Origin: Polyangiales bacterium | GTDB taxonomy: Bacteria > Myxococcota_A > Polyangia > Polyangiales > Ga0077539 | Direction: 5' to 3' | Length of the DNA stretch: 64,000 nucleotides | Assembly (NCBI GenBank): GCA_044229975.1 | Contig: JBGARZ010000005.1 | Coordinates: 320,001-384,000 of the forward strand | Notes under the pieces: generated by a model | The model's database searches: none | What the model saw: the letters and a program-made list of their open reading frames with translations, nothing else | Told to the model about the DNA's origin: nothing | Position numbers and translations under genes: made by a program | Shown: piece after piece, positions 1 through 64,000 of the stretch | Numbering within the stretch: position 1 is the first letter of the stretch | How the letters are laid out: every line of letters begins with the position of its first letter

Positions 1-1017
1 GGCGTCGACGCAGGAACTCCCAAAGACGTCCCTCCCCCCGAAGACGTCGCCACCGAGACCGACGTCCCAGCGCCCATCGACGTGGCCCCCCATGGGGACG
101 TGCCCGCGCTCGTCGATGCGCCCACCGTCGACATCCCCCCTTCGCCGCGCGACCCACCCCCGCTCCGCCCGTACTCGCACGGAACGTGTCCCCGCCTCGT
201 CGGCGCGCCCACCTCCGATGCGGCCATCAACCGCGGGTTTCGCAGCGGCGGGCAGACGCGCACGTTTCGGCTGATCGTCCCGCGCAACTACGACGGCAGC
301 TCGGACTGGCCGGTGCTCTTCGCGTGGCACTGGCTCAACGCGTCGAGCGGATCGTTCGTGCGGCAGGGCGAGCTGGAGACCGCCACCGAGCAGATGCGCT
401 TCATCGCCATCGCGCCTGACGAGCAGCAGCGCGACAACGGCGACAGCCTCTTCCTCTTCGACTGGCCCTTCGCTGAGACCTGGGGCGTCGCCGACGAGCT
501 CACCTTCTTCGACGACATGCTCACCTGCGTGTCAGAGCAGTTTCGCGTGGACCGTCACCGCGTCCACGGCGTCGGCGTGAGCGCGGGTGGCCTCTGGCTC
601 ACGTACCTCTCCACCACCGACCGCGCGAACTACTTCGCCTCGGTAGAGGTCATGAGCGGCGGCCTCGGCGACGTGCTCGGCGTCTGGCGCATGGAGTACA
701 CGCCGCAGCCCAACAAGTTCCCCGCGATGGTGCTGTGGGGCGGGCCCTCGGACTTCCTCGGCGTCAACTTCGACGAGGCGTCACGGCGCTATCGCGACGC
801 GCTCATCCGCGACAACCACTTCGTCGAGCAGTGCGTCCACAGCTCCGGCCACGCCATGCCGCCGGTCGATCCTCCGGCCGACGGAGGGACGCGCTTCCGG
901 CCGCTGTGGCAGTTTCTGCTCGATCACCCGTACGGGCTCCCGCCACGGACGTCGCCGTATCAAGATGCCGGGATTCCGCCGGGATCGCCGTCGTGGTGCC
1001 ACGTCGCCACGCGGTAG
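1..1017 (+). CDS. PHB-depolymerase-like alpha/beta-hydrolase (esterase), 5'-partial, probably exported
   Basis: Frame is open from base 1. Asp/Pro-rich linker, then PVLFAWH, nucleophile elbow GVSAGG and C-terminal GH (SGHAMP). Confidence 0.75.
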   Translation, partial: GVDAGTPKDVPPPEDVATETDVPAPIDVAPHGDVPALVDAPTVDIPPSPRDPPPLRPYSHGTCPRLVGAPTSDAAINRGFRSGGQTRTFRLIVPRNYDGSSDWPVLFAWHWLNASSGSFVRQGELETATEQMRFIAIAPDEQQRDNGDSLFLFDWPFAETWGVADELTFFDDMLTCVSEQFRVDRHRVHGVGVSAGGLWLTYLSTTDRANYFASVEVMSGGLGDVLGVWRMEYTPQPNKFPAMVLWGGPSDFLGVNFDEASRRYRDALIRDNHFVEQCVHSSGHAMPPVDPPADGGTRFRPLWQFLLDHPYGLPPRTSPYQDAGIPPGSPSWCHVATR

Positions 1018-1022
1018 GCGCC

Positions 1023-1496
1023 TCAGTACGACGAGCCGTCCTTGCGGGTGAAGCGGGCCTTCCCGTCGGCCGCCTTGGCGTAGCGCAAGTCGTCATCGGG
1101 ATAGTCCGCGGTGTCGGCCGGGTCGCGGTTGCTGATCTCCAGATACCGCGCGGGCCGCTCGCTGCGGTTGACGAGCTGATGCCCGTTGCCTGAGCCCGCG
1201 GGGAAGCCCGCGCACATGCCCGCGGTGAGGAGCTGCTCGCCCTCGTCGGTTCGCAGCACCACCTCGCCTTCGAGCACGAACACGAGCTCGTCCTCGTGCG
1301 TGTGGCAGTGCCGCATCGACGACTCCCGTCCGGGGAAGAGCGTCGTGAGGTTGGTGCCGATCTTCGTGAGACCGAGGGCGTCGCCGAGCGCCCGCTTCTC
1401 GCGCGGCAGCACCCGTTGACGAAAGACCTCGGGGTAGCCGGACGTGTTGCGCGCAGCGATGGTCGACGGATCGAGGGCGGGGCGTCGTAGCGTCAT
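1023..1496 (-). CDS. Cupin domain protein
   Basis: SSMRHCHTHEDELVFVLEG and GNGHQLVNRS cupin motifs; C-terminal YPDDDL. Confidence 0.9.
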   Translation of the reverse strand: MTLRRPALDPSTIAARNTSGYPEVFRQRVLPREKRALGDALGLTKIGTNLTTLFPGRESSMRHCHTHEDELVFVLEGEVVLRTDEGEQLLTAGMCAGFPAGSGNGHQLVNRSERPARYLEISNRDPADTADYPDDDLRYAKAADGKARFTRKDGSSY

Positions 1497-1505
1497 GGTC
1501 TTTCC

Positions 1506-2159
1506 TCAGGGTTGCGGGCGCGCGGCGTCGTAGCGGTACGCGGTGCGCTGGGCCGACGAGCGGGTCGCAAACGCCGCGCTGAATCGCCGCAGGTTCGGAT
1601 GCGAGTCGTTGGGCACCGTGCGGCGAAAATCGAGGTGCTCCATGAGACAGAACACCGTCACCTCCAGCAGCGCGAGGTCGCGCTCGCGAGGCAGCGCATC
1701 GAGCGCGTCGGACAGGTTGGCGTCGAGCCACGCGAGGGCGCCATCAAGGCCGGTGCGGGTCTTCACCAGGTAGGCGTTGTCGGGCGGCAGCTTGCCGAGG
1801 CCCGCGCCGAGGATGAGCTGCACCTGCGCCGACATCGCGAGCCACGTCAGCTCCTGGGCGTTGCGGGCGACGTCCGTCGTGAGGTGCTCGGGCCAGACGA
1901 CCCGCGGGTCACTGCCGCGGCCGGCGATCTCCGCGAGCTTGCGGCAGACGTTTTCGGCGCCAAAGACCACCGACGAACCGACGCGCAGGGAAGGGATCTT
2001 CCGCGCCGGGTGTCCGCCGTACACCGCGGCGTCGAGGCTCGTGAGGTCACCCACGACCACCAGCTCGAAGGGCACGCCGAGCTCGTGCGCGAAGATCGCG
2101 GCCACGCGCGTGAAGTGCGAGCTGCTCCGCCCGACGAGCTCCACCACGGCGCTACTCAT
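1506..2159 (-). CDS. Glutathione S-transferase-like protein
   Basis: N-terminal GRSSSHFTRV and KIPSL thioredoxin-like segment; helical C-terminal domain (CLMEHLDFR, HPNL). Confidence 0.8.
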   Translation of the reverse strand: MSSAVVELVGRSSSHFTRVAAIFAHELGVPFELVVVGDLTSLDAAVYGGHPARKIPSLRVGSSVVFGAENVCRKLAEIAGRGSDPRVVWPEHLTTDVARNAQELTWLAMSAQVQLILGAGLGKLPPDNAYLVKTRTGLDGALAWLDANLSDALDALPRERDLALLEVTVFCLMEHLDFRRTVPNDSHPNLRRFSAAFATRSSAQRTAYRYDAARPQP

Positions 2160-3004
2160 CGGCGCCCTCCCCCGACCGGGTCGCGCTTCAGGGAGTGGGT
2201 GAAGAAGGCCAGGATCTCATCCCGCGCGGCGAGGGTGGGCTCCCCCGCGGCGTCGATGAGGTGCGCCGTCACGACGCTGTGCGGACAGCCGACGACCTGC
2301 TCGAAGAACGGCGGCGGCGTCGCGCTCGCGGCCGACGACGGCAGCACCCTCGGCCGGAAGCGCGGACCCAGCGCGGCGGCGTAGGCGTCGAAGCGCTGCG
2401 CCGTGCAGTGGCGATCGCCCTCGAAGCGGTACGCGAGCACCGTGAGGTCTTCGCGCTCGATGCGCTCCTTCACGGCAGCGAGCTCGGCGGGCGCGATCTG
2501 CACCGCCGCCGCGTCGTTGAGCGGCAGCGACGGCTGACAGAGGACGGAGGCCAGCATCGTGGGTTCGAGCATCATGCTAAGCGCGAAGCCTCCGGTGAAG
2601 CACATGCCGATGGCCCCGACGCCGACGCCGCCGCACTCCTCGTGGGCGAGGCGGGCGAGCGCGCGTAGCCATTGCGTCACCGGGGCCGACTCGTTGGCCG
2701 CGAGGGCGCGAAACTCCGCGCTCACGCAGGCGCGCTTGAGCACGGCGAGACCGGCCTCCGCCTCGGGGTACGCGCCGTCGCGCCCGAAGAGCGACGGCAG
2801 ATAGACGGTGAAGCCCGCGTCGCGAACCCACCGCGCAAAGCGCGCGACGTGGGGGCTGATGCCGGGCATCTCGGCCATCACGACGACGGCGGGCCCGACG
2901 CCCGCGACGTAGACGGTGCGGGTGGTTGCGTCGAGGGTGACGGCGCGGCGCGCGAAGTCGCTGAGCGGGTCGTCGGCGGTCGACGCTGGGGTCGGTGGGT
3001 TCAT
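2156..3004 (-). CDS. Dienelactone hydrolase family protein
   Basis: EMPGISP, GMCFTGGF nucleophile motif and HSVVTAH. ATG at 3004; 4-bp overlap with the GST gene. Confidence 0.9.
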   Translation of the reverse strand: MNPPTPASTADDPLSDFARRAVTLDATTRTVYVAGVGPAVVVMAEMPGISPHVARFARWVRDAGFTVYLPSLFGRDGAYPEAEAGLAVLKRACVSAEFRALAANESAPVTQWLRALARLAHEECGGVGVGAIGMCFTGGFALSMMLEPTMLASVLCQPSLPLNDAAAVQIAPAELAAVKERIEREDLTVLAYRFEGDRHCTAQRFDAYAAALGPRFRPRVLPSSAASATPPPFFEQVVGCPHSVVTAHLIDAAGEPTLAARDEILAFFTHSLKRDPVGGGRR

Positions 3005-3040
3005 GGCCCGACGATGCCCGATGGCGGCGTCGGTGGTGAG

Positions 3041-3075
3041 TGGCGAGATGGACAATGTTCGGTCTATTCTTGCCA
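3041..3075. promoter_or_regulatory. Putative operator of the GlxA/AraC regulator in the divergent intergenic region
   Basis: Imperfect inverted repeat TGGCGAGATGGAC...GTCTATTCTTGCCA between divergent genes; TGGC...GCCA sites are typical for this family. Confidence 0.45.
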
Positions 3076-3077
3076 GT

Positions 3078-4064
3078 GTGATCACGCATCTGGTGCTTGA
3101 TGGCGTGGCGGAGGGAGCGCTCGGAGTCGGCATCGACGTGGTGAGTACCGCCGCGCGGCTCGTCGAGGCGGGCCTCGTCCCGGCGGCGCGTCGCGCGAAG
3201 CCGCTGCGGCAGCGCGTGGTGTCCATCGACGGAGCACCGGTGCGATCGGGGACGGGGCGTTCGGTGTCGGTGGACGGAGCGTTTGGTTTGCGAGGCGTGG
3301 GGACTGGGGACGTCGTGGTGGTGCCGGGCTTGTCCGCCGCCACCGAACCGGCCGTCGAGCGCTTGCTGGCCCGGGCGGACGTGGCGCGCGGCGCACAGCT
3401 CCTCGCTCGCGCTTCGGCTCGCGGTGCGATGGTCGCGGCGTCGTGTTCGGCGACCTTCGTGGTCGCGGCGTCGGGGCTGCTCGCTGGGCGCAGCGCGACC
3501 ACGACGTGGTGGCTGGTTCCGGCGTTTGCGCGGCGGTTTCCGGACGTCGCGGTGTGCGTGGAGCGGATGGTGGTCGAGAGCGATGGCGTGCTCACGGCGG
3601 GCTCGGCCTTTGCGCACGCCGACCTGGTGCTGGGGCTCATCGCGCGGGTCGCGAGCCCGTCGCTCGCGCACATGGTGGCGCGCTACCTCGTGCTCGATGA
3701 GCGCGTGTCGCAGGCGCGTTACATGGTGATGGAGCACCTCCGCACCGCCGACCCGGTGCTCCGCGCGGTGGAGCGATTCGCGACCGCCAACGTGGGCCGA
3801 CAGCTCACGCTCGACGAGCTGGCGCGTGCGGGGGGAACCTCACCACGAACGCTCGCCCGCAAGGCGAAGGCCGCGGCGGGAATGACGCCGATGGAGTTCG
3901 TTCAGCGGGTGCGGGTGGCGCACGCGTCGCACCTGCTGGAGACGACGCAGGCGTCGGTGGAGGAGGTCGCGGCGCAGGTGGGCTATGCGGATGCGGCCGC
4001 GTTTCGGAGGGTGTTTCGCCGCTACGCCGGGGAGACACCACGAGGGAGGCGCGCGACCTCCTGA
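3078..4064 (+). CDS. GlxA-family AraC transcriptional regulator (DJ-1/PfpI + AraC HTH)
   Basis: ASCSATF, ATTTWW and LTAGSAFA, plus C-terminal VGYADAAAFRRVFRRYAGETP. GTG start at 3078 chosen; ATG at 3048 is possible. Confidence 0.9.
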   Translation: MITHLVLDGVAEGALGVGIDVVSTAARLVEAGLVPAARRAKPLRQRVVSIDGAPVRSGTGRSVSVDGAFGLRGVGTGDVVVVPGLSAATEPAVERLLARADVARGAQLLARASARGAMVAASCSATFVVAASGLLAGRSATTTWWLVPAFARRFPDVAVCVERMVVESDGVLTAGSAFAHADLVLGLIARVASPSLAHMVARYLVLDERVSQARYMVMEHLRTADPVLRAVERFATANVGRQLTLDELARAGGTSPRTLARKAKAAAGMTPMEFVQRVRVAHASHLLETTQASVEEVAAQVGYADAAAFRRVFRRYAGETPRGRRATS

Positions 4065-4080
4065 CGACGATCCACTCGAT

Positions 4081-4156
4081 GTCGTCGCACCTGCTCGCAG
4101 ACCGGGGTTGATCGCGTCTCGCGCCTGCACCCCGGTCTGCAAGCAGACGCGACGAC
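4081..4156. repeat. Intergenic palindrome (28-bp arms, 20-nt loop), REP-like
   Basis: 4081-4108 (gtcgtcgcacctgctcgcagaccggggt) pairs with 4129-4156 with 3 mismatches. Confidence 0.8.
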
Positions 4157-4220
4157 CTTGAAAGGATGATCCTGACGGCTCGACGTTCAACCGCAGCGCC
4201 GCATAGAGCCTCTCACTCGC

Positions 4221-5645
4221 ATGACGCTCAAGAAGCCCGTGGTGGTGATGGCCGGTGCCTCGGGCTTCGTTGGCAAGGCCCTCGCCCGCGCGCTCTCGCC
4301 CGACCACACCGTCGTCGGTCTTTCCCGCGGCGCTCGCTCGCCCGGTGAGCACGTCGCCGAGTGGCGCGCGTGCGATCTCTTCTCGCTCCTCGACGCCGAG
4401 CGCGCGCTGGCGGGCGCCGACTACGCCGTCTACCTCGTCCACAGCATGATGCCCTCGGCGCGGCTCACGCAGGGCTCCTTCCGCGACTTCGACCTCATCT
4501 GCGCCGACAACTTCGGGCGCGCCGCGAAGCACGCAGGCGTTCGACAGATCGTCTACCTGGGCGGCCTCGTCCCGCCGACGGGCGACCGCTCCGAGCACCT
4601 GGAGAGCCGCATGGAGGTCGAGCGTGCACTCGGCGATCACGGCGTCCCCGTCACCGCCCTGCGGGCGGGCATGGTCATCGGCGCGGGCGGGTCATCGTTT
4701 CAGATGTTGAAGCGCCTGGTGCAGCGCCTGCCGGTGATGCTCTGCCCGAACTGGACCTCCACGCGCATGCAGCCCATCGCCCTCGACGACGTGGTCGCGC
4801 TCCTGCGCTTCGCCCTCGGCCGCGAAGCGTGCTTCGGCGAGGCGTACGACGTGGGCTCTCCCGACGTCCTCAACTACCGCGAGCTGCTCGGGCTCACGGG
4901 CGAGCTCCTCACCGGCAAGCGTCCGACGCTGTATCCGCTGCCGTTCATGACGGTGGGGCTCTCGCGTCTGTGGGTGTCGCTGGTGACGGGCGCCCCGCTC
5001 GACCTCGTGTCGCCGCTCGTCGAGAGCCTCAAGCACGAGATGGTCACCGACGACCAGCGCCTCCAGGCCATGGCCAACCTCCCGGGGATGTCCGTGCGCG
5101 AGGCCCTCCAGCGCGCACTCGACGAAGACGACCACGCGTCGGAGCCCATCGCGTTTCAGCGCCCGCCCGCGCGCACCGAGCGGCGCGTGCGATCGGTGCA
5201 GCGCATGGGCGTGCCGCCGGGCCACGACGCGCTCTGGGCCGCCGAGGAGTACGTGCGCTGGCTGCCGACCTACTTCCGCGGATTGCTCCGCGTCACCGTC
5301 GACGACCAGCGCACCTGCCGCTTCGCGCTCGCGCCCATCGGAACGCTCCTGGAGCTCACCCTCGCCCCGGCGCGCTCGCACCCCGATCGGCAGCTCTTCT
5401 ACGTGACCGGCGGCCTGCTCGCGCGCTCCGCCAAGCGAGCCCGCTTCGAGCTGCGGCAGATGCTCGACGGATCGGTGCTGCTCGCCGGCATCCATGACTT
5501 CGAGCCGCGGCTGCCGTGGCCCATCTACGTCGCGACGCAGGGGCCCTTCCATGCGTGGGTGATGCGCGCCTTCGGTCGACACCTCGCGAAGGGAGCGTTC
5601 GCGGAGCGACGCTCGGGGTGGGAGGAGACGCCGACCGTTCTGTGA
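4221..5645 (+). CDS. NAD(P)-binding atypical SDR, YbjT-like
   Basis: GASGFVG Rossmann motif, YLVHSM, SEHLESRMEVE, QPIALDDV; C-terminal extension. Confidence 0.85.
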   Translation: MTLKKPVVVMAGASGFVGKALARALSPDHTVVGLSRGARSPGEHVAEWRACDLFSLLDAERALAGADYAVYLVHSMMPSARLTQGSFRDFDLICADNFGRAAKHAGVRQIVYLGGLVPPTGDRSEHLESRMEVERALGDHGVPVTALRAGMVIGAGGSSFQMLKRLVQRLPVMLCPNWTSTRMQPIALDDVVALLRFALGREACFGEAYDVGSPDVLNYRELLGLTGELLTGKRPTLYPLPFMTVGLSRLWVSLVTGAPLDLVSPLVESLKHEMVTDDQRLQAMANLPGMSVREALQRALDEDDHASEPIAFQRPPARTERRVRSVQRMGVPPGHDALWAAEEYVRWLPTYFRGLLRVTVDDQRTCRFALAPIGTLLELTLAPARSHPDRQLFYVTGGLLARSAKRARFELRQMLDGSVLLAGIHDFEPRLPWPIYVATQGPFHAWVMRAFGRHLAKGAFAERRSGWEETPTVL

Positions 5646-5652
5646 CCGGCGC

Positions 5653-6303
5653 CTATTCGTCCTCGGGGTTGTCCCGGGTGGCCTTCCAGATTCGGAGGTA
5701 TTCGTCGCGAACCAAGGGGTCGAGGTCGTCGCCGAGCTCGGCGGGAAGATCAACGTGCTTGATGACCTCCTGCACGTCAGCGAGGTCTTTCATGCGGCCC
5801 GGGTTGCTCATGCCCGAGGCCAGCTTCAACTCGACGAGGTCGCGTAGCGGCAAGACCATCACGGCCCCATTGCGGCGAGCTACCGAGGGGTCGGGGAAGG
5901 CGACAGCCTTGGGCTTCCCATCGCCGGGGAAGTCCCCCGTGAGGATCACGTCGATCTTCACGCCGTACTCGGTGTCCCGCATGCCCTTCGAGCCCGGGAA
6001 GTTCTCCACCCAACCGAGGCCAAGATGCCGGGCCTTGAACGACGCGAGCCCCTCCCGCGTGAGCAGGAGATCGACGACCGTCGTCACCCGCCGATAGCCG
6101 TGCGCGTTGAGCGCCATCGCCCCAGCGACCGCGTAGGGAATCCCGTCGGCTTCCAGCGCCGCGCACACCTTGTTCAGCGCCTTCTGCACTTCGCTGACGC
6201 CCAAGAAGAACTCCTCCGAGAACGCGACGCCCTCACGAAAACTTCGGACCTGCCGGGGCGTGAACCCGACCTGCTCGTGCGCACTCTTCACGAGTCGCAC
6301 CAT
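5653..6303 (-). CDS. Nucleotidyltransferase-fold protein
   Basis: IPYAVAGAMALNAHGYRRVTTVVDLL, KIDVI, LVELKL and RMKDLADV. ATG at 6303. Confidence 0.75.
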   Translation of the reverse strand: MVRLVKSAHEQVGFTPRQVRSFREGVAFSEEFFLGVSEVQKALNKVCAALEADGIPYAVAGAMALNAHGYRRVTTVVDLLLTREGLASFKARHLGLGWVENFPGSKGMRDTEYGVKIDVILTGDFPGDGKPKAVAFPDPSVARRNGAVMVLPLRDLVELKLASGMSNPGRMKDLADVQEVIKHVDLPAELGDDLDPLVRDEYLRIWKATRDNPEDE

Positions 6304-6359
6304 AGCGCCCTGTCGAGACGCTCGGGGACAGATGGCTCGGGCCGCGTGGCTCTCTTCGC

Positions 6360-8111
6360 TCAGTGACCGGGCACGCGGACGGGACCACCGCGCACGCCGA
6401 GGGACTGGTGGTCGTAGTGGACGTAGACGCGCGTCCCGGGGTTGCTGGGCGTCGCGTACACGCCGCCCCAGCCGGCCGGCACATGGGGCCCCGTCCACTC
6501 GTAGAACCAGCGCGCGTCGGGCGGGCTCAGGTTGACGCAGCCGTGCGAGTGCGTCGCCCCGAAGCCGCCGTGCCAGAACGCTCCATGCAGCGCAAACGAC
6601 CCGTCGAAGTACATCACCCAGGGGACGTCCTCGATGCTGTACGGGCCGCCGCTGCTGTTGCCGTCCATGGTCGTCGCGACGTGCTTCGACAGGATGCGGA
6701 AGGCCCCTTGGACGGTCTCGTAGTTCTCGTCGGGGTTGGTGCGGTCGCGGCGACCGGAGCTCACCAGGGTGACGTACACCGCGCGCGTCCCCTCGTAGGC
6801 CACGGCGATCTGGCGGTCGAGGTTCACGTCGATCCAGCGCTCGTCGGGCGCGAGGTCGGACGGCGGGGCGTGCGGCGCCGCGATGCGCACCTGCCGCGCG
6901 CGGACGAAGCCGCCGTCGGTGGTGTGGTGATACGTCTCGCCCGCGATGGTCACCGGCGGATCGCTCGTGAGCGCCACGATGGAGCGCCAACCGAGCCGCG
7001 CGCGCTGCACCATGGTGCGACCGTTGAGGCGATAGGTCGCGGCGCCGGGGCCCATCGCGAAGGCCACGGGCAGCGGGTGCTCGGCGTCGAGGGCGGCGCC
7101 CTGGAAGGAGTTGGTGCCCGCGAGCACGTTGAGCGCGCCCGCGCGGACGTAGCCGCCGGACTGCGTGTGCCAGAAGGAGGTTCCGTTGGCGGAGCGCTCT
7201 TCGCGACGGAGCGAGACGTACATGCCCGCGAGGGCGCGTCGCTGCATCACGGAGCCGGGCGGGCCGACGAGGTCCTCGATGCGCACCGGACCTGGGACGG
7301 TGGGCTGCGACGCGATGCGAAGTGCCTCGACCGCGCGCTCATCTTCGCCAGTGGGCAACCGACGGAAGATGGGCGCGTTGCGTTCGGCGCGCGCGTAGGT
7401 GAAGGGCATCGGCGACGCGAGGTCGGGCGGCGCGGGGAGCCGCGAGGTGATGGCCTCGTCGGTGAGGCTGGCCGTGAGCGTCGCGAGCGCGCCGACGCAG
7501 ACGTATCCGCCGCCGTCGACCTCGTACCAGCCGCGCCCCGGAGCGTTGCGCCGCGCGGGGCAGCCGTCGTTGCCCACGGGACCGCGCACCACGGCGATGC
7601 GAGCGCCCGCGCGGAGGTAGCCGACCCACACGCCGGTGCGCCGCGGAACATCGACGACCCCCGTGCGCCAGCCGAGCGCGGTGATGGTCGGTCGCGTGTC
7701 GACGACGCCCGCGTCGGCCTCGACGGCGGCATCGTCCAGCGAAGCATCGGCGAGCGAAGCATCGGCGAGCGAAGCATCGGCGAGCGAAGCGTCGTCGGGC
7801 GAGGCGTCCGCGGCGTCATCGACGACGGCGTCGGGGAGGTCGGCGTCGGCCGCGCCCGCATCGAGCGGGCCCGCGTCGGGCTCGGGTTCGAGGGCTGATC
7901 CGCCGGCGTCGTCGTCGACCTGCGGCGGGCGGCTCGGGTCTTCCACGGGCGGCAACCGCAGCGGCTCGGCGACGGTCACCGCGGCCGCGTCGACTGGGGC
8001 GGTAGCGTTGCTCCAGAGCTCGTCGAGGCTCGCGCATCCGAGCGGCGACGCGAGCGCGAAGACGAAGGCAGCGTGGACGAGCGCGGAGCGGCCGCGAGCG
8101 GTGGGGCGCAT
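6360..8111 (-). CDS. L,D-transpeptidase (YkuD family) lipoprotein
   Basis: Lipobox-like PLGC; C-terminal ALHGAFWH...SHGCVNL catalytic motif. Confidence 0.9.
   Translation of the reverse strand: MRPTARGRSALVHAAFVFALASPLGCASLDELWSNATAPVDAAAVTVAEPLRLPPVEDPSRPPQVDDDAGGSALEPEPDAGPLDAGAADADLPDAVVDDAADASPDDASLADASLADASLADASLDDAAVEADAGVVDTRPTITALGWRTGVVDVPRRTGVWVGYLRAGARIAVVRGPVGNDGCPARRNAPGRGWYEVDGGGYVCVGALATLTASLTDEAITSRLPAPPDLASPMPFTYARAERNAPIFRRLPTGEDERAVEALRIASQPTVPGPVRIEDLVGPPGSVMQRRALAGMYVSLRREERSANGTSFWHTQSGGYVRAGALNVLAGTNSFQGAALDAEHPLPVAFAMGPGAATYRLNGRTMVQRARLGWRSIVALTSDPPVTIAGETYHHTTDGGFVRARQVRIAAPHAPPSDLAPDERWIDVNLDRQIAVAYEGTRAVYVTLVSSGRRDRTNPDENYETVQGAFRILSKHVATTMDGNSSGGPYSIEDVPWVMYFDGSFALHGAFWHGGFGATHSHGCVNLSPPDARWFYEWTGPHVPAGWGGVYATPSNPGTRVYVHYDHQSLGVRGGPVRVPGH
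7738..7790. repeat. 15-bp coding tandem repeat, ~3.5 copies (DASLA units)
   Basis: agcgaagcatcggcg repeated inside the L,D-transpeptidase linker. Confidence 0.9.
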
Positions 8112-8195
8112 GACGACTCCGGTGGAAGGGACTCATCGCGCGCTAGCACGCCGGGGGCGGTGGTCGTCCAGTTACGGGCAGACGGGCGGGGCCCC

Positions 8196-9254
8196 TCACT
8201 CATCAACCTGCTGCGACGCCGCGGCGACCGACTCCTCCTCGTACGTCCGCAAGATCGCCACGCAGAGCGTCACGATCACCGGACCCACCACGAGGCCGAT
8301 CACCCCGAACACTTCTACCCCGCCGAAGAGCGACACGAAGGTCAGCACCGCGGGCACGCCCGAGTCGCGTCCCACCAGCTTCGGGCGGATCACGTAGTCG
8401 GTGACGATGCCGACGATGAGCGCGCCGTACACCAGCTCGATGACGCCGCGCGCGAGGTGGCCCGACGCGATGAGGTAGATGCCCGCGGGGATCCAGACCA
8501 GCAGCGTCCCCACCGCAGGCACCAGCGACGCCACGGCCGTCAGCGCGCCGAAAAACGCCGGGTCGGGCACGCCCGTCACCCAGTAGCCGAGGCCCGCGAG
8601 GATGCCCTGAAGAACGCCCGTCACGACGGTGCCGCGCAGCACCTCGCTCCCCACCTTGCGAAACTGATTGAACAACGACCGCGTGTGGCGCGGCGCGAAG
8701 GGGAAGGCGACCTCGGCGCGGCGGACGATCGCGTTCCAGTGGCGGAGCACGTAGTAGGTGGCCAGGCCCATGAAGAAGAGCGTGAGCAGCCCCGCGAAGG
8801 TGGCGCCCGCGACGCCCGCCGCGACCTCCGCCGCGCGCGTCCCGGCCGACATGGCCTCGTCCTGAAGGTGCGCGAAGGCCGCGTCGGGGTTGGCGTGCAC
8901 CGCGCGGAGCCCACGCTCGACGAGCCGCCGCAGCACGCCACCCGACGCGAGCATCGTGGGCAGCGCCTGCACCAGCACGACGCCGCGCGTGATGAAGAGC
9001 ACCGCGAAGCCCGCGCAGGCCGCCGTCACCAGGGTCATCGCGCCGAGCACGCACACGAGGTCCGCGCTCGTGGCGCTCCACCCGCGACCCCGCAGGCGTC
9101 CGTAGAAGGGCTGGAGCGTGAAGGCCAGGAGAGCGCCCAGGAAGAGACCGACCCCGACGGGAGACGCGATCCACAAGAGCGCCGCCAGGGCCGCGAGCGC
9201 AAGGTACTTGAGCGCGCGAGCCTGGGACGCCTTCGTGGAGTGGTCGGCGCTCAC
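8196..9254 (-). CDS. AI-2E family transporter
   Basis: Multi-TM protein with LVPAVGTLLVWIP, DYVIRPKLVG and FGVIGLVVGP motifs. Confidence 0.9.
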   Translation of the reverse strand: MSADHSTKASQARALKYLALAALAALLWIASPVGVGLFLGALLAFTLQPFYGRLRGRGWSATSADLVCVLGAMTLVTAACAGFAVLFITRGVVLVQALPTMLASGGVLRRLVERGLRAVHANPDAAFAHLQDEAMSAGTRAAEVAAGVAGATFAGLLTLFFMGLATYYVLRHWNAIVRRAEVAFPFAPRHTRSLFNQFRKVGSEVLRGTVVTGVLQGILAGLGYWVTGVPDPAFFGALTAVASLVPAVGTLLVWIPAGIYLIASGHLARGVIELVYGALIVGIVTDYVIRPKLVGRDSGVPAVLTFVSLFGGVEVFGVIGLVVGPVIVTLCVAILRTYEEESVAAASQQVDE

Positions 9255-9264
9255 ACGAGCGTCC

Positions 9265-11094
9265 CTACGGCACCGCGCAGGCGTACTGCGCCACGGTGCT
9301 GAAGGGCACCGGCAGGCAGCGCTCGGCCTGCACGCAGTCGCGGTCGGAGGTGCACCCCTGCCGCTGCACCTGCTCGGCCCACTGCGCGATGTGGTTGCCC
9401 TCGTTGATCGCCTGAAACGGCAGCCAGAACGCCGACGTGCTCGCCTCGATGCCGCCCGCCCGCCCCGGCCTGAATGCCGCCATCCAGAGCTGCGAGGTTC
9501 GCATCGCCGCCTCGCGCGTCTGCTGCCGCAAGCGCAGCCCGTAGTCGCGCCGACTGGAGAACGTGAACCACATCAGCGGCTCTCCGCCGAAGCGCTGCAC
9601 GAAGGGCGCCCACTTCGGCCACGAGTTGCCGACGCCCTCCGCGAGGTCGGCCCGCGCGAGGTGCGTCGGCGCGCCACCGCCCGCCGGGACCACCCAGAGC
9701 TGCGCGTCGATGTTGTGGTTGGAGCTGCCCGTCGCGCGGTTGAAGAGCACCCACCCGTCGTCGGGTGAATACGAGGGATAGTAATTGTTGTCGCGCACGC
9801 CGGAGGCCGTGACCAGGGTCGTGGCGGCGCCGAAGGCCGAGCCGCTCCAGGGCATCACGACGAGGTCGGCCGGGCCGTTGTGGCCAGGCGTTCCGAAGAG
9901 CGGGAAGAAGGTGCGCGGCCGCGAGAACACCGCCGAGCGACCACCGCGCGCCCAGTCGGGGTGCGAGCCCGAAGGGCCACCCGGAAGACCAGGAACCTCG
10001 GCGCCCGTGACCGGGTCGCGGAGCGCCATGCGGTTGCCATCGCTGGTGAGGAGCCACCGGAGGTCGGGGGAGAAGGTTCCGAAGTTGGCGCCGTAGGCGG
10101 GTGAGGTCGTGGCGCGCGTGGTGACGTCGTAGATCTGCGTGGCCGCGGGGCCCGGGATGAAGCGCCCCGCCATGAGACGCGAACCGTCGCGCGACAGCAC
10201 GTGGCAGCCGATGCAGTTGATGGGGTCGCCGCGCAGGAAGGGCTCCGGGCGCGCGCCGGGTCGACCGAACTCGTAGCGGTTGATGCTCCCGCTCGCCGAC
10301 CAGTAGTAGAGCCCGCCGCGGACGTCGAAGTTGGTCACGCCGAGGGCGCGCGTGACCGAGCGACCGACCCCACCACCCGCCGCGGTCGTGCCGCGCACGC
10401 TGAGCGTGACGTTGCCCGAGGGCTGCGCGACGCGGGCGAGCTCGATGTACGCGGCCTCGTTGAGGCTGAACACGCACCCGTCTGCGACCACCGTGCAGCG
10501 GGTGAACACACGCAGCGCGCCGCGGTCACCGCGGAACGCCACCTCGAAGAGGTCGTTGCCCGTGCCGGGACGGAAGTGCACCTCGAAGCCGGTGAGGTTG
10601 GGCGGGAGGAGCGTTCCCTCTTCGGGGTAGACGATGGTCGGGGCGCGACCGGACTCGTCGGCGCCGCCGAAGCGAGCGGCGCTGTCGGTGGGCGCACCCG
10701 TTGCGATCACGTCGATGTCGCGCGGGGTCGGATCGCCCGCGTCGCGCTCGGCCGACCACGCATCGCCAAGCACCACGCCGAAGCCCGCGTCGCGGCCGAC
10801 GTCGACGGGCGCGGGGCGATCGACGGGCACCGCGGGCACGTCCATGGGTGAGACGGTGGGGATGTCCTCGGGCTCGGCCGGAACGTCGTCGGGCTCGGTC
10901 GGGACATCGACCTCCGCGACGGGGCGATCGACGCTCGTGGTGGGCACGTCACGGCGCACGCCGGTATCGCGCACGCCGGTATCGCGTACGGTCGTGCCCG
11001 CGTCGCGGCGGACGACGAGGGGCGCTTCGTCCTGCGCGGCGCACGCGGTGAGGGTGAGGGCGAGCGCGGCGATCACGGCGAGCGGTCGGGCCAT
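9265..11094 (-). CDS. TolB-like beta-propeller lipoprotein (myxobacterial type)
   Basis: Lipobox LTAC, D/P-rich linker, IVYPEEGTLLPPN, CIGCH, YYPSYSPD and NSWPKWAP (PD40-like repeats), Cys-rich tail. Confidence 0.8.
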   Translation of the reverse strand: MARPLAVIAALALTLTACAAQDEAPLVVRRDAGTTVRDTGVRDTGVRRDVPTTSVDRPVAEVDVPTEPDDVPAEPEDIPTVSPMDVPAVPVDRPAPVDVGRDAGFGVVLGDAWSAERDAGDPTPRDIDVIATGAPTDSAARFGGADESGRAPTIVYPEEGTLLPPNLTGFEVHFRPGTGNDLFEVAFRGDRGALRVFTRCTVVADGCVFSLNEAAYIELARVAQPSGNVTLSVRGTTAAGGGVGRSVTRALGVTNFDVRGGLYYWSASGSINRYEFGRPGARPEPFLRGDPINCIGCHVLSRDGSRLMAGRFIPGPAATQIYDVTTRATTSPAYGANFGTFSPDLRWLLTSDGNRMALRDPVTGAEVPGLPGGPSGSHPDWARGGRSAVFSRPRTFFPLFGTPGHNGPADLVVMPWSGSAFGAATTLVTASGVRDNNYYPSYSPDDGWVLFNRATGSSNHNIDAQLWVVPAGGGAPTHLARADLAEGVGNSWPKWAPFVQRFGGEPLMWFTFSSRRDYGLRLRQQTREAAMRTSQLWMAAFRPGRAGGIEASTSAFWLPFQAINEGNHIAQWAEQVQRQGCTSDRDCVQAERCLPVPFSTVAQYACAVP

Positions 11095-11141
11095 GGCCGC
11101 GAATCTAACCCGCATCGGCCCGCGTGATACTCGTACCGCCG

Positions 11142-13712
11142 ATGAAACTCCGTCGCGCCCGTCCCCTCGCCGCGTCACTCGTCCTCCTCGCGTGCTCGTC
11201 CGACCCGACGCCGACGAACACCCCCGACGCGTCGACCGACGCCGCCACCGACCGGCCGCGCGCCGACGTCCCCGTGGTGACGCAGTGCACCCGCACCGCG
11301 CCACTGGAGCCCGATGCGACGTCGCCGACCGTGCGGCTCGGCGCGCCGGTGACCATCACCCGCGACGCGCTGGGCATCCCCCACATCGAGGGGCAGACCG
11401 ACGACGACGTGATGTACGCCGCGGGGTACGCGCAGGCCGTCGACCGGATGTTCCAGATGGAGCTGGTGCGGCGCACGGCGCGAGGCCGGGCCGCCGAGGT
11501 GTTGGGGCGGGACAAGCTCTCGCAGGACCAGCTCGTGCGGATGGTGGGCATCCCCCACTGGGGCCACCAGAGCGCGCTGCGCGTGGCGCAGGAGCACCCC
11601 GAGACGCACCGGCTCATCGCGGCCTGGGTGGCGGGCGTCAACCGCCGCGTCGACGAGATCAACGCCGGCACCGTGCCGAAGCCGCCCGGGTTTCGCGCGA
11701 CGGAGTTCGACTTCGCGCCCGCCCGCTGGACCACCGACGACCCCTACCTCATCGGCCGCCTCCAGCTCTTCCGCAACGCGAGCCAGATCGACTACGACGT
11801 GCTCTCCACCGTCGCCCGCCGGTACGTCCCGCGCGCCGCGGCGCTGCCGCTCATCAACTCGCTCGGGAGCGCGTTCATCGTCCCGCCCGAGGAGCGCCCC
11901 GCCCCCGCGGTGCGAGCCCAGCAGGCGCCCCGCGACACGGGCACCCGACTCGCCAACTTCCTCCAGCGCATGTCTCCGCTCTCGGGCGGAGCGAGCAACA
12001 ACTGGGCAATCGCGGGGCGTCACAGCGCCAATGGTCGGCCGTTGCTGGCGGGCGATCCGCACCAGCCGTTGCAGAGCCCGACGGTGTTCTGGGCGCACCA
12101 CATGCGCAGCGCCGCGAGCGGTGGGCTCGACGTGGTGGGCTTCGCCTTCGCGGGCGCGCCCTTCGTCAACCTCGGGCACAACCGCCACGTCGCGTGGACG
12201 GCCACCACCGCGTACCCCGACACCATGGACCTCTTCGAGGTCATCGCCGGGAGCAACACCATCACCCTCGGCGGCGACTCGTACTCCGTGGTGCCGTGCC
12301 GCGAGCGCATCGCCGTCCGCGGCGGTGAGATGGTCGACCAGGTGGTCGAGGAGGTTCCGGGCCTCGGGGTGCTGCTGCCCGACGACCTCGCCCCGCTGCC
12401 CATCACCGAGAAGAACAACCGGGTGCTCTTCCGCTGGGCCGGCGAGCGCGCGACCGAGGAGGCCGACGTCTTCCTCGCCTTCAACCGCGCGACCGACGTG
12501 GCGGCCTTCGACGCGGCGGTGCGGCGCATGGAGATCGGCGCCTTCAACTTCATCTCGGCCGACGCACGGGACATCAGCTACCGCTCGCGGGTGCTCATCC
12601 CCGACCGCGGCGACACCCGCACCTTGGGCGCGCCGTACTCGGTGCTCGACGGCGCCAACCTCCGCAACCTGTGGACGGGCGACTTCCTGAGCGACGACCA
12701 GCAGCCGCACTCGCGCGGCGGAACGCGCGGCTTCCTCTGCTCGGCCAACAACGACCCCTTCGGGTTTACGAGCAACGGGCGCCTCGACGACGACCCCTGG
12801 TACTACGGCGTGTGGTTCGACCCGGGGCCCCGCGCGGCGCGCATCGAGTCCGAGCTCACGCGGCTCACGGCGGCGGGCAACGTCACCCGCGTCGACATGC
12901 AGCGGCTCCAGCTCGACACGTACAACCGCCTCGCCGACGACATGCTCCCGTCGCTCGCCGAGGCCGTCGCGCACATCCCCACCGACCCGGCACTCGCGAT
13001 GTACGTCGGTGACGCGCGCCTCGCCTCCCTCGCCGCGCAGCTCGCCGCGTGGGACCACCGCATGGACCGCGCGGCCTCGGCCCCGGTGGTGTTCGAGGCC
13101 TTCGAACATTTCTATGCGCGGCAGGTGCTGGCCGACGACCTCGACGTGATGTTCGACCCGCTCATCGCCAACGCGCCGGTGTACGTGATGAAGCTGCTCG
13201 CGCTGGTCATCAACGGCCGCTCGCCGATGGCCGCCCAGTACCTCCAGGGGGGACGCGACGTGCTGGCGTTGCGGGCGCTGGCGCAGACCCGCGACTGGCT
13301 CACGACGCGCTTCGGCGGGGTCGAGGCGACGCGTTACACCTGGGGGCAGTTCCACACGTCGCGGCCGACGACGCTGTTCACGCCGGAGGGACCGTTTGCG
13401 GTGGCGGCGGCGCCGGTCGACGGGTCGTTTGCGACGGTCAACGTCTCCGAAGGGGAGTTCTTCAACGGGACGACGGTGCGCGAGACGATGGAGTCGCACC
13501 ACGCGCCGGGCTACCGGATGGTCATCGGCTTCAACGACGACGGGACACCCGCGGCGACGGTGAACTTCCCGCGCGGCAACTCCGGCGACCCGATGTCCCG
13601 CTTCTACGCCAACACCCAGGCCGACTGGGACAGCGGCACCTACCAGCCGGTGCCCTACGAGCGCGCGTCCATCGACGCCGCCATGCAGGAGCGCACGACG
13701 CTCATGCCGTAG
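11142..13712 (+). CDS. Penicillin acylase / AHL-acylase family Ntn-hydrolase, lipoprotein
   Basis: Lipobox LLAC, RDALGIPHI, GYAQAVDRMFQM, catalytic ASNNWAIAG...LLAGDPH, SANN and GNSG. Confidence 0.92.
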   Translation: MKLRRARPLAASLVLLACSSDPTPTNTPDASTDAATDRPRADVPVVTQCTRTAPLEPDATSPTVRLGAPVTITRDALGIPHIEGQTDDDVMYAAGYAQAVDRMFQMELVRRTARGRAAEVLGRDKLSQDQLVRMVGIPHWGHQSALRVAQEHPETHRLIAAWVAGVNRRVDEINAGTVPKPPGFRATEFDFAPARWTTDDPYLIGRLQLFRNASQIDYDVLSTVARRYVPRAAALPLINSLGSAFIVPPEERPAPAVRAQQAPRDTGTRLANFLQRMSPLSGGASNNWAIAGRHSANGRPLLAGDPHQPLQSPTVFWAHHMRSAASGGLDVVGFAFAGAPFVNLGHNRHVAWTATTAYPDTMDLFEVIAGSNTITLGGDSYSVVPCRERIAVRGGEMVDQVVEEVPGLGVLLPDDLAPLPITEKNNRVLFRWAGERATEEADVFLAFNRATDVAAFDAAVRRMEIGAFNFISADARDISYRSRVLIPDRGDTRTLGAPYSVLDGANLRNLWTGDFLSDDQQPHSRGGTRGFLCSANNDPFGFTSNGRLDDDPWYYGVWFDPGPRAARIESELTRLTAAGNVTRVDMQRLQLDTYNRLADDMLPSLAEAVAHIPTDPALAMYVGDARLASLAAQLAAWDHRMDRAASAPVVFEAFEHFYARQVLADDLDVMFDPLIANAPVYVMKLLALVINGRSPMAAQYLQGGRDVLALRALAQTRDWLTTRFGGVEATRYTWGQFHTSRPTTLFTPEGPFAVAAAPVDGSFATVNVSEGEFFNGTTVRETMESHHAPGYRMVIGFNDDGTPAATVNFPRGNSGDPMSRFYANTQADWDSGTYQPVPYERASIDAAMQERTTLMP

Positions 13713-13801
13713 CGACGCTTCGAACTCTGCGCTTTCCTGCGTCGTCGAGGCCGCATCCGGTGTTAGCGTGCGGCAGCGCGCCGCAGGAGGGTGCAGCACC
13801 G

Positions 13802-16800
13802 ATGGCAGGCTCTGACGCGGCTCTCTATGCGCCCAGGCTCCAGGTCGAACGCATGCTGCGGCGTCACGCTGCGGGCGGTGCGGCGACCGAGCCCGACATC
13901 GTCCACGGTGCCTTCCTCCTCATCGACGTGGTGGGCTTCTCGCGCGTGGCGGCCGAGCTGTCCGCCCGCGGAGCCCTCGGCGCCGAGGAGCTCTCGCGGT
14001 TGGTGATCCCGCTCTTCGCGACGGTGACCGACGCGGCGGTGGGCATGGGCGGCGACATCCTCTACTTCGCGGGCGACGCGGTGGGCGTGGCCTTCCCGCG
14101 CGCCGACGGCGAGGCCGAGCATCAGCCCGTCCTCCGCGCGTGTCAGGCGGCGCTCGACGCGCTGGCCGAGACCAGCGCCCTCGTGGCCGAGCGCGGCGAG
14201 AAGATCCGCGTGCGCGCGGCCATCGGCTGGGGCGAGTGCTCCGTCGTCGAGGCGGGCGGCTACCAGGGCCACTGGCAGACCTTCGTTCATGGCGATGGCA
14301 TCGAAGACCTCGCGCGCGCCGACCGCTCGGCCGCCGAAGGAACACTCACGCTCAGCGCCGACGCCTTCGCGGTGGCGCGCCAGCACCTCGACGCCACGAC
14401 CATCGCCGGTGGAGTCGTCCGCGTGAGCGCGCTTCGTCAGCGGGTCGTGCCGGCCGAGCGACGCGCGCTGGAGTGTCCCCCAGAGGTGCTGGAGACGCTG
14501 GCCGCGGTGATTCCGCCGTCGGTGCAGTACCGCCTCGCGAGCGGCGTGCGCAACCTCATCGCGGAGTTTCGTCCGGTGACGGCGGTGTTTGCGCGGATCC
14601 ACGGGCTCGACCTGCGCGCGGCCGACTCTCCCTTCCAGAACGCCGTCGCCGCCGTGCAGCGCGCCATCTCCGACGCGGGCGGCGTGGTGCACGCCGTCAT
14701 CGGCGACAAGGGGGTCGGGGTGCTGGGTGTCTTCGGCGTTCCGCCCTTGGCCCACGAGGACGACGCCGCGCGGGCGATGGACGCCTCCATCGAGATGCAG
14801 TCCCGGCTGCGCCGCCTCGGCGTCTCGGCCTCGGTCGGCGTCGCGAGCGGAACGGTCTTCTGCACCGAGCACGGCGCGAGCGAGCGCCGGGGCTTCGACG
14901 TCGTGGGCGCGACGCTGGTGCTCGCCGCGCGGCTCATGCAGCTCGCCGACGCGGGCACCACCCTCTGCGACGAGCAGACGCAGCGCCTCGCCGACCGCCA
15001 CGGCCACTCGTTCAACCCGCGCGCCGCGGCCCACCTCAAGGGCTTCGCCCAGCCGGTGCCCAGCTTCGTGGCGCTCGGTCGACAGTCCGAGCGACCGCGT
15101 CGGCAGAGCGCCTTCTTCGGTCGCGCCGACGACCTGCATCGCCTCGATCGGCAGCTCGTGGCGCTCGTCGGCGGCGCCTCGCCGGGCGTCACCTGGATCG
15201 AGGGCGAGGCCGGCATCGGCAAGAGCACGCTGGTGCAGGCGCTGGTGGACCTCGCCGCGACGCGCTCGGTCGCCCTCGTGATGGGCGGCGCCGACGCGGT
15301 CGAAGCGCAGACGCCGTACTACTCGCTGCGCGGCGTGGTGCGCAGCCTCGCGGGCGCCCCCATCGAGCTCGCGCCCGACGCGGCGCGCGAGAAGGTCGTG
15401 CGCTGGGTGCGCGAGACAACGCCCGAGCACGCGTGGCTCACGGGGCTGCTCGAAGGCATCGTCCCGCTCGACCTGCCGGTGAGCGACGAGCTCAAGACCA
15501 TGGACGCCGCGGCCCGCGTCGACCGCCTCGCCGAGCTCATGGCCGCGCTCGTCGCCGGGGAGAGCGAGCGCCGCCCATTGGTGATCGTGCTCGAAGACCT
15601 CCACTGGCTCGGCTCCGAGACCTGGAACGTCCTCCGCGCCATCGCCGAGCGCGCCCCGCGCGTGTGGCTGGTGGGCACCTTCCGCCCGCTCGATCAGGAG
15701 CCCGCCATGGTGACCGCCCACGGCGAGCGCGTGCGCCTCACCGGGCTCCAGCGCGAGGGCACCGCCGCCCTCGTGGCGCGCCGCCTCGGCGTCGGGACGG
15801 CGCCCGACGAGCTCGTCGAGTTCGTGCACGAGCGCTCCGAGGGCAACCCGTTGTTCATCGAGGAGATCGTGAGCTCGCTCGTCGAGGCCGACGCCGTGCA
15901 CGTGCGTGACGGCGCGGTGGTCTCCGACGGCAACGTGAGCGCGGTTCCGCTGCCCACGACCATTACGGGCGTGGTGACCGCGCGCCTCGACCGCCTCGCG
16001 CTCCAGGTGCTCACCATCGCCAAGGTCGCCTCGGTCATCGGGCGCTCGTTTGCGCGCGACCTGCTCGCCGCCATCCTGCCCGACGACGAGCTCGCGCCGC
16101 AGCTCGGCGCCTCGCTCGACACCCTGGTCGCGCAGCGCTTCATCCAGCTCGAACCCGGCCTCGCCGACGTCTGGGTCTTCCGCCACGCGCTCATTCAAGA
16201 AGCCAGCTACGCGCTGCTCCCCTTCGCGCAGCGCCGCCCCCTGCACCGCGCCGCCGCCGCGCACATCGAGCGCGACCACGGGGCCGACCCCGCGTACGCC
16301 GGTCGGCTCGCGCACCACTACACCGAGGCCGACGAGGCCGACGCCGCGAGCCGCTACTGCGCCGTCGCCGGTCGCCTCGCCCTCGACGCGTACGCCCACA
16401 CCGCCACCATCGCCCTGCTCGAACGCGCGATGACCTTCGACATCCGCGTGCGCGGCGAGCTGGCGCTCGACAACCGCCGCGCCGCGTGGTGCCGGCAGAT
16501 CGCCGAGGCCCACCAGTACCAGCTCCACCACCAGGAGGCGCTCGACTGGTACGCCCGCGCCTGGACCCTCGCCGGGTGGAGCGCCCCGCGCGCCGGCCTG
16601 CGCACCCTCGCCGAGCTCTGGACCAACCTCTCGCGCCGCTGGTGGCCACCTAGACCGACCCGCGACCCCGCGCTCCTCGCGCGGTGTGAGCAGGTGCTCG
16701 CGAGCGCCGCGGACATGTGCTCGATCCTCATCTTCGCGGGGCAGACGACCAACTACCTCCACGCGGCCCTCGCGTCGGACAACGTCGGCCGCCTCGTCGA

Positions 16801-17836
16801 GCGCGGGCGCTTCGTGGCCGAGACGCGGGCGTCCATCGGATTCCTGCTCGTGGCGCTGAAGCTGCCGCGCGCGGGCATGGCCGACCTCGACACCGCCTGC
16901 GCCCTCGCCGAGAGCGCGACCGACGGCCACACCGCGGCGCCCTTCACCATCCGCGGTATGGCCCTGGTGGTGCTCGGCCGCGTCGAGGAGTCCCTCCCCT
17001 CGCACCGCCGCGCCATGGAGATCGCCGAGCGCTTCTCGGCGGGCCTCTGGCGCCACCGCACGCTCTTCATGTGCGCCGAGGCGACGCTCATGCTCGGCCG
17101 CTACGAGGAGACCGTCGCGCTCATGTCGCGCTGCGTTCCCATCGCGCGCCTCGCCGAGCCGTCGAGCGCGGGCCACGCCACGGCCATCATCGCCCTCTGC
17201 AAGCTGCGCACAGGAACCGCCGCCGCCGAGGTCATCGCCGACCTCGACGGGCCGCTCGGCGTCGCGATCACCGCGGGCGACAAGGCACTCCACAGATTCT
17301 CGGCGAAGGCCCTGCTCGCCTGGGCGTGCTGGGGCGACGGCAAGACCGACCGGGCCCTCGTCCTCGCGCGCGAGTCCATCGAGCTCGCGGCGGGCGGCGG
17401 CATGGAGTGCTTCTCGTACCTGCGCGCCATCGACGGGCACCTGCACCTCGTGCTGCTCTGCCTCGACGCCGTCGCGCGCGCCTCTGACGCCAACCGCGCC
17501 GAGCGCGAAGCCCTCCTCGGCCGCGCGCTCGGTCACGTCCGCAAGCAGGCCAGGCTGCACCCGGTGCTCGCGGCGCACCGCGACCTCTGCGACGGCCTCG
17601 ACGCCGCGCGGCGCGGCGACACCACGCGCGCCCGCACGAGGTTCGCCCGCTCCATCGAGGCGGCCCGCACGATGTCGTTGCCCTGGGAGGAGGCGCAGGC
17701 CGCCCTCGGGCTCGCCCGACTCTCCACCGGCGCCGAGCGCGACACGCTGCTGCGACGCGCCGAGGCCATCGCCACCGACACCCACGACGCGCTCATCGCG
17801 CGCGACGTCACCCAAGCGACTCCACGCGAGGACTGA
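13802..17836 (+). CDS. Tandem class III nucleotide cyclase + STAND/AAA NTPase + TPR-like helical region (soluble adenylyl cyclase-like architecture)
   Basis: C1 LIDVVGFS and FAGDA; C2 GDKG and LAARLM; Walker A GEAGIGKST; Walker B LEDLHW; GNPLFIEE; FRHALIQE. GGAGG RBS before ATG 13802. Confidence 0.88.
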   Translation: MAGSDAALYAPRLQVERMLRRHAAGGAATEPDIVHGAFLLIDVVGFSRVAAELSARGALGAEELSRLVIPLFATVTDAAVGMGGDILYFAGDAVGVAFPRADGEAEHQPVLRACQAALDALAETSALVAERGEKIRVRAAIGWGECSVVEAGGYQGHWQTFVHGDGIEDLARADRSAAEGTLTLSADAFAVARQHLDATTIAGGVVRVSALRQRVVPAERRALECPPEVLETLAAVIPPSVQYRLASGVRNLIAEFRPVTAVFARIHGLDLRAADSPFQNAVAAVQRAISDAGGVVHAVIGDKGVGVLGVFGVPPLAHEDDAARAMDASIEMQSRLRRLGVSASVGVASGTVFCTEHGASERRGFDVVGATLVLAARLMQLADAGTTLCDEQTQRLADRHGHSFNPRAAAHLKGFAQPVPSFVALGRQSERPRRQSAFFGRADDLHRLDRQLVALVGGASPGVTWIEGEAGIGKSTLVQALVDLAATRSVALVMGGADAVEAQTPYYSLRGVVRSLAGAPIELAPDAAREKVVRWVRETTPEHAWLTGLLEGIVPLDLPVSDELKTMDAAARVDRLAELMAALVAGESERRPLVIVLEDLHWLGSETWNVLRAIAERAPRVWLVGTFRPLDQEPAMVTAHGERVRLTGLQREGTAALVARRLGVGTAPDELVEFVHERSEGNPLFIEEIVSSLVEADAVHVRDGAVVSDGNVSAVPLPTTITGVVTARLDRLALQVLTIAKVASVIGRSFARDLLAAILPDDELAPQLGASLDTLVAQRFIQLEPGLADVWVFRHALIQEASYALLPFAQRRPLHRAAAAHIERDHGADPAYAGRLAHHYTEADEADAASRYCAVAGRLALDAYAHTATIALLERAMTFDIRVRGELALDNRRAAWCRQIAEAHQYQLHHQEALDWYARAWTLAGWSAPRAGLRTLAELWTNLSRRWWPPRPTRDPALLARCEQVLASAADMCSILIFAGQTTNYLHAALASDNVGRLVERGRFVAETRASIGFLLVALKLPRAGMADLDTACALAESATDGHTAAPFTIRGMALVVLGRVEESLPSHRRAMEIAERFSAGLWRHRTLFMCAEATLMLGRYEETVALMSRCVPIARLAEPSSAGHATAIIALCKLRTGTAAAEVIADLDGPLGVAITAGDKALHRFSAKALLAWACWGDGKTDRALVLARESIELAAGGGMECFSYLRAIDGHLHLVLLCLDAVARASDANRAEREALLGRALGHVRKQARLHPVLAAHRDLCDGLDAARRGDTTRARTRFARSIEAARTMSLPWEEAQAALGLARLSTGAERDTLLRRAEAIATDTHDALIARDVTQATPRED

Positions 17837-17843
17837 AGCTCAC

Positions 17844-20800
17844 ATGACCGACGCACGGCACCGGGTTCTCATCGTAGGCGGCGGCCCGTCCGCCCTCAGC
17901 ACGGCGTGGGCGCTCACCGCGACCGCGGATCTGCGCGCACGGTACGACGTGACGGTGCTCCAGATGGGGTGGCGCCTCGGCGGCAAGGGGGCCAGCGGGC
18001 GCGACCTCGATCGCCACGCGCGCATCGAGGAGCACGGGCTCCACATCATGTTCGGCTTCTACGACAACTTCTTCCGGGTGATGAAGGAGACCTACGCCGA
18101 GCTCGGTCGCTCGCCCGATGCGCCGCTCGCCACCTTCGCCGACGCCTTCAACCCCGCCGAGAGCGGAACGCTCGAGTGGTACTACGACGACGTCTGGCGC
18201 CCGATCACCATCGGGCTGCCGCGCAACGAGGCCGAGCCTGGCACCGGGACGGTCTACGACAGCAGCGGCACGTACCTCTGGACGCTGGTCGCGGGCGCCA
18301 TCGGAGCGACGCTCGGCGCGCCCACCCTCGAACGCCTCCAGCACCTCATCTTCCCCTTCGGCAAGGCGTGGGACCGCGACCCTGGTGGCTCCGTCGCCGC
18401 GGGCCTGAGCGACCCGCTGGTCACCCTCTTCGTCGACCTGCTCAAGGCCCTGCTCGACGCTGCGTCCGCCGTCGACCGGGCCGCGCACGAGCTCGCGCCG
18501 GGGCTCATGGCCCTGCTCTCCAAGGCCGAGCGCGCCATCACGACGCTCGTCGAGCACGTCGTCGGGGGCGACTCCACCGCGGCGCTGGCGCTGTCGTTTC
18601 TCGACTTCGGGCAGGCGCTCCTGCGGGGCATCCTCGCCGACCGCGTGCTCGACCCCGGCGGCTTCGAGCGCATCGACAACGAAGACTGGGCCGACTGGCT
18701 GGTGCGCCACGGAATGCTCGACGAGCACCGCGACTGCCCCGGGGTGAAATTCGTGTACGACGCGGCGTTTTCGTACCCGCACGGCGGCAACAAGCCGCGC
18801 ATGGCCGCCGGCACCGCGATGCGCCTCCTCCTGCGCGTCGGCGGAACCTACAAGGGCGCCGCCTACTACAAGATGCAGGGAGCGATGGGCGACGTCATCA
18901 TCGCGCCGCTCTACCAGGTGCTGGCCGAGCGCGGCGTGACGTTTCGCTTCTTCCAGCAGGTGACGGCGGTCGAGGCCGAGGGCGACCGCCTCGCGCGGGT
19001 GCGCATCCAACCGCAGGCGGTGGTGTCCGCGGGAGCCGATCGCTACGACCCGCTGGTCACGGTGAAGGGCGTCCCGAGCTGGCCCAACCGCCCACAGTGG
19101 GACCAGCTCACCGGCTATCCCGCCGCGTGGCGCGATGACCCCTCGCACTTCGAGTCCTACTACGCCGACACGCCGATGCTCCCGGAGACGGTGCTCACCC
19201 AGGGCGTCGACTTCGACACCTGCGTGCTCGCGACGCCCATCCAGTGCCTGCCCTTCCTCGCGCCCGCCCTGTGCGCGCGACCGAAGTGGAACGCCATGGT
19301 GACCTCCATCCAGGCCGTGCAGACCGTCGCGGTGCAGCTCTGGTTCAAGAAGACGACGCACCAGCTCGGGTGGAAGGGTGAGGCGCCGCTCTTGAGCGAC
19401 TTCTCCGATCCGCTCAACACCTGGTGCGACATGACCCAGACGCTGGTGCGCGAGGAGTGGCCGACGGGGTCCGCCCCGACGAGCGTGCAGTACTTCACCG
19501 GGCAGCAGCCGGGGCCGACGGTGTGCCCGCCGCGCTCCGACCGCACCTTCCCCGCGCGCATGAAGGCCGAGGCGCTCGACGAGGTCGCCCGCTTCATGGA
19601 CTCGCAGCTCACCATCCTCCTGCCCGGCGCGGGGTCGCCCGTCGCGCCGCACGCGGTCGACGGCGCGCTGGTGGTCGACCGCTACGTGCGCAGCAACTGC
19701 GAGCCCTCCGAGCGCTGCACGCTCTCGCTCCCCGGCAGCAACCGCCACCGCATGCGCGCCGACGGGTCGGGCATCGAGCACCTGCGCCTCGCGGGCGACT
19801 GGCTCGACAACGGCCTCTACGCCGCGTGCCTCGAAGGCGCCATCATGGGCGGGCTCCTCTGCGCCAACACCTTCGACGGGGTGAAGCAACCGCTGGTGGG
19901 CGCGCGCTTCGACGACGGCGACATCGACCCCGCGCACGGGACGCGCCCGCCCGTCACGCCCGAGCGCCCCGCGGCGCCGCCGTGGGTGGCGCGCTACCGA
20001 CCCAGCAAGAAGGTGAAGGTCGCGGTGCTCGGCAGCGGGGTCGGCGCGATGACCGCGGTGTGGGGTCTCCTGCAATCGCCCTTCGCCGAGCGCTTCGAGA
20101 TCACCGTGTACCAGTACGGCTGGCGGCTCGGCGGCAAGTGCGCGAGCGGCCGGAAGATGGACGCCCACGCCCGCATCCAGGAGCACGGCCTGCACGTCTG
20201 GACCGGCATGTACGACAACGCCTTCCGCATGATGAAGACGGTGTACGCCGACCTCGCGCGGCCGCACGACGTGCCGCTCTCCACCTGGTACGACCCGAGC
20301 GACAAGAAGCGCAGCGCGTTCTGGCCGCACAGCGCCATCTCGCTCGGCGAGGTGAGCGGCGCGCACCCGGGGCTGTGGCAGATCGAGGCGCCGATCAACC
20401 GCGACACGCCCGGCAACGGCAAGCTGCTCGACTCACCGGGCGCCTACCTCATCGAGCTCGTCGAGATGGTGGAGGAGATGCTCTTCGGGGCGGACTTCCT
20501 CGCGCGGCAGCAGCACGAGGGCGGCGACGGCGCGCGGGGATTGCTCAGCTCGCTCGTGGGCGCGGTGGACTCCCTCGTGAAGGACAAGGACCCGGCGAAG
20601 GCCGCGTTTCGATTGCGTGTCGGGAGCCACTGGGCGCGCGATCTCTCGGCGCACATCCGCCGGGCCGAAGGGCTGGTGGACGGCGCCGTCGAAGACGCCA
20701 TCGAGCTCGCGCAGAAGCTGGTGCGCGCCTTCGAGCGGGAGTTCGTGGCGATCGACGCGGGCGACCTCGACGCGCGCCATGCGTTCGAGCTCATCGAGTT

Positions 20801-22235
20801 CGCGATGGCGATGGCGATCGGGGTGCTGCGCGACGGGGTGCTGCACCGGGGCTTCGACGTGGTGGATGGGGTCGAGTTCACCGAGTGGATGCGGCGCCAC
20901 GGGGCGTCGAGGGTCGCGCTCGATGGGGCGCTCGTGCGCGGCTGGCACGCCTTCGCCTTCGCCGCCATGCACGGCGAGATCGAACACTGGAGCATGAGCG
21001 CGGCGACGGCGCTGCGAACGCTCTTCCGCTGCGTGGCGACCTTCAAGGGAGCGTTCTTCTGGATGATGCAGGCGGGGATGGGCGACACCATCTTCACGCC
21101 GCTCTACGAGTGGATGACGAAGCGGGGAGTGCGCTTCGAGTTCTTCCATCGGGTCGAGGAGATCGACTGCTCGCTCCACGGCGTGACGACGCCGCTGGTG
21201 CAGCGCGTGCGGGTGGCGCGGCAGGTCGACCTGGCGCCGGGCGTGGAGAAGTACGACCCGCTGGTGCCGGTGAAGGGCGTCTCGTGCTGGCCCGCCGATC
21301 CGCGCTGGGAGCAGCTCGACCCGGCGCAGGTGGCGAAGCTGCGCGGCGACGGCACGAAGCCAGCCATCAACCTGGAGTCGTACTACGCCGACTGGGAGCC
21401 GGTGGCGCGGCGCGACCTGCTGCTCGGCGAGCACTTCGACCTCGTCATCGCGGGGCTCTCCGTCGAGCCCATGCGAACGCTCGCCCCGACGCTGCTCCAG
21501 CACTGCACGCGGCTCAAGACGGCGGTCGACGCCGCGCGCACCAACCAGACCATCGCGGCGCAGCTCTGGCTCGACGTCACGCCCGCATCGATGGGCTGCA
21601 AGACCCCTCCCTCCATCGGCGCGGGCTTCGCCGAGCCGCACAACACCTTCGCCGACCTCAGCCACCTGCTGCCGCGCGAGGACTGGAGCGCCGACGACGC
21701 GCCGAAGACCATCGTGTACCTGTGCGGGGTGTTCGGCGACGAGGTCACTCCGCTGCCGCCTCCGTCCGACCACGATTTTGCGCGGCGCAGTCAGCTCCGC
21801 GTCGAGGCGATGACCGAGTCGTGGCTGCTCTCCTCGTGGGGTCAGCTCTACCCGGCGGCGACCATCCCCGGCACCGACGGCATCCGCTGGGCGCGCCTGC
21901 ACGCCCCGGCCGGGCTCAGCGGGTCACAGCGTCTGCGGGCGCAGTTCGTCCGCGGCAACATCGACCCGAGCGAGCGCTACGTGCTGTCGCCGCCCGGGAC
22001 GGCCGCGACGCGCATCCGCGCCGACGAGGCGGGCTTCGACAACCTCGTGGTGGCGGGCGACTGGCTCTACACGGGGCTCAACGTCGGGTGCGTCGAGGCC
22101 GCCGTGATGGGCGGACTCCAGGCGTCGCGCGCGCTGTCTGGCTATCCCGCGGTGATCGTCGGCGATACGGGGTGGTGGTTCGGTCGGCCGGACGAGGCGA
22201 CGGCCGTGAGCGGGGCTACGATGACAGCGCGTTGA
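17844..22235 (+). CDS. Tandem-duplicated FAD/NAD(P)-binding oxidoreductase (two COG3349 / carotenoid-desaturase-like units in one 1463-aa ORF)
   Basis: Two sets of GxG Rossmann, QxGWRLGGKxASGR, EHGLH, MGDxI and AGDW...G.LEGA/VEAA motifs. Second unit starts near 20007. Confidence 0.85.
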   Translation: MTDARHRVLIVGGGPSALSTAWALTATADLRARYDVTVLQMGWRLGGKGASGRDLDRHARIEEHGLHIMFGFYDNFFRVMKETYAELGRSPDAPLATFADAFNPAESGTLEWYYDDVWRPITIGLPRNEAEPGTGTVYDSSGTYLWTLVAGAIGATLGAPTLERLQHLIFPFGKAWDRDPGGSVAAGLSDPLVTLFVDLLKALLDAASAVDRAAHELAPGLMALLSKAERAITTLVEHVVGGDSTAALALSFLDFGQALLRGILADRVLDPGGFERIDNEDWADWLVRHGMLDEHRDCPGVKFVYDAAFSYPHGGNKPRMAAGTAMRLLLRVGGTYKGAAYYKMQGAMGDVIIAPLYQVLAERGVTFRFFQQVTAVEAEGDRLARVRIQPQAVVSAGADRYDPLVTVKGVPSWPNRPQWDQLTGYPAAWRDDPSHFESYYADTPMLPETVLTQGVDFDTCVLATPIQCLPFLAPALCARPKWNAMVTSIQAVQTVAVQLWFKKTTHQLGWKGEAPLLSDFSDPLNTWCDMTQTLVREEWPTGSAPTSVQYFTGQQPGPTVCPPRSDRTFPARMKAEALDEVARFMDSQLTILLPGAGSPVAPHAVDGALVVDRYVRSNCEPSERCTLSLPGSNRHRMRADGSGIEHLRLAGDWLDNGLYAACLEGAIMGGLLCANTFDGVKQPLVGARFDDGDIDPAHGTRPPVTPERPAAPPWVARYRPSKKVKVAVLGSGVGAMTAVWGLLQSPFAERFEITVYQYGWRLGGKCASGRKMDAHARIQEHGLHVWTGMYDNAFRMMKTVYADLARPHDVPLSTWYDPSDKKRSAFWPHSAISLGEVSGAHPGLWQIEAPINRDTPGNGKLLDSPGAYLIELVEMVEEMLFGADFLARQQHEGGDGARGLLSSLVGAVDSLVKDKDPAKAAFRLRVGSHWARDLSAHIRRAEGLVDGAVEDAIELAQKLVRAFEREFVAIDAGDLDARHAFELIEFAMAMAIGVLRDGVLHRGFDVVDGVEFTEWMRRHGASRVALDGALVRGWHAFAFAAMHGEIEHWSMSAATALRTLFRCVATFKGAFFWMMQAGMGDTIFTPLYEWMTKRGVRFEFFHRVEEIDCSLHGVTTPLVQRVRVARQVDLAPGVEKYDPLVPVKGVSCWPADPRWEQLDPAQVAKLRGDGTKPAINLESYYADWEPVARRDLLLGEHFDLVIAGLSVEPMRTLAPTLLQHCTRLKTAVDAARTNQTIAAQLWLDVTPASMGCKTPPSIGAGFAEPHNTFADLSHLLPREDWSADDAPKTIVYLCGVFGDEVTPLPPPSDHDFARRSQLRVEAMTESWLLSSWGQLYPAATIPGTDGIRWARLHAPAGLSGSQRLRAQFVRGNIDPSERYVLSPPGTAATRIRADEAGFDNLVVAGDWLYTGLNVGCVEAAVMGGLQASRALSGYPAVIVGDTGWWFGRPDEATAVSGATMTAR

Positions 22236-24378
22236 GGGTGGCGCTGGCGGCGCTGCGGCCCGAGTCGACGGCGCCTTCGAGGCTGCCTGTGAGCAGGCGG
22301 GTGTACGTCCAGTCGCCCGCGACGACGAGGTTGGGGTAGCCCGTCTCGGCGGCGTGCAGGCGGTACTGCGCGGTGCCCGGCAGGATGGCCGTGTAGAGCT
22401 GGTCGGGACCGCTGTTGGGGCGCACCTGCACGGCGCACACGTGCAGGCTCGACAGGCTGTACGGCTGGAGGGGCGCGGCGGCGCCGGGCCAGAGCGTCCC
22501 GATGGCGAAGCGGGCCCAGTTGCCGGCGTCGAAGAGGGCGCGCTGGTGCTGCATGGCGAGCGCGGAGACACCCGCCAGGCGGACGGACTCGGGGTCGGCG
22601 GCGGGGTCGGCGGCGAGGATGCCGGGCGCGCCGAGGGGCCCGAGGAGGTGCGAGATGGCCTTGCAGTGGCCGTCCCAGTTCTCGGAGCCGAGCACCGGGC
22701 TGGGGTCTTCCCAGGTCGCGTACGGGAGAATGTACGACGAGAGGATGGGCGCCCCGCGGTGCCACCCGACGGTGGGCAGCTCACAGCGAAACCAGATGCG
22801 CAGCGACTGGGTCTCGATGCCGCCGACGTTGAGCACGGCCTCGCGCCAGCGAGCGTTGGCGGCGAGCAGCGACGGCGCGGAGAGCGGGTACATCGCGTGG
22901 CGCAGGGTCGTGACGAGCACGTCGAAGTCGACGCCGTCCTGGAGCACGACGTCGGGGCCCTTGCGCGGATACCAGGCGTTGTCCATGGCGGGCTGCACCT
23001 CGGGGGGCGGGCGCTGCGCGACCTCGAAGGGCTGCGGAATCGGGCACTCCGAACCGTCGGTCAGGACGGGCTGGAAGAGGCCCTGCCACATGCCGGGCGC
23101 GTGCGGCCCGGGCACTGGCGCGAGCTGCTCCCACAGCGGGTCGTCGGGCCACACGGCGCGGCCGGGGATGATGCCCTTGATGAAGGGGTCGTAGGCGAAG
23201 GTGCCGGCGGTGACGTCGGCCTGGCGTTCGAGCACGACGCGGGCGATGCGGCCGTCGTCGCCGGGGACGATGTCCCACACCCGGTGGAAGTACGCGAAGC
23301 GCACGCCGCGGTACTGGAGCGCGGCGACGATGGGCCCGATGAAGGAGTCGCCGATCTCGCTCCTGAACTGGTACGCGACCGAGCCGCGGTAGTTGAAGAG
23401 CAGCTCCAGCATGCAGACGAGGGAGGCGCCCGCGGCGGCGGAGGGCGCGTTGGCCGAGCCCCCGGCGAAGGCGGCGATGGCGGCGTACCAGACCTGCGTC
23501 GCGGCCGAGTCGACGGCGAAGGCTTCACCGCCGTGGAGGCGCAGCCACTGGCGGAAGTCGTAGGCGTCCATCTTCGCGAGCCCGGCGGGCGTGTACGCCG
23601 CGTCTTCGAGGGCGCCGATGAAGATGGTGAGCCCGAGCTCGGTGAGGATGAGCGCGCGGAGGATGTCCACGTCGAGGTCGGACAGCGGGCCGAGCACGTC
23701 GCGGGCGATGCCGCGCACCAGCTTCGCCACGTCGACCATGGCGCCCCACTCCATCGGGGTGATGCTCCCGAGGACGAACTTCTCGGCCTGCCCGATGGCG
23801 TCGCGCGCGAGGCGCTCGAAGGGGTCGGTGATGAGCGAGCTGATCTTCCCGAGGAGGTCGCTCAGCACGCCCCGCTCGGAGCTGGCCGCCGCGGCGCCGC
23901 GGCGCATGTGGCCGACGAGGTCGGGCTGGAGCACGCGTTCGAGCGAGGCGCCGAGCAGGCGCGCGAGGCCGTGGTGCATCGACCAGGGGCTGTGCTCCTC
24001 GGGGAGCTTCGGGAGGGTGATGGCCCAGTCGGTCCACCCGCACTGGTAGAGCTGCTTGAGCACCACGAGGTCGCGGGCGACGAGCTCGTCGGGGCCGTGG
24101 CCGAAGCGGGTGTCATTGTGCTCGGCGAGCACCGCGTAGGCGTCGGCCATGAGCGCGAGCGACTGGTGGTAACACCCGAACATGTAGTGGGTGCCGTTCT
24201 GGTTGATCCACTGCTCGGGGCCCACGCGGCCGCTGGCGCAGAGCCCGCCGGCGCGCCACCCCATCTGGTAGACGGTGACCTCCACCGACGCCTGGTGGGC
24301 GGGATCAGACAGGTGCCACGCGGTGGCGAGGCCCGACGGCCCTGCCCCGAGAATCACGACGCGACGACGTTCACCCAT
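22216..24378 (-). CDS. FAD/NAD(P)-binding oxidoreductase, third paralog of the same family
   Basis: LGAGPSG, QMGWRAGGLCASGR, IGDSFI and AGDWTYTRLLTGSLEGA. Convergent, with a 20-bp 3' overlap. Confidence 0.85.
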   Translation of the reverse strand: MGERRRVVILGAGPSGLATAWHLSDPAHQASVEVTVYQMGWRAGGLCASGRVGPEQWINQNGTHYMFGCYHQSLALMADAYAVLAEHNDTRFGHGPDELVARDLVVLKQLYQCGWTDWAITLPKLPEEHSPWSMHHGLARLLGASLERVLQPDLVGHMRRGAAAASSERGVLSDLLGKISSLITDPFERLARDAIGQAEKFVLGSITPMEWGAMVDVAKLVRGIARDVLGPLSDLDVDILRALILTELGLTIFIGALEDAAYTPAGLAKMDAYDFRQWLRLHGGEAFAVDSAATQVWYAAIAAFAGGSANAPSAAAGASLVCMLELLFNYRGSVAYQFRSEIGDSFIGPIVAALQYRGVRFAYFHRVWDIVPGDDGRIARVVLERQADVTAGTFAYDPFIKGIIPGRAVWPDDPLWEQLAPVPGPHAPGMWQGLFQPVLTDGSECPIPQPFEVAQRPPPEVQPAMDNAWYPRKGPDVVLQDGVDFDVLVTTLRHAMYPLSAPSLLAANARWREAVLNVGGIETQSLRIWFRCELPTVGWHRGAPILSSYILPYATWEDPSPVLGSENWDGHCKAISHLLGPLGAPGILAADPAADPESVRLAGVSALAMQHQRALFDAGNWARFAIGTLWPGAAAPLQPYSLSSLHVCAVQVRPNSGPDQLYTAILPGTAQYRLHAAETGYPNLVVAGDWTYTRLLTGSLEGAVDSGRSAASATLNALSS

Positions 24379-24435
24379 GACGGTGGTCGCGAGGGTGCCG
24401 ACCCCGCGCGCCGAACGTCAAGCTACCGGCGACGC

Positions 24436-24843
24436 TCACCCCTGGCTGACGCGGCCATCACCGCCGATGAGGATGCGCGGGCCCAGGTGGCCGGGCCGCG
24501 GCGACGCGACGGTCTCGACGGCGGCCTTCACCCTCGCGCCGACCTCGCGCACGTTGGAGCGCACGAGGCTGGCGATGGTGTACGGGCGGCGATCGGCGAC
24601 CACCCCTTCGACGTCGAGCCCGAGCGCGTCGGCGACGAAGAGCGAGCGCGTGAGGTGGAAGCGCTGGGTCACCACCACGGCGCGGCGCACCCCGGAGACG
24701 TCGCGGGCGCGGTAGAGCGTGTCGTAGGTGGTGAAGCCCGCCTGGTCCATGAAGACGTGCGCGGCGGGGACGCCCCCGGCTTCGAGGTAGCGGCGCATGG
24801 CGTTGACCTCGTCGTACTCGGTCGTGCCGTGATCGCCCGACAC
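24436..24843 (-). pseudogene. 5'-truncated SanA/YdcF (DUF218) family gene
   Basis: SGDH..YDEVNAM, DQAGFTTYDTLYRA, TQRFHL and RE motifs are present. An in-frame stop lies ~15 codons upstream, so the N-terminal TM helix and VLGA motif are missing. Confidence 0.7.
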
Positions 24844-24895
24844 CCGTTCATGGAGCGCACCGTACGGCCGTCGGGCGGAGAGGGTTCAACTCCGG

Positions 24896-25621
24896 TCACT
24901 GCGCGCGCGGCGTCGGCGTGGGGCGGGCGGCCGAAGCGACGAGCTCTCGCAGCGAGGCCATCCCCGCGCGCTCGGCGGGCGCGTCGTACGAGCGCGCCGA
25001 CGACGGGTGACTGAAGCCATGCGTCGCGCCCGCGTGGACGACGACGCGCACATCGGCCCGCCCGGCGAAGGCCGCGCGGACGGCATCGACCGCGGCCATC
25101 GGAACCACCGGGTCGACGGCCCCGAAGTGGAGGCGCATCGGGCAGCGCATCTCGGCCGCGCGTTCGAGGTACTGATCCATCCGGGTGCCGTGCCAGGTGA
25201 CGACGCCGTCGACGGCGCCGTCGGCCGCGGCCAGCAGCGCAAAGGGCCCGCCGAAGCACACGCCGAGCATCACGACGGCTCGCCCGGCCGCCTCTTCGCG
25301 CGCCCAGTCGATGGCCGCGAGGACGTCGCGGTAGGTGCGCTCGCGGTCCAGGGACTGGAGCCGCGCCATGATGCGGGGCATGTCGTCGTAGGCCGCCGCG
25401 CCGGGGTCGCTGCGGAAGAACGGGTCCATCGCGACGACGAGGCACGCGTCGGCCGCGAGCTCGCTCATCTGCGCTTCGAGGTCGGCCGCGACGCCGAAGG
25501 CCGAGGGCATGATGACCACGGCCGCGCCCGCACCGTTCGAGCGCGCGACCGTGAGAGGGAGCTCGCCGCCTTCGACGAGCAGGAGATGGCGGCCGATGCT
25601 CGCCGTGTCGGGGTTGCTCAT
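24896..25621 (-). CDS. Dienelactone hydrolase family protein
   Basis: GVCFGG, HFGAVDP and ATHGF catalytic triad motifs. Confidence 0.9.
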   Translation of the reverse strand: MSNPDTASIGRHLLLVEGGELPLTVARSNGAGAAVVIMPSAFGVAADLEAQMSELAADACLVVAMDPFFRSDPGAAAYDDMPRIMARLQSLDRERTYRDVLAAIDWAREEAAGRAVVMLGVCFGGPFALLAAADGAVDGVVTWHGTRMDQYLERAAEMRCPMRLHFGAVDPVVPMAAVDAVRAAFAGRADVRVVVHAGATHGFSHPSSARSYDAPAERAGMASLRELVASAARPTPTPRAQ

Positions 25622-25631
25622 CGGATCGTCT

Positions 25632-26159
25632 CTACTCCGTCGCCCGCTCGCGCCGCGCGACGCCCCAGCGCGCCGCGAGGTGACCCACCGCCATCGCCAA
25701 CGGGGTCAGCGCCAGCAGGCTCCACTGCCACCCCGTGAAGGCCCAGATGACCATCACCATCAGCCCGCCGGAGAGCATCCCGTGGCGGGCGTTGGTGCGG
25801 TCACCGCGGCGACCCACCACGTAGGCCCCGACGGCCACGGCCAGCAGCAGCGTCGACACCATGATGGCCGAGGCGCCGAGCTCGGCGACGCGCGCACCAC
25901 CGGGGTTGGCGGCCCGCTGACGAGCGATCTCGGCCACCGACGAGCCGGGGCGATACACACGCCCCAGCAGGCGCACCGAGAGCGCGGCGGCGCCCTGCGC
26001 GAGCAGCGCAAAGCCCACGATGGAGATGGTCGTGCCCAGCGGGATCCAGTGCCACGGCGGCGGCTCTTCGGCGGCGGGCGCATCGGGCGCACCGGGGGGA
26101 GGACCAAAAGCGGCGGGCGCCGTCTCACGCAGGATGGGGAGGTGTCGTCGGGTGCTCAT
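25632..26159 (-). CDS. Hypothetical membrane protein
   Basis: ATG at 26159; PPPWHWIPLG followed by about 4 hydrophobic helices. Confidence 0.65.
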   Translation of the reverse strand: MSTRRHLPILRETAPAAFGPPPGAPDAPAAEEPPPWHWIPLGTTISIVGFALLAQGAAALSVRLLGRVYRPGSSVAEIARQRAANPGGARVAELGASAIMVSTLLLAVAVGAYVVGRRGDRTNARHGMLSGGLMVMVIWAFTGWQWSLLALTPLAMAVGHLAARWGVARRERATE

Positions 26160-26256
26160 GGGCGGTCTCGATGTCCCTCGGGGATGCGCCGCGCACGCGG
26201 GGATGTCCAATCGCGCGCTTGCGGTACCCACCGGCTCTACACCACTCTCCGGGTCG

Positions 26257-28260
26257 ATGGGCGATCCCCTCGTCGATGACCTCCGCGCGCGCTTCGGCGA
26301 AGACGCCGTCTCCACCGACGGCGCCGACCGCAGCGCGTATGCCCACGACCTCTGGCCGCGGCAGCTCCTGTCGACCCGCGGCAACCTCGACCGCCCGCCC
26401 GGTCCTCGCGCCATCGTGTGGCCCTCGCGCCGCGACGACCTCTCCGCGCTCGTCGGCTACGCCCGCACCCACGGCGTCGGGCTCATCCCCTTTGGGGCGG
26501 GCAGCGGCGTGGTCGGCGGCATCACCGGAACCCGCGACACCATCGCCGTCGACCTCAAGCGCCTTCGCACCCTGCACTCCGTCGACCTCACGGCGGGCAC
26601 CTGCGTGGCCGACGCGGGCATCCTCGGCACGCACCTCGAAGACCAGTTGAAGCGCCGCGGCGCCACGCTCGGTCACTTCCCGAGCTCCATCCACTGCTCC
26701 ACGCTCGGCGGCTGGATCGTCACCCGCGGCGCGGGCCAGTGCTCCGGCCGCTACGGCAAGATCGAGGACATGACCCTCGCGATGGAGGGTGTTCTTGGTA
26801 ACGGCGAGCCCTTCACGCTCGATGCGCCGCGCGACGGCCGCGCCGACCTGCGCGAGCTCATGGTCGGCAGCGAAGGGCTCTTCGGCTTCGTCACGCGCGC
26901 CACCATGCGGGTGTGGCCCGCGCCCACCGACCACCGCGGCCGCGGCTTCACCTTCGGCACCATGCGCGAGGCGTGGGAAGCCATCCGCGCGATGTTTCAA
27001 GCGGGTCTGCGGCCCGCCGTCGCGCGGCTCTACGACCCCATCGACACGTACATCTTCCTCCAGGGCGCGACCTCTCCCTCGACGCACGCCCCGAAGACCC
27101 CCGAGCGCCCGTCGCCCGCCGCCGAGTGGCTGCTGCGTCGCGTGCTCGACGTGCCGCGCGCGGTCAACGCCCTGGCCGACCTTGCCAGCACCCGCGTGTA
27201 CACGCGCTCGTTGCTCATCGTGATCTTCGAGGGCGACGGCGACGACCCGCAGGCCGAGGCGCTCGCCCGCGCCACCTCGATCTGCATGGGAGGCGGAGCG
27301 CGCGACGAGGGCGATGGGCCGGTGCACCGCTGGCTCGCGCGGCGCCACGCGGTGAGCTACCGGCAACCGCCGACCTACGCGCGCGGGCTCTGGGTCGACA
27401 CCATGGAGGTCGCGGCACCGTGGTCGCGCCTCGAAGCGCTCTATGACCAGGTGCACGCGGCGCTCTCGCACGGCGGGCTCGTGATGGCCCACATGAGCCA
27501 CGCGTACCCCGACGGCTGCTCCATCTACTTCACCTTCGCGGGCGCGTCGCCCGACGACGCCACGGCGCGCGAGACCTATGACACCACCTGGGCGCTCGCC
27601 CTCCGCGCCGCCCACGCCGCCGGCGGAACCATCGCCCACCACCACGGCGTCGGCCGCTCCAAGCGCGGCGCGATGGCCCTGGAGTGGGGCGCCGGCCTGC
27701 GCTGGATCGACGCCCTCCGCCGCGCCGCCGACCCCGACGGGGTGCTCGCGGGCGGCCCGTTGATCGGCGGCGAGAGCGTTCCCGTGGAGGCGCCCGCGCC
27801 GGTGACGAGCGTTCGGGTGGACGTCGCCTCTCGACTCGTGGAGGCGCCAGTGAGCGCGACCGTCGGTGAGGTGCGATCGCTGGCCGCGGCGCACGGTCTC
27901 ACGCTCGACGGTGACGCCGACGAGACGCTGGCCGCCTGGGCGCGACGCTCGCTCGCGGCTTCGTTGCGCACGCCGCGCGACCCGGTCGATCACCTCATCG
28001 CGGGCTGGCGCGCGACGCTCCCCGACGGCGCGGGCGCGTGGTGGCTGGCGGCGCCGCGGCGCTCGACGGGGCCCGACCCGATCTCGCTGCTCCTGCACGA
28101 CGAGCGCTTCGGCGCGGTGCAGGCGCTCGCGGTGCGCGTGCACGGCGCCGACGAGACGGGCCCTGCGCGGCGCCCGCCGGGTGTCTCCCTCGGGAGCACC
28201 GACGATGCGGCGACGACGCAGTGGGTCGACCGCGCGGCGACGTTGCTGGCGAAGCCATGA
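26257..28260 (+). CDS. FAD-linked oxidase, alkylglycerone-phosphate synthase-like, with an extra C-terminal FAD-binding-like segment
   Basis: PFGAGSGVVGG, GHFPSS, STLGGWI, GSEG, DTME, HMSHAY and HHHGVG. Confidence 0.85.
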   Translation: MGDPLVDDLRARFGEDAVSTDGADRSAYAHDLWPRQLLSTRGNLDRPPGPRAIVWPSRRDDLSALVGYARTHGVGLIPFGAGSGVVGGITGTRDTIAVDLKRLRTLHSVDLTAGTCVADAGILGTHLEDQLKRRGATLGHFPSSIHCSTLGGWIVTRGAGQCSGRYGKIEDMTLAMEGVLGNGEPFTLDAPRDGRADLRELMVGSEGLFGFVTRATMRVWPAPTDHRGRGFTFGTMREAWEAIRAMFQAGLRPAVARLYDPIDTYIFLQGATSPSTHAPKTPERPSPAAEWLLRRVLDVPRAVNALADLASTRVYTRSLLIVIFEGDGDDPQAEALARATSICMGGGARDEGDGPVHRWLARRHAVSYRQPPTYARGLWVDTMEVAAPWSRLEALYDQVHAALSHGGLVMAHMSHAYPDGCSIYFTFAGASPDDATARETYDTTWALALRAAHAAGGTIAHHHGVGRSKRGAMALEWGAGLRWIDALRRAADPDGVLAGGPLIGGESVPVEAPAPVTSVRVDVASRLVEAPVSATVGEVRSLAAAHGLTLDGDADETLAAWARRSLAASLRTPRDPVDHLIAGWRATLPDGAGAWWLAAPRRSTGPDPISLLLHDERFGAVQALAVRVHGADETGPARRPPGVSLGSTDDAATTQWVDRAATLLAKP

Positions 28261-29105
28261 GCACGGCGGCGGACGACGGCGAGGGCGGCGAAGCCTTCAC
28301 GCTCGTTCGGCCGGAGGGCAGAGCGCTGCCGGTGCTGGTGGAGGTTCCGCACGCGGGGCTCGCGGTGCCGGACGAGGCGCGCGCGCTGCTGACGGTGGAC
28401 GACCGCGCGGTGCTGCGCGACGCCGACGCCTGGGTGGACGGGCTCTTCCGCGACGTGGCCGCGCTGGGCGCGACGCTGCTCGCGGCGCGGTGCTCGCGCT
28501 ACGTGGTCGACCTCAACCGCGACGAGACCGACCACGACCCGGGCTCGGTGGAGGGGTCGGCCCAGCCGAAGGGCAGCGCCCCGCGCGGGGTGATCTGGCG
28601 CGAGTCGGGCGACGGGGTGGTGGCGCTGCGGCGGCCGCTGACGGCGCAGGAGTTCGCGCGGCGGGTGGCGCGCTACCACCGGCCCTACCACCGGGCGCTC
28701 GCGAGCGAGCTGGAGGCGATGCAGGAGCGGCACGGTCGGGTGGTGCTGCTCTGCGCGCACTCGATGCCCTCGACGGGTCGCGCGCAGCTCGGGCAGGCGC
28801 CGCGGCGACGGGCCGACGTGGTGCCCGGGACGCGCGGGCGCAGCACGGCGGGCGCGGCGCTCATCGACGCGGTCGACCTGCACTTCCGCAGCGCGGGCTT
28901 GAGCGTGCGGCACGATGATCCGTACCGCGGCGGCGCGACGACGCTGCGCTACGGGCGGCCGGGCGCCGAGGTGCACGCGATACAGGTGGAGCTCAACCGC
29001 GACCTCTACATGGACGAGCGCACGCTCACGCCGAAGCCCGACGCGATGGCGTGGTTGCGAACGCTCTGCCACGCGCTGGTGCCGCGCCTCGCCGACGCGC
29101 TGTGA
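28257..29105 (+). CDS. N-formylglutamate amidohydrolase family protein
   Basis: VPHAG, SRYVVDLNR, YHRPYH, HSMPS, PYRGG and HAIQVELNRDLYMDE. ATGA overlap with the upstream gene. Confidence 0.9.
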   Translation: MSTAADDGEGGEAFTLVRPEGRALPVLVEVPHAGLAVPDEARALLTVDDRAVLRDADAWVDGLFRDVAALGATLLAARCSRYVVDLNRDETDHDPGSVEGSAQPKGSAPRGVIWRESGDGVVALRRPLTAQEFARRVARYHRPYHRALASELEAMQERHGRVVLLCAHSMPSTGRAQLGQAPRRRADVVPGTRGRSTAGAALIDAVDLHFRSAGLSVRHDDPYRGGATTLRYGRPGAEVHAIQVELNRDLYMDERTLTPKPDAMAWLRTLCHALVPRLADAL

Positions 29106-29110
29106 TGGGC

Positions 29111-29713
29111 CTACAGCGCCCAGAGCGCGGCGAGGTCGAGCGCCGCGGCGTCGAAGGGCTCCGCGCGGACGACCGCGTCGCCTGAAAAGATGCCGATGAG
29201 CAGCCACCCCAGGTCGTGTCGTCGGAACACCTCCAGCGTGCGCAGCGCCGGATCGATGAGCCAGGCGTGCCCGACCGACTCACGGCGGTAGATCGGGAGC
29301 TTGCGTTCGCGATCGACGCCGGCGGTCGAAGACGACAACACCTCGCACACCCAGTCTGGCGCGAGGGTCAGCTCGTCGCTCTCGTCGAGGAAGCCGTCGG
29401 TCACGCGTTCGCGGCGCCAACCCGCGAGGTCGGGGATGAGAATGTCGGGCGTCGGCCCGAGGTGCAGTTCGGGCTCCGGCAAGAACACCCACCCGCCCGG
29501 TCCGTCACGACCGCGGTCAAAGGGGCCATCGAGCTCGGCGCCGAGGCGCCCCGCCGATCGCGCGTGTCGTCGGCGCGGCCGGGGCATGAGTGAGAGCTGG
29601 CCGCCGAGCACCTCGGCGACCATGGACTGCGGCGCGTTGCGGTAGCCCGCGACCACGTCCGGCGCGAGGTTCGGAAACTGGGGGTCGAGGGTGCGCGCCG
29701 CGTCGCCTGACAT
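29111..29713 (-). CDS. Uma2 family endonuclease
   Basis: GGWVFLPEPELHL, PDLAGWRRER, APDWVCEVLS and KLPIY. Confidence 0.92.
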   Translation of the reverse strand: MSGDAARTLDPQFPNLAPDVVAGYRNAPQSMVAEVLGGQLSLMPRPRRRHARSAGRLGAELDGPFDRGRDGPGGWVFLPEPELHLGPTPDILIPDLAGWRRERVTDGFLDESDELTLAPDWVCEVLSSSTAGVDRERKLPIYRRESVGHAWLIDPALRTLEVFRRHDLGWLLIGIFSGDAVVRAEPFDAAALDLAALWAL

Positions 29714-29760
29714 GCCGAGACGCTACCACCGCGCGGTCGGCGACGCGCCGTTGCGCGGCT

Positions 29761-32292
29761 CTACATGCAGACGTTGGCCGCGCCGGGTGTGCCGTGGTCG
29801 CCGCGCCCGAAGGTGGGGCCCCCCGCACACCACGATGCGGGCAGGTCGTTCATCGTCGCGTCGAGGATCGTCGGCCGCAGCGACTTCGATCGCCCCGCCG
29901 TGATGGGCCATCCCGCGGCGGCGCTGTTCTGGTACGTCACGCTGTCGATCACCGTCGTCCCGTCGCTGGCGAGGAGCGTGATGCTGTCGGGCGTCGCGGC
30001 GCCGTTGCCGAGGTCCATCGCGGAGCCGTACGCGTAGAGCACCGTGACGCCGCCGTTGACGGCCATGTCGGCGTTCTTCGCGAGCACCGCGTACCCGCGA
30101 GCAGCCACCATCAGCGGGGTCATCGACGTGATGGTGAACATCTCCGTCCCGCTCCCGCGCACCCGCATCCCGCGCAGGTCGACGGCCGTGTCCGACGGGT
30201 TGTAGACCTCGAACCACTCGCCCAGCGCGTCGGTCACCGCGTCGGGGTCGTTCATGATCTCGGTGATCACCAGCGTCCCGGTCATCGGGCCCGGCATGCC
30301 GAGGTCGGTCGGAACGACATCGCGACCACCCGCATCCACGCCCGCATCCACAGGAGTCCCCGCGTCTGGAACGCCCGCGTCCATCGGCGTCGCCGTGATG
30401 GCGCAGGCGTTCGATCCGTCCTGGCGCACGCACGGCATCGCGTCGCACACGTCACCCATCCCGTCGCCGTCGGCGTCGTCCTGGGTCGGGTTGAGATCGA
30501 ACGGCGGGTTGAAGATGCGCGGGCAGTTGTCCTGCGCGTTGGCCACCCCGTCGCCATCGTCGTCCGTCCCTGTCACCGGCGCGCCCGACACCGCGGGGAT
30601 CATCCCGCCGCCCGTCGCCCGTCGCGCGATCGCGGGGTGACCGAAGTCGCACCGATCGAGCTCCGCCGACCCGCAACGAAACAGCGGGAAGAGCTCATAC
30701 GCGTAGCAGTAATCCCCTGCCCCGGCGCCCGCGCACATCGCGTCGGCTGCGCGCGCCATGTCGAGCGCACCTCCGATCGCCCCGCGAAGTCCCGCGAGGT
30801 CGGACGGAACCGCGCAGACCACCTTCCGCACGCCGCACACGCCCGACATCCCGCCCGGCGACATGCCCTCGGGGACGGCCATGCAGCCCATCCCCGACAC
30901 CACCGTTCCCGCGAGCAGCGGCGCATCTCCGTAGATGGCCTTGCCCCCCACGATGACCAATCGGACGTCCTGCGCGCGGGCGTCGAGCAGCGCCCGGTAG
31001 GGGCGCGTCCGGTTGCCCGCGAAGACCGCGAGGTCGGCGAGGTAGTCGGGGGCGATGCGGCCGAGCAGGTCGTCGAGGTTGGTGGCGATGGCGCCGTTGA
31101 TGGTGGCCATCGCGACGAGCTCGACGTCGGTGAAGGTGCGGTCGTAGTAGCGCTCGTTGAGGTGCGCGGCGCACTGGAGCTCGCCGAGCATGTTCATGCT
31201 GCCCGACGGGGTCCAGTCGACGCCGAGCGCGACGGTCACGCCGAGCGCGTGCGCGGTCGTGACGTCGGCGGTCTCGCCGTAGAGGTCGATGTTGCTGCGC
31301 GGCGACCAGATGAGGTCGGCCCGCACCTGCGCCATGCGTGAGAGCTGCGCCGTCGAGCACCCGAGGCAATGCACGATGCCGGTCTTCTCGGTGATGACCC
31401 CGTTGCGATCGGCGACGTCGAACTCCGACCGCGCGTTGCCGTCGATGCCCTCGGCGATGTGCGGCAGGAAGGCGCGGTAGCGGCGGTCGGTGGTCATGCG
31501 CCCGCGCACCGACGCGAGGTGCGTGGCGGTGGTCATCTCGTTGGGCAGGCCCGTCGAGCTGGAGACGAGCACCGAGTCGATGTCGGGGTCGACGTAGGCG
31601 CCGTTGAGACCGCTGCCCGCGACGTCGAAGGAGTCGAGGTTGCGCACCCAGCTCGCGACGTTGACGTCGTCGAGGAGTGTTCCCGCAGTGCCTGACATGG
31701 CGGTGGTGCCGGCCATCGCGAGGCGCACCTCGGCGTAGCGCTGGGCGAGTCGCTGGTTGGTGCGGCTCGTCGACCCGAAGGGGCGGTGCGGGATCTTGAA
31801 GGTGTCGTAGAGCGGCTCGTGGTTGCGCCACGTGTTGCGGTTGTCGTAGCGGGCCGTGTGCCGAAACACCGGCATGTGGTTGTAGTCCGCGTGCTGGTGC
31901 GGATCGATCAGCCCCGGGAAGATCACCCCATCAGAGCACACCACCTGCGCGCCCCGCGCGTTGGCGTGGCCACCGCAGTCGGGGCCGACGCACGCGATGA
32001 TTCCCGTCTCGGCGGAGAAGAGCACCTCGCCGTCGCAGATCACCCGGTCGGGCGTGACCACCGTGCCGCGCAGCCGCACGAAGCGCGTGTTGCCGGTCGC
32101 GGGCGTGCACGCCGCAAAGGCGTCGGGGCAGGTCTCCGTCGCCACGCCCATCGCCGCGTCGCTCGGGACGACGGCCGCCTCCCTCGGGACGTCGACCGCG
32201 GGCGTCGATGCGTCGGGCGCGTCGGCAGGGGGTGACGAACAGCCGAGCACGAGCCCGATCAACACCAGACATCGGAGCAGGCTTCTCGGCAT
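29761..32292 (-). CDS. Exported amidohydrolase with TSP3-like Ca-binding repeats and a C-terminal lamin-tail domain
   Basis: Lipobox VLGC, PGLIDPHQH, HIAEG, GVDWTPSGS; DGDGVANAQDNCP; LVITEIMNDP...GEWFEVYN...GTPG. Confidence 0.85.
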   Translation of the reverse strand: MPRSLLRCLVLIGLVLGCSSPPADAPDASTPAVDVPREAAVVPSDAAMGVATETCPDAFAACTPATGNTRFVRLRGTVVTPDRVICDGEVLFSAETGIIACVGPDCGGHANARGAQVVCSDGVIFPGLIDPHQHADYNHMPVFRHTARYDNRNTWRNHEPLYDTFKIPHRPFGSTSRTNQRLAQRYAEVRLAMAGTTAMSGTAGTLLDDVNVASWVRNLDSFDVAGSGLNGAYVDPDIDSVLVSSSTGLPNEMTTATHLASVRGRMTTDRRYRAFLPHIAEGIDGNARSEFDVADRNGVITEKTGIVHCLGCSTAQLSRMAQVRADLIWSPRSNIDLYGETADVTTAHALGVTVALGVDWTPSGSMNMLGELQCAAHLNERYYDRTFTDVELVAMATINGAIATNLDDLLGRIAPDYLADLAVFAGNRTRPYRALLDARAQDVRLVIVGGKAIYGDAPLLAGTVVSGMGCMAVPEGMSPGGMSGVCGVRKVVCAVPSDLAGLRGAIGGALDMARAADAMCAGAGAGDYCYAYELFPLFRCGSAELDRCDFGHPAIARRATGGGMIPAVSGAPVTGTDDDGDGVANAQDNCPRIFNPPFDLNPTQDDADGDGMGDVCDAMPCVRQDGSNACAITATPMDAGVPDAGTPVDAGVDAGGRDVVPTDLGMPGPMTGTLVITEIMNDPDAVTDALGEWFEVYNPSDTAVDLRGMRVRGSGTEMFTITSMTPLMVAARGYAVLAKNADMAVNGGVTVLYAYGSAMDLGNGAATPDSITLLASDGTTVIDSVTYQNSAAAGWPITAGRSKSLRPTILDATMNDLPASWCAGGPTFGRGDHGTPGAANVCM

Positions 32293-32559
32293 GGAGCGAT
32301 CGTTGTCCGATCGACGCGGCGTTGTCTACGCGCTACTCGGCGCCCATCACGCCCGCGGCGAGCGCGGCGAAAAGGAGGGCGAGAGCGCGGAGGCCGATCG
32401 AGGGCATGGCGCGCACGCTACGGGGGCGAAGACACGGTGACGTGACGAACCCGCGACGACCTCGGCATGTGACAGCCGTGTGTGCTGCGTGAAGCTACGG
32501 TGAGATTGCCTCCGCGCCCTTGTGCGAGCCCGACCACCCCGCGTACGTCCGCGCGGCCC

Positions 32560-33999
32560 ATGAGACCCCTGCGAGCTTGCGCGATCGCGGTCGGACTGCT
32601 GCTCGCCTGCGCGGGTCCCGGCGACGATCGCGACGCGCTGCTCCGCTCCGCCTTCACGCGCACCGATGCCTCGCTGCTGGCCCAGCGGCCCGCCCTCATG
32701 GCCGGTCGCTACACCCTGATGAGCGCGTCGCCGGTGGCGTTCTATCGGGGCTCGCTCTCGCTCTTCCTCCGTGATTGGCGCGACGGGGCGATGGACCTCT
32801 CGCGCTCGGCCTTCGCCGTCGACGCCCCGATGCCCATCGGCGTCGGCGACCCCCACGTCGAGAACTTCGGCGCGCTCCAGGCCCGCGACGGCACGCTCGC
32901 GCTCGAACCCAACGACCTCGACGCCGCCGACCGCGTCCCATACCTCTGGGACCTGCGCCGCCTCACGGTCGGCCTCTGCGTCGCGGCCTTCACCGCCAAC
33001 CCCGACGACCCGACCGCCCGGCAGGCTTCCACGGCCGCCGCGCGCGACATCGCCCGCGAGGCAGCGCTCGCCTACGCCGCCGCGATCCAGCCACGGGCAC
33101 CCGAGGCGCGCGTCACCGAAGGCGGCGGCGTGCCGGTGCTGGACGACCTCTTCCGTCGTGGTCAGCGCGACGCCCAGCGGCGCGCGGAGCTCGACGAGCT
33201 CACCGTGGTGACCGCGGGCGCGCGGCGACTGCGGCGAGGGCCACCCGACGCCTCCGAGCCGACGAGCGCGCTGGCCGACCTTCCCCCGTGGGCGATGGAC
33301 TCGCTGCCCGATCTCTTCGCCCGCTATCGCTCGACGCTCACGTCACCGCCAGACCTCAGGTACTTCGCGGTGCTCGACGCGGCGAGACAGTTCGGCAGCG
33401 GCGTCGCCAGCTGGCCGCGGGTGCGACTGCTCGTGCTGCTGCGGGGCCCGACCGACGCGGACGAGGACGACGTCATCGTCGAGGTCAAGGAGCAGACCGA
33501 CTCCATCACCCCCGGCGGACCACCGCCGACCGTGTACTTCGACGACATCCCGTCCCGCGTGGCGGCCGCTCGCGCGACGCTGTGGTCACGCCCCGACGCT
33601 GACCCGCTCTGGGGGACGACGACGTGGTTCGGCCTCGCGGTGCAGGTGCGAACCGAGTCCGAAGCCCACAAGGGCGTTCGCATCGACCGCCTCACGGGCG
33701 CGGCCGGAACACCCGACGCACTCCGCGGTCTGGCGCGCGTCCTGGGCGCGATGCTCGCGCGTGCTCACCGGCGCTCGCTCCCCACGCCCGCGCCGCAGGC
33801 CGCGGTCGTCGCGCGTTCTCCGTCCGCTTTCGTCGACGAACAGGCCGAGGTCTCCATGCGCTACGTCGCCCAGGTGATGCACGACTGGCAGCGCTTCGGC
33901 GCCCTCGTTCGCACGGCGGGCCCGACGCTCGGCTTCCGGGCGCTACCCGACGACGCTCCGTCGTCTCCGGTACATGCCCTCTTCGGAGTAGCGCCATGA
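32560..33999 (+). CDS. DUF2252 family (kinase-like fold) protein with a lipoprotein signal
   Basis: Lipobox LLAC; MSASPVAFYRGS, GDPHVENFG, NDLD, WDLRRL, GSGVAS, EVKEQ and LARAH. Confidence 0.8.
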   Translation: MRPLRACAIAVGLLLACAGPGDDRDALLRSAFTRTDASLLAQRPALMAGRYTLMSASPVAFYRGSLSLFLRDWRDGAMDLSRSAFAVDAPMPIGVGDPHVENFGALQARDGTLALEPNDLDAADRVPYLWDLRRLTVGLCVAAFTANPDDPTARQASTAAARDIAREAALAYAAAIQPRAPEARVTEGGGVPVLDDLFRRGQRDAQRRAELDELTVVTAGARRLRRGPPDASEPTSALADLPPWAMDSLPDLFARYRSTLTSPPDLRYFAVLDAARQFGSGVASWPRVRLLVLLRGPTDADEDDVIVEVKEQTDSITPGGPPPTVYFDDIPSRVAAARATLWSRPDADPLWGTTTWFGLAVQVRTESEAHKGVRIDRLTGAAGTPDALRGLARVLGAMLARAHRRSLPTPAPQAAVVARSPSAFVDEQAEVSMRYVAQVMHDWQRFGALVRTAGPTLGFRALPDDAPSSPVHALFGVAP

Positions 34000-35063
34000 G
34001 TCGCTCCCTCGCCCTCGTCTCCTTCGCGCTCATGCTCGCGCCCCTCGCGGCGGGCGCCCAGGTCACTCCCCTGCAGGCGCCCAACGCCACGGCGGCGGGC
34101 AGCACGGGGCTCGCGGTTCGCCCGGGTGTGGAGGTGTTCGCGCAGTACGCGCTCCGGTTGACCAACACCGACTCGGGCACCGACACCGTCCACGACTTCG
34201 ACGTGCCGCGCACCCACGCGTCGCTGTCCGCGTCGTTCGAGCAAGTGCGCGCCCGCGTGGTGCTGGAGGCCGTGCGCTCGGCCTCCGAGGGATCGCTCCT
34301 CGGGGTGGGCGGCGACAGCCTCATCCTCCGCCTGCGTGAAGCGTGGGGCGGCTGGCAATCGCCCCGTTTCGACGTCCGCGCGGGTGTCACCCCGACGCTC
34401 ACCCTCCCGGAGATCGAGTCCACCTGGGGGTTGCGCGCCGTCGCGCCGACGCCGCTGGAGTCGACGCGCCTCGTCGCGCCGGCCGACCTCGGCGTGACCG
34501 TGCGCGTCGCGCTGCCAGGTGGCTACGGCGCCGTCGCGGTGGGCGCCTTCAACGGCGAGGGCTACGCGCAGCGGGAGTTCAACCGCAGCAAGAACGTCGA
34601 GGCCATGGCCGTCGTGCGCCCCGCGCCGTCGGGTGTGCTGCAGCCGCTCTGTGTTCTCGCGTCGTACCTCGTCGGGACGTCCGGGGCCGGCGACGTGCGG
34701 GCCGACCGCGCGACGGGCGCCATCCTGTGGCGAGGCACACGAGTACGCGGCGGCGTGTCGTTCACGTATGCGTGGGGCGTCGACGATCGCGGCGATCGCA
34801 ACGGGTGGCTCGCCGAGGGCTTCGTGGCGGCCGAGCCGGTGGGCGCGCTGCTCCTCGGGGCGCGTGTCCTGCGCTGGCGACGGGACGACGGCGTCGACAC
34901 CGACCACGTCACGACCATCGTCGCCACGGCGGGCTGGCGGGTCGCGCGCCCGTGGGAGGTCTTCGTCGCGGGCACCCGATCGATCCCTGGGGCGCGCGCC
35001 GTCCTGGCCGTCCCCGCGTCGGACTTCTGGGACCTGCGCGTCGTGTCGCGGCTGGTCTTCTGA
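33996..35063 (+). CDS. Putative outer-membrane beta-barrel (porin-like) protein
   Basis: Sec signal peptide, alternating beta-strand pattern, ADLG...FNGEGY, C-terminal Phe. ATGA overlap with the DUF2252 gene. Confidence 0.6.
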   Translation: MSRSLALVSFALMLAPLAAGAQVTPLQAPNATAAGSTGLAVRPGVEVFAQYALRLTNTDSGTDTVHDFDVPRTHASLSASFEQVRARVVLEAVRSASEGSLLGVGGDSLILRLREAWGGWQSPRFDVRAGVTPTLTLPEIESTWGLRAVAPTPLESTRLVAPADLGVTVRVALPGGYGAVAVGAFNGEGYAQREFNRSKNVEAMAVVRPAPSGVLQPLCVLASYLVGTSGAGDVRADRATGAILWRGTRVRGGVSFTYAWGVDDRGDRNGWLAEGFVAAEPVGALLLGARVLRWRRDDGVDTDHVTTIVATAGWRVARPWEVFVAGTRSIPGARAVLAVPASDFWDLRVVSRLVF

Positions 35064-35092
35064 CTTCAGTTCCCCTCTCGAAGGACCATTCG

Positions 35093-35758
35093 ATGAAGCA
35101 CCTCTCCATCGCCCTCGCGCTCCTCGCCGCTGGTTGCTCCGAGCAGCGCATCGACGCCCTCGTCATCGCCGACACCGGGGTCGACGTCCCGACCACGGCC
35201 GCGCCGATGGACGTCGGCACCGTCACCGCGACCGACGCCGGAACCATCGTCGCGACCGACACCCCGACGACGACGACCCGCGACGTGGGCGCGGGCGGGG
35301 CACTGGTCATCAACGAGATCCGCGCGGTGGGCGAGGAGTGGGTCGAGCTCTTCAACGCGGGCGCCTCACCGGTCGACCTATCAGACGTGATGGTGACCGA
35401 CACGGAGACCGACGACGGCGGCCCGCGGGTGTCGCGCGCGATGCGCTTTCCGCGCGGGACGATGCTCTCGCCGGGTCAGTACGTGGTGATCGTCTCGGAC
35501 CAGGCCGACGCTGGATCAGGACCGCAGACGCGTTGTCCCGACGGCGGTCCGACGACCTGCTTCCACGCGAGCTGGAGCTTGAGCGCGAGCCGCGGCGAAA
35601 ACGTCTGGGTGCTCTCTGCCACCGGCGTCGTGACGGCCCGCGAGCTGTACCCGATGGAGGCCGCGCCCGAGGGTCAGGCGTGGGGCCGCGTGCCCGACGG
35701 CACCGGGTCGTTTGCGCCCGTCCGTCCGACGCCGGGCGCGGTGAACGTCCGTCCGTGA
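35093..35758 (+). CDS. Lamin-tail-domain lipoprotein
   Basis: Lipobox AAGC, LVINEI..EEWVELFN, WGRVPDG and PTPGAVN. Confidence 0.85.
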   Translation: MKHLSIALALLAAGCSEQRIDALVIADTGVDVPTTAAPMDVGTVTATDAGTIVATDTPTTTTRDVGAGGALVINEIRAVGEEWVELFNAGASPVDLSDVMVTDTETDDGGPRVSRAMRFPRGTMLSPGQYVVIVSDQADAGSGPQTRCPDGGPTTCFHASWSLSASRGENVWVLSATGVVTARELYPMEAAPEGQAWGRVPDGTGSFAPVRPTPGAVNVRP

Positions 35759-35817
35759 CAGTCGTCGACGAGACCGTCAGTCGAGCACCGAAAGATGAGC
35801 GCGGACGCTTCGACGGC

Positions 35818-36288
35818 CTACCGATCGCAGACCACCTGCCACGCGCCGCTGGAGCAGATGATGTCTTCACCCCCGTCGCGCGGGAAGACGCCGAAGCTCG
35901 CGCAGCGGACGTACCCGAGCCACTCGCGGGTACCGTCTGGCGGCGGCGAAGCGCTGTTCCAGACGAAGTAGTAGCTCGCGCCGTCGGGTGCGCGGGCGTA
36001 GCCGTGCCACACCTCCACGTCCAACAGGTACGACTGCCGCGCCGTCCAGAACGCGCGGCCCGCGCGAACGGCCTCGACCGCACACCGCCGCGACGAGGCT
36101 TGATCTTCAGCGGCAAGAACGCGCCCGCAGAACGTGGCTTCGGGCCCAGCGATCGCGACCAACGCAGGGTCGAGCGCGCACGACGCGCCGCCGTCTCGCG
36201 CGGAGGGTGGCGCGAGCCCGGTCGACGTCCCGCACCCGGCGAGGATCGCGCACGTCGCGACCCACGACCGACCGATGCAGACGCCCAT
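35818..36288 (-). CDS. Hypothetical Cys-containing lipoprotein
   Basis: Lipobox LAGC; fills the gap between convergent and divergent neighbours. Confidence 0.55.
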   Translation of the reverse strand: MGVCIGRSWVATCAILAGCGTSTGLAPPSARDGGASCALDPALVAIAGPEATFCGRVLAAEDQASSRRCAVEAVRAGRAFWTARQSYLLDVEVWHGYARAPDGASYYFVWNSASPPPDGTREWLGYVRCASFGVFPRDGGEDIICSSGAWQVVCDR

Positions 36289-36384
36289 GGAGGCGGAGCG
36301 TATCACCGCCGGGCGTTCGCTCCGGTGGGCCTTCCGCGACGTCGGCGCTCGACAGCGCGTGAGACCAGAGCGACAGGGATCACG

Positions 36385-36744
36385 ATGAGCTCCTTCCGTC
36401 GCAACATCCGCCCACACGTCGACGCCGAACTCCGAGCCGCGGCGGCGGCCGATGCCGAAGGTCGCGCGAGCGATGCCTTCGCCCACCTGGAGCGCGCGCA
36501 CGTGCTCGGTCAGGCGTCGACCATCGAGCACGTCCGGGTACACGGCCGCATGCTGCTCTGGGGCGTGCGGCACGGCGACGCGCGAGAGTGCGTCGGTCAG
36601 GTGATCCGCATCGCCGGCGCCGCCACGAAGACGGCGTTTGGCATGGTGCCGCACGGCAACACGGGCGGCGCCAACGTCAGCCCGGTCGCCCGTATGGCCG
36701 TCCCGCCAGACCTCGCGGCGCGCATCCGCGAAGCGCAGTCGTAG
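36385..36744 (+). CDS. DUF3703 family protein
   Basis: AFAHLERAHVLGQ, HVRVH, GQVIR and PHGNTGGANVS. Confidence 0.85.
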   Translation: MSSFRRNIRPHVDAELRAAAAADAEGRASDAFAHLERAHVLGQASTIEHVRVHGRMLLWGVRHGDARECVGQVIRIAGAATKTAFGMVPHGNTGGANVSPVARMAVPPDLAARIREAQS

Positions 36745-36843
36745 CGAGCGCTCAGCTCACCGACCTTGTCGAGCGCGGGCCATCGCCCGCAACGGCGCAC
36801 GTCGCGGAGCGCCGTCGCCGCCCGGGCGGTCGAGGACGCTCTT

Positions 36844-37101
36844 TCAGCGAACGATGCTGGTCTCGCCCGTCGTCGTGGCGTTGCGGCGCACTTCGAGCCG
36901 GTACCGGCTGTTGGTGGTCTGGAGGTAGTAGACCTCTTCGCCGGCGACCCGGAGGATGCGTCGCACCGGCGTGGTCACGTACTCGTGCAGCCCGTCGGGG
37001 AACTCGATGACCACGACCTGACCCCGTCGCGGAGAGCGCACGAGGCGACCTACCACCGGGCGGCCAGGCTTCGGACCAAGCTTGCGGAGCACGACCTCCA
37101 C
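36844..37101 (-). CDS. Small hypothetical protein (85 aa, beta-rich)
   Basis: Protein-like composition (EYVTTPVRRILR, YLQTTNSRYRLEV) and GC3-biased codons. Confidence 0.65.
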   Translation of the reverse strand: MEVVLRKLGPKPGRPVVGRLVRSPRRGQVVVIEFPDGLHEYVTTPVRRILRVAGEEVYYLQTTNSRYRLEVRRNATTTGETSIVR

Positions 37102-37264
37102 GACGGGAAAACGCTAGCACAGGGCCCCGCGCGATCGCACGACCATCCCGAACCAAATCCACGACGCTCGTCACCCCCTCCCCACCCGTCACCCCTTGCG
37201 CTAGTCATCTGCGCCCTGCCCTTTGACAGATCCGTCCAAAGTCCTGACACGCCCCGCCAAGGTC

Positions 37265-39766
37265 GTGACGCATGCCCGACGCCCGCGGGTGCGTCGCACG
37301 AGCATCAGCTTCGGCGCGCTCATCGACCGATGGTTCGCGCAGCGCGGAGACCACCCGACGGCGGTGCAGCGCTCGGTCTTCGCGGCCTACGCCGAGGGTC
37401 GCCCGCTGCTGGTCACGGCGCCGACCGGGAGCGGCAAGACGGCGGCCGTGATGCTCCCGCTGCTCGCCGATCTCATCGCCCACGCGACGGACGAGCCCTC
37501 CGGGGTGAGCGTGCTCTACCTCGCCCCGGTGCGCGCGTTGTCGGCGACGCAGTCCGACGCCATCACCGCGATGATCGCCTCCCTCGGCGGCGGTCTGCGC
37601 GTGGCGCAGCGCACCGGCGACACCACCGCGACGCAGCGCACCGCCCAGCGCAACCGCCCGCCCGATGTGCTGCTCACCACACCCGAGTCACTCGCGGTGC
37701 TGCTCGCGGGTCCTGGGGCGGCGATGCTCACGCGGGTGCGCGCGGTGGTGCTCGACGAGCTGCACCTCCTCGCGACCGGCAAGCGCGGCGCCCTCCTCTC
37801 CACCACCCTCGCGCTCCTCGACACCTGGACCGCCCTCCACGAAGCCCCCGCCCCGCGTCGCTTCGCCATGAGCGCGACGGTGCGCCCGCTCGACGCGCTC
37901 GCCGCGTGGGTGCACGCCGACACCCGCGTGATCGCCGTCGCCAACGACACGCCCGCGCAGCTCCGCATCACCGATCCGCCGATGGAACAGGCCTTTCCCG
38001 ACGGGTCGTGGGCGTGGCGCAAGGTGCTCCCCATGATCGCGCGCCAGGTCGCCGCCACCGATGGAACCACCCTGCTCTTCGTCGGCGCCCGCACCCGCGC
38101 CGAGCTGTGGGCCGTTGCGCTGCGCGATGTCCTCCCGGCGCGCCTCGGGGTCGCGTGCTTCCACGGGTCGCTCTCGTTGGAGGAGCGCGCGCGCGTGGCC
38201 GACGAACTGCGCGCGGGAACCGTCCACGTCGTCGTCGCCACCAGCGCCCTGGAGGTCGGCGTCGATCTGCCCGCGGTGAAGCGGGTGCTCGTGCTCGGCG
38301 CGCCCGCGGCGACGTCGCGGCTGTTGCAGGCGGCGGGTCGCGCCGACCACCGCCCGGGTGTGGCGGCGCGGGCCGAGCTCATCCCGACGAGCGCCCTTGA
38401 TGCGGTGCGCTGCGCTGCCGTGATTCGCGCGGCGGAGAGCGGGGACATCGAGCCGCTCACGTTGCGCGAGGGCGACCTCGACGTGGCGGTGCAGGCGGCG
38501 CTCGGTCGCTTGCAGTTGCGGTCGGCGAGCGCGGCGTCGGTGGGAGATTTCCTGCGCGCATCACCGACGCTGCGCGGGCTGTCGGACGACGACCTCGGGC
38601 GGGTGATGGGCTACCTCGCGCACGGCGGCGACGCGCTCGCGGCGTACCCCGAGATGGCGCGCGCGGTGACTGACGGTGAGCACTGGGCCATCAGCGGAAA
38701 GCGCTCCGAGCGACGCTACCGCCAGGGCATCGGAACCATCGTCGGCGACGTCTCGGTGGAGGTTCATCACGGGCGGAGGGTGGTGGGTCAGCTCGACGGG
38801 CGCTTCGCGGTGTCGCTGGAGGTGGGCGACCGCTTCGTCCTCGGTGGCAGGAAGTGGCGGGTGACGGCGCGGACCAACGACGCCATCGTGGTGCGCCCCG
38901 ACCGCAGCCCCGAGCGAGCGCTCCCCGCGTGGATGGGACAGCGCCAGGCCCAGAGCGCGCAGGTGGCCGAGTCCGTGGAGGCGCTGTGGTCGGAGCTCGA
39001 AGCGCTGGCCGCGGCGGACGACGGCGGCGAGCGCATCGCCGAACGCCTCGCGGTGCACCCGGTGACCGCGGGTGCGGTGTGTTCGCTGGTGCGGGCGCAG
39101 GTGAGGCGGTCGTCGGTTCCGGGGCCCGATCGCTTCGTGGTGGAGCTGCATCGTGATGGCGAGCGGGCGCATCTGGTGGCGTTCACCTTCGCGGGATCGA
39201 TGGCCAACGAGCTCATCGCGCGCGCGGTGGCCTCACGGTATCGCGACGCGACGGGTGAGCCCGCGGCGGTGACCGCGTTCGACGAGGCGGTGTGCGTGAC
39301 GGCCGACGCACGACTCGCAGCGGCGTCACGCGAGACGCTGGGGCAATGGTTTGCGCCGGAAGGATTGCGCGCCGATGCGATGCGCGCGCTCCACGATGGC
39401 GTGCTGAGCGGGGCGTACTTCCGCGAGGTCGCGCGGGTGTCGCAGCTCTGGCTGCCGGGGGGAAAACCGGGCGCCGCGACGCCGGGGTTGCTGCACGACG
39501 TGTTGCGCAAGCACGACCCGGGGCACGTGTTGTTGCGGGCGCTCGACCACACACTCTGGACGTCGCTCGAAGGGGAGCGGGCGCTCGACGTGCTGGCCGA
39601 TCGGGCGGGGCGGCGGTGGCACCTGCACCGGATGGACGGGCCGTCGCCGCTGAGCATCCCGGCGCGAACGTGGATGGACCGCGACGCCGTGCGCGGCGAC
39701 GACCCCGAGCGCGCGCTCTTGGACGCGGCGAACCGACTCTTCCAGGCGACGCTGGCGGGCGGCTGA
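37265..39766 (+). CDS. lhr: Lhr-family DEXH-box helicase (ligase-associated DNA damage response type)
   Basis: APTGSGKT, RTGDT, TTPESL, DELH, SAT, HGSLS, ATSALEVGVD, GTI and FREVARVS. Start codon uncertain (37223 or 37265). Confidence 0.88.
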   Translation: MTHARRPRVRRTSISFGALIDRWFAQRGDHPTAVQRSVFAAYAEGRPLLVTAPTGSGKTAAVMLPLLADLIAHATDEPSGVSVLYLAPVRALSATQSDAITAMIASLGGGLRVAQRTGDTTATQRTAQRNRPPDVLLTTPESLAVLLAGPGAAMLTRVRAVVLDELHLLATGKRGALLSTTLALLDTWTALHEAPAPRRFAMSATVRPLDALAAWVHADTRVIAVANDTPAQLRITDPPMEQAFPDGSWAWRKVLPMIARQVAATDGTTLLFVGARTRAELWAVALRDVLPARLGVACFHGSLSLEERARVADELRAGTVHVVVATSALEVGVDLPAVKRVLVLGAPAATSRLLQAAGRADHRPGVAARAELIPTSALDAVRCAAVIRAAESGDIEPLTLREGDLDVAVQAALGRLQLRSASAASVGDFLRASPTLRGLSDDDLGRVMGYLAHGGDALAAYPEMARAVTDGEHWAISGKRSERRYRQGIGTIVGDVSVEVHHGRRVVGQLDGRFAVSLEVGDRFVLGGRKWRVTARTNDAIVVRPDRSPERALPAWMGQRQAQSAQVAESVEALWSELEALAAADDGGERIAERLAVHPVTAGAVCSLVRAQVRRSSVPGPDRFVVELHRDGERAHLVAFTFAGSMANELIARAVASRYRDATGEPAAVTAFDEAVCVTADARLAAASRETLGQWFAPEGLRADAMRALHDGVLSGAYFREVARVSQLWLPGGKPGAATPGLLHDVLRKHDPGHVLLRALDHTLWTSLEGERALDVLADRAGRRWHLHRMDGPSPLSIPARTWMDRDAVRGDDPERALLDAANRLFQATLAGG

Positions 39767-39785
39767 AGCAGTATCCTCGCGCGCC

Positions 39786-40619
39786 ATGTCGACCACCCGC
39801 ACCGTCGAGGCCAACGGCGTCCGCTTCCACGTCATCGAGGAGGGCAGCGGGCCGCTGGTGCTGTTGATCCACGGCTTCCCGGACACGGCGCACACCTGGG
39901 ACGACGTGCGGCCCGCGCTCGCGGCCGCGGGGTACCGGGCGGTGTCTCCCAACACGCGCGGGTATGCGCCGACGGAGGTTCCGGCGGATGGGCGCTACGA
40001 CAGCGATGCGCTGGGCCAGGACGCCGTCGCCCTCATCGCCGCGCTCGGCGAGGAGCGCGCGTACGTGGTGGGTCACGACTGGGGCGCGAGCGCGGCGTAC
40101 TCCGCGGCGGTGCTCGCGCCAGAGCGAGTCCGCAAGCTGGTGACGGTGGCGATTCCCCACCCGGCGTCGCTGCGACCGACGCCCGCAAAGGCGTGGGGCG
40201 CGCGGCATTTCGTCACGCTGCGGCTGCCGGGCGCGGTCGAGCGAGCGCGCGCCGGGGACTTCGCGGAGATCGATCGGCTGGTGCGGCGGTGGTCGCCGGC
40301 GTGGGAGGTTCCGGCGGGGGAGACGGCGGCGGTGAAGGAGGCGTTTCGCGCACCGGGCAGCCTCGACGCGGCGCTGGGGTACTACCGGGCGATGCGGCCG
40401 TGGTTGCCGTCGTCGCTGCGGCGGCGCATCGACGTGCCGACGGCGAGCTTCTCGGGCGACACCGACGGCGTGCTCACCCACGACGACTACGAGCGGGCGC
40501 GCTCGTGGTTCAAGCGCTCGTACGAGGTGGTGCGGATGCCGGGCGGACACTTCATGCACCGGGAGCATCCTGAGCGCTTCATCCGCGAGCTGCTCCGGGT
40601 GCTGAAGGACGAGACGTGA
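39786..40619 (+). CDS. Alpha/beta hydrolase (epoxide hydrolase-like)
   Basis: HGFPD, RGY, GHDWGA and GHFMHRE. Confidence 0.9.
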   Translation: MSTTRTVEANGVRFHVIEEGSGPLVLLIHGFPDTAHTWDDVRPALAAAGYRAVSPNTRGYAPTEVPADGRYDSDALGQDAVALIAALGEERAYVVGHDWGASAAYSAAVLAPERVRKLVTVAIPHPASLRPTPAKAWGARHFVTLRLPGAVERARAGDFAEIDRLVRRWSPAWEVPAGETAAVKEAFRAPGSLDAALGYYRAMRPWLPSSLRRRIDVPTASFSGDTDGVLTHDDYERARSWFKRSYEVVRMPGGHFMHREHPERFIRELLRVLKDET

Positions 40620-40641
40620 TGAGCGGGTCATTTGGCGCTGG

Positions 40642-40871
40642 GGTTCGCGCGTGCGGCCTCAGAACGCGGAGCCAGACCCCGACCGTGAGGGAGGGGACGC
40701 TACTCTCGGACCGCCAGCGACCATCCGAGATTCTCGGCACGCTGAGCCCCCGGACGACGATCATCGGGGGGCACGGTCGGACCGAAGAGACGCGCATTGG
40801 ATCGTCGCAGTCGCGTCCCCTCCCTCACGGTCGGGGTCTGGCTCCGCGTTCTGAGGCCACGCGCGCGAACC
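40642..40871. repeat. Long inverted repeat (~63-bp arms, ~104-bp spacer), REP/REPIN- or MITE-like element
   Basis: 40642-40704 matches the reverse complement of 40809-40871 with 3 mismatches; core ccccgaccgtgagggagggg. Confidence 0.88.
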
Positions 40872-40896
40872 GCGGAGAGCGACCCGAGACGCCCCC

Positions 40897-41676
40897 ATGC
40901 TGACCCTCGACGACGGCCTCCGCTGCGTCGCGCCCGGTGGGCTCTTCGACCCGGCCACCCGCACGCTCGTCATCGCCGACATCCACGCGGGCTACGTCCG
41001 CACCCTCCAAGCCCGCGGCTACCTCCTCCCCGGCGTCGACGACCGCGAGCTCCTCGCGCGCATCGCCTCCCTCCGCGCTCGCCTCGATCCGGCCACCGTC
41101 GTCATCGCGGGCGACGTCGTCCACGGGGCCTCGTCGCTCCGCCGTGGTGTCGACGGACTCAGCGCGCTCGACCGCCTGCTGTCCGCGCTCGATGGGTGCG
41201 CCGCAGTCATCATCCCCGGCAACCACGACCGCGGCCTCGACGCAGCCCTCGCCGATCGCGACGTCACGGTGTGCGCCCGCTGGTGCTTCGGCCCTCACGT
41301 CGCCATCCACGGCGACGTCGCCGACGAGCTACGCCGCGAGCGCTCTCTCGCATTGAGCGCAGGCGGTCGCGTCGTGCTCGGTCACTACCACCCAGCGCTG
41401 GTGCTGCGTGACGCGCTCGCCACGCGCACCAAGGTGATGGCCTTCGCCTGGGCCGCCGGGCTCGTGTGCGTCCCCGCGCTCACGCCCTTCGCGCGCGGCA
41501 GCGACCTCGTGCTCGACGCCGAGCTCACCGCCGTCGTCGACGCGAGCGAGCTGGAGACCGCGGTCATCGTCGGCGATCGGGTGCTCCCCACCGGGCGCCT
41601 CGACCGGGTGCGCGCGGCGCTGGGACGCGCTCCTCCTCGCGCTCGGGTCAGCGGCGGTCGCAGTTCGCGAAGCTGA
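40897..41676 (+). CDS. Lhr-associated metallophosphoesterase (PdeM/MPE-like)
   Basis: ADIH, GDVVH, GNHD, HGD, GHYHP and PALTPF calcineurin-like motifs; located next to lhr. Confidence 0.85.
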   Translation: MLTLDDGLRCVAPGGLFDPATRTLVIADIHAGYVRTLQARGYLLPGVDDRELLARIASLRARLDPATVVIAGDVVHGASSLRRGVDGLSALDRLLSALDGCAAVIIPGNHDRGLDAALADRDVTVCARWCFGPHVAIHGDVADELRRERSLALSAGGRVVLGHYHPALVLRDALATRTKVMAFAWAAGLVCVPALTPFARGSDLVLDAELTAVVDASELETAVIVGDRVLPTGRLDRVRAALGRAPPRARVSGGRSSRS

Positions 41677-42391
41677 ACTCCGCGTACTCGTTGGTCGTGG
41701 TCTGCGGGATAAGCCCGATGACCTCACGCGAGCGCGGCGGCGACAGGTTGTCCTGCAAGCCCTCGCAACGCATGCGGCCGCGGAAGTTCTGCCCGTCGAC
41801 CGCGTCGATGAACACGTGACAAACGCCCGTCACTCCGATGGTCCCGTCTGCCGGCTTCACGCCCCAGCCGGCGCCGCGCACCTGCACGAAGCCGCCTTCT
41901 CCGCCGGACCGCAGTTCGGCGCCGGCGCGCTCGAGCACGCCCGTCGCGAAGAGGCCCTCCTGCGACTCGGAGAAGTTCTGCCCCGGCTCGATGGCCGCGA
42001 TGCGAAACGTGATGCGCGTGCCCCCGGTGGTTGGCGCCACGTTACAGACCACGTCGACCGTCGGCGACCCCGCGCTGCCGCGCACCGAGTGGCTCGTGAC
42101 GTTGCAGTTGGCGCCCGACGAGCTCGCCGGACACCGCACCCGCCACGCCGCCGAACCGGTTGCGGGCACCCCGCCGCCGTCCGCGCGACTCGTGCCACCA
42201 TCCGTCCCGCCGTCCGCGCCCGCACAGACGCACGCGCCGAAGCTGCCGCTCGCCCCGCAGGTCTGCGCCCCGGGGCCGCCGCCCGCGCAGGGGCACGCCA
42301 CCACCTGTCCCAGCGTGCAGCGGACAGCCTCGTCGGTTCCGCACCCCACCAACACAAAGGCAATGGCCACCATCGCCGCGTTCGCTCTCAT
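41648..42391 (-). CDS. Hypothetical lipoprotein with an N-terminal Cys-rich module (paralog of 43689-44288)
   Basis: Lipobox LVGC and CTLGQVVACPC...GAQTC...GACVC; C-terminal ~168 aa shared with the paralog. Confidence 0.75.
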   Translation of the reverse strand: MRANAAMVAIAFVLVGCGTDEAVRCTLGQVVACPCAGGGPGAQTCGASGSFGACVCAGADGGTDGGTSRADGGGVPATGSAAWRVRCPASSSGANCNVTSHSVRGSAGSPTVDVVCNVAPTTGGTRITFRIAAIEPGQNFSESQEGLFATGVLERAGAELRSGGEGGFVQVRGAGWGVKPADGTIGVTGVCHVFIDAVDGQNFRGRMRCEGLQDNLSPPRSREVIGLIPQTTTNEYAEFSFANCDRR

Positions 42392-42412
42392 CGATCCCTC
42401 CGAAAATTTAGG

Positions 42413-43648
42413 TCAGTACACCACGCGGGTGCTGATGCTCGTCGGCAGCGCGCCCACGGCGATGGCCACCGCGTTCGAGACGTCCTGATCGATGTCCATG
42501 ATCAGGTAGCCGATGGAGGCGTCGGTCGCGAGCACCTGCGCGCGGATGTTGGCCCCGAGGTCGCTCGCGATGCGGTTGACGTCGCGGAGCACGCCGGGGA
42601 CGTTGCGGTGCGCGTTGAGCACCCGGTGCGAGCCCGCCGTCGGGGCCATCTCCAGGTTGGGGAAGTTCACCGCGCCGACGGTGCTGCCCACCTCGATGTA
42701 GCGCGTGAGGCTCGTCGCCACCTCGCGCCCGATGTTGGCCTGCGCCTCCAGCGTCGAGCCGCCGATGTGCGGCGTCAGGATCACGTTGGGCAGGCCCTGC
42801 AACACCGACACGAAGCCCTCGCCGTTGCCCTCGGGCTCCTCCGGAAACACGTCGATCGCCGCGCCCCCGAGCTTGCCGTTGGCCAGCGCCTTCGCCAGCG
42901 CGTCGAGGTCGACCACGCTCCCGCGGCTGGCGTTGAGCAGCATCGCACCGGGACGCATGCGCGCGATGGCCTCGCCGTCGATCATCTTCTCCGTCAGCGG
43001 CGTCGCGGGCACATGCAGCGTCACGAAGTCCGACACCGCGAGCAGCTCTTCCAACGAGGGCAGCGTCATCGCGTTGCCGATGGAGAGCTTCGTCGCGATG
43101 TCATAGGACACCACCCGCATGCCCATGGACTCGGCCAGCACGCCGACCTGCGACCCGATGTGGCCGTAGCCCACGATGCCGAGCGTCTTGCCGCGCACCT
43201 CGACGCAGCCCGCGGACACCTTGCGCCACTGTCCGGCGTGAACCTCGCGCGCGCGGTCGCCGAGCTGGCGCGCCAGCATGACGATCTCGGCGATGATCAT
43301 CTCGGCCACGCTGCGGGTGTTGCTGAAGGGCGCGTTGAACACCGGCAGCCCGAGGTCGTGCGCCGTGCCCAGCTTCACCTGGTTGGTGCCGATGCAGAAG
43401 CACCCGACGGTCATCAGCGACGGGGCCTCGGAGAGCACCCGCGCCGTCACCTGGGTCTTGCTACGGATGCCCAGCACCTGCACGCCCTTGAGGCGCTCGA
43501 TGAGGGCGTCCTCGCCGAGGGCGCCGTTGAGCGCCTCGACCTTGCAGCCCGCGTCGAGGAGCAGGTCGTGCGCGCTGGCGTGGACGTTTTCGAGCAACAG
43601 GACCTTGAGCCCTGCCGCGCTGCGCGAAGGCGGAGAAGAACGTGTCAT
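42413..43648 (-). CDS. serA: D-3-phosphoglycerate dehydrogenase
   Basis: GIRSKT, FCIGTNQV, NAPFSNTRSVAE, GYGHIG, NASRG, TPHIGGST and a C-terminal ACT domain (HRNVPGVL). Confidence 0.96.
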   Translation of the reverse strand: MTRSSPPSRSAAGLKVLLLENVHASAHDLLLDAGCKVEALNGALGEDALIERLKGVQVLGIRSKTQVTARVLSEAPSLMTVGCFCIGTNQVKLGTAHDLGLPVFNAPFSNTRSVAEMIIAEIVMLARQLGDRAREVHAGQWRKVSAGCVEVRGKTLGIVGYGHIGSQVGVLAESMGMRVVSYDIATKLSIGNAMTLPSLEELLAVSDFVTLHVPATPLTEKMIDGEAIARMRPGAMLLNASRGSVVDLDALAKALANGKLGGAAIDVFPEEPEGNGEGFVSVLQGLPNVILTPHIGGSTLEAQANIGREVATSLTRYIEVGSTVGAVNFPNLEMAPTAGSHRVLNAHRNVPGVLRDVNRIASDLGANIRAQVLATDASIGYLIMDIDQDVSNAVAIAVGALPTSISTRVVY

Positions 43649-43688
43649 CCGTGGTTTCGATTCGAAAGAGGGAGAAGGAGAAGGGAGC

Positions 43689-44288
43689 TCAGCGGTTGTC
43701 GCAGTTGGAGAACGTGAACTCCCCGAACTCGTTGGTCGTGGTCGACGGGGGGTTGCCGATGACCTCGCGCGAGCGCGGCGGCGACAGGTCGTCCTGCACG
43801 TTGGCGCAGGCGATGCGGCCGCGGAAGTTCTGCCCGTTGAGCGCGTCGATGAAGACGTGACAGACGCCCGTCACGCCGATGGTCCCGTTTTCCGCCGTCA
43901 CGCCCCAGCCGGCGCCGCGGATCTGCACGAAGCCGCCGTTTTCGCCCGCGCGCAGCTCGGCGCCCGCGCGCTCGAGCACGCCCGTCGCGAAGAGGCCCTC
44001 CTGCGACTCGGAGAAGTTCTGCCCCGCGTTGATGGCCGCGATGCGAAACGTGATGCTCGTGCCGCCCGTGGTCGGCACCACGTTGCAGCTCAGGTCGACG
44101 GTGGGCGACCCCGCGCTGCCGCGCACCGAGTGGCTGGTGACGTTGCAGTTGGCGCCCGACGAGCTCGCCGGGCAGCGCACCCGCCACACCGCCGAGCCCG
44201 TCATCGGGAGCGGGTCATCGCCGCAGCCGACTCCCATCAACACCAGCGCCCCGACCGCCAGACCACGCAACACTCGCATCGACATCAT
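43689..44288 (-). CDS. Hypothetical lipoprotein (paralog of 41648-42391)
   Basis: Lipobox GVGC; GGAGGAG RBS upstream; six shared Cys in the mature domain. Confidence 0.75.
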   Translation of the reverse strand: MMSMRVLRGLAVGALVLMGVGCGDDPLPMTGSAVWRVRCPASSSGANCNVTSHSVRGSAGSPTVDLSCNVVPTTGGTSITFRIAAINAGQNFSESQEGLFATGVLERAGAELRAGENGGFVQIRGAGWGVTAENGTIGVTGVCHVFIDALNGQNFRGRIACANVQDDLSPPRSREVIGNPPSTTTNEFGEFTFSNCDNR

Positions 44289-44338
44289 CGCTCCTCCGAA
44301 CCACCGACCTAAGGTTGCCGCGACTCTACCCCAAGAGC

Positions 44339-45496
44339 TCAGCGGGACGTCGAAAAGGCGTGTTCGAGGTCAGCGATGAGGTCATCCGCGGCTTCCAGAC
44401 CCACCGAGATGCGGATGAGCCCGTCGTCGATGCCCAGAGCCGCGCGCGTCTCCGCCGGAACCGACGCGTGCGTCATGACGGCGGGCAGCTCGATGAGCGA
44501 CTCCACCCCGCCCAGGCTCTCCGCGCAGGTGAACACCTTCAGCGCCGACAAGAACTTCTGCGACCGCTCGGCCACCGTCCCGCCCGCCCCCTTGATGACG
44601 AAGGAGATCATCCCCCCAGGGGTCTTCATCTGACGGCGGATGAGCTCGCGCTGGGGATGGTCTTCGTTGCCCGGGTAGTACACCCGCGCCACGTCGGCGT
44701 GCTTCCGCAGCCAGAGCGCGATGGACTGGGCGTTGTGGGCATGGCGATCCATCCGCACCGGGAGGGTCTTCAAGCCGCGCAGGACGAGGAAGCAGTCGAA
44801 GGGCGACGGGATTGCCCCCATCGCGTTTTGCAGGAAGCGCAGCCGCTCGGCGAACTCGTCGTCGCTGGTCATCACGAGGCCGCCGACCACGTCGGAGTGG
44901 CCGTTGAGGTACTTGGTGCTGGAGTGCACCACCGCCGTCGCGCCGAGCCCGAGGGGCTGCTGGTTGCACGGCGTCGCGAAGGTGTTGTCGACGATGACCG
45001 GGATGCCCTTGCGGCTCGCGAGCGCGCACACCCGCTCGATGTCGAACACCTTCAGCATCGGGTTGGACGGCGTCTCCAGCCACACGAGCTTCGTCTCGGG
45101 GCGGAAGGCTTCTTCCGTGCGCGCGAGGTCGGTCATGTCGACGAAGGAGGCGGTGATGCCCATTGGGTTCATCACCTTGTCGAGGATGCGGAAGGTTCCG
45201 CCGTAGACGTCGTCGCCGCACACCACGTGGTCGCCGGGGCGGAGCAGGTGGAGCATCGTGGTGGTGGCCGCGCACCCGCTCGCGAAGGCGAGGCCGTGGC
45301 GCGCGCCTTCGAGGGCGGCGGCGCAGGCTTCGAGGGTGTTGCGGGTGGGGTTGCCGCTGCGGGAGTAGTCGTAGCCCTTGTGGTTGCCAGGGCCGTCCTG
45401 CGCGAAGGTGCTCGACAGGACGATGGGGGTCATCACCGCGCCCGACGTGGGGTCGGGGTGCTGCCCGGCGTGGATCGCGAGGGTCTCGATCTTCAT
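44339..45496 (-). CDS. Cystathionine gamma-lyase/synthase (Cys/Met metabolism PLP enzyme)
   Basis: YSRSGNPTR, YGGT, ETPSNP, DNTFATP, HSSTKYLNGHSD, ESLGGVESL and RISVGLE. Confidence 0.95.
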   Translation of the reverse strand: MKIETLAIHAGQHPDPTSGAVMTPIVLSSTFAQDGPGNHKGYDYSRSGNPTRNTLEACAAALEGARHGLAFASGCAATTTMLHLLRPGDHVVCGDDVYGGTFRILDKVMNPMGITASFVDMTDLARTEEAFRPETKLVWLETPSNPMLKVFDIERVCALASRKGIPVIVDNTFATPCNQQPLGLGATAVVHSSTKYLNGHSDVVGGLVMTSDDEFAERLRFLQNAMGAIPSPFDCFLVLRGLKTLPVRMDRHAHNAQSIALWLRKHADVARVYYPGNEDHPQRELIRRQMKTPGGMISFVIKGAGGTVAERSQKFLSALKVFTCAESLGGVESLIELPAVMTHASVPAETRAALGIDDGLIRISVGLEAADDLIADLEHAFSTSR

Positions 45497-45520
45497 GGGG
45501 ACGGGTGATCCCACAGACGA

Positions 45521-45544
45521 ACCGGCGCCCGCAAGGACGCCGGT
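45521..45544 (-). terminator. GC-rich hairpin after the PilZ gene (possible terminator or processing stem)
   Basis: accggcgtcc-ttgc-gggcgccggt on the minus strand; no strong U-tract. Confidence 0.35.
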
Positions 45545-45558
45545 CCTGGGAGGGGAGA

Positions 45559-47532
45559 TCAGCGGCGGGCGGCGCGGGCGGCGACCGGGGCGGGCGCGCG
45601 GCGGACGGGGGCTCCGGGCGTGGCGCCGAGGATGACCTCCAGCGTGGTGCCGCGGGCGTGGGCGAAGAACGGCGGCGCGGCCTCGCGGAAGTGCAGCGTG
45701 AGCTCGGCGCCGGTCGCGCGGTTGATGACGCCCGCGTTGGCGATGCGCGAGTCGAGGCGCGCGAGGGCCGCGGCGAGGTCGAGCGAGCGGCGACCGGGGA
45801 TCACCACCGTGATGGTGTTGCCGCGGGTTCCGGGCCCGGAGAGCGACGCGACGGGGCCGTCCATGCGGAGCGCGAGGCGGGTGCCGACGCGCACGCTGGG
45901 GTTGCCGAGCGCCGCGGGGCGCAGCGGCGACGCGCTGATCATCGGGCGCACGCCCGCCGCGGCGAGGCGGTTGGCGGCCGGCGCCATCGCGGCGCGGGCC
46001 CGGGGGGCTCCCTGCACGATGACGGGCTGCACGCCGTCGACCTGCCCGGAGTTGGACAAGGCCGCGCCCTGGAGGTCAGCCGGGAGGTGGTTGCCCGCGG
46101 CCAGGATGCGCGGCTCGGTGCCCGCGCCCATGGGGACGGGCTCTTCGGTCGTGCCTTCCTGAACGACGCCGGTCGGGGCGGCCGGGGCCGGGGTGACGAG
46201 GTCCGCCGCCGGAGCGGGGTCGGCGGTGACCGCGACCTGCGGGTGCGGCGCAGGCGCGCTCGACCCGCCGCCGATGGCCAGCGCGAGGATGGCGACGGTC
46301 AACGCAGCGGCAGCGAAGGCGTACATCACCACGCGGCGGTTGCGCTTGCGGGAGATGGTTCCGTCGGGGTCGCTCGCCGTCGCCATGGTGGGCAGGTGCT
46401 GCGGACGCAGCCCGTTGGGCAGCGCCTCGCCGCTGAAGTCTTCGGTCTCCGAGGTGCGCTGAAACCGCGCGCGCAGGGCGCCGACGCCCTTCACCACGCC
46501 CGCCGCGACGGGGGTCGCGATGCGGCGCGTGCCCTCCCAGGCCGAGCGCGCCACGCCAACGGTGCGCTGCATCCAGCTCGGGCCCGCGGGGAGCTCGTCG
46601 TCGAAGTCGTCGTCGGCCGAGTCGATGGCCGACGGCGGGGTCGCGACCGGCACGGCCTGGACCGTCGGGGGCTTCGGCCGGGCGACCGTTCGCACCGTCG
46701 GCGGATCGTTGGGGGCCGTATCAGTCGCCCGCTCGACGGGGGCCTCGATGGTCTTCGCGAGCGCGGGCTCGACCTTCGCGGGCTCGACCTTCGCGGGCTC
46801 GACGGCCTTCGCGACGACGGGCTCCTCGACCTTCGGCGCCTCGGCCTTCGGCGCTTCGCTCTTCGCGGCTTCGATGAGGGCCGCGGTGACGGGCGCCTTC
46901 GCGACCGACGAGGTGCGCGAAGTGCGCGGCGGGCCGCTGTCGAGGTCGATGGTGAGGATGAGCCGCGGGTTGCGGGTGACCGGGTCGATCTCGACGTCGA
47001 CGGCGCTGATGACGCCGGGCTCGTTCTCCTTCGATCCCTCCACGGTGACCTTGCCACCCAGCTTCAAGAACGACAGGTCGTGCCCGACCACCACGGCGCC
47101 CGGAACCCGCTCGCGGAGCTTCGCGCGGAAGGGCGCGTCCATGCTGTCGAGGTGCAGGCGCACCTTGCTCTCGGCCGCGGGGACGCTCTTCGCCATGGGC
47201 TCCAGCGTGCGGCGCAGCGAGGCGCGGGCGTCGCCCTGCATCGCGAGAAACTTCACCCCGAAGGCGCCCGAGCGGGAGCCCTCGTCGTGGCACCAGACGA
47301 CCTCACCGCGGCCATCGATGGAGCGGCCGTCTTCGAGCATGAAGCGAAACGCGAGCTGCTCTCCGAGGTCGGGGAGCAGCGGGCTGCGTACGCTCATGCC
47401 GCCGACGGACAGGTCGATGGCGTCGGCCTGGATGGCCTCGCGGGTCTTCTCCGGGCCGAGGTCGATGGAGGCGTGAAACGGTCGACGGGGGGCGGTCGGG
47501 TCGCGCCGATCCGCGGTGGCGATGGAACCCAT
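45559..47532 (-). CDS. PilZ-domain membrane protein with a C-terminal AMIN-like domain
   Basis: DLSVGGM and GEVVW (PilZ); Pro/Lys/Glu linker with VEPAK repeats (46762-46803); one TM helix; periplasmic beta domain. Confidence 0.75.
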   Translation of the reverse strand: MGSIATADRRDPTAPRRPFHASIDLGPEKTREAIQADAIDLSVGGMSVRSPLLPDLGEQLAFRFMLEDGRSIDGRGEVVWCHDEGSRSGAFGVKFLAMQGDARASLRRTLEPMAKSVPAAESKVRLHLDSMDAPFRAKLRERVPGAVVVGHDLSFLKLGGKVTVEGSKENEPGVISAVDVEIDPVTRNPRLILTIDLDSGPPRTSRTSSVAKAPVTAALIEAAKSEAPKAEAPKVEEPVVAKAVEPAKVEPAKVEPALAKTIEAPVERATDTAPNDPPTVRTVARPKPPTVQAVPVATPPSAIDSADDDFDDELPAGPSWMQRTVGVARSAWEGTRRIATPVAAGVVKGVGALRARFQRTSETEDFSGEALPNGLRPQHLPTMATASDPDGTISRKRNRRVVMYAFAAAALTVAILALAIGGGSSAPAPHPQVAVTADPAPAADLVTPAPAAPTGVVQEGTTEEPVPMGAGTEPRILAAGNHLPADLQGAALSNSGQVDGVQPVIVQGAPRARAAMAPAANRLAAAGVRPMISASPLRPAALGNPSVRVGTRLALRMDGPVASLSGPGTRGNTITVVIPGRRSLDLAAALARLDSRIANAGVINRATGAELTLHFREAAPPFFAHARGTTLEVILGATPGAPVRRAPAPVAARAARR

Positions 47533-47773
47533 GGAATCTATCTCCTCTTTCCTCGCGACCCTTCGTGGGCAGAGAGCTCCCGCCGCGGGATCCACAGGTG
47601 TTGAGACCTGTACCCCGCGTCGGGATGACCGTTGGTGGTCCCCGCAAAGCTCGCTCGGCGCTTGAGCCGCCTATGCGACGGACGATTCCGATGCGTCCAA
47701 TTTCTGTCGCCACCCTTTCGTACGATTGCGGGAGAATTGACGTCGCTCTCGGCGATGGGCTAACGGCCGCGGC

Positions 47774-48715
47774 GTGGCGCTGACGCTGCACGTCTCGGTG
47801 CCGGGGAGCGATCCCCAGACCATCACCCTCGATCAACCGCGCGTCGTCATCGGCCGAGGGGCGCACGCCGACGTGCGCATCCCGTCGCGCGCCGTGAGCG
47901 ACCAGCACGCGCTCATCCGCGTCGACGGCCCCGACGTCTCCATCATCGACGAGGGCAGCACCAACGGCACGCGCGTCAACGGCGTCGCCATCCCGCGCGG
48001 TCGACGGAAGTTCCTGCGCGACGGCGACGAGATCGGCGTCGCCGACTACGACATCAAGGTGGCCTTCGTCATCGCGCTGGCCGACCCGCCCGAGCGCACC
48101 ATCACCCTCGCGCGCCGGCTCTTGAAGGACTCGCTGCGCTCCCTCGGCGGCGAGACCGCGCCGTCCTACCTGGAGCTACGAACGGGCAAGCAGGCAGGCG
48201 GTCGCTGGGACATCCTCCCGGCGGGCGCGCGGCTCACCCTCGGGCGCGGCGATGGCTGCGACGTGCTGCTCGACGACCGCGACTGCTCGCGCCAACACGC
48301 CGAGGTGGAGCGCGACGCCGACGGCATCATCGTGCGCGACCTCGGCAGCAAGAACGGCATCGTCGTTGGCGGCCGCGCGCTCACCGAGCGACGACTGAAG
48401 AACGGCGACGAGTTCACCATCGGCCGCAGCACGCTGCGCCTGGTCGACCCGGCCGAGGAGCTGCTCAAGAGCTTCGAGTCAGGCGCCGACGAGCCCGCCG
48501 CGCCGCCTCCGCCGAGGCCGTCGCTGCCGCCGGTGATCCCCGCGACGCCGGAGGAGGAGACCGCCACGACGCCCGCCGCGGAGGTCGTGGTCGCCGAGGC
48601 GCCGAAGCCGCCAGCACCACCGCGAAGAGGCGATGCCGACTGGATCGTGCTCGCGCTATCGGTGGTGATCCTGGTGGTGAGCGTGGTCGCGCTGGTGCTG
48701 GTGCTGAAGCGCTGA
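47774..48715 (+). CDS. Double-FHA-domain membrane protein
   Basis: Two FHA motif sets (IGR...VSDQHA...STNGT and LGR...SRQHA...SKNG) and a C-terminal TM helix. Confidence 0.9.
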   Translation: MALTLHVSVPGSDPQTITLDQPRVVIGRGAHADVRIPSRAVSDQHALIRVDGPDVSIIDEGSTNGTRVNGVAIPRGRRKFLRDGDEIGVADYDIKVAFVIALADPPERTITLARRLLKDSLRSLGGETAPSYLELRTGKQAGGRWDILPAGARLTLGRGDGCDVLLDDRDCSRQHAEVERDADGIIVRDLGSKNGIVVGGRALTERRLKNGDEFTIGRSTLRLVDPAEELLKSFESGADEPAAPPPPRPSLPPVIPATPEEETATTPAAEVVVAEAPKPPAPPRRGDADWIVLALSVVILVVSVVALVLVLKR

Positions 48716-48717
48716 TC

Positions 48718-49005
48718 TCACCCCTCCTGGGGTGACGTCGCGACCGGCGGAGTGATCGACGCACACAGCGCAATGAAGTCCGCGCGCGATCGCAGCGACG
48801 CGCGGGCGACGACGGCGTGGCCGAGCTCGTGGACGAGGATGCTGACGAACACCACCGCGAACCACTCGACGACAAACGCCGCTCCGCTGCGGCGCGATCC
48901 GAGCGCGAGGGTGACGAGGAAGAAGCTCGGGTGGATCGCGACGGGAAAGCCCGCGACCCGGAAGCGGAGAGCGGTCGGTGTGGCGTTGGCGGACTCGGGA
49001 TTCAC
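48718..49005 (-). pseudogene. 3'-truncated site-2 protease (peptidase M50) remnant
   Basis: FRVAGFPVAIHPSF...VSILVHELGHA is a typical M50 N-terminus. Similarity ends right after HExxH, and the NxxPxxxLDG motif is absent. Confidence 0.75.
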
Positions 49006-49011
49006 GGAGCG

Positions 49012-50676
49012 CTACGCCAGCACGAGCTCGCGCAGCAGGTCGAGGCTCACGTTGCCGCACGCGAGCACCCGCCGATGAAACTCCTTCAAGGGCCCCAGCT
49101 CCGCGCGCACCCAGTCGTCGCGCAGCGCGAGCATCGCCCGCTGGCCGACCTTGTACGAGATGGCCTGCGCGGGCCATCCCAGGTAGCGCGTCACCTCGCT
49201 GCGGGCGGTCTCGGCGTTCATGCCGCCGAGGGTCTCCATCATCTCGACCGCGCGATCGAAGGTCCACGGCTGACCCGCGTGCAGCAGCGCATCGTCGGGG
49301 ATGGTGAGCCCGAGGTGCGACCCGATGTCGATGACCACGCGGCACGCGCGCATCATCTGGTTGGCGAGCATCCCGAGCTCGTACTCGGGCTTCTCGTAGT
49401 AGCCGAGCTCGCGCATGAGCTGCTCGACATAGAGCGCCCACCCCTCGGCGTAGCCCGAGTAGCCGTAGGCCACGCGGTGCAGGCGCGAGAGGTTCTCGGT
49501 GAGCGACACCTGGATGCCGCACTGGAGGTGATGCCCCGGAAAGCCCTCGTGGTAGGCCGTGCTGACCTCGTCCCAGAGCGCGAACGGGCCGTCGCCGGTG
49601 AGCGAGTACCAGACGGTTCCGGGGCGCGAGAAGTCCTCCGAGGGCGGGAGGTAGTACGCGCCAGGAGGGCCGCCATCGGGCGCGGCCTTCACGTCGACGC
49701 GACGGATGGAGTCAGGCACGTCGAAGTGCTTGCCGTCGAGCTCGGCGAGGGCGCGTGACTGGCGGTCGTTCATCGCGGCGAGGAAGCTCGCGCGGTCGGG
49801 CGCACCGCGCGCGGGGTCGCTGCGCAACATCGCCATGGTGTCGGTGAGCGACGAGCCTGGCGCGATGGCCGACGCGAGGGCGGTCATCTCTTCGTGGAGG
49901 CGTCGCACCTCGGTCCAGCCCCAGGCGTAGGTCTCCTCGGGGTCGGGGGTCGACCCGAGGAAGCGTCGCATCTCGCGCAGGTACCGCGGCCTGCCGACGC
50001 CGTCGTCGGACTTCGCGCGCGGGAGGTAGGTGCCTTCGAGCCAGTCGCTCATCGATCCGTACGCCGCACACGCTTGCGTCGCGGCGGCGGTCACGCGCGC
50101 ACCGAGCGCGGCGTCCTCGATGCCCGCGGCGGCGAACCTCGATGCGAGCGCGCGGAAGGACGACTGCTCGCCCTCGTTGGAGCGCCCCTGCTCGATGGCG
50201 GCGCGCACCTGTCGGACGGCGACGAGCTGTCCGTGATCGAGGCCCTCGGCGAGCGAGCGGCGGTAGCCGTCGAGCACAGTGGCGACGCCTTCGAGGCGCG
50301 CGGCGATGGCCGACCACCCGGCGGCGCTGGTGGTGTCCATGGAGTCGAACACCATGCGCACCGACTGAAACGGCGACGCGAGGTGGTTGAGGTCGACGCG
50401 GTGGTCGCCGTGATCGAAGGCGGCGAGGTCTTGATCGAGCCAGTCGAGGGCGACGTGGACGGCGAGGCGCGACCATCGATCGGGCTGCGGCGGGAGCGCG
50501 GCGAAGCGATCGCGCCAGGAGCGCAGCGTGGCGGCGGCGTGGGCCGCGCCGTCGGGGGAGAGGTCGTCCCAGCGATGGTCGTGGCCGGGGATGCCCATGA
50601 AGGTGGCCTGCATGGGGCGGAGCGCCGCGAGCTCGTCGACGAGCGCGTGGCTGAGGGCGAAGGGGTCGTTGGTCAT
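49012..50676 (-). CDS. DUF885 family protein (metallopeptidase-like)
   Basis: AYYLPPSEDFSRPG, YHEGFPGHHLQ, EGWALY and WPAQAISYKVG. Confidence 0.92.
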   Translation of the reverse strand: MTNDPFALSHALVDELAALRPMQATFMGIPGHDHRWDDLSPDGAAHAAATLRSWRDRFAALPPQPDRWSRLAVHVALDWLDQDLAAFDHGDHRVDLNHLASPFQSVRMVFDSMDTTSAAGWSAIAARLEGVATVLDGYRRSLAEGLDHGQLVAVRQVRAAIEQGRSNEGEQSSFRALASRFAAAGIEDAALGARVTAAATQACAAYGSMSDWLEGTYLPRAKSDDGVGRPRYLREMRRFLGSTPDPEETYAWGWTEVRRLHEEMTALASAIAPGSSLTDTMAMLRSDPARGAPDRASFLAAMNDRQSRALAELDGKHFDVPDSIRRVDVKAAPDGGPPGAYYLPPSEDFSRPGTVWYSLTGDGPFALWDEVSTAYHEGFPGHHLQCGIQVSLTENLSRLHRVAYGYSGYAEGWALYVEQLMRELGYYEKPEYELGMLANQMMRACRVVIDIGSHLGLTIPDDALLHAGQPWTFDRAVEMMETLGGMNAETARSEVTRYLGWPAQAISYKVGQRAMLALRDDWVRAELGPLKEFHRRVLACGNVSLDLLRELVLA

Positions 50677-50766
50677 GGTGGCGAGCGAGACCAACGCTTC
50701 GACGGGCGTGGCGTCAAGCCGCGGTCGTTCTTGACAGCTACCGACGGCGGGAGGGACATCGTCGAC

Positions 50767-51873
50767 ATGTTGGGCTCGGTTCGAATCGTGAACTTCAAGG
50801 GGCTTCACGACGTGACGGTGCCGACGGGTCGCCTCACGGTGCTCGTGGGCCCGAACGGAGTTGGCAAGACGAGCGTCCTGGAAGCGATCGAGTTGGTCGG
50901 ACAGGCCGCGACGGAAGCGCGACCGCAGCTCTTCAAGAAGGACGTTCTCACCGGACGCTTTCGTCGTGAGTGGATCCTGCGATCGGGTGCCTCGGAGCTA
51001 AGCGTCGAGTGTGCGCTGGACGGTTTGACGCTCGCGCTCGCGGCGAAGTCGGGCGCCGCGTGGTGCGAACTCAAGGTCCGCGACGACGGCAGCAAGGACC
51101 AGCGCATCCTTGATGCGACCGACGATCCCCACGTCGAGCGGCTGCGAAACGTCGCCCGACTGCGCTTCGATCCAGAGTCGATGGCGAACTCACCCGTGGT
51201 CTCGGAGGGCTCGCCCTCGCTCTCGGCCGACGGGAGCGGATTGCCCACGCTACTTCAGTATCTCCATGGCCTGAGAGACGGCACGCTTGAGCGCATCGAG
51301 GCGGCCGTTCGAAGTGTCGTCCCGCGATTCCTGCGAGTTCAGTTCCGTCCGGTGGGTGTTCCCAACCACGGTTTCGAGAGCCACACGATCGACGGCAAGT
51401 CCTTCCTCGTTCCGACGTCGGGCGAGAAGGCGGGAGTCGGCCTCTTCGTCGAGTTCGAAGATGGCGTGGTGACGCCCGCCACCCACGTCAGCGAAGGAAC
51501 CCTCCTAACCATCGCGCTCCTGACGATGGCACACGCATCGTTGATCCACGGAGCGAGCCTCATCCTGATCGACGACATCGACCGCGCGCTGCACCCCGAC
51601 GCCCAGTTCTCGTTGGTGGAGGCGCTGCGCGAGGTGTTGAAGACGACGCCATCGCTTCAGATCATCGCGACGACCCACTCGCCCGATTTCGTCGATGCGT
51701 GCGAGTTCGACGAGGTGGTGGTCATGGGATTCGACCCGCTCAACGGACCAGTCGCCGCCCCGCTCTCGGCTCACCCTGAGGCGCAGCATTGGCGCACCCT
51801 GATTCGCACAGGCGAGTTCTGGGGCACCATCGGTGAAGGCTGGGTGAGGTCCGTCGAACGCGCCGCGGAATGA
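50767..51873 (+). CDS. ABC-type (AAA_15/AAA_21-like) ATPase
   Basis: VNFKGL, Walker A GPNGVGKT, signature VSEGT, Walker B/D-loop LIDDIDRALHP, H-loop TTHSP; no TM partner. Confidence 0.9.
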   Translation: MLGSVRIVNFKGLHDVTVPTGRLTVLVGPNGVGKTSVLEAIELVGQAATEARPQLFKKDVLTGRFRREWILRSGASELSVECALDGLTLALAAKSGAAWCELKVRDDGSKDQRILDATDDPHVERLRNVARLRFDPESMANSPVVSEGSPSLSADGSGLPTLLQYLHGLRDGTLERIEAAVRSVVPRFLRVQFRPVGVPNHGFESHTIDGKSFLVPTSGEKAGVGLFVEFEDGVVTPATHVSEGTLLTIALLTMAHASLIHGASLILIDDIDRALHPDAQFSLVEALREVLKTTPSLQIIATTHSPDFVDACEFDEVVVMGFDPLNGPVAAPLSAHPEAQHWRTLIRTGEFWGTIGEGWVRSVERAAE

Positions 51874-52703
51874 GCGCTCCAGGGTGCGTTGCGATCGTCG
51901 GTGAAGACACCGTCCATGCAGTGCTGCTGTGCTGTCTGCTCCGCCAGGTCATCCGTGAAGCCGCGCGCGAACTCGGCCAGGAATGGATCGTCGAGAACCT
52001 TATCGCCGACCCAGCGTTCGTCGGGCCGACGGATCTCCACTCCTTCATCCCAGGTCTCCACTATCGCTGCTCGATTTCTTCTGCGCCGGCGCGAGGTCCT
52101 TCGGCCACGATCGATGGAAGGCCCATCAAGCTGCGAGGACACCTCGATGGCTCCCCGATTGGTCCCGAAGGACAGAAGTGGAGGCACCTTCTGCTGGAGG
52201 TTCTCTCGGACGCGCCGGACGTGGTGCTCATCGCGAAGGACACCGACGGCAGACCAGAAAGCCTCGACGGACTTCGCCGGGTAGCGCGCTACTACGCCGA
52301 GGCGGACTCCTCGCGCGTCATCGTCGTCGCTGCGCCACACCGCGACGCCGAGGGCTGGTTGGTCGCGGGCTTCGTCCCGACCCCTGCAACCCACGAGACG
52401 AAGACGCTTGCGACCGTCCGCCGCGACCTGAACTTCGATCCGACGACTTCGCCAGAGCGGCTGACGTCGCACCCCAACGACGCCCCGACCGATGCGAAGC
52501 GCGTGCTCCGTCAGTTGCTCAACCTCGCACCCATCGTCAGCATGCCTCCCTCGCCCGAGGACTGTGCGCTGCTCCAGGAGCGACTGTTGGGCGACCTCGC
52601 CCTCCTCCGAGCGCGGAACGCCGAATCAGGGCTGACAACCTTCCTCGACGACCTCACCCATCACGCACTGCCGCGACTCTTCGGCGTGCTGCGACCGCGC
52701 TGA
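51870..52703 (+). CDS. Hypothetical protein, TOPRIM-like (DUF4276/DUF4435/RloB-like) partner of the ATPase
   Basis: ATGA overlap; N-terminal IVGED, VLIAKDTD (DxD) and DAEGWLVA motifs. Confidence 0.6.
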   Translation: MSAPGCVAIVGEDTVHAVLLCCLLRQVIREAARELGQEWIVENLIADPAFVGPTDLHSFIPGLHYRCSISSAPARGPSATIDGRPIKLRGHLDGSPIGPEGQKWRHLLLEVLSDAPDVVLIAKDTDGRPESLDGLRRVARYYAEADSSRVIVVAAPHRDAEGWLVAGFVPTPATHETKTLATVRRDLNFDPTTSPERLTSHPNDAPTDAKRVLRQLLNLAPIVSMPPSPEDCALLQERLLGDLALLRARNAESGLTTFLDDLTHHALPRLFGVLRPR

Positions 52704-53746
52704 GCCCCCGGGGCAGCGCGCTTCGGCTTGATCCCCGCGGCGATGCCCGGGTGCTCGGCGGCGAGCTCCTCGAAGCGCGCGACGATGCGGTCCTTCCGCT
52801 TCTTGAAGTGTGCGCGGTTGTTGCGGACCTTCTCCATCAGCACCCGCGCGACGCGCTCCGACGGCGCCAGGTCGAGCAGCGGGAAGCCCGAGTTGAAGCC
52901 GTTGAGCGCCTTCGCGCCCGTCGGGCCCCAGTCGGTCATCAGCCGCCGATAGACGACCTCCTCGCGGCGCTCGGGCGACAACGCGCCGAGAATCTCCCGC
53001 CCCGTCGCATCCCCCCAGAACGGCACAACCAGATCCCACCGCGGCTCCAGCGTGACGCCCGCCCGCACCAGCGGGAGCAGCGCGAGCACGCCGAGCGTGT
53101 CCAGCTCGTACAGCCCGAGCATCCCGTAGCCGAACGCGTCGTCCCTCATGTACGGCGCGTCGGGTTTGCGGAGCGACGCGAGCACATCGGCGAAGACGGC
53201 AGCCCACCCGGCCGCGCTCGCGGCGTGCCCATCGAGGACGCCTCGCAGCCGCTCTTCCAACGGAAACCCATGGATGCCGTAGGGCTCCAGCACGCTCTCC
53301 GCCGCGGCCTCGATGACCTGCGCGGGCGTGAGGTGCTCCATCAACACGAGGGGAATGCCCTGGCCGAACTCCAGCGCCTCATCGGGCTGCGCGAGCCACA
53401 CCTTCCACAGCGGCCACTCCACCGCGACGCCCTCGTGCGTCCAGGGGACGCGGCGTTCGAGCGCGCCCGGCGGGTCGACGCCCAACCAGCGACGCAACAG
53501 CCGCTTGCTCGACGGCAGCCCGTTGCCTCCCGCGTCGACGCCCTCGCGCAGCAGCGCCTCGGCCACGCGCCGCTGATCGGCGGTGAGCTCCTCTGGAAGC
53601 GCGATCTCTTCCCACCGGGGCCAGCGCGCGACGCAGCCGGTGCGGCGGATGGCCTCCCGCGCGGCGTCACCGGCCCGCGATACGTCGGGGTCGCCGGCGA
53701 CGATGCGAAGGAGGCCGTCGAGGTCTTCGGTGAACGTGGGTTCCAT
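52661..53746 (-). CDS. Hypothetical protein
   Basis: Long ORF with GC3-biased codons and protein-like composition; no recognised motif. Start uncertain. Confidence 0.7.
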   Translation of the reverse strand: MEPTFTEDLDGLLRIVAGDPDVSRAGDAAREAIRRTGCVARWPRWEEIALPEELTADQRRVAEALLREGVDAGGNGLPSSKRLLRRWLGVDPPGALERRVPWTHEGVAVEWPLWKVWLAQPDEALEFGQGIPLVLMEHLTPAQVIEAAAESVLEPYGIHGFPLEERLRGVLDGHAASAAGWAAVFADVLASLRKPDAPYMRDDAFGYGMLGLYELDTLGVLALLPLVRAGVTLEPRWDLVVPFWGDATGREILGALSPERREEVVYRRLMTDWGPTGAKALNGFNSGFPLLDLAPSERVARVLMEKVRNNRAHFKKRKDRIVARFEELAAEHPGIAAGIKPKRAAPGAQRGRSTPKSRGSA

Positions 53747-53849
53747 CGCGCGCATGGCCCGAGTGGATACCCGAGCGATCGCCCGCTCGACCACAATGGG
53801 CTTGAGTCCGTCCTCCGCGCGCCTCTACCTTCTTCGATGGAGGACCCTC

Positions 53850-54647
53850 ATGGCGCTGAAGAACCTGACCGACAACGAAATGCTCGAACTGTCGTCCGCC
53901 TGGATCGACCCGAACCGCCGGCGCCCCGCGCTCGAAGCGCAGCCGCTGCTCGCGGCGATGCTGCCCAGCATCGAGGCCGCCCACGCGGGGCTCCTCGCGG
54001 GTGACGGTCCGACCGGTGACGACGCGCGGGAGAAGGAACGCGCCGCGCTCTACGAGCAGGGCGTCACCCTCGACCAGCGGCACGACCGCAAGGGCCGCGG
54101 GGCGTTTACGCTGCTGACCGCCCTGGTCGACCTGAGCGACGACCCGGCGGAGGCCGAGTCGCTTCTGGCGTTGCGGCACGCGCTCTTCCCCGACGACAAC
54201 CTCGCGGTGCTCTCCGCGAGCTGGAAGGGCGAGGCCGGCAACGCGCGTCGGGTGCGCGAGAAGGTCCTCGGCGACAAGGCCCTGACCGCCTTGCTGAAGG
54301 CCATCCCGTTGATGGGAAGGCACACGCTGCTCGACGGCGTGAAGGACTTCGTCGGCGCGGCAGAGAAGCTCGGCGCGGTCGAAGATCGGCGCGTGGCCCT
54401 GGAAGAGCCCGCCACGCCCGACGCGCGCTCGGGTCGGGTGAAGGCGCGCAACCGCTGGATCGCCGTGAGCAACAGCCTCGTCCACCTCGTCGACGACCTG
54501 CTGGAGCTGGAGCCGACGGCGCGACGCGCGCTGCTGGGCGCGACGACGGACGCCGAGGGCAAGGCCGACGCCCGCGCGCTGGGGCGACGCCCCGCGGAGG
54601 TGGTCGCCGAGCCGGTCAAACCGGTTTCGGGGCCGGGTCAGGGGTAG
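53850..54647 (+). CDS. Hypothetical all-alpha protein
   Basis: GGAGGA RBS before ATG 53850; helical composition (LDQRHDR, ALFPDD, ARNRWI). Confidence 0.8.
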   Translation: MALKNLTDNEMLELSSAWIDPNRRRPALEAQPLLAAMLPSIEAAHAGLLAGDGPTGDDAREKERAALYEQGVTLDQRHDRKGRGAFTLLTALVDLSDDPAEAESLLALRHALFPDDNLAVLSASWKGEAGNARRVREKVLGDKALTALLKAIPLMGRHTLLDGVKDFVGAAEKLGAVEDRRVALEEPATPDARSGRVKARNRWIAVSNSLVHLVDDLLELEPTARRALLGATTDAEGKADARALGRRPAEVVAEPVKPVSGPGQG

Positions 54648-54676
54648 TTCGCAGCGACCGAAACCGATCGGGAGGC

Positions 54677-54779
54677 GGGGTCGAGGGTGGTCGGCGATTG
54701 GTTGCACACCCACCGAGACCGGGGTCGAGGGTGGTCGGCGATTGGTTGCACACCCACCGAGACCGGGGTCGAGGGTGGT
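54677..54779. repeat. 44-bp intergenic tandem repeat (2 perfect copies + a 15-bp partial copy)
   Basis: ggggtcgagggtggtcggcgattggttgcacacccaccgagacc at 54677 and 54721; partial copy at 54765. Confidence 0.95.
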
Positions 54780-56669
54780 TCACCCCCCGCGCAGCTTGCG
54801 CCGATCACCCACCCGTAGCGTCACCTTCCGCGCGTCGAACCACTCCAGATAGGGAATGGCCCACTTGCGCGACAGCCCGCTCAGCTCCTTGAAGCCCTGC
54901 GCGTCGATGGTCCCCTTCTCCTTCAACCACGCCACCAGCGCGGCCTCCAGCGCCGCCATCGCCGCCGCGTCCACATACACCTCGCTCGTCACCTTCACCG
55001 CCTCGGCCCGATCGGTGAGCCGCTTCAGCGCCGCCGCGAGCCCCCTGGCGTCCGTCCCCAACGTAGTCGCCAGCTCGTCGACCCGCGGCGCCGACGTGCC
55101 CGCCCGCGCCAGCGCCGCCCTCACCTGCGCCAGGTACGGCGTCTCGTCGGCGCTCCTCGGCCGCCACCCCGCGCGCGCAATCACGTCCCCTTCGCGCGTC
55201 ACCCGCTTCGCCGCCACCAGCGCGCCCAGCGCCGCGTCCACCACCGCGTCGTCACCCAGCGCCGCCAGCGCGCTGCGCCCCATGCCCCGCTCGTCGGGGC
55301 TGCGTCCATGGTGGGCGCTCAGCGCCTCCAGCACCCTCCCCTGCAACGCCTCCAACGCCGGCCGCGACACCCACCGATCGCTCGCGACCGCTACGCCCGC
55401 CGTCCCCTCCGCGACCGCGTAGCCCGCCCTCGCCCACAGCGCCGCGCCGTCGAGTCCGCGCAGCCCCGCGGCCTCCAGCTCCACCTCCGCGCGCGTCCTC
55501 GCATCGCCCGCCGCGCTGCGCCGCGCACGCTCGGCCGACACCGCGCGACGACGCACCCGCTCCACCACCGGGCGCACCACCGTGAGCCCGCCGACGGTAC
55601 CGCCCACGCCCGCCAGCGACGGCGGACCGCGCATCACCAGCCGCTCGCCCACGCGCAACACCAGCGGCCGATCGGTGGTCACCCGCGCGAGCGCCTCTGC
55701 TCCCGCCGCGAGCGATTCGCCCTCCAGCAGCGACACCGTCGCGAGCGCGTGCGTCGCCCCCGCTGCCACCTCCAGCTTCGTCCGCCGGCCGAGCGCCCGC
55801 CGCGTCTCCGGCAGCGATCGCACCACCGCATCAAACGAACGCGTCACCGCCGTCATCCCCTCGCGAAGCACCCACTGCCCACGCGCCACGTCCGCGAGCT
55901 CCACGCCCGCGAGGTTGACCGCCACCCGCGACCCCGCGCGCGCCTCCTTCACGGCCTCACCGTGCACCTGGAGCCCGCGCACCCGCGCGCCCAGCAGCCC
56001 ATGCGACAGACCCGACGGACCCACCGCCACGGCGTCGCCTTCGTGTAGCGATCCGGCCACGAGCGTGCCGGTCACCACCACCCCGAAGCCCTTGCGCGCA
56101 AAGACCCGATCGATGGGCAGCACGGGCGTCCCACCGGCCTCGCGCGGCGCCACGTCCACCGCCGCCAGCGCCGCCCGCAGCGCCTCCACGCCGCGTCCAT
56201 CGCGCGCGCTCACCGCCACCACCGGGGCGCCGTCGAGGGCCGTCCCGCGCAGCACCTCGCGCACCTCGTCGGCGGCCAGCTCGACGAGGTCGTCGCTCGC
56301 GAGGTCGCACTTGGTGAGCGCGCACACGCCGTTGGTCACACCCACCAGGCCGGCGATGGCGAGGTGCTCGCGCGTCTGCGGCATCACGCCTTCGTTCGCG
56401 GCCACCACCAGCAGCATCACGTCGACGCCCCCGGCGCCCGCGATCATCGTCCGAACGAAGCGCTCGTGGCCCGGCATGTCGATGACCGCTGCGCGCGTTC
56501 CGTCGCCCAGGTCCATCGCCGCGAAGCCGAGCTCGATGGTGATGCCGCGCGCCTTCTCCTCGGGCAGCCGGTCGGTGTCGACGCCCGTCAGCGCCTTCAC
56601 CAGCGCCGTCTTGCCGTGATCGATGTGACCCGCCACCCCGATCACCCGCTGACCCGGCCCCGTGCTCAT
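54780..56669 (-). CDS. selB: Selenocysteine-specific translation elongation factor
   Basis: GHIDHGKT, TDRLPEEKARGITIELGFA, DMPGHERF, PIDRVF and C-terminal winged helix LSRKWAIPYLEWFD. Confidence 0.95.
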   Translation of the reverse strand: MSTGPGQRVIGVAGHIDHGKTALVKALTGVDTDRLPEEKARGITIELGFAAMDLGDGTRAAVIDMPGHERFVRTMIAGAGGVDVMLLVVAANEGVMPQTREHLAIAGLVGVTNGVCALTKCDLASDDLVELAADEVREVLRGTALDGAPVVAVSARDGRGVEALRAALAAVDVAPREAGGTPVLPIDRVFARKGFGVVVTGTLVAGSLHEGDAVAVGPSGLSHGLLGARVRGLQVHGEAVKEARAGSRVAVNLAGVELADVARGQWVLREGMTAVTRSFDAVVRSLPETRRALGRRTKLEVAAGATHALATVSLLEGESLAAGAEALARVTTDRPLVLRVGERLVMRGPPSLAGVGGTVGGLTVVRPVVERVRRRAVSAERARRSAAGDARTRAEVELEAAGLRGLDGAALWARAGYAVAEGTAGVAVASDRWVSRPALEALQGRVLEALSAHHGRSPDERGMGRSALAALGDDAVVDAALGALVAAKRVTREGDVIARAGWRPRSADETPYLAQVRAALARAGTSAPRVDELATTLGTDARGLAAALKRLTDRAEAVKVTSEVYVDAAAMAALEAALVAWLKEKGTIDAQGFKELSGLSRKWAIPYLEWFDARKVTLRVGDRRKLRGG

Positions 56670-56711
56670 GGGGTCACCATACCAGCGGCTCTGTTACTCT
56701 CCGCGCCCACC

Positions 56712-58430
56712 ATGCGACCCGCGCGCGCCCTCGTTCTTCTCCCCTTCCTCCTGGCCGCCTGTGACGACGCGGCACCCGCGGCGGACGCCGCCGTCACCGA
56801 CGTCCCCCGCAACGACCTCGGCGCCGCCGACGCGCCCGATGCCACCACCGACGACGTCGTCGAGCCCGCGGTCGATGTCCCTGCGCCGGACGTCCTCCCC
56901 ACCATCGAGCCCTTCGACCCCAACCCCCGCGGCAGCTTCCCGCCGGGCTTTCTCTGGGGCTCGGCCACCGCCCCGTACCAGATCGAGGGCGGCCTCGAAC
57001 GCACCGACTGGGGACAGTGGGAGTCGATGCCCAACCGCATCCTCAACGGCGACCGCGCCAACAACGGCCCGCGGAGCTTCACCCAGTTCGCCGGCGAGCT
57101 CGACGCCCTCGTCGCCACCCACCAGAACGCCTACCGCCTCGGCTTCGACTGGTCGCGCCTCTTCCCGACGCGCGCCGCCTGGGACCGCTGCTTCGCCGCG
57201 CGCACCCGTCCCCTCGCGGACTTCATGACCGAGTGCCGCGCCGCCGCCGACCCCGAAGGCGTCGCCTACTACCACCGCGTGCTCGACGCGATGGCCGCGC
57301 GCCGGCTCGTCCCGATGGTGACGCTCTACCACTTCGTTCTGCCCGACTACCTCAACGACCTCTCGCAGCCCTACGACACGCAAGGGTGGGTGCGCGACGG
57401 TATCGTCGACGACTTCGGCGTGTGGTCGCGCTTCGCGGGCGGTGAGTACGGCCGCCAGGTCGACTGGTGGATCACCCTCAACGAGCCCCTCGTCATCGCC
57501 GCCGGTGGGTACGTCCAGAACGTCTTCCCCCCCGGCGCGCCGCTCAACTTCGACCGCGTCCGACGGCTCGTGGGCCACATGATCCGCGCCCACGCGCGCG
57601 GCTACGACGCGCTCCACGAGGCCGACACCTTCGCCGTCGCGAGCAACGCCGACGCGGGCGTCGGTGGCACCGGCGGTCGACCGGCGCTCGTCTCCATCGC
57701 CACGCACAACCGGGTGTTTCGCGCCGAGCGGCCGGGCAACGAGGCTGATGAAGCGGGCGCCCGCGCCGTGGCCTACATCAACAACGACCTCTTCATGAAC
57801 GCCATCGTCGCAGGCGACTTCGACGGCGACGCCGACGGCACGCTCACCGGCCCGATGGACGTGCGCAACGACCCGTCGCTGCGCGCCCGCGCCGACTACA
57901 TCGGGCTCAACTACTACGGGCTCACGCTGGTGCACGGCATCCCCTCGCTGCCCATCCTCCGGGGGTTTCCGCAGCAGGTCTCGCTCAACACCCCGCTCCC
58001 CAAGTCCGACCTCGACTGGGATCTCTACCCCCAAGGGTTCCTGCTCGTGATGCGCGAGCTGCGGCGCTTCAACCTCCCGGTGATCATCACCGAAAACGGC
58101 CTCGCCGACGCCTCCGGAACCAACCGCCCGCGCTACCTCGCCGAGCACCTCGCCATCGTCGCGCGCGCCATCCGCGAGGGCCTCGACGTGCGCGGGTACT
58201 TCCACTGGTCGATCATCGACAACTTCGAGTGGGCCGAGGGGTTCTGCCCCCGCTTCGGCATCTACACCGTCGACTACAACGACCCCGCGCGTCGCCGCAT
58301 CCCCACGCCCGCGGCCGAGACCTACCGCCGCATCATCGACGAGAACCAGGTGAGCGACACGCTCCTCCGCGAGGTGCCCGCCTACCACCCGCCGACGCTG
58401 TGCCACCCGCGCACCGACGCCGGGACGTGA
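56712..58430 (+). CDS. Glycoside hydrolase family 1 lipoprotein
   Basis: Lipobox LAAC, FLWGSATAPYQIEG, TLNEP (acid/base), ITENG (nucleophile) and DNFEWAEG. Confidence 0.93.
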   Translation: MRPARALVLLPFLLAACDDAAPAADAAVTDVPRNDLGAADAPDATTDDVVEPAVDVPAPDVLPTIEPFDPNPRGSFPPGFLWGSATAPYQIEGGLERTDWGQWESMPNRILNGDRANNGPRSFTQFAGELDALVATHQNAYRLGFDWSRLFPTRAAWDRCFAARTRPLADFMTECRAAADPEGVAYYHRVLDAMAARRLVPMVTLYHFVLPDYLNDLSQPYDTQGWVRDGIVDDFGVWSRFAGGEYGRQVDWWITLNEPLVIAAGGYVQNVFPPGAPLNFDRVRRLVGHMIRAHARGYDALHEADTFAVASNADAGVGGTGGRPALVSIATHNRVFRAERPGNEADEAGARAVAYINNDLFMNAIVAGDFDGDADGTLTGPMDVRNDPSLRARADYIGLNYYGLTLVHGIPSLPILRGFPQQVSLNTPLPKSDLDWDLYPQGFLLVMRELRRFNLPVIITENGLADASGTNRPRYLAEHLAIVARAIREGLDVRGYFHWSIIDNFEWAEGFCPRFGIYTVDYNDPARRRIPTPAAETYRRIIDENQVSDTLLREVPAYHPPTLCHPRTDAGT

Positions 58431-58846
58431 GGGCGCTCGCCCTCCTCGCCCTCCTCGCTCTCTTCCCCGCCGACCTCCTCGCGCAGGGGCGCGCCCGACG
58501 CCACCGCCGACCACCGCGACCACCCACTGGAGCCGTTCATCTCCGCGTGCTGCGGGTCGAGCGCGCGTCCATCGACGGAGCCCGCCTCGCCGCACCCACG
58601 GTGCTCCCCGCCGTCGTCCGCTGCCTCGACGCCGCGCGCGCCCGCGACCCCGCCGGGTTTCCTTCGTCTCGCAGCGTCGAGGTCGTCATCGGACTCGCCG
58701 CCGGAGGGAGGGCGCAGGCCGTGGAGTTCGACCCGCCCCTCACCGCGCTGGGCCTGTCCGCGTGCCTCGGCGACGCGCTGCTCACGTGGCGCCAGCCGGG
58801 CAACACCCAGCCCCGCGCGTCGGTCTATCTCCGCCTCGAACTCTGA
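58427..58846 (+). CDS. Small exported protein, TonB-C/AgmX-C-like fold possible
   Basis: GTGA overlap, signal peptide and two Cys (RCL...ACL); pattern resembles TonB C-terminal-like domains. Confidence 0.55.
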   Translation: MRALALLALLALFPADLLAQGRARRHRRPPRPPTGAVHLRVLRVERASIDGARLAAPTVLPAVVRCLDAARARDPAGFPSSRSVEVVIGLAAGGRAQAVEFDPPLTALGLSACLGDALLTWRQPGNTQPRASVYLRLEL

Positions 58847-58857
58847 CCTTCGACGGC

Positions 58858-60003
58858 ATGGGCCTTGAGTCTGCGGGCCCGGACGCCAGCGGCACTTCCG
58901 CCGTCGCGCGTCCCTCCCCGATGGCCCCCATGCCGCACCTCTCACGGTCCACCACCGCGCCCGCCGACGAGCGTCGTTCGTCTCCGCCCGAAGGTTCTCT
59001 CCGAGTGCAGCCGACGCCCCCGTCGCCGCTCGAAGATGTCCCCTGTCCGGCGGCAATCCTCGACGCCGCTTGCGTCGTGAGGGAGGCCAACCGCGCCTGG
59101 CTCACCTCGCCCATGGGCGTCGCCAACCTCGGGCAGAGCTACCCGGCCGGACTCCACGCCGCCGTCCCCAACGCCGCCGCCCTGCTCCGCGCCATCACCG
59201 AAGTCATCACCACAACACCCGACGTCGATCGGGTTGTCAGTGGCTTGACAGTACCCTGTCACGAGTATGACGCTGAACATTGGACCTCTGTCAGCTTGTC
59301 GACAGCGATGCGTCAGAATCGACGGTGCTGGATGGTGCTCCATCAGGATGCGACGGCGCAGAAGCAGGAAGAGCGGCGTCAGGAGATGGTCCTGCGCACT
59401 GCGATGATCCAGGCGTGCCCGCAAGATCCGACGGTGCGTGAGCGCCGGGTGGCGACGATGCTGGGCGAGCTGCTCAACGCGTCGGCGGTGGTGGTCTGGG
59501 AGCGAGCGGCCACGGGTGCTCTTCGGGCCCGCCCGCTGGAGACGGCATCGTCGTCCCCGCGGGTGGCGACCATCGCGCACACCAAGCAGCTCACGGCCGT
59601 GATGGACGGCAACACGGCCGAGTGGCTACGGCTCCTCGACGGGACGCCCTGCTTCGCGGTCCCCGTGAGCCAGCACGAGCGGGTGGTGTTGCTGCACTTC
59701 CAACCGCGCCCTCGCTTCGACCTCGACACGCTGACGCTCGTGGCGCGCGCGCTGCGGCCCACCACCACGCTGCTCGCGCACGCCCGCGCCGCTCGTGCGC
59801 GGACGCCCCGCGAGGCCCGGCGCACGCTCGACCCCGACGACGCGCGGTACCCCGACCTCGCCCAACACGAGCGCCTCCACATCGAGCGCACCCTCGCCCT
59901 CTGCGGCAACAACATCGTCCGCGCGGCGCAGGCGCTGGGCATCGCGCGCTCGACGCTCTACGAGCGCCTCAAGGACTACGGCGTCACCCTGTCGGTGCGC
60001 TGA
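58858..60003 (+). CDS. PAS + GAF-like + Fis-type HTH regulator lacking a sigma54 AAA+ domain
   Basis: AILDAACVVREANRAW and HQDAT (PAS/PAC); C-terminal ERLHIERTLALCGNNIVRAAQALGIARSTLYERLK. Start uncertain. Confidence 0.75.
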   Translation: MGLESAGPDASGTSAVARPSPMAPMPHLSRSTTAPADERRSSPPEGSLRVQPTPPSPLEDVPCPAAILDAACVVREANRAWLTSPMGVANLGQSYPAGLHAAVPNAAALLRAITEVITTTPDVDRVVSGLTVPCHEYDAEHWTSVSLSTAMRQNRRCWMVLHQDATAQKQEERRQEMVLRTAMIQACPQDPTVRERRVATMLGELLNASAVVVWERAATGALRARPLETASSSPRVATIAHTKQLTAVMDGNTAEWLRLLDGTPCFAVPVSQHERVVLLHFQPRPRFDLDTLTLVARALRPTTTLLAHARAARARTPREARRTLDPDDARYPDLAQHERLHIERTLALCGNNIVRAAQALGIARSTLYERLKDYGVTLSVR

Positions 60004-60007
60004 CCGC

Positions 60008-60388
60008 TCAGCCCTTCACCCTCATCAAGAACAGCGGGTTCCACGCGAAGAGCGAGAGCTCGGCGCGGCCCTGCATCCACTGCCGCAGCGCGGCCCCTGA
60101 GTCCGCGTCGTCGAAGCGCCCGGCGTCGATGAGCGCGCACAGCTCGCCGTCGTCCACCGGAGCGCCCGGCAGCGCCTCCCGCCCGCGCTCGATCTCCGCG
60201 ACCATCTCCGGGCCGCGGGACATCTCGCGCGACGCGACGCCCAGCACATGGGTCGCCACGAGCGTCTCGAAGCGCAGCCGCGGGTCGGTGATGGCCGGGA
60301 CCACCTTGGTCGCGAGGTGCTCGCGCGCGGCGTCGATGAGGTCGAGGGCGCTGGGGTGCTGCTCGAAGGCGTCGCGATCGTTGCTCAT
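60008..60388 (-). CDS. DUF6285-like small protein
   Basis: PSALDLIDAAREHL, RFETLVA and NP; 4-bp overlap with the phosphotransferase, a usual pairing. Confidence 0.7.
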   Translation of the reverse strand: MSNDRDAFEQHPSALDLIDAAREHLATKVVPAITDPRLRFETLVATHVLGVASREMSRGPEMVAEIERGREALPGAPVDDGELCALIDAGRFDDADSGAALRQWMQGRAELSLFAWNPLFLMRVKG

Positions 60389-61425
60389 GGGGTGCCCTTC
60401 TCGATGCGGTCGATGCGGTCGATGAGCTCCCACTCCATCTCGGCGGCCTTGCGCCCGAGGCTCACCAGCTCCACCGAGCGGTCGCTCCCGCTCAGGTGAC
60501 GGGCGGCCTGCGCGTGGCACATCACCGCCCAGCGGAGGTTGCCCAGCAGCTCCCACCAGACGAGCGCAGCGCGGTCGACGGGGCGACCACCGGCCGAGGC
60601 ATACCCGTCGAGGTATTCGTCGAGCGATCCGACACCACCGACCAACTTGGTGTCCTGCTCGAAGCGCCAGTCGCGCACGGTGGCCCACCCGAGGTCTTCG
60701 TGACGATCACCGAGGTGCGCAAACTCCCAATCGAGGACGCCGCGCAACCCCTCGCGGTCGACCAGCAGGTTGCCGATGCGGTAGTCGCCGTGCACCAGCG
60801 TGAGCTCGCCGTCCCACGCCGGGACGTGCGCCGTGAGCCAGCGCAGCGCGTAGACCCACGCGGGGTTGCGCAGCCCGAGCGACGCCACGACCGTGCGCGA
60901 CTGGTGCAGCGCCTCTTCCGCGGGTGTGCGCCCGTCGGTGACGCCGGGGAGCGTCGGCAGGCCATCGACAGGGACACGATGGATGACCGCGAGCGCCTCA
61001 CCGAGCTGTCGGGCGAGCACCTCGCGGGCGGCGGCGAGCTCGGGCGCCCGCACCACCTTGCGGCCGACGCTCTCGCCGACGAGTCGCTCCATGAGAAACC
61101 ACGCCCGCGGCGCACCGGGCGCTGAAAGGTACCGCGGCGTCGGCGCTCGCACGCCCGCCGCACACGCCGCGCGGAGGAGCGCGAACTCCGTCGCCCGGTC
61201 GAGGGCCCACGCGCTCATGTTGGCGCCCATGTCGCGACGCAGGACGAGGGCCTCGGTGGCGTCGCCCACGCGCAGGTCGAGCGCCCAGGTCTCCATCGAG
61301 GCACCACCCGCGAGGCGCCGCGCGGACACGAGCGATGTGGGGAGTCCGGTGGTGGTGCTCACGACGCCGAGCACCTCGTCGCGCAACGGGTCGGACAGCG
61401 AGTCGGCGCGGATCACGTCGGTCAT
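60385..61425 (-). CDS. APH/ChoK-like phosphotransferase family protein
   Basis: LAGGASMETW, LVLRR, HGDYRIGN, LDWEFAH and EDLGW. Confidence 0.9.
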   Translation of the reverse strand: MTDVIRADSLSDPLRDEVLGVVSTTTGLPTSLVSARRLAGGASMETWALDLRVGDATEALVLRRDMGANMSAWALDRATEFALLRAACAAGVRAPTPRYLSAPGAPRAWFLMERLVGESVGRKVVRAPELAAAREVLARQLGEALAVIHRVPVDGLPTLPGVTDGRTPAEEALHQSRTVVASLGLRNPAWVYALRWLTAHVPAWDGELTLVHGDYRIGNLLVDREGLRGVLDWEFAHLGDRHEDLGWATVRDWRFEQDTKLVGGVGSLDEYLDGYASAGGRPVDRAALVWWELLGNLRWAVMCHAQAARHLSGSDRSVELVSLGRKAAEMEWELIDRIDRIEKGTP

Positions 61426-61498
61426 GGTGATGATGGTCGGCGACGGTACACGCGCGGGGCGTGGCCCGCGACTCCGAACGCCGCTACGATCGCCCTCC

Positions 61499-62155
61499 AT
61501 GGACACGCAACCGACGCCCTTCGCCGAGCACCAACGCTTCCTCGCGACGCTGCGCGCGAGGCTCCACGCGCAGGCGCTGGGCTTGCGCATCGCAACGCTG
61601 GCGGGGGTCTCGACCTGGGTGCTGGTGCACGGGCAGACGGCCGAGGCGCGGTACCTCTTCGTGGCACCGATGCTGGCGCTGGCCGGGGGCGCGCTGGAGG
61701 TCGGCCTGGAGCGGCGCGATCAGTTGCTGGGCGCGCTGGGTCGGCTGCCCACGGCGATGGTCGACGTCGAGCTGGTGGAGTCGCAGGTGCCGTGGCGTCG
61801 CGCGGTGTACCGCTCGGCGCTGCCGTGGCTGTACGTTCCGACGGCCATCCTCGCGGCGGGCATCACGCTCGATACGCTCGACGCGCGCCCCGGGTGGACG
61901 GCGCACCTCTTCTGGCTCATCGCGCTGGGCCTGGTGTCCGTCGCGGCCTACTGCGGGGTGCTGGGTGCGTGGTGGAGCGACCACTTCGGCGACGCCCGCG
62001 AGACCTCTTCGTTGCCCAGCGCCACCAGCCTCGCGGCGACGCCCGCGGTGGTGCAGCGGACGCCGTCGTTGGTTCCGGGTGAGCCGACGCCGGGGCCGTT
62101 TCCGGTGAAGCGCACGGAGTCGACGACGCAGAGCTTCGGCACGCCGGTGAGCTGA
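61499..62155 (+). CDS. Hypothetical membrane protein
   Basis: About 4 hydrophobic helices; ATG at 61499. Confidence 0.6.
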   Translation: MDTQPTPFAEHQRFLATLRARLHAQALGLRIATLAGVSTWVLVHGQTAEARYLFVAPMLALAGGALEVGLERRDQLLGALGRLPTAMVDVELVESQVPWRRAVYRSALPWLYVPTAILAAGITLDTLDARPGWTAHLFWLIALGLVSVAAYCGVLGAWWSDHFGDARETSSLPSATSLAATPAVVQRTPSLVPGEPTPGPFPVKRTESTTQSFGTPVS

Positions 62156-62167
62156 CGGTCGGATCCG

Positions 62168-64000
62168 TCACCACACCGTCCGAACCACCACCCCTCGCGT
62201 CGACGACGCGCCGTCCCCGAGCTGTCCTTCGGTGTCGCGACCCCAGCAGCGCATCGTCCCGTCCGTTCGCACCACGCAGGTGTGCGTCGCCCCCGCCGTC
62301 ACCGCGCGCAGACCGTCCACCCCCGCCACCCGCACCGCCCGCGATCGTGACGTCCGCGTCCCGTCGCCGAGCTGACCAAACTGGTTCCATCCCCAGCAGC
62401 GCAGCTCGCTCGTCCCGGTGCGTGCGCAGGCGTGCGACCCGCCCACTGCGATCTCCGTCACGCCCAGCAGCGCGCTGCCCTCGTCGGTCAGCACCGGCGT
62501 CGCCGTCAGCGCCACCCGCTCGTCGCCCGTACCCGCCTGACCGCCGTCGTTGAGACCCCAGCAGCGAACCGTCCCGTCCCTCGACCGTGCACACGCGAAC
62601 GACTCGCCGACCCCGACCTCCGCCGCGTCGCTCACCCCATCGACCGCCGTCGGGAGCGTGCGCGCCGTCGAGGTCCCGTCCCCGAGCGAGGCGCCCTCTG
62701 GCGGACTCCCCCAGCAGCGCACCGCGCCGTCGCCCACGACCGCGCAGGACATCCGCTCGCCCGCCGCCACCGCGCGCACGTCGCGCAGCGCCAGGGTCAC
62801 TGGCGTCGTCGACAGCTCCCACACACCACCATCCGGCGAGGCCACCCCGAGCTGCTCGAAGTCGTTGGCGCCCCACGCCCGCGCCGTCCCGTCGCTCAAG
62901 CGCGCGAGCACGTGCCACAGCCCGACGCTCACCGCCGCGACGCCCGTCGACTGCACCTGGCTCGGCCGGTCGCGCGCATCGGGTCGACCGTCCCCCACCT
63001 GCCCGGCGCCGTTGGGACCCCAGCACGTGAGACGCCCGTCCGACTGCACCGCGCAGGTGCCACCGCCCGCCGACACCGACTGCACGTTCGTCAGCCCGTC
63101 GACGCGTCCGGGCGTTCCGCGCTCGCCCTCGGTGCCGTCACCGAGCCGGTAGTTTTCGTTGGAACCCCAGCACCACGCGACCCGCTCACCCGTCACCGCG
63201 CAGGTGTGCCGCGCGCCCGCCGACGCCTGCTCCACGCCCGTGAGCTCGCGCACCGCGACGGGAGACGTTCGCACCGAGGCCGCGTCGCCGAGCTGCCCCT
63301 CGCGATTGCTCCCGAAGCACGAGACCGCGCCGTCCGTCGTCAGCACGCACGTATGCGCCCGACCCGCCGTCACCCGGCTGGCGGTGAGGCCCGCGACCAG
63401 CGTCGCCCGCTCCACCCGCGTTCGCTGCGGCCCCGCCTGCCCTTCGTCGCCGCGACCCCAGCAGCGCACCGTCCCGCCCTCGCCCACCGCGCACGAGTGC
63501 AGCGCGCCCAGCGCGAGCCGCGTCACGCCGCGCAACGGAACGCCGTCTTCATCCACCACCGTCACCGGCACGTCCGATCGGTCGGCCCCCGGCCCGTCGC
63601 CGAGCTGCCCCTCCGCGTCGCGGCCCCAGCAGCGCACCCCGCCACCGTCGACGATCGCGCACGAGTGCCCCTCGCCCGATGCCACCAACACCGCCCCGGT
63701 GAGCACCGCCGTCGCCGACGCCGTGCGCGTGGAGCCCGCGGCTCCGTTGCCGAGCTGTCCTTCGCTGTCGTCGCCCCAGCAGTGCACCGCGCCGCTCGCG
63801 AAGAGCGCGCAGGTGTGGCTGCGTCCCGCGGCGATCTGCGTCACGTCGGCGAGCGGGCCCGTCGCCCCGCGCACCACGACGGGCGTCGTCGTGCGGGTGG
63901 TGGTTCCGTCGCCGAGCTGTCCGTAGTCGTTGCCGCCGAAGCACACCGCGCTGCCGTCCGAGCGCACCGCGCACATGTGCTCGCCGTTGCCGTTGAGGTC
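62168..64000 (-). CDS. RCC1/BLIP-II repeat protein, 5'-partial
   Basis: Many HTCA...G.V.CWG.N..GQLGDG repeats; the ORF runs off the window end. Confidence 0.93.
   Translation of the reverse strand, partial: DLNGNGEHMCAVRSDGSAVCFGGNDYGQLGDGTTTRTTTPVVVRGATGPLADVTQIAAGRSHTCALFASGAVHCWGDDSEGQLGNGAAGSTRTASATAVLTGAVLVASGEGHSCAIVDGGGVRCWGRDAEGQLGDGPGADRSDVPVTVVDEDGVPLRGVTRLALGALHSCAVGEGGTVRCWGRGDEGQAGPQRTRVERATLVAGLTASRVTAGRAHTCVLTTDGAVSCFGSNREGQLGDAASVRTSPVAVRELTGVEQASAGARHTCAVTGERVAWCWGSNENYRLGDGTEGERGTPGRVDGLTNVQSVSAGGGTCAVQSDGRLTCWGPNGAGQVGDGRPDARDRPSQVQSTGVAAVSVGLWHVLARLSDGTARAWGANDFEQLGVASPDGGVWELSTTPVTLALRDVRAVAAGERMSCAVVGDGAVRCWGSPPEGASLGDGTSTARTLPTAVDGVSDAAEVGVGESFACARSRDGTVRCWGLNDGGQAGTGDERVALTATPVLTDEGSALLGVTEIAVGGSHACARTGTSELRCWGWNQFGQLGDGTRTSRSRAVRVAGVDGLRAVTAGATHTCVVRTDGTMRCWGRDTEGQLGDGASSTRGVVVRTVW

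Follow-up and report, generated by a model that had tools for sequence, protein, structure and literature searches.

On ligand binding, STAND proteins exchange nucleotide and oligomerize, and the STANDs that carry a cyclase or a Ser/Thr kinase reportedly make up the SWACOS clade that Leipe is said to have defined in 2004. In the LuxI/LuxR system, the gene for the signal-making enzyme adjoins the gene for the receptor. Human sAC (ADCY10) and the SWACOS-type STANDs have a C1-C2 cyclase pair, after which come the P-loop module of the STAND and a long helical tail; the accessible part of the source (PMC12802110) mentions no enzyme-module partner for sAC and no isoform-specific regulator of the human protein among the molecules tested. 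The locus described here, in a 64,000-nucleotide stretch of DNA that was analyzed as a whole (the window), encodes a protein of the same architecture, from which we call it SWACOS-type. Unlike sAC, its STAND is genetically tied to a module of three flavoenzymes. The features of this cassette, in window coordinates, are as follows.

13802..17836, + strand: tandem class III cyclase (C1-C2)-STAND NTPase-TPR protein, 1344 aa (open reading frame, profiles, structure model)
13895..15085, + strand: cyclase domains C1 (aa 32-191) and C2 (aa 227-428) (alignment to human sAC 4clf, homolog alignments)
15107..16399, + strand: STAND module, an NTPase followed by helical and winged-helix domains (profiles, motifs, model)
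16394..17833, + strand: all-helical TPR-type region, likely the sensor (model, profile matches)
17844..19913, + strand: flavoenzyme unit A, the N-terminal half of a 1463-aa open reading frame (motifs)
19989..22235, + strand: flavoenzyme unit B, the C-terminal half of the same frame (phytoene-desaturase-like fold, motifs)
22216..24378, - strand: flavoenzyme unit C, 720 aa, converging (motifs)

The 1344-aa open reading frame has a GGAGG sequence on its 5' side (13786-13790), and its stop codon (17834-17836) is followed after 7 bp by the ATG (17844) of the A-B open reading frame (17844-22235, + strand, 1463 aa). The latter holds two complete flavoenzyme units, whose alignment of 737 columns shows 35% identity. 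Unit C is 28% identical to each of them and lies on the opposite strand (24378-22216), where its 3' end shares 20 bp with that of the A-B frame (22216-22235), stop codons included. The initial annotation had described just this arrangement, a cyclase-cyclase-STAND-TPR gene 7 bp before a two-unit gene with a third paralog converging on it, and had reported no prenyl or carotenoid gene in the window. Both descriptions were confirmed, the second by a Pfam scan that found no such gene among the 50 window open reading frames; the carotenoid gene cluster of the source genome is on a different contig. An assembly error does not explain the joining of A and B: the two also share a single frame in two other genera (L031 and L032), and a second, near-identical assembly (P0039) reads straight through the point where they meet. 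A promoter and terminator scan of the locus was uninformative (0 promoters and 3 terminators, compared to 0.3 and 2.8 in shuffled sequences). The upstream acylase gene (11124-13712) was rejected as a fifth part of the cassette; among L031 to L150, a homolog adjoins the module only in L146. No fifth gene was found in common among the 21 loci compared.

Both cyclase domains align to human sAC (4clf; E = 1.3e-22). C1 keeps both metal aspartates (Asp42 and Asp92, in alignments to sAC and homologs), and of the C2 residues Lys303, Asp366, and Arg377, the lysine and the arginine are kept as in sAC. By the roles of the sAC residues, we take Asp42 and Asp92 to bind metal, Lys303 to be the substrate lysine, and Arg377 to be the transition-state arginine. 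In contrast to sAC, the cassette cyclase has Val373 instead of the catalytic, transition-state asparagine, as well as an aspartate at the position of sAC Thr405. Among the 14 cyclases aligned from cassette loci, 10 keep the asparagine and 4 have another residue. According to PMC4886424, some cyclases that lack it are active, and in these it is dispensable. The product is predicted to be cAMP; the source genome has 27 cNMP-binding matches.

The STAND module gave an AAA_16 NTPase match in Pfam (aa 438-620), and its Walker A (GEAGIGKS, Lys474) and Walker B (EDLHW, Asp599) motifs are both intact. When the AlphaFold model of aa 436-1344 (pLDDT of 91) was searched with Foldseek, the STAND-TPR protein 6mfv came first, Avs3 second (with a low TM-score of 0.18), and 8bob sixth. 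The all-helical TPR-type region is likely the sensor, judging from the model and from profile matches to TPR proteins, PH0952, and the MalT sensor domain (a TPR_12 match was under the Pfam cut-off). Thus, the protein shares the NTPase and the TPR-type sensor fold with MalT-MalY/PH0952, and it also resembles MalT in that the partners of the latter are enzymes of the regulated pathway. However, its output is an N-terminal cyclase whereas that of MalT is a DNA-binding domain, and its partners are phytoene desaturase (PDS)-like flavoenzymes. The term "NLR-like," used initially, holds in the broad STAND sense and not in the strict one of NACHT/NB-ARC plus LRR, because the NACHT match covered 27 residues and scored 21.5 bits, under the cut-off of 26.7, and no LRR family was matched in the Pfam scan.

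The FAD-binding GxGxxG, GG, and GD motifs are present in all three flavoenzyme units. Unit A has intact GxGxxG, GWRLGGKGASGR, EHGLH, and GDW motifs, and in unit C, EHGLH is replaced by QNGTH, a clade-specific change seen in seven of seven aligned clade-C members. The model of unit B, the only unit modeled, matched rice PDS (5mog) best (Z of 27.1, rmsd of 2.9, 454 aligned), the next-best fold having a Z of 22.6. This is the closest solved fold, and the N-terminal FAD-binding region and the C-terminal region with the GD motif align. However, the cassette enzymes are ∼720 aa long compared to ∼470 for PDS, ZDS, and HpnE, they carry long helical insertions, and no carotenoid or hopanoid cluster surrounds the cassette. 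Identity to PDS is 14%, likeness of fold by itself shows no function, and the scores against the curated family models were far under their cut-offs (HpnE, 97.9 against 283; ZDS, 62.5 against 622; PDS, 42.4 against 569). The proposed kinship with the ZDS/CrtU/HpnE superfamily therefore stands at the level of fold but does not extend to membership in the PDS, ZDS, or HpnE family. Oleate hydratase was a second candidate relative: the Pfam MCRA model scored 24.5 bits against a cut-off of 23, without a significant stretch; its fold reached a Z of 17.9 with the unit B model, compared to 27.1 for PDS; and its clusters in the Atlas scored 0.95, equal to the HpnE clusters. The enzymes belong to an uncharacterized family related to carotenoid desaturases, with members of ∼720 aa and at least 2,244 proteins, some of them fused to a CrtC/AttH lipocalin domain.

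The four-part cassette is conserved, and its parts are co-inherited. A STAND of this type was present within 10 kb of the enzyme in 38 of 80 GTDB loci, compared to 1.1 expected, or 3.4 if the genome counts are tripled; the count covers fetched flanks of up to 10 kb on each side and rests on a STAND profile built from the same loci, and related loci in it are not independent. The linked STAND was no more than 2.5 kb from the enzyme in 36 of these 38 loci. Only one such STAND is encoded in 23 genomes, and in 15 of them it is the enzyme's neighbor. The flanks of the remaining 42 loci showed no STAND. All four parts occur together in eight other loci (L031, L032, L034, L052, L156, L157, L158, and L161), and the cassette has at least three gene orders among loci. 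The trees of A, B, C, and STAND contain four matching clades with 9, 13, 19, and 14 members and support of 1.0, 1.0, 1.0, and 0.93, respectively, and every one of the 14 STAND members is at a cassette locus. The STAND of L167 adjoins a C-like gene yet falls outside this clade, and C of L169 has no partner within 10 kb downstream. Stop and start codons overlap between the cyclase and A in L031 and L052 and between the cyclase and C in L141. The initial annotation had set co-occurrence of the two families in other genomes as its test beforehand; the coupling it proposed, of a sensor with a lipid- or small-molecule-modifying module, is upheld by the linkage and the matching clades, with signaling favored and defense unsupported.

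The linkage is one-way. Of 48 genomes with the tandem-cyclase domain, 35 had no match to the enzyme family, and the two were linked in only 6 of the 13 that had both. An apparent cyclase-enzyme fusion in G020 (a 2825-aa open frame) was discarded, the cyclase being in a different frame. When metagenomes were scanned with the cyclase protein, the search patterns were too specific and nothing matched.

The outputs of the linked STANDs vary (cyclase plus Crp, kinase, histidine kinase, and phosphatase) and are distributed over at least four subclades. Similar TPR regions are found on unlike outputs, for instance, on a cyclase in L146 versus a kinase in L089 and L047, and on a kinase in L054 versus a cyclase in L077 and L074. 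A histidine-kinase gene was present in 14 of the 42 loci without a STAND compared to 1 of the 38 with one, and a cyclase-STAND is present at each of the 10 loci that have a Crp gene. This swapping of outputs, together with the kinase and Crp pattern, is easier to reconcile with a diffusible link than with a single fixed interface between proteins. As for other neighbors, polyprenyl synthases are found at L038, L040, L094, L113, and L150 (and at L115 by clustering), a squalene/phytoene synthase beside L062, and a squalene cyclase beside L071; in a scan of cluster representatives and adjacent genes, isoprenoid-synthesis genes flanked only 5 of 80 loci, and none was beside the cassette. An acetoacetate-decarboxylase-fold (ADC-fold) partner accompanies the family at 59 of 80 loci, with the Lys motif in 53 of 62, which points to carbonyl chemistry. 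Two home-made profiles found no such partner in the cassette or in genome G000, where the one Pfam ADC match is subthreshold and on another contig. The initial annotation had missed this common partner, as well as the one-way linkage and the lost asparagine.

We propose that the flavoenzymes make a lipid-type signal and that the STAND is its receptor, a reading that builds on the observed layout of the genes, their shared inheritance, the folds, and the conserved motifs and to which we assign a probability of about 45%. Units A, B, and C, which diverged long ago, would bind FAD, and each would likely take its turn in desaturating or isomerizing a hydrophobic lipid of the isoprenoid or polyene type, with a different step for each unit. 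Other genes would supply this lipid because the cassette contains no synthase. The product would be the STAND ligand; its binding by the TPR region would lead to nucleotide exchange and oligomerization and relieve the inhibition of the C1-C2 cyclase. The cyclic nucleotide, probably cAMP and perhaps made at a low rate because the catalytic asparagine is lost, would then act on Crp-type proteins encoded elsewhere. The logic would be that of a signal synthase paired with a receptor whose output is interchangeable, comparable to LuxI/LuxR, from which it differs in sharing no homology and in its receptor, a STAND ATPase that acts through a second messenger or a kinase. A lipid substrate is likely, and is favored by the PDS fold, the isoprenoid and uptake gene neighbors, and the lipocalin fusions; the uptake genes suit an imported compound equally well, so that the flow may run either way. 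The 14% identity to PDS, the family scores under the cut-offs, the equally high Atlas score of oleate hydratase, the few loci flanked by isoprenoid-synthesis genes, the missing ADC-fold partner, the 42 loci without a STAND, the one-way linkage, the position of unit C on the opposite strand, and the exceptions at L167 and L169 weigh against the proposal. The literature searched, which covered few subscription journals, contained no description of such flavoenzymes paired with a STAND. More tentatively, the cassette may represent a widespread and undescribed class of lipid-hormone systems in bacteria, in which desaturase-fold enzymes, aided by ADC-fold helpers elsewhere and diversified into three specialized paralogs here, would make an isoprenoid-type signal that cognate STANDs with plug-in outputs would read.

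The flow could also be reversed, the STAND sensing a lipophilic compound of outside or stress origin and inducing, via cAMP and Crp, enzymes that degrade or detoxify it. At 10 of 80 loci, a family member has an uptake gene beside it, for FadL at 5 and for a TonB receptor at 5; Crp genes adjoin cyclase-STANDs at 10, the cassette is without a synthase, and catabolism is regulated by MalT-type STANDs (PMC10427625), all of which would suit this reading. We nevertheless consider it unlikely because the genes for sensor and enzyme share a strand and are tightly coupled (here as well as in L031, L052, and L141), so that the sensor would induce itself, and because the prenyl synthases next to other family members suggest biosynthesis. 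The MalY-MalT precedent, likewise from PMC10427625, raises another option, namely, that one flavoenzyme, most likely the divergent C, binds the STAND and gates it by its redox state or bound lipid. The QNGTH replacement throughout the aligned clade-C members and the co-travel of clade C with one STAND clade agree with this, as does the statement in PMC12802110 that none of the small molecules tested proved to regulate the C-terminal part of full-length sAC. A fixed interface, however, poorly explains partners as varied as STANDs of at least four subclades and, in their place, apparently histidine kinases, and C, which keeps all FAD-binding motifs, may simply be a third catalyst; such gating seems quite unlikely.

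An antiphage role, in which infection is detected by the STAND and, on its signal, the flavoenzymes make a compound that is antiviral or alters membranes, appears improbable. STANDs with TPR sensors are often defense receptors (bioRxiv 10.64898/2026.01.04.697583), Avs3 was the second Foldseek match, and the cassette is patchy, being found in 4 of 31 genomes of the taxonomic family and in none of the 8 other genomes of the genus. It shares a class III cyclase domain with Pycsar and the STAND-TPR layout with Avs. However, PADLOC returned weak PycC matches for the cyclase domains of the STAND, none for the enzymes, and neither a toxic effector nor an Avs model, and the substrate lysine is of the adenine type. 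Only ∼3 plausible defense genes (L054, L062, and L067) were found among the 112 neighbors scanned, a raw count without a background rate, and shared domains (kinase, cNMP-binding, radical SAM, and ankyrin) accounted for most of the other matches. The outputs (Crp, kinases, and phosphatases) are regulatory rather than toxic, no relative was found in viral contigs, and the GC3 of the cassette is like that of the flanks; the defense branch of the first proposal is thus unsupported. It might be suspected that unrelated genes came to lie side by side by chance in a genome rich in STANDs, given 21 STANDs of this type in G000 and the fact that most tandem-cyclase STANDs have other neighbors, but this is refuted by the linkage counts, 38 loci against about 1, and by four clades that match despite rearranged loci.

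Myxobacteria, cyanobacteria, and actinobacteria are rich in STANDs that carry a cyclase or a kinase, with up to 45 matches per genome, and to our knowledge almost none of the ligands of these STANDs is known. This cassette packs a receptor together with candidate signal-making enzymes and thus makes the ligand question testable by co-expression. It also opens up an uncharacterized family of at least 2,244 flavoenzymes related to carotenoid desaturases and may inform the regulation of the STAND-TPR tail of human sAC. If the lipid-hormone reading is true, the sensor half of sAC-type proteins would thereby gain its first small-molecule ligand.

The stretch carries three ORFs encoding a four-part cassette (STAND protein and flavoenzyme units A, B, and C), and a re-check of the ORFs, the 7-bp gap, and the convergent 20-bp overlap agreed with the initial annotation at every point. 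The cassette genes and two further features of the window are:

11124-13712 (+), penicillin-amidase/PvdQ-like acylase with a lipoprotein-like leader, on the same strand as the cyclase and 89 bp upstream of it
13802..17836 (+), STAND gene, 1,344 aa
17844..22235 (+), units A and B, halves of a 1,463-aa ORF
22216..24378 (-), unit C, 720 aa
49894-52703, AAA_21/AAA_15 ATPase plus a 277-aa ORF lacking annotation, which may form an acquired or defence-type pair; GC3 is lowered there (small ORFs, 0.67 to 0.77)

The co-occurrence of the cyclase-STAND-type and flavoenzyme families, raised initially from this one locus, was borne out in other genomes. In a sample of 80 loci from at least 619 GTDB matches to the enzyme family, which includes related, nonindependent loci (about ten rhodobacterial), 38 carried a STAND of the window type by a profile derived from the same loci, compared to 1.1 expected from genome density (STANDs of this type among the best 43 or fewer candidates per genome) or 3.4 with genome counts tripled. 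The linked STANDs lay within 2.5 kb in 36 of 38 cases and on the same strand in 28, and where a genome had a single such STAND, it was at the flavoenzyme locus in 15 of 23. The other 42 loci showed no STAND, in some cases owing to short contigs. The reverse test gave a weaker link: a tandem-cyclase domain was found in 48 of 300 genomes of the phylum (best 5 candidates per genome scored), 13 of which carry the enzyme family, 6 of them linked within ∼5 kb. Among 14 unlinked tandem-cyclase STANDs, the neighbors included KAS III (3; L131, L137, and L143), UbiE-type methyltransferases (3; L135, L142, and L149), a lipoxygenase-like gene (1; L140), a P450 (L144), and an amine oxidase (1); these raw counts, which have no background rate, suggest that a STAND with a small-molecule enzyme is a general pattern. 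In a congener (G001), a closely related tandem-cyclase STAND (L152, 8997-13067) keeps the catalytic Asn but shows no flavoenzyme partner in 20 kb.

The complete cassette was found, in varying gene order, at L031, L032, L034, and L052 (Gemmatimonadota) and at the metagenome loci L156, L157, L158, and L161, with unit A truncated at the contig end in two of the latter. L034 and L051 are the same locus, where the A ortholog is interrupted by a frameshift near residue 365 (L034, 7205-9252), which may reflect either a sequencing error or decay. The window, L031, and L032 have A and B as one fused gene; at the other cassette loci the two are separate. Units A, B, and C each formed a clade with support 1.0 (9, 13, and 19 sequences; FastTree, midpoint-rooted, partial units excluded, clades matched by inspection rather than by a formal test), and 14 STANDs, all from cassette loci, formed another (0.93), with that of L167 placed outside. 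A clade C query gave 24 metagenome loci, 16 of them clade C-like; a cyclase or STAND was seen at 10, and at the other 6 the contig terminates within 2.6 kb upstream of C. Unit B was not seen in 20 to 22 kb at L141 and L168, and no fifth gene was common to the 21 loci compared. In the window's taxonomic family, 4 of 31 genomes, belonging to 4 genera, carry the cassette, whereas the 8 congeners all lack it. The cassette is thus patchy, yet no recent import, because its codon GC3 matches that of its flanks.

Homologs of unit B (at least 2,244 among 7,994 candidates scored) are mostly about 720 aa long, some fused to an ADC domain (PF06314) and some to a CrtC/AttH lipocalin pair. For the flavoenzyme model, covering unit B only (pLDDT 88.5), rice phytoene desaturase was the top match with Foldseek (E = 1e-16) and with a second aligner (Z = 27.1, rmsd 2.9, 454 aligned; runner-up Z = 22.6). 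The suggested kinship with the ZDS/HpnE-type superfamily therefore holds for the fold but not for membership, as curated model scores place unit B outside the PDS, ZDS, and HpnE families. The FAD motifs of A, B, and C are all intact. In clade C, QNGTH replaces EHGLH in 7 of 7 aligned members, a conserved change peculiar to this clade that suggests a shift in chemistry more than decay. Sequence identity is 35% between units A and B and 28% between C and either of them; tblastn of the 10-Mb genome found no further close paralog, only a single distant 546-aa relative. On contig C38 of this genome (L151, 8356-15225), overlapping same-strand genes encode a xanthine-dehydrogenase-like molybdoenzyme, a CrtC/AttH lipocalin protein, whose domain is also fused to the unit-B-like homologs P0014 and P0038, and the 546-aa distant flavoenzyme relative. 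The genome's own carotenoid genes are on contig C14 (L153, 7101-10540): a B12-binding MerR (CarH-type) regulator, a CrtI-like desaturase, and a phytoene synthase.

In the STAND protein, two cyclase domains that match those of human soluble adenylyl cyclase precede an AAA_16 NTPase and a tail of TPR type. Its confidently modeled part (aa 436 to 1344; pLDDT 91, pTM 0.89) is nearest to the STAND-TPR protein PH0952, with Avs3, Apaf-1, SAMD9, and MalT ranked lower. The window cyclase keeps D42, D92, K303, and R377. In the window and L031 the catalytic Asn is Val; L032 and L034 have Ser or Ala instead, and 10 other cassette-locus cyclases retain the Asn. All four Asn-less cyclases have acquired an Asp or Glu at residue 366. 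Because cyclases without this Asn can be active and may take GTP, according to an excerpt of PMC4886424, the window cyclase is predicted to be active, although its output may be weak or its specificity reduced. A search of the genome gave 27 cNMP-binding matches.

Scanning 33 of the 44 linked STANDs gave as outputs tandem cyclases, single cyclases (with a zinc ribbon, SAM, or neither), Ser/Thr kinases, kinase plus GAF-histidine kinase, and kinase plus PP2C. They span four or more STAND subclades, and TPR regions that resemble one another are joined to differing outputs. Crp genes occurred at 10 loci, every one with a cyclase-STAND; histidine kinases occurred at 14 of 42 STAND-less loci versus 1 of 38 STAND loci, counts with no background rate for comparison. 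ADC-fold partners were present at 59 of 80 loci, with a Lys motif, which we take to be the Schiff-base Lys, in 53 of 62 first-profile matches and 0 of 11 rhodobacterial extensions; none was found at three-unit cassettes or, by profile search, in the window's genome. Other neighbors included prenyl synthases, one squalene/phytoene synthase, one squalene cyclase, FadL, and TonB receptors. L038 and L040 combine a flavoenzyme, a polyprenyl synthase, and a very large ADC-like protein (ending in a Jacalin domain in L038, which adds a kinase-STAND-GAF-histidine kinase), and at L146 a distant homolog of the window acylase, absent from other loci tested, lies immediately upstream of a family flavoenzyme. 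At five rhodobacterial loci (L103, L111, L114, L116, and L125), genes for a flavoenzyme-ADC fusion, a cyclase-STAND, and Crp follow one another, and a phage-tail-collar-domain gene lies upstream; several of these five come from cultured strains and are therefore good test beds.

We infer all biochemical steps of the reading we favor, at a probability of roughly 45%: the enzymes would convert a host isoprenoid- or polyene-type lipid, the product would be the ligand bound by the TPR sensor, and the STAND would turn binding into cyclic-nucleotide output. A reversed flow, in which the STAND senses a compound and degradation follows, is unlikely. Direct binding of enzyme and STAND, as in the MalY-MalT precedent (excerpt of PMC10427625), is slightly less probable, and a defence system is improbable.

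No description of the cyclase-STAND and flavoenzyme pairing was found in the literature searched; SWACOS appears merely as a clade in the excerpts of PMC13236601 and PMC7159879. The cassette is a real, conserved module in which parts of known kinds are put together in a new way; its function we infer.

Follow-up and report, generated by a model that had tools for sequence, protein, structure and literature searches.

The systems that combine an ABC ATPase with a TOPRIM protein form a class whose members include HEC-01, MAD3-MAD4, PARIS, AbiL and OLD. HEC-01 is described as not protecting E. coli (bioRxiv 2024.01.29.577857). MAD3 and MAD4 are reported to assemble with 2:2 stoichiometry into a complex that introduces nicks into plasmid DNA when supplied with Mg2+ or Mn2+ and whose toxicity requires expression of both genes, with an interface that joins C-terminal W/L residues and post-D-loop and H-loop residues of the ATPase to the segment of the partner before its DxD/E motif (PMC13662399). 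In PARIS, the coiled-coil bundle of AriA is the Ocr-binding site, and AriB contacts both copies of the ATPase, docking via its first helix (PMC10802264); once released, AriB is reported to cut tRNA (PMC12409363). BREX is described as recruiting TOPRIM-linked OLD-ABC modules, with nuclease-linked OLD-ABCs overall present in at least 1,242 taxa (PMC12839542).

The window analysed here is a stretch of 64,000 nucleotides from a Polyangiales bacterium (GCA_044229975.1, JBGARZ010000005.1:320001-384000), in which an initial annotation had singled out an ABC ATPase gene and a gene for a divergent TOPRIM-like partner as a candidate anti-phage module resembling PARIS. The two-gene, ATGA-coupled arrangement that it described is present, with both open reading frames intact on the same strand (Table 1), and from the overlap we infer that the two genes are translationally coupled; in 24 of 38 related loci the stop codon of the ATPase gene likewise falls within an ATGA or a GTGA. 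The pair lies between a divergent DUF885 gene and a convergent 377-aa gene. At the window locus no transmembrane gene adjoins the ATPase, nothing passed a scan for sigma-70 promoters, and the flanks of the pair itself share no common repeat of 9 bases or more. The nearest named homologs are from Polyangiales and other Myxococcota.

Table 1. Features of the gene pair and of its surroundings, numbered from the first base of the window.
Feature	Coordinates	Strand	Remarks
Variable 6.05-kb segment between FHA gene and selB	48727..54779	.	Holds the pair, DUF885 and two further genes
ABC-type ATPase gene	50767..51873	+	Intact ORF, 368 aa; AAA_21/AAA_15
Walker A, ATPase residues 28-35	50848..50871	+	Intact; G28, G33 and K34 kept in 120/120
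Predicted long two-stranded beta-hairpin arm, ATPase residues 188-230	51328..51456	+	DSSP of model
Walker B, ATPase residues 265-270	51559..51576	+	LILIDD; Asp270 for catalytic Glu
C-terminal motif, ATPase residues 338-359, predicted partner docking site	51778..51843	+	Conservation and predicted interface
ATGA stop/start overlap of ATPase and partner genes	51870..51873	+	
Partner gene, TOPRIM-like predicted nuclease	51870..52703	+	Intact ORF, 277 aa
Family-specific insertion part, partner residues 81-113, between TOPRIM Glu and DxD	52110..52208	+	Predicted ATPase-binding surface
Putative partner site: E12, H16, D124, D126, D159, E161, K210	within 51870..52703	+	

A GC scan bears out the earlier remark that the pair is richer in A/T-ending codons than its neighbours, GC3 being 0.804 for the ATPase and 0.772 for the partner as against 0.896-0.959 for 11 chosen other genes of the window. 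Across the genome (10 Mb, 71% GC), 332 and 274 of 4,777 long ORFs have GC3 values at or below 0.80 and 0.78 respectively, which places the pair in approximately the lowest 6-7%, a ranking that rests on a crude ORF caller.

The ATPase matches AAA_21 (E 1.7e-26) and AAA_15 in Pfam, and its PADLOC matches rank as HEC-01A (E 2e-31, residues 122-316), mad3 (4.9e-27) and AriA (6.1e-26, with the best stretch confined to residues 187-310); the HEC-01A model carries no curated cut-off, and many models of ABC defence ATPases match this protein too. The NCBIfam MAD3 model gives it 79.6 bits, far short of the cut-off of 420. Motif conservation was counted among the best 120 of 245 homologs, in all of which K34, the signature residues S242 and G244, and H304 of the H-loop are invariant; towards the C-terminus G349 is kept in 119, W352 in 112 and W359 in 118. 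The structure model (pLDDT 92.7) contains no coiled-coil insert or bundle, its longest helix being of 19 residues, and the place occupied by coiled coils in AriA and SMC-type proteins is taken by the predicted hairpin arm. The arm is shorter in some members, the span from P186 to A238 varying from 34 to 61 residues among 29 cognate ATPases and being 52 in most. Foldseek matches the model to PtuA, SMC and Rad50 heads with TM 0.5-0.6.

The reading of Walker B as DD instead of DE was correct, with D270 at the usual position of the Glu. Position 270 is Asp in 117 of the best 120 of 245 homologs, with Glu, Ser and Gly once each; the query profile is itself Asp-rich, with one column contributing a minor share of scores that exceed 320 bits. 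Asp is likewise found in 33 of 35 cognate ATPases, whereas ATPases linked to matches of DUF4276 or HEC-01B have Glu in 43 of 44 cases, and the ATPases beside 13 MAD4 matches have EE in 12, one being unparsed. In a quick tree of 79 ATPases a branch with SH-aLRT 97 separates the 35 cognates from the rest; the midpoint of the tree serves for drawing only, the sequences used for comparison were drawn from a single phylum, and partial and duplicate loci were omitted. Judged from these alignments, the Walker B Asp is a trait of the clade, and its recurrence in the cognates and homologs rules out a pseudogene lesion or an assembly error. We also dismiss the idea that DD is unprecedented among defence ATPases, because the Walker B consensus given for long Lamassu LmuB, a defence ABC/SMC ATPase, is hhhhDD (PMC12663957). 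ABC exporter sites in which Glu is replaced by Asp are reported to retain hydrolysis at a much slower rate (PMC7756269). Asp is not obligatory for the family, since a second pair in the same genome (L019:9225-11060, equivalent to G000:C39:335724-337559) has an ATPase that retains DE; in the quick tree this paralog branches close to the clade's base.

The partner of the window has no match in Pfam, PADLOC (even at E <= 1) or NCBIfam, and the earlier suggestion that the effector is too divergent for current models holds. A word search gave 52 matches, and a profile search extends the family to 1,218 clusters at 50% identity, or 988 at 1e-10. The acidic motifs reported previously are present and conserved above chance: among 126 aligned members E12 is found in 125, D124 in 124, D126 in 123, E161 and W163 in all 126 and K210 in 125, and position 16 holds mainly His (58 members) or Asp (57 members). 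A TOPRIM domain is defined by a conserved Glu after strand 1 and a DxD after strand 3 (PMC12065111), and both the family alignment and the partner model (pLDDT 92.2) place these residues accordingly, with E12 following strand 1 (residues 6-11) and D124 and D126 following the strand at 118-122. The residue set parallels those described for Bp OLD (E400, E404, D455, D457, T506, E508, K562; PMC6755086), AriB (E26, D30, D88, E90, E122; PMC11464382) and MAD4 (D81, E83, E119, E121, K164; PMC13662399), with the mapping made by order and spacing rather than by superposition. On this pattern the partner is likely to be a metal-dependent nuclease of TOPRIM type.

Relatives of the partner provide a bridge to catalogued families. 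At E <= 1 the HEC-01B model matches 38 of the 126 members (best 1.9e-5), PDC-M25B 22 and PDC-M31B five, and none is matched by PADLOC AriB. DUF4276 (PF14103) matches 12 of the 126 at the same threshold (best 1.6e-4) and the MAD4 NCBIfam model two (best E 0.039), neither matching the window partner itself. DUF4435 is absent among the Pfam matches listed, which cover 25 of 42 families, each of the remaining families having at most one member, and the PF14491 profile found nothing in the same genome. Profile-profile alignment by hhalign pairs the family with 15 HEC-01B-model sequences at 97.1% (E 6e-11, 149 columns), with E12, the DxD and ExEAW in register; the match to 13 MAD4-model sequences is weak (42%, E 2.6e-4, 128 columns), that to 26 DUF4276 sequences reaches 35% over 54 columns, and that to DUF4435 is 0.2%, a weak control with only three sequences. 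The partner therefore appears, on profile evidence, to be homologous to HEC-01B and DUF4276, yet lies outside their models. One feature separates it from both: the spacing between the Glu and the DxD is 87-133 residues in 124 members and 55-72 among HEC-01B-like and DUF4276 sequences (measured two residues short in the former), from which we conclude that the family bears an insertion. Among the 126 members, G90 within this insertion is kept in 116, G94 in 109 and P96 in 92.

Comparison of folds is not decisive for this assignment. Among the longest VIA structural alignments of the partner model are those to 2P62 (Z 7.7, rmsd 5.3, 181 residues aligned), which is PH0156 and presumably belongs to DUF3226, and to OLD chains (Z 6.3-7.3, rmsd 4.5-5.7, 165-174 residues), including 6NK8 (Z 7.3, rmsd 5.0, 169 aligned); the OLD chains are tied with unrelated Rossmann-like folds at Z 7-8.5. 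AriB was not seen among the matches listed in the two VIA outputs for this model. The top VIA rows, riboflavin/lumazine synthase and Argonaute MID domains with 110-135 residues aligned, were taken to reflect a common arrangement. Foldseek, run with the model of the partner, matched nothing but pantothenate-synthetase entries (TM approximately 0.3, rmsd approximately 12), which we dismissed, and the single match of a profile search against PDB sequences is a designed-repeat artefact.

The two genes are strictly linked. In a sample of 65 loci, 61 of them non-redundant and 56 of these with a near-full-length partner, the ATPase lies immediately upstream of the partner in 55 of the 56. The sole near-full-length partner without an upstream ATPase (L151:6586-7377, minus strand) is in a genome that has three other complete pairs. 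A model of two ATPase chains with one partner scored 0.75, as compared with 0.00 for the best of three controls; 116 of 157 solved complexes score at least as high, as do two of 215 mismatched pairs, a calibration that is only rough for the alignments and number of chains used here, and the score may have been raised by likeness to ATPase-effector structures already solved (those of PARIS and Septu). At least 93% of contacts are shared between the runs, which have a partner pLDDT of at least 84 and place partner residues 81-113 and 142-149 against residues 277-282, 306-311 and 338-359 of both ATPase copies. The insertion of the partner is thus predicted to dock on the ATPase dimer; the complex was modelled without ATP and, owing to a size limit, at 2:1, and the model does not fix the stoichiometry. 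The description of the pair as an ABC ATPase with a divergent TOPRIM-like partner is upheld by the motifs, by the linkage and by the profile kinship with HEC-01B-type TOPRIMs.

Recent acquisition of the pair at its present site is supported by comparison with genomes of the same genus. In one of these (G365) the flanks are collinear, the variable segment is absent and the FHA gene adjoins selB, as it does in two others (G403 and G404); another (G402) has a different stretch of approximately 1.6 kb at this site, and G401 and G406 are uninformative. Across the phylum the family is present in 28 of 401 genomes, and within the same bacterial family in 13 of 18, with up to four copies per genome at unrelated sites; the pair is a mobile cassette. 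Neither the 72,556 plasmids searched nor the viral contigs provided a relative, the former giving no match to the pair and the latter 52 pattern matches of which none was confirmed. The DUF885 gene of the segment (window 49012-50637, minus strand) is 88% identical to a gene elsewhere in G402, and may therefore have been relocated rather than imported. The other two genes (52661-53794, minus strand, 377 aa, and 53829-54647, plus strand, 272 aa) have ordinary GC3, no match in Pfam, PADLOC or NCBIfam and no paralogs in the genome; since all three are absent from the 65 related loci, they are not parts of the system. A perfect 44-base tandem repeat of 2.4 copies (54676-54779) marks the right edge of the segment, and a 7-base word is seemingly present at both edges.

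Genomic neighbourhoods were scanned in two rounds, covering 64 of 107 called neighbours at 18 loci (E 1e-8) and the nearest 99 of 167 called neighbours at 26 further loci (E 1e-20); L009 duplicates L007, leaving 43 non-redundant genome loci, and generic kinase, Lon, helicase and HerA-type matches were not counted as defence neighbours. Eight of the 43 lie within or beside BREX, DISARM or restriction-modification genes (L001, L005, L006, L007, L013, L015, L018 and L162). The pair sits between pglX and pglY in L005, a layout shared by a metagenome locus outside the 43 (L134), and between drmD and drmMI in L013 and L015. In L005 and L134 it is inserted into the BREX operon with stop/start coupling, suggesting co-expression with the defence genes. 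Because the genome of the window has, at 1e-20, two drmD/drmMI loci and no match to pglX, pglY or pglZ, the frequency of such adjacency expected from chance alone is on the order of 1 in 1,000, a rough figure given that the loci are kin and the background is this one genome. Some defence-type neighbour is present in six more loci (L004, L144, L154, L159, L163 and L165), and none among the genes scanned in 29 of the 43 or at the window, where the neighbours are DUF885, FHA, selB and two genes without assignment. Of the earlier proposal of an acquired defence module, the acquisition at this site, the strict linkage and the recurrence in BREX and DISARM operons stand; neither the window nor most of the homologous loci are defence islands.

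Several other arrangements were recorded at these loci. In L007:2136-17385 and L009:1181-10501 a Septu-like ptuA and the pair are stacked between pglX and pglY, and a ptuB-like gene was confirmed in L009. The DISARM-like drmD/drmMI loci of the genome are at G000:C12:12136-19150 and C31:11744-23008, the latter with approximately 4 kb between the two genes. Approximately 2 kb downstream of the paralogous pair there is a reverse transcriptase gene (L019:13141-14877, plus strand; PADLOC RT_UG36, E 2.5e-170; GC3 0.52), and approximately 5 kb from that same pair another AAA_15/AAA_21 ATPase (L019:2277-4045, minus strand) is followed by an unassigned ORF of approximately 186 aa. The same genome also has a conventional HEC-01B-like gene (L104, G000:C29:117011-117574; E 2.1e-24) with an EE-type ATPase upstream.

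What does this linked and mobile pair do? With slightly more confidence than doubt, we favor a back-up defence complex acting against phage or other invading DNA, composed of the ABC ATPase and the predicted TOPRIM nuclease. In the predicted complex two ATPase subunits would clamp ATP, and the insertion of the partner would dock on the C-terminal motifs of the ATPase beside the D- and H-loops. By analogy with MAD3-MAD4, the complex and not the free partner would be the active nuclease, nicking DNA with Mg2+. The Walker B change from Glu to Asp would probably slow hydrolysis, and if so we propose that this protein serves not as a motor but as a long-lived nucleotide-state switch. Infection could plausibly be sensed through loss of BREX, DISARM or restriction-modification, or through a phage protein binding to the hairpin arm, and the nuclease then unleashed would arrest or kill the cell, giving BREX and DISARM a back-up. 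Against this, HEC-01 as the nearest catalogued system is reported to have failed to protect E. coli (bioRxiv 2024.01.29.577857), 29 of 43 loci have no defence neighbour, the fold match is not decisive, and the commonness of the family in 13 of 18 genomes of its bacterial family also fits a non-defence role. As to substrate, the complex model does not discriminate between DNA and RNA.

If the pair worked as PARIS does, the ATPase dimer would restrain the TOPRIM protein until a phage anti-restriction protein freed it, whereupon the partner would dimerise and cut host tRNA. One partner touches both ATPase copies in the model, as AriB is reported to do (PMC10802264), E12, H16, D124, D126 and E161 parallel AriB E26, D30, D88, E90 and E122, a location within BREX fits an anti-anti-restriction role, and a slow ATPase would be compatible given that Ocr lowers ATP turnover by AriA. 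We nonetheless think this unlikely: the AriB model matches none of the 126 members, the ATPase has 368 residues to the 464 of AriA and lacks the coiled-coil bundle to which Ocr binds in PARIS, and the predicted interface is made by the insertion and not by a first helix of the AriB kind. Rather less credible still is a selfish cassette, toxin-antitoxin-like or directed against plasmids, whose spread would depend on the fitness effect that it exerts itself and whose presence in defence operons would reflect only their tolerance of cargo. Its mostly solitary position among housekeeping genes, low GC3 and occurrence in up to four copies per genome at unrelated sites would all fit such an element; the searches of 72,556 plasmids and of viral contigs without a match, and the suggested co-expression with BREX genes at L005 and L134, count against it. 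A lineage-specific nuclease for DNA repair or processing (RecF/Rad50/OLD-like), with no role in conflict, is the most improbable of these explanations, since the family has no fixed locus, is absent at this site in genomes of the same genus and from all but 28 of the 401 genomes of the phylum, and is placed repeatedly in BREX and DISARM; the SMC/Rad50-like head and the presence of a member in most genomes (13 of 18) of the bacterial family are what speak for it.

Returning to the back-up defence complex, its elements can be drawn together into a more elaborate joint reading, which as a whole we hold to be doubtful. In an unnamed clade of more than 1,000 clusters both sites of the ATPase homodimer would be degenerate through the Glu-to-Asp change, and the insertion of the partner would clamp the heads beside the D- and H-loops, so that the partner licenses or gates hydrolysis; the complex would sense the nucleotide state, its beta-hairpin arm replacing coiled coils, and would serve as a stand-alone myxobacterial defence that also guards BREX and DISARM. 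If defence is confirmed, current annotation overlooks a family that is common among myxobacteria and comprises approximately 1,200 clusters. For ATPases of this kind the relative importance of ATP binding and hydrolysis is described as open by Payne et al. (bioRxiv 2024.01.29.577857), and the link between hydrolysis and cleavage as unresolved in the account of MAD3-MAD4 (PMC13662399); a clade whose Walker B Asp occurs naturally, together with a Glu paralog in the same genome, offers a ready pair for the question of binding versus hydrolysis.

How, then, does the pair relate to the systems already described? A literature search found no description of the clade or of its DD motif, and earlier surveys or their supplements may include the family. 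Its place in the broad ABC and TOPRIM class is indicated by the invariant Walker A, signature and H-loop residues and by linkage in 55 of 56 loci. The PARIS-like label in its narrow sense did not survive, with no match of PADLOC AriB among 126 members and an ATPase model without the coiled-coil insert. The likeness to PARIS (AriA with AriB/DUF4435) lies in architecture, acidic pattern, an effector lying across the ATPase heads and recruitment to BREX; the difference lies in an ATPase of 368 rather than 464 aa, a beta-hairpin rather than a coiled-coil bundle, and a Walker B Glu (E393) in AriA. Long coiled coils, a zinc hook and the co-operating proteins LmuA and LmuC, all features of Lamassu LmuB, are absent from the pair. 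OLD TOPRIM nucleases (6NK8 and 6NJV/W/X) and PH0156 (2P62) agree with the partner in predicted catalytic residues, the additional Glu and the Lys among them, although the TOPRIM of OLD is fused to its ATPase and the pair consists of separate genes. MAD3-MAD4, of MADS, likewise joins an ABC ATPase to a TOPRIM-like partner, mad3 is the second-best PADLOC match, and the predicted docking surfaces of the pair resemble those of MAD3-MAD4; the scores, however, are far under the NCBIfam cut-offs, and there is no mad operon (methyltransferase, kinase, MAD7-8) at the window. HEC-01, with which PDC-M25 and PDC-M31 are grouped as the nearest PADLOC candidates, resembles the pair in its two genes, encoding the ABC ATPase HEC-01A and the stand-alone TOPRIM HEC-01B, and in being embedded in other systems, but the partner described here has approximately 35-40 extra residues between the Glu and the DxD and a longer C-terminus, and the ATPases of the pair, with their Walker B Asp, form their own branch (SH-aLRT 97 in the quick tree). 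On sequence comparison we place the pair as a distinct and uncatalogued branch of the known ABC and TOPRIM class, closest to HEC-01 and MAD3-MAD4: the architecture itself is already known, and in this branch the catalytic Walker B Glu of the ATPase is replaced by Asp.
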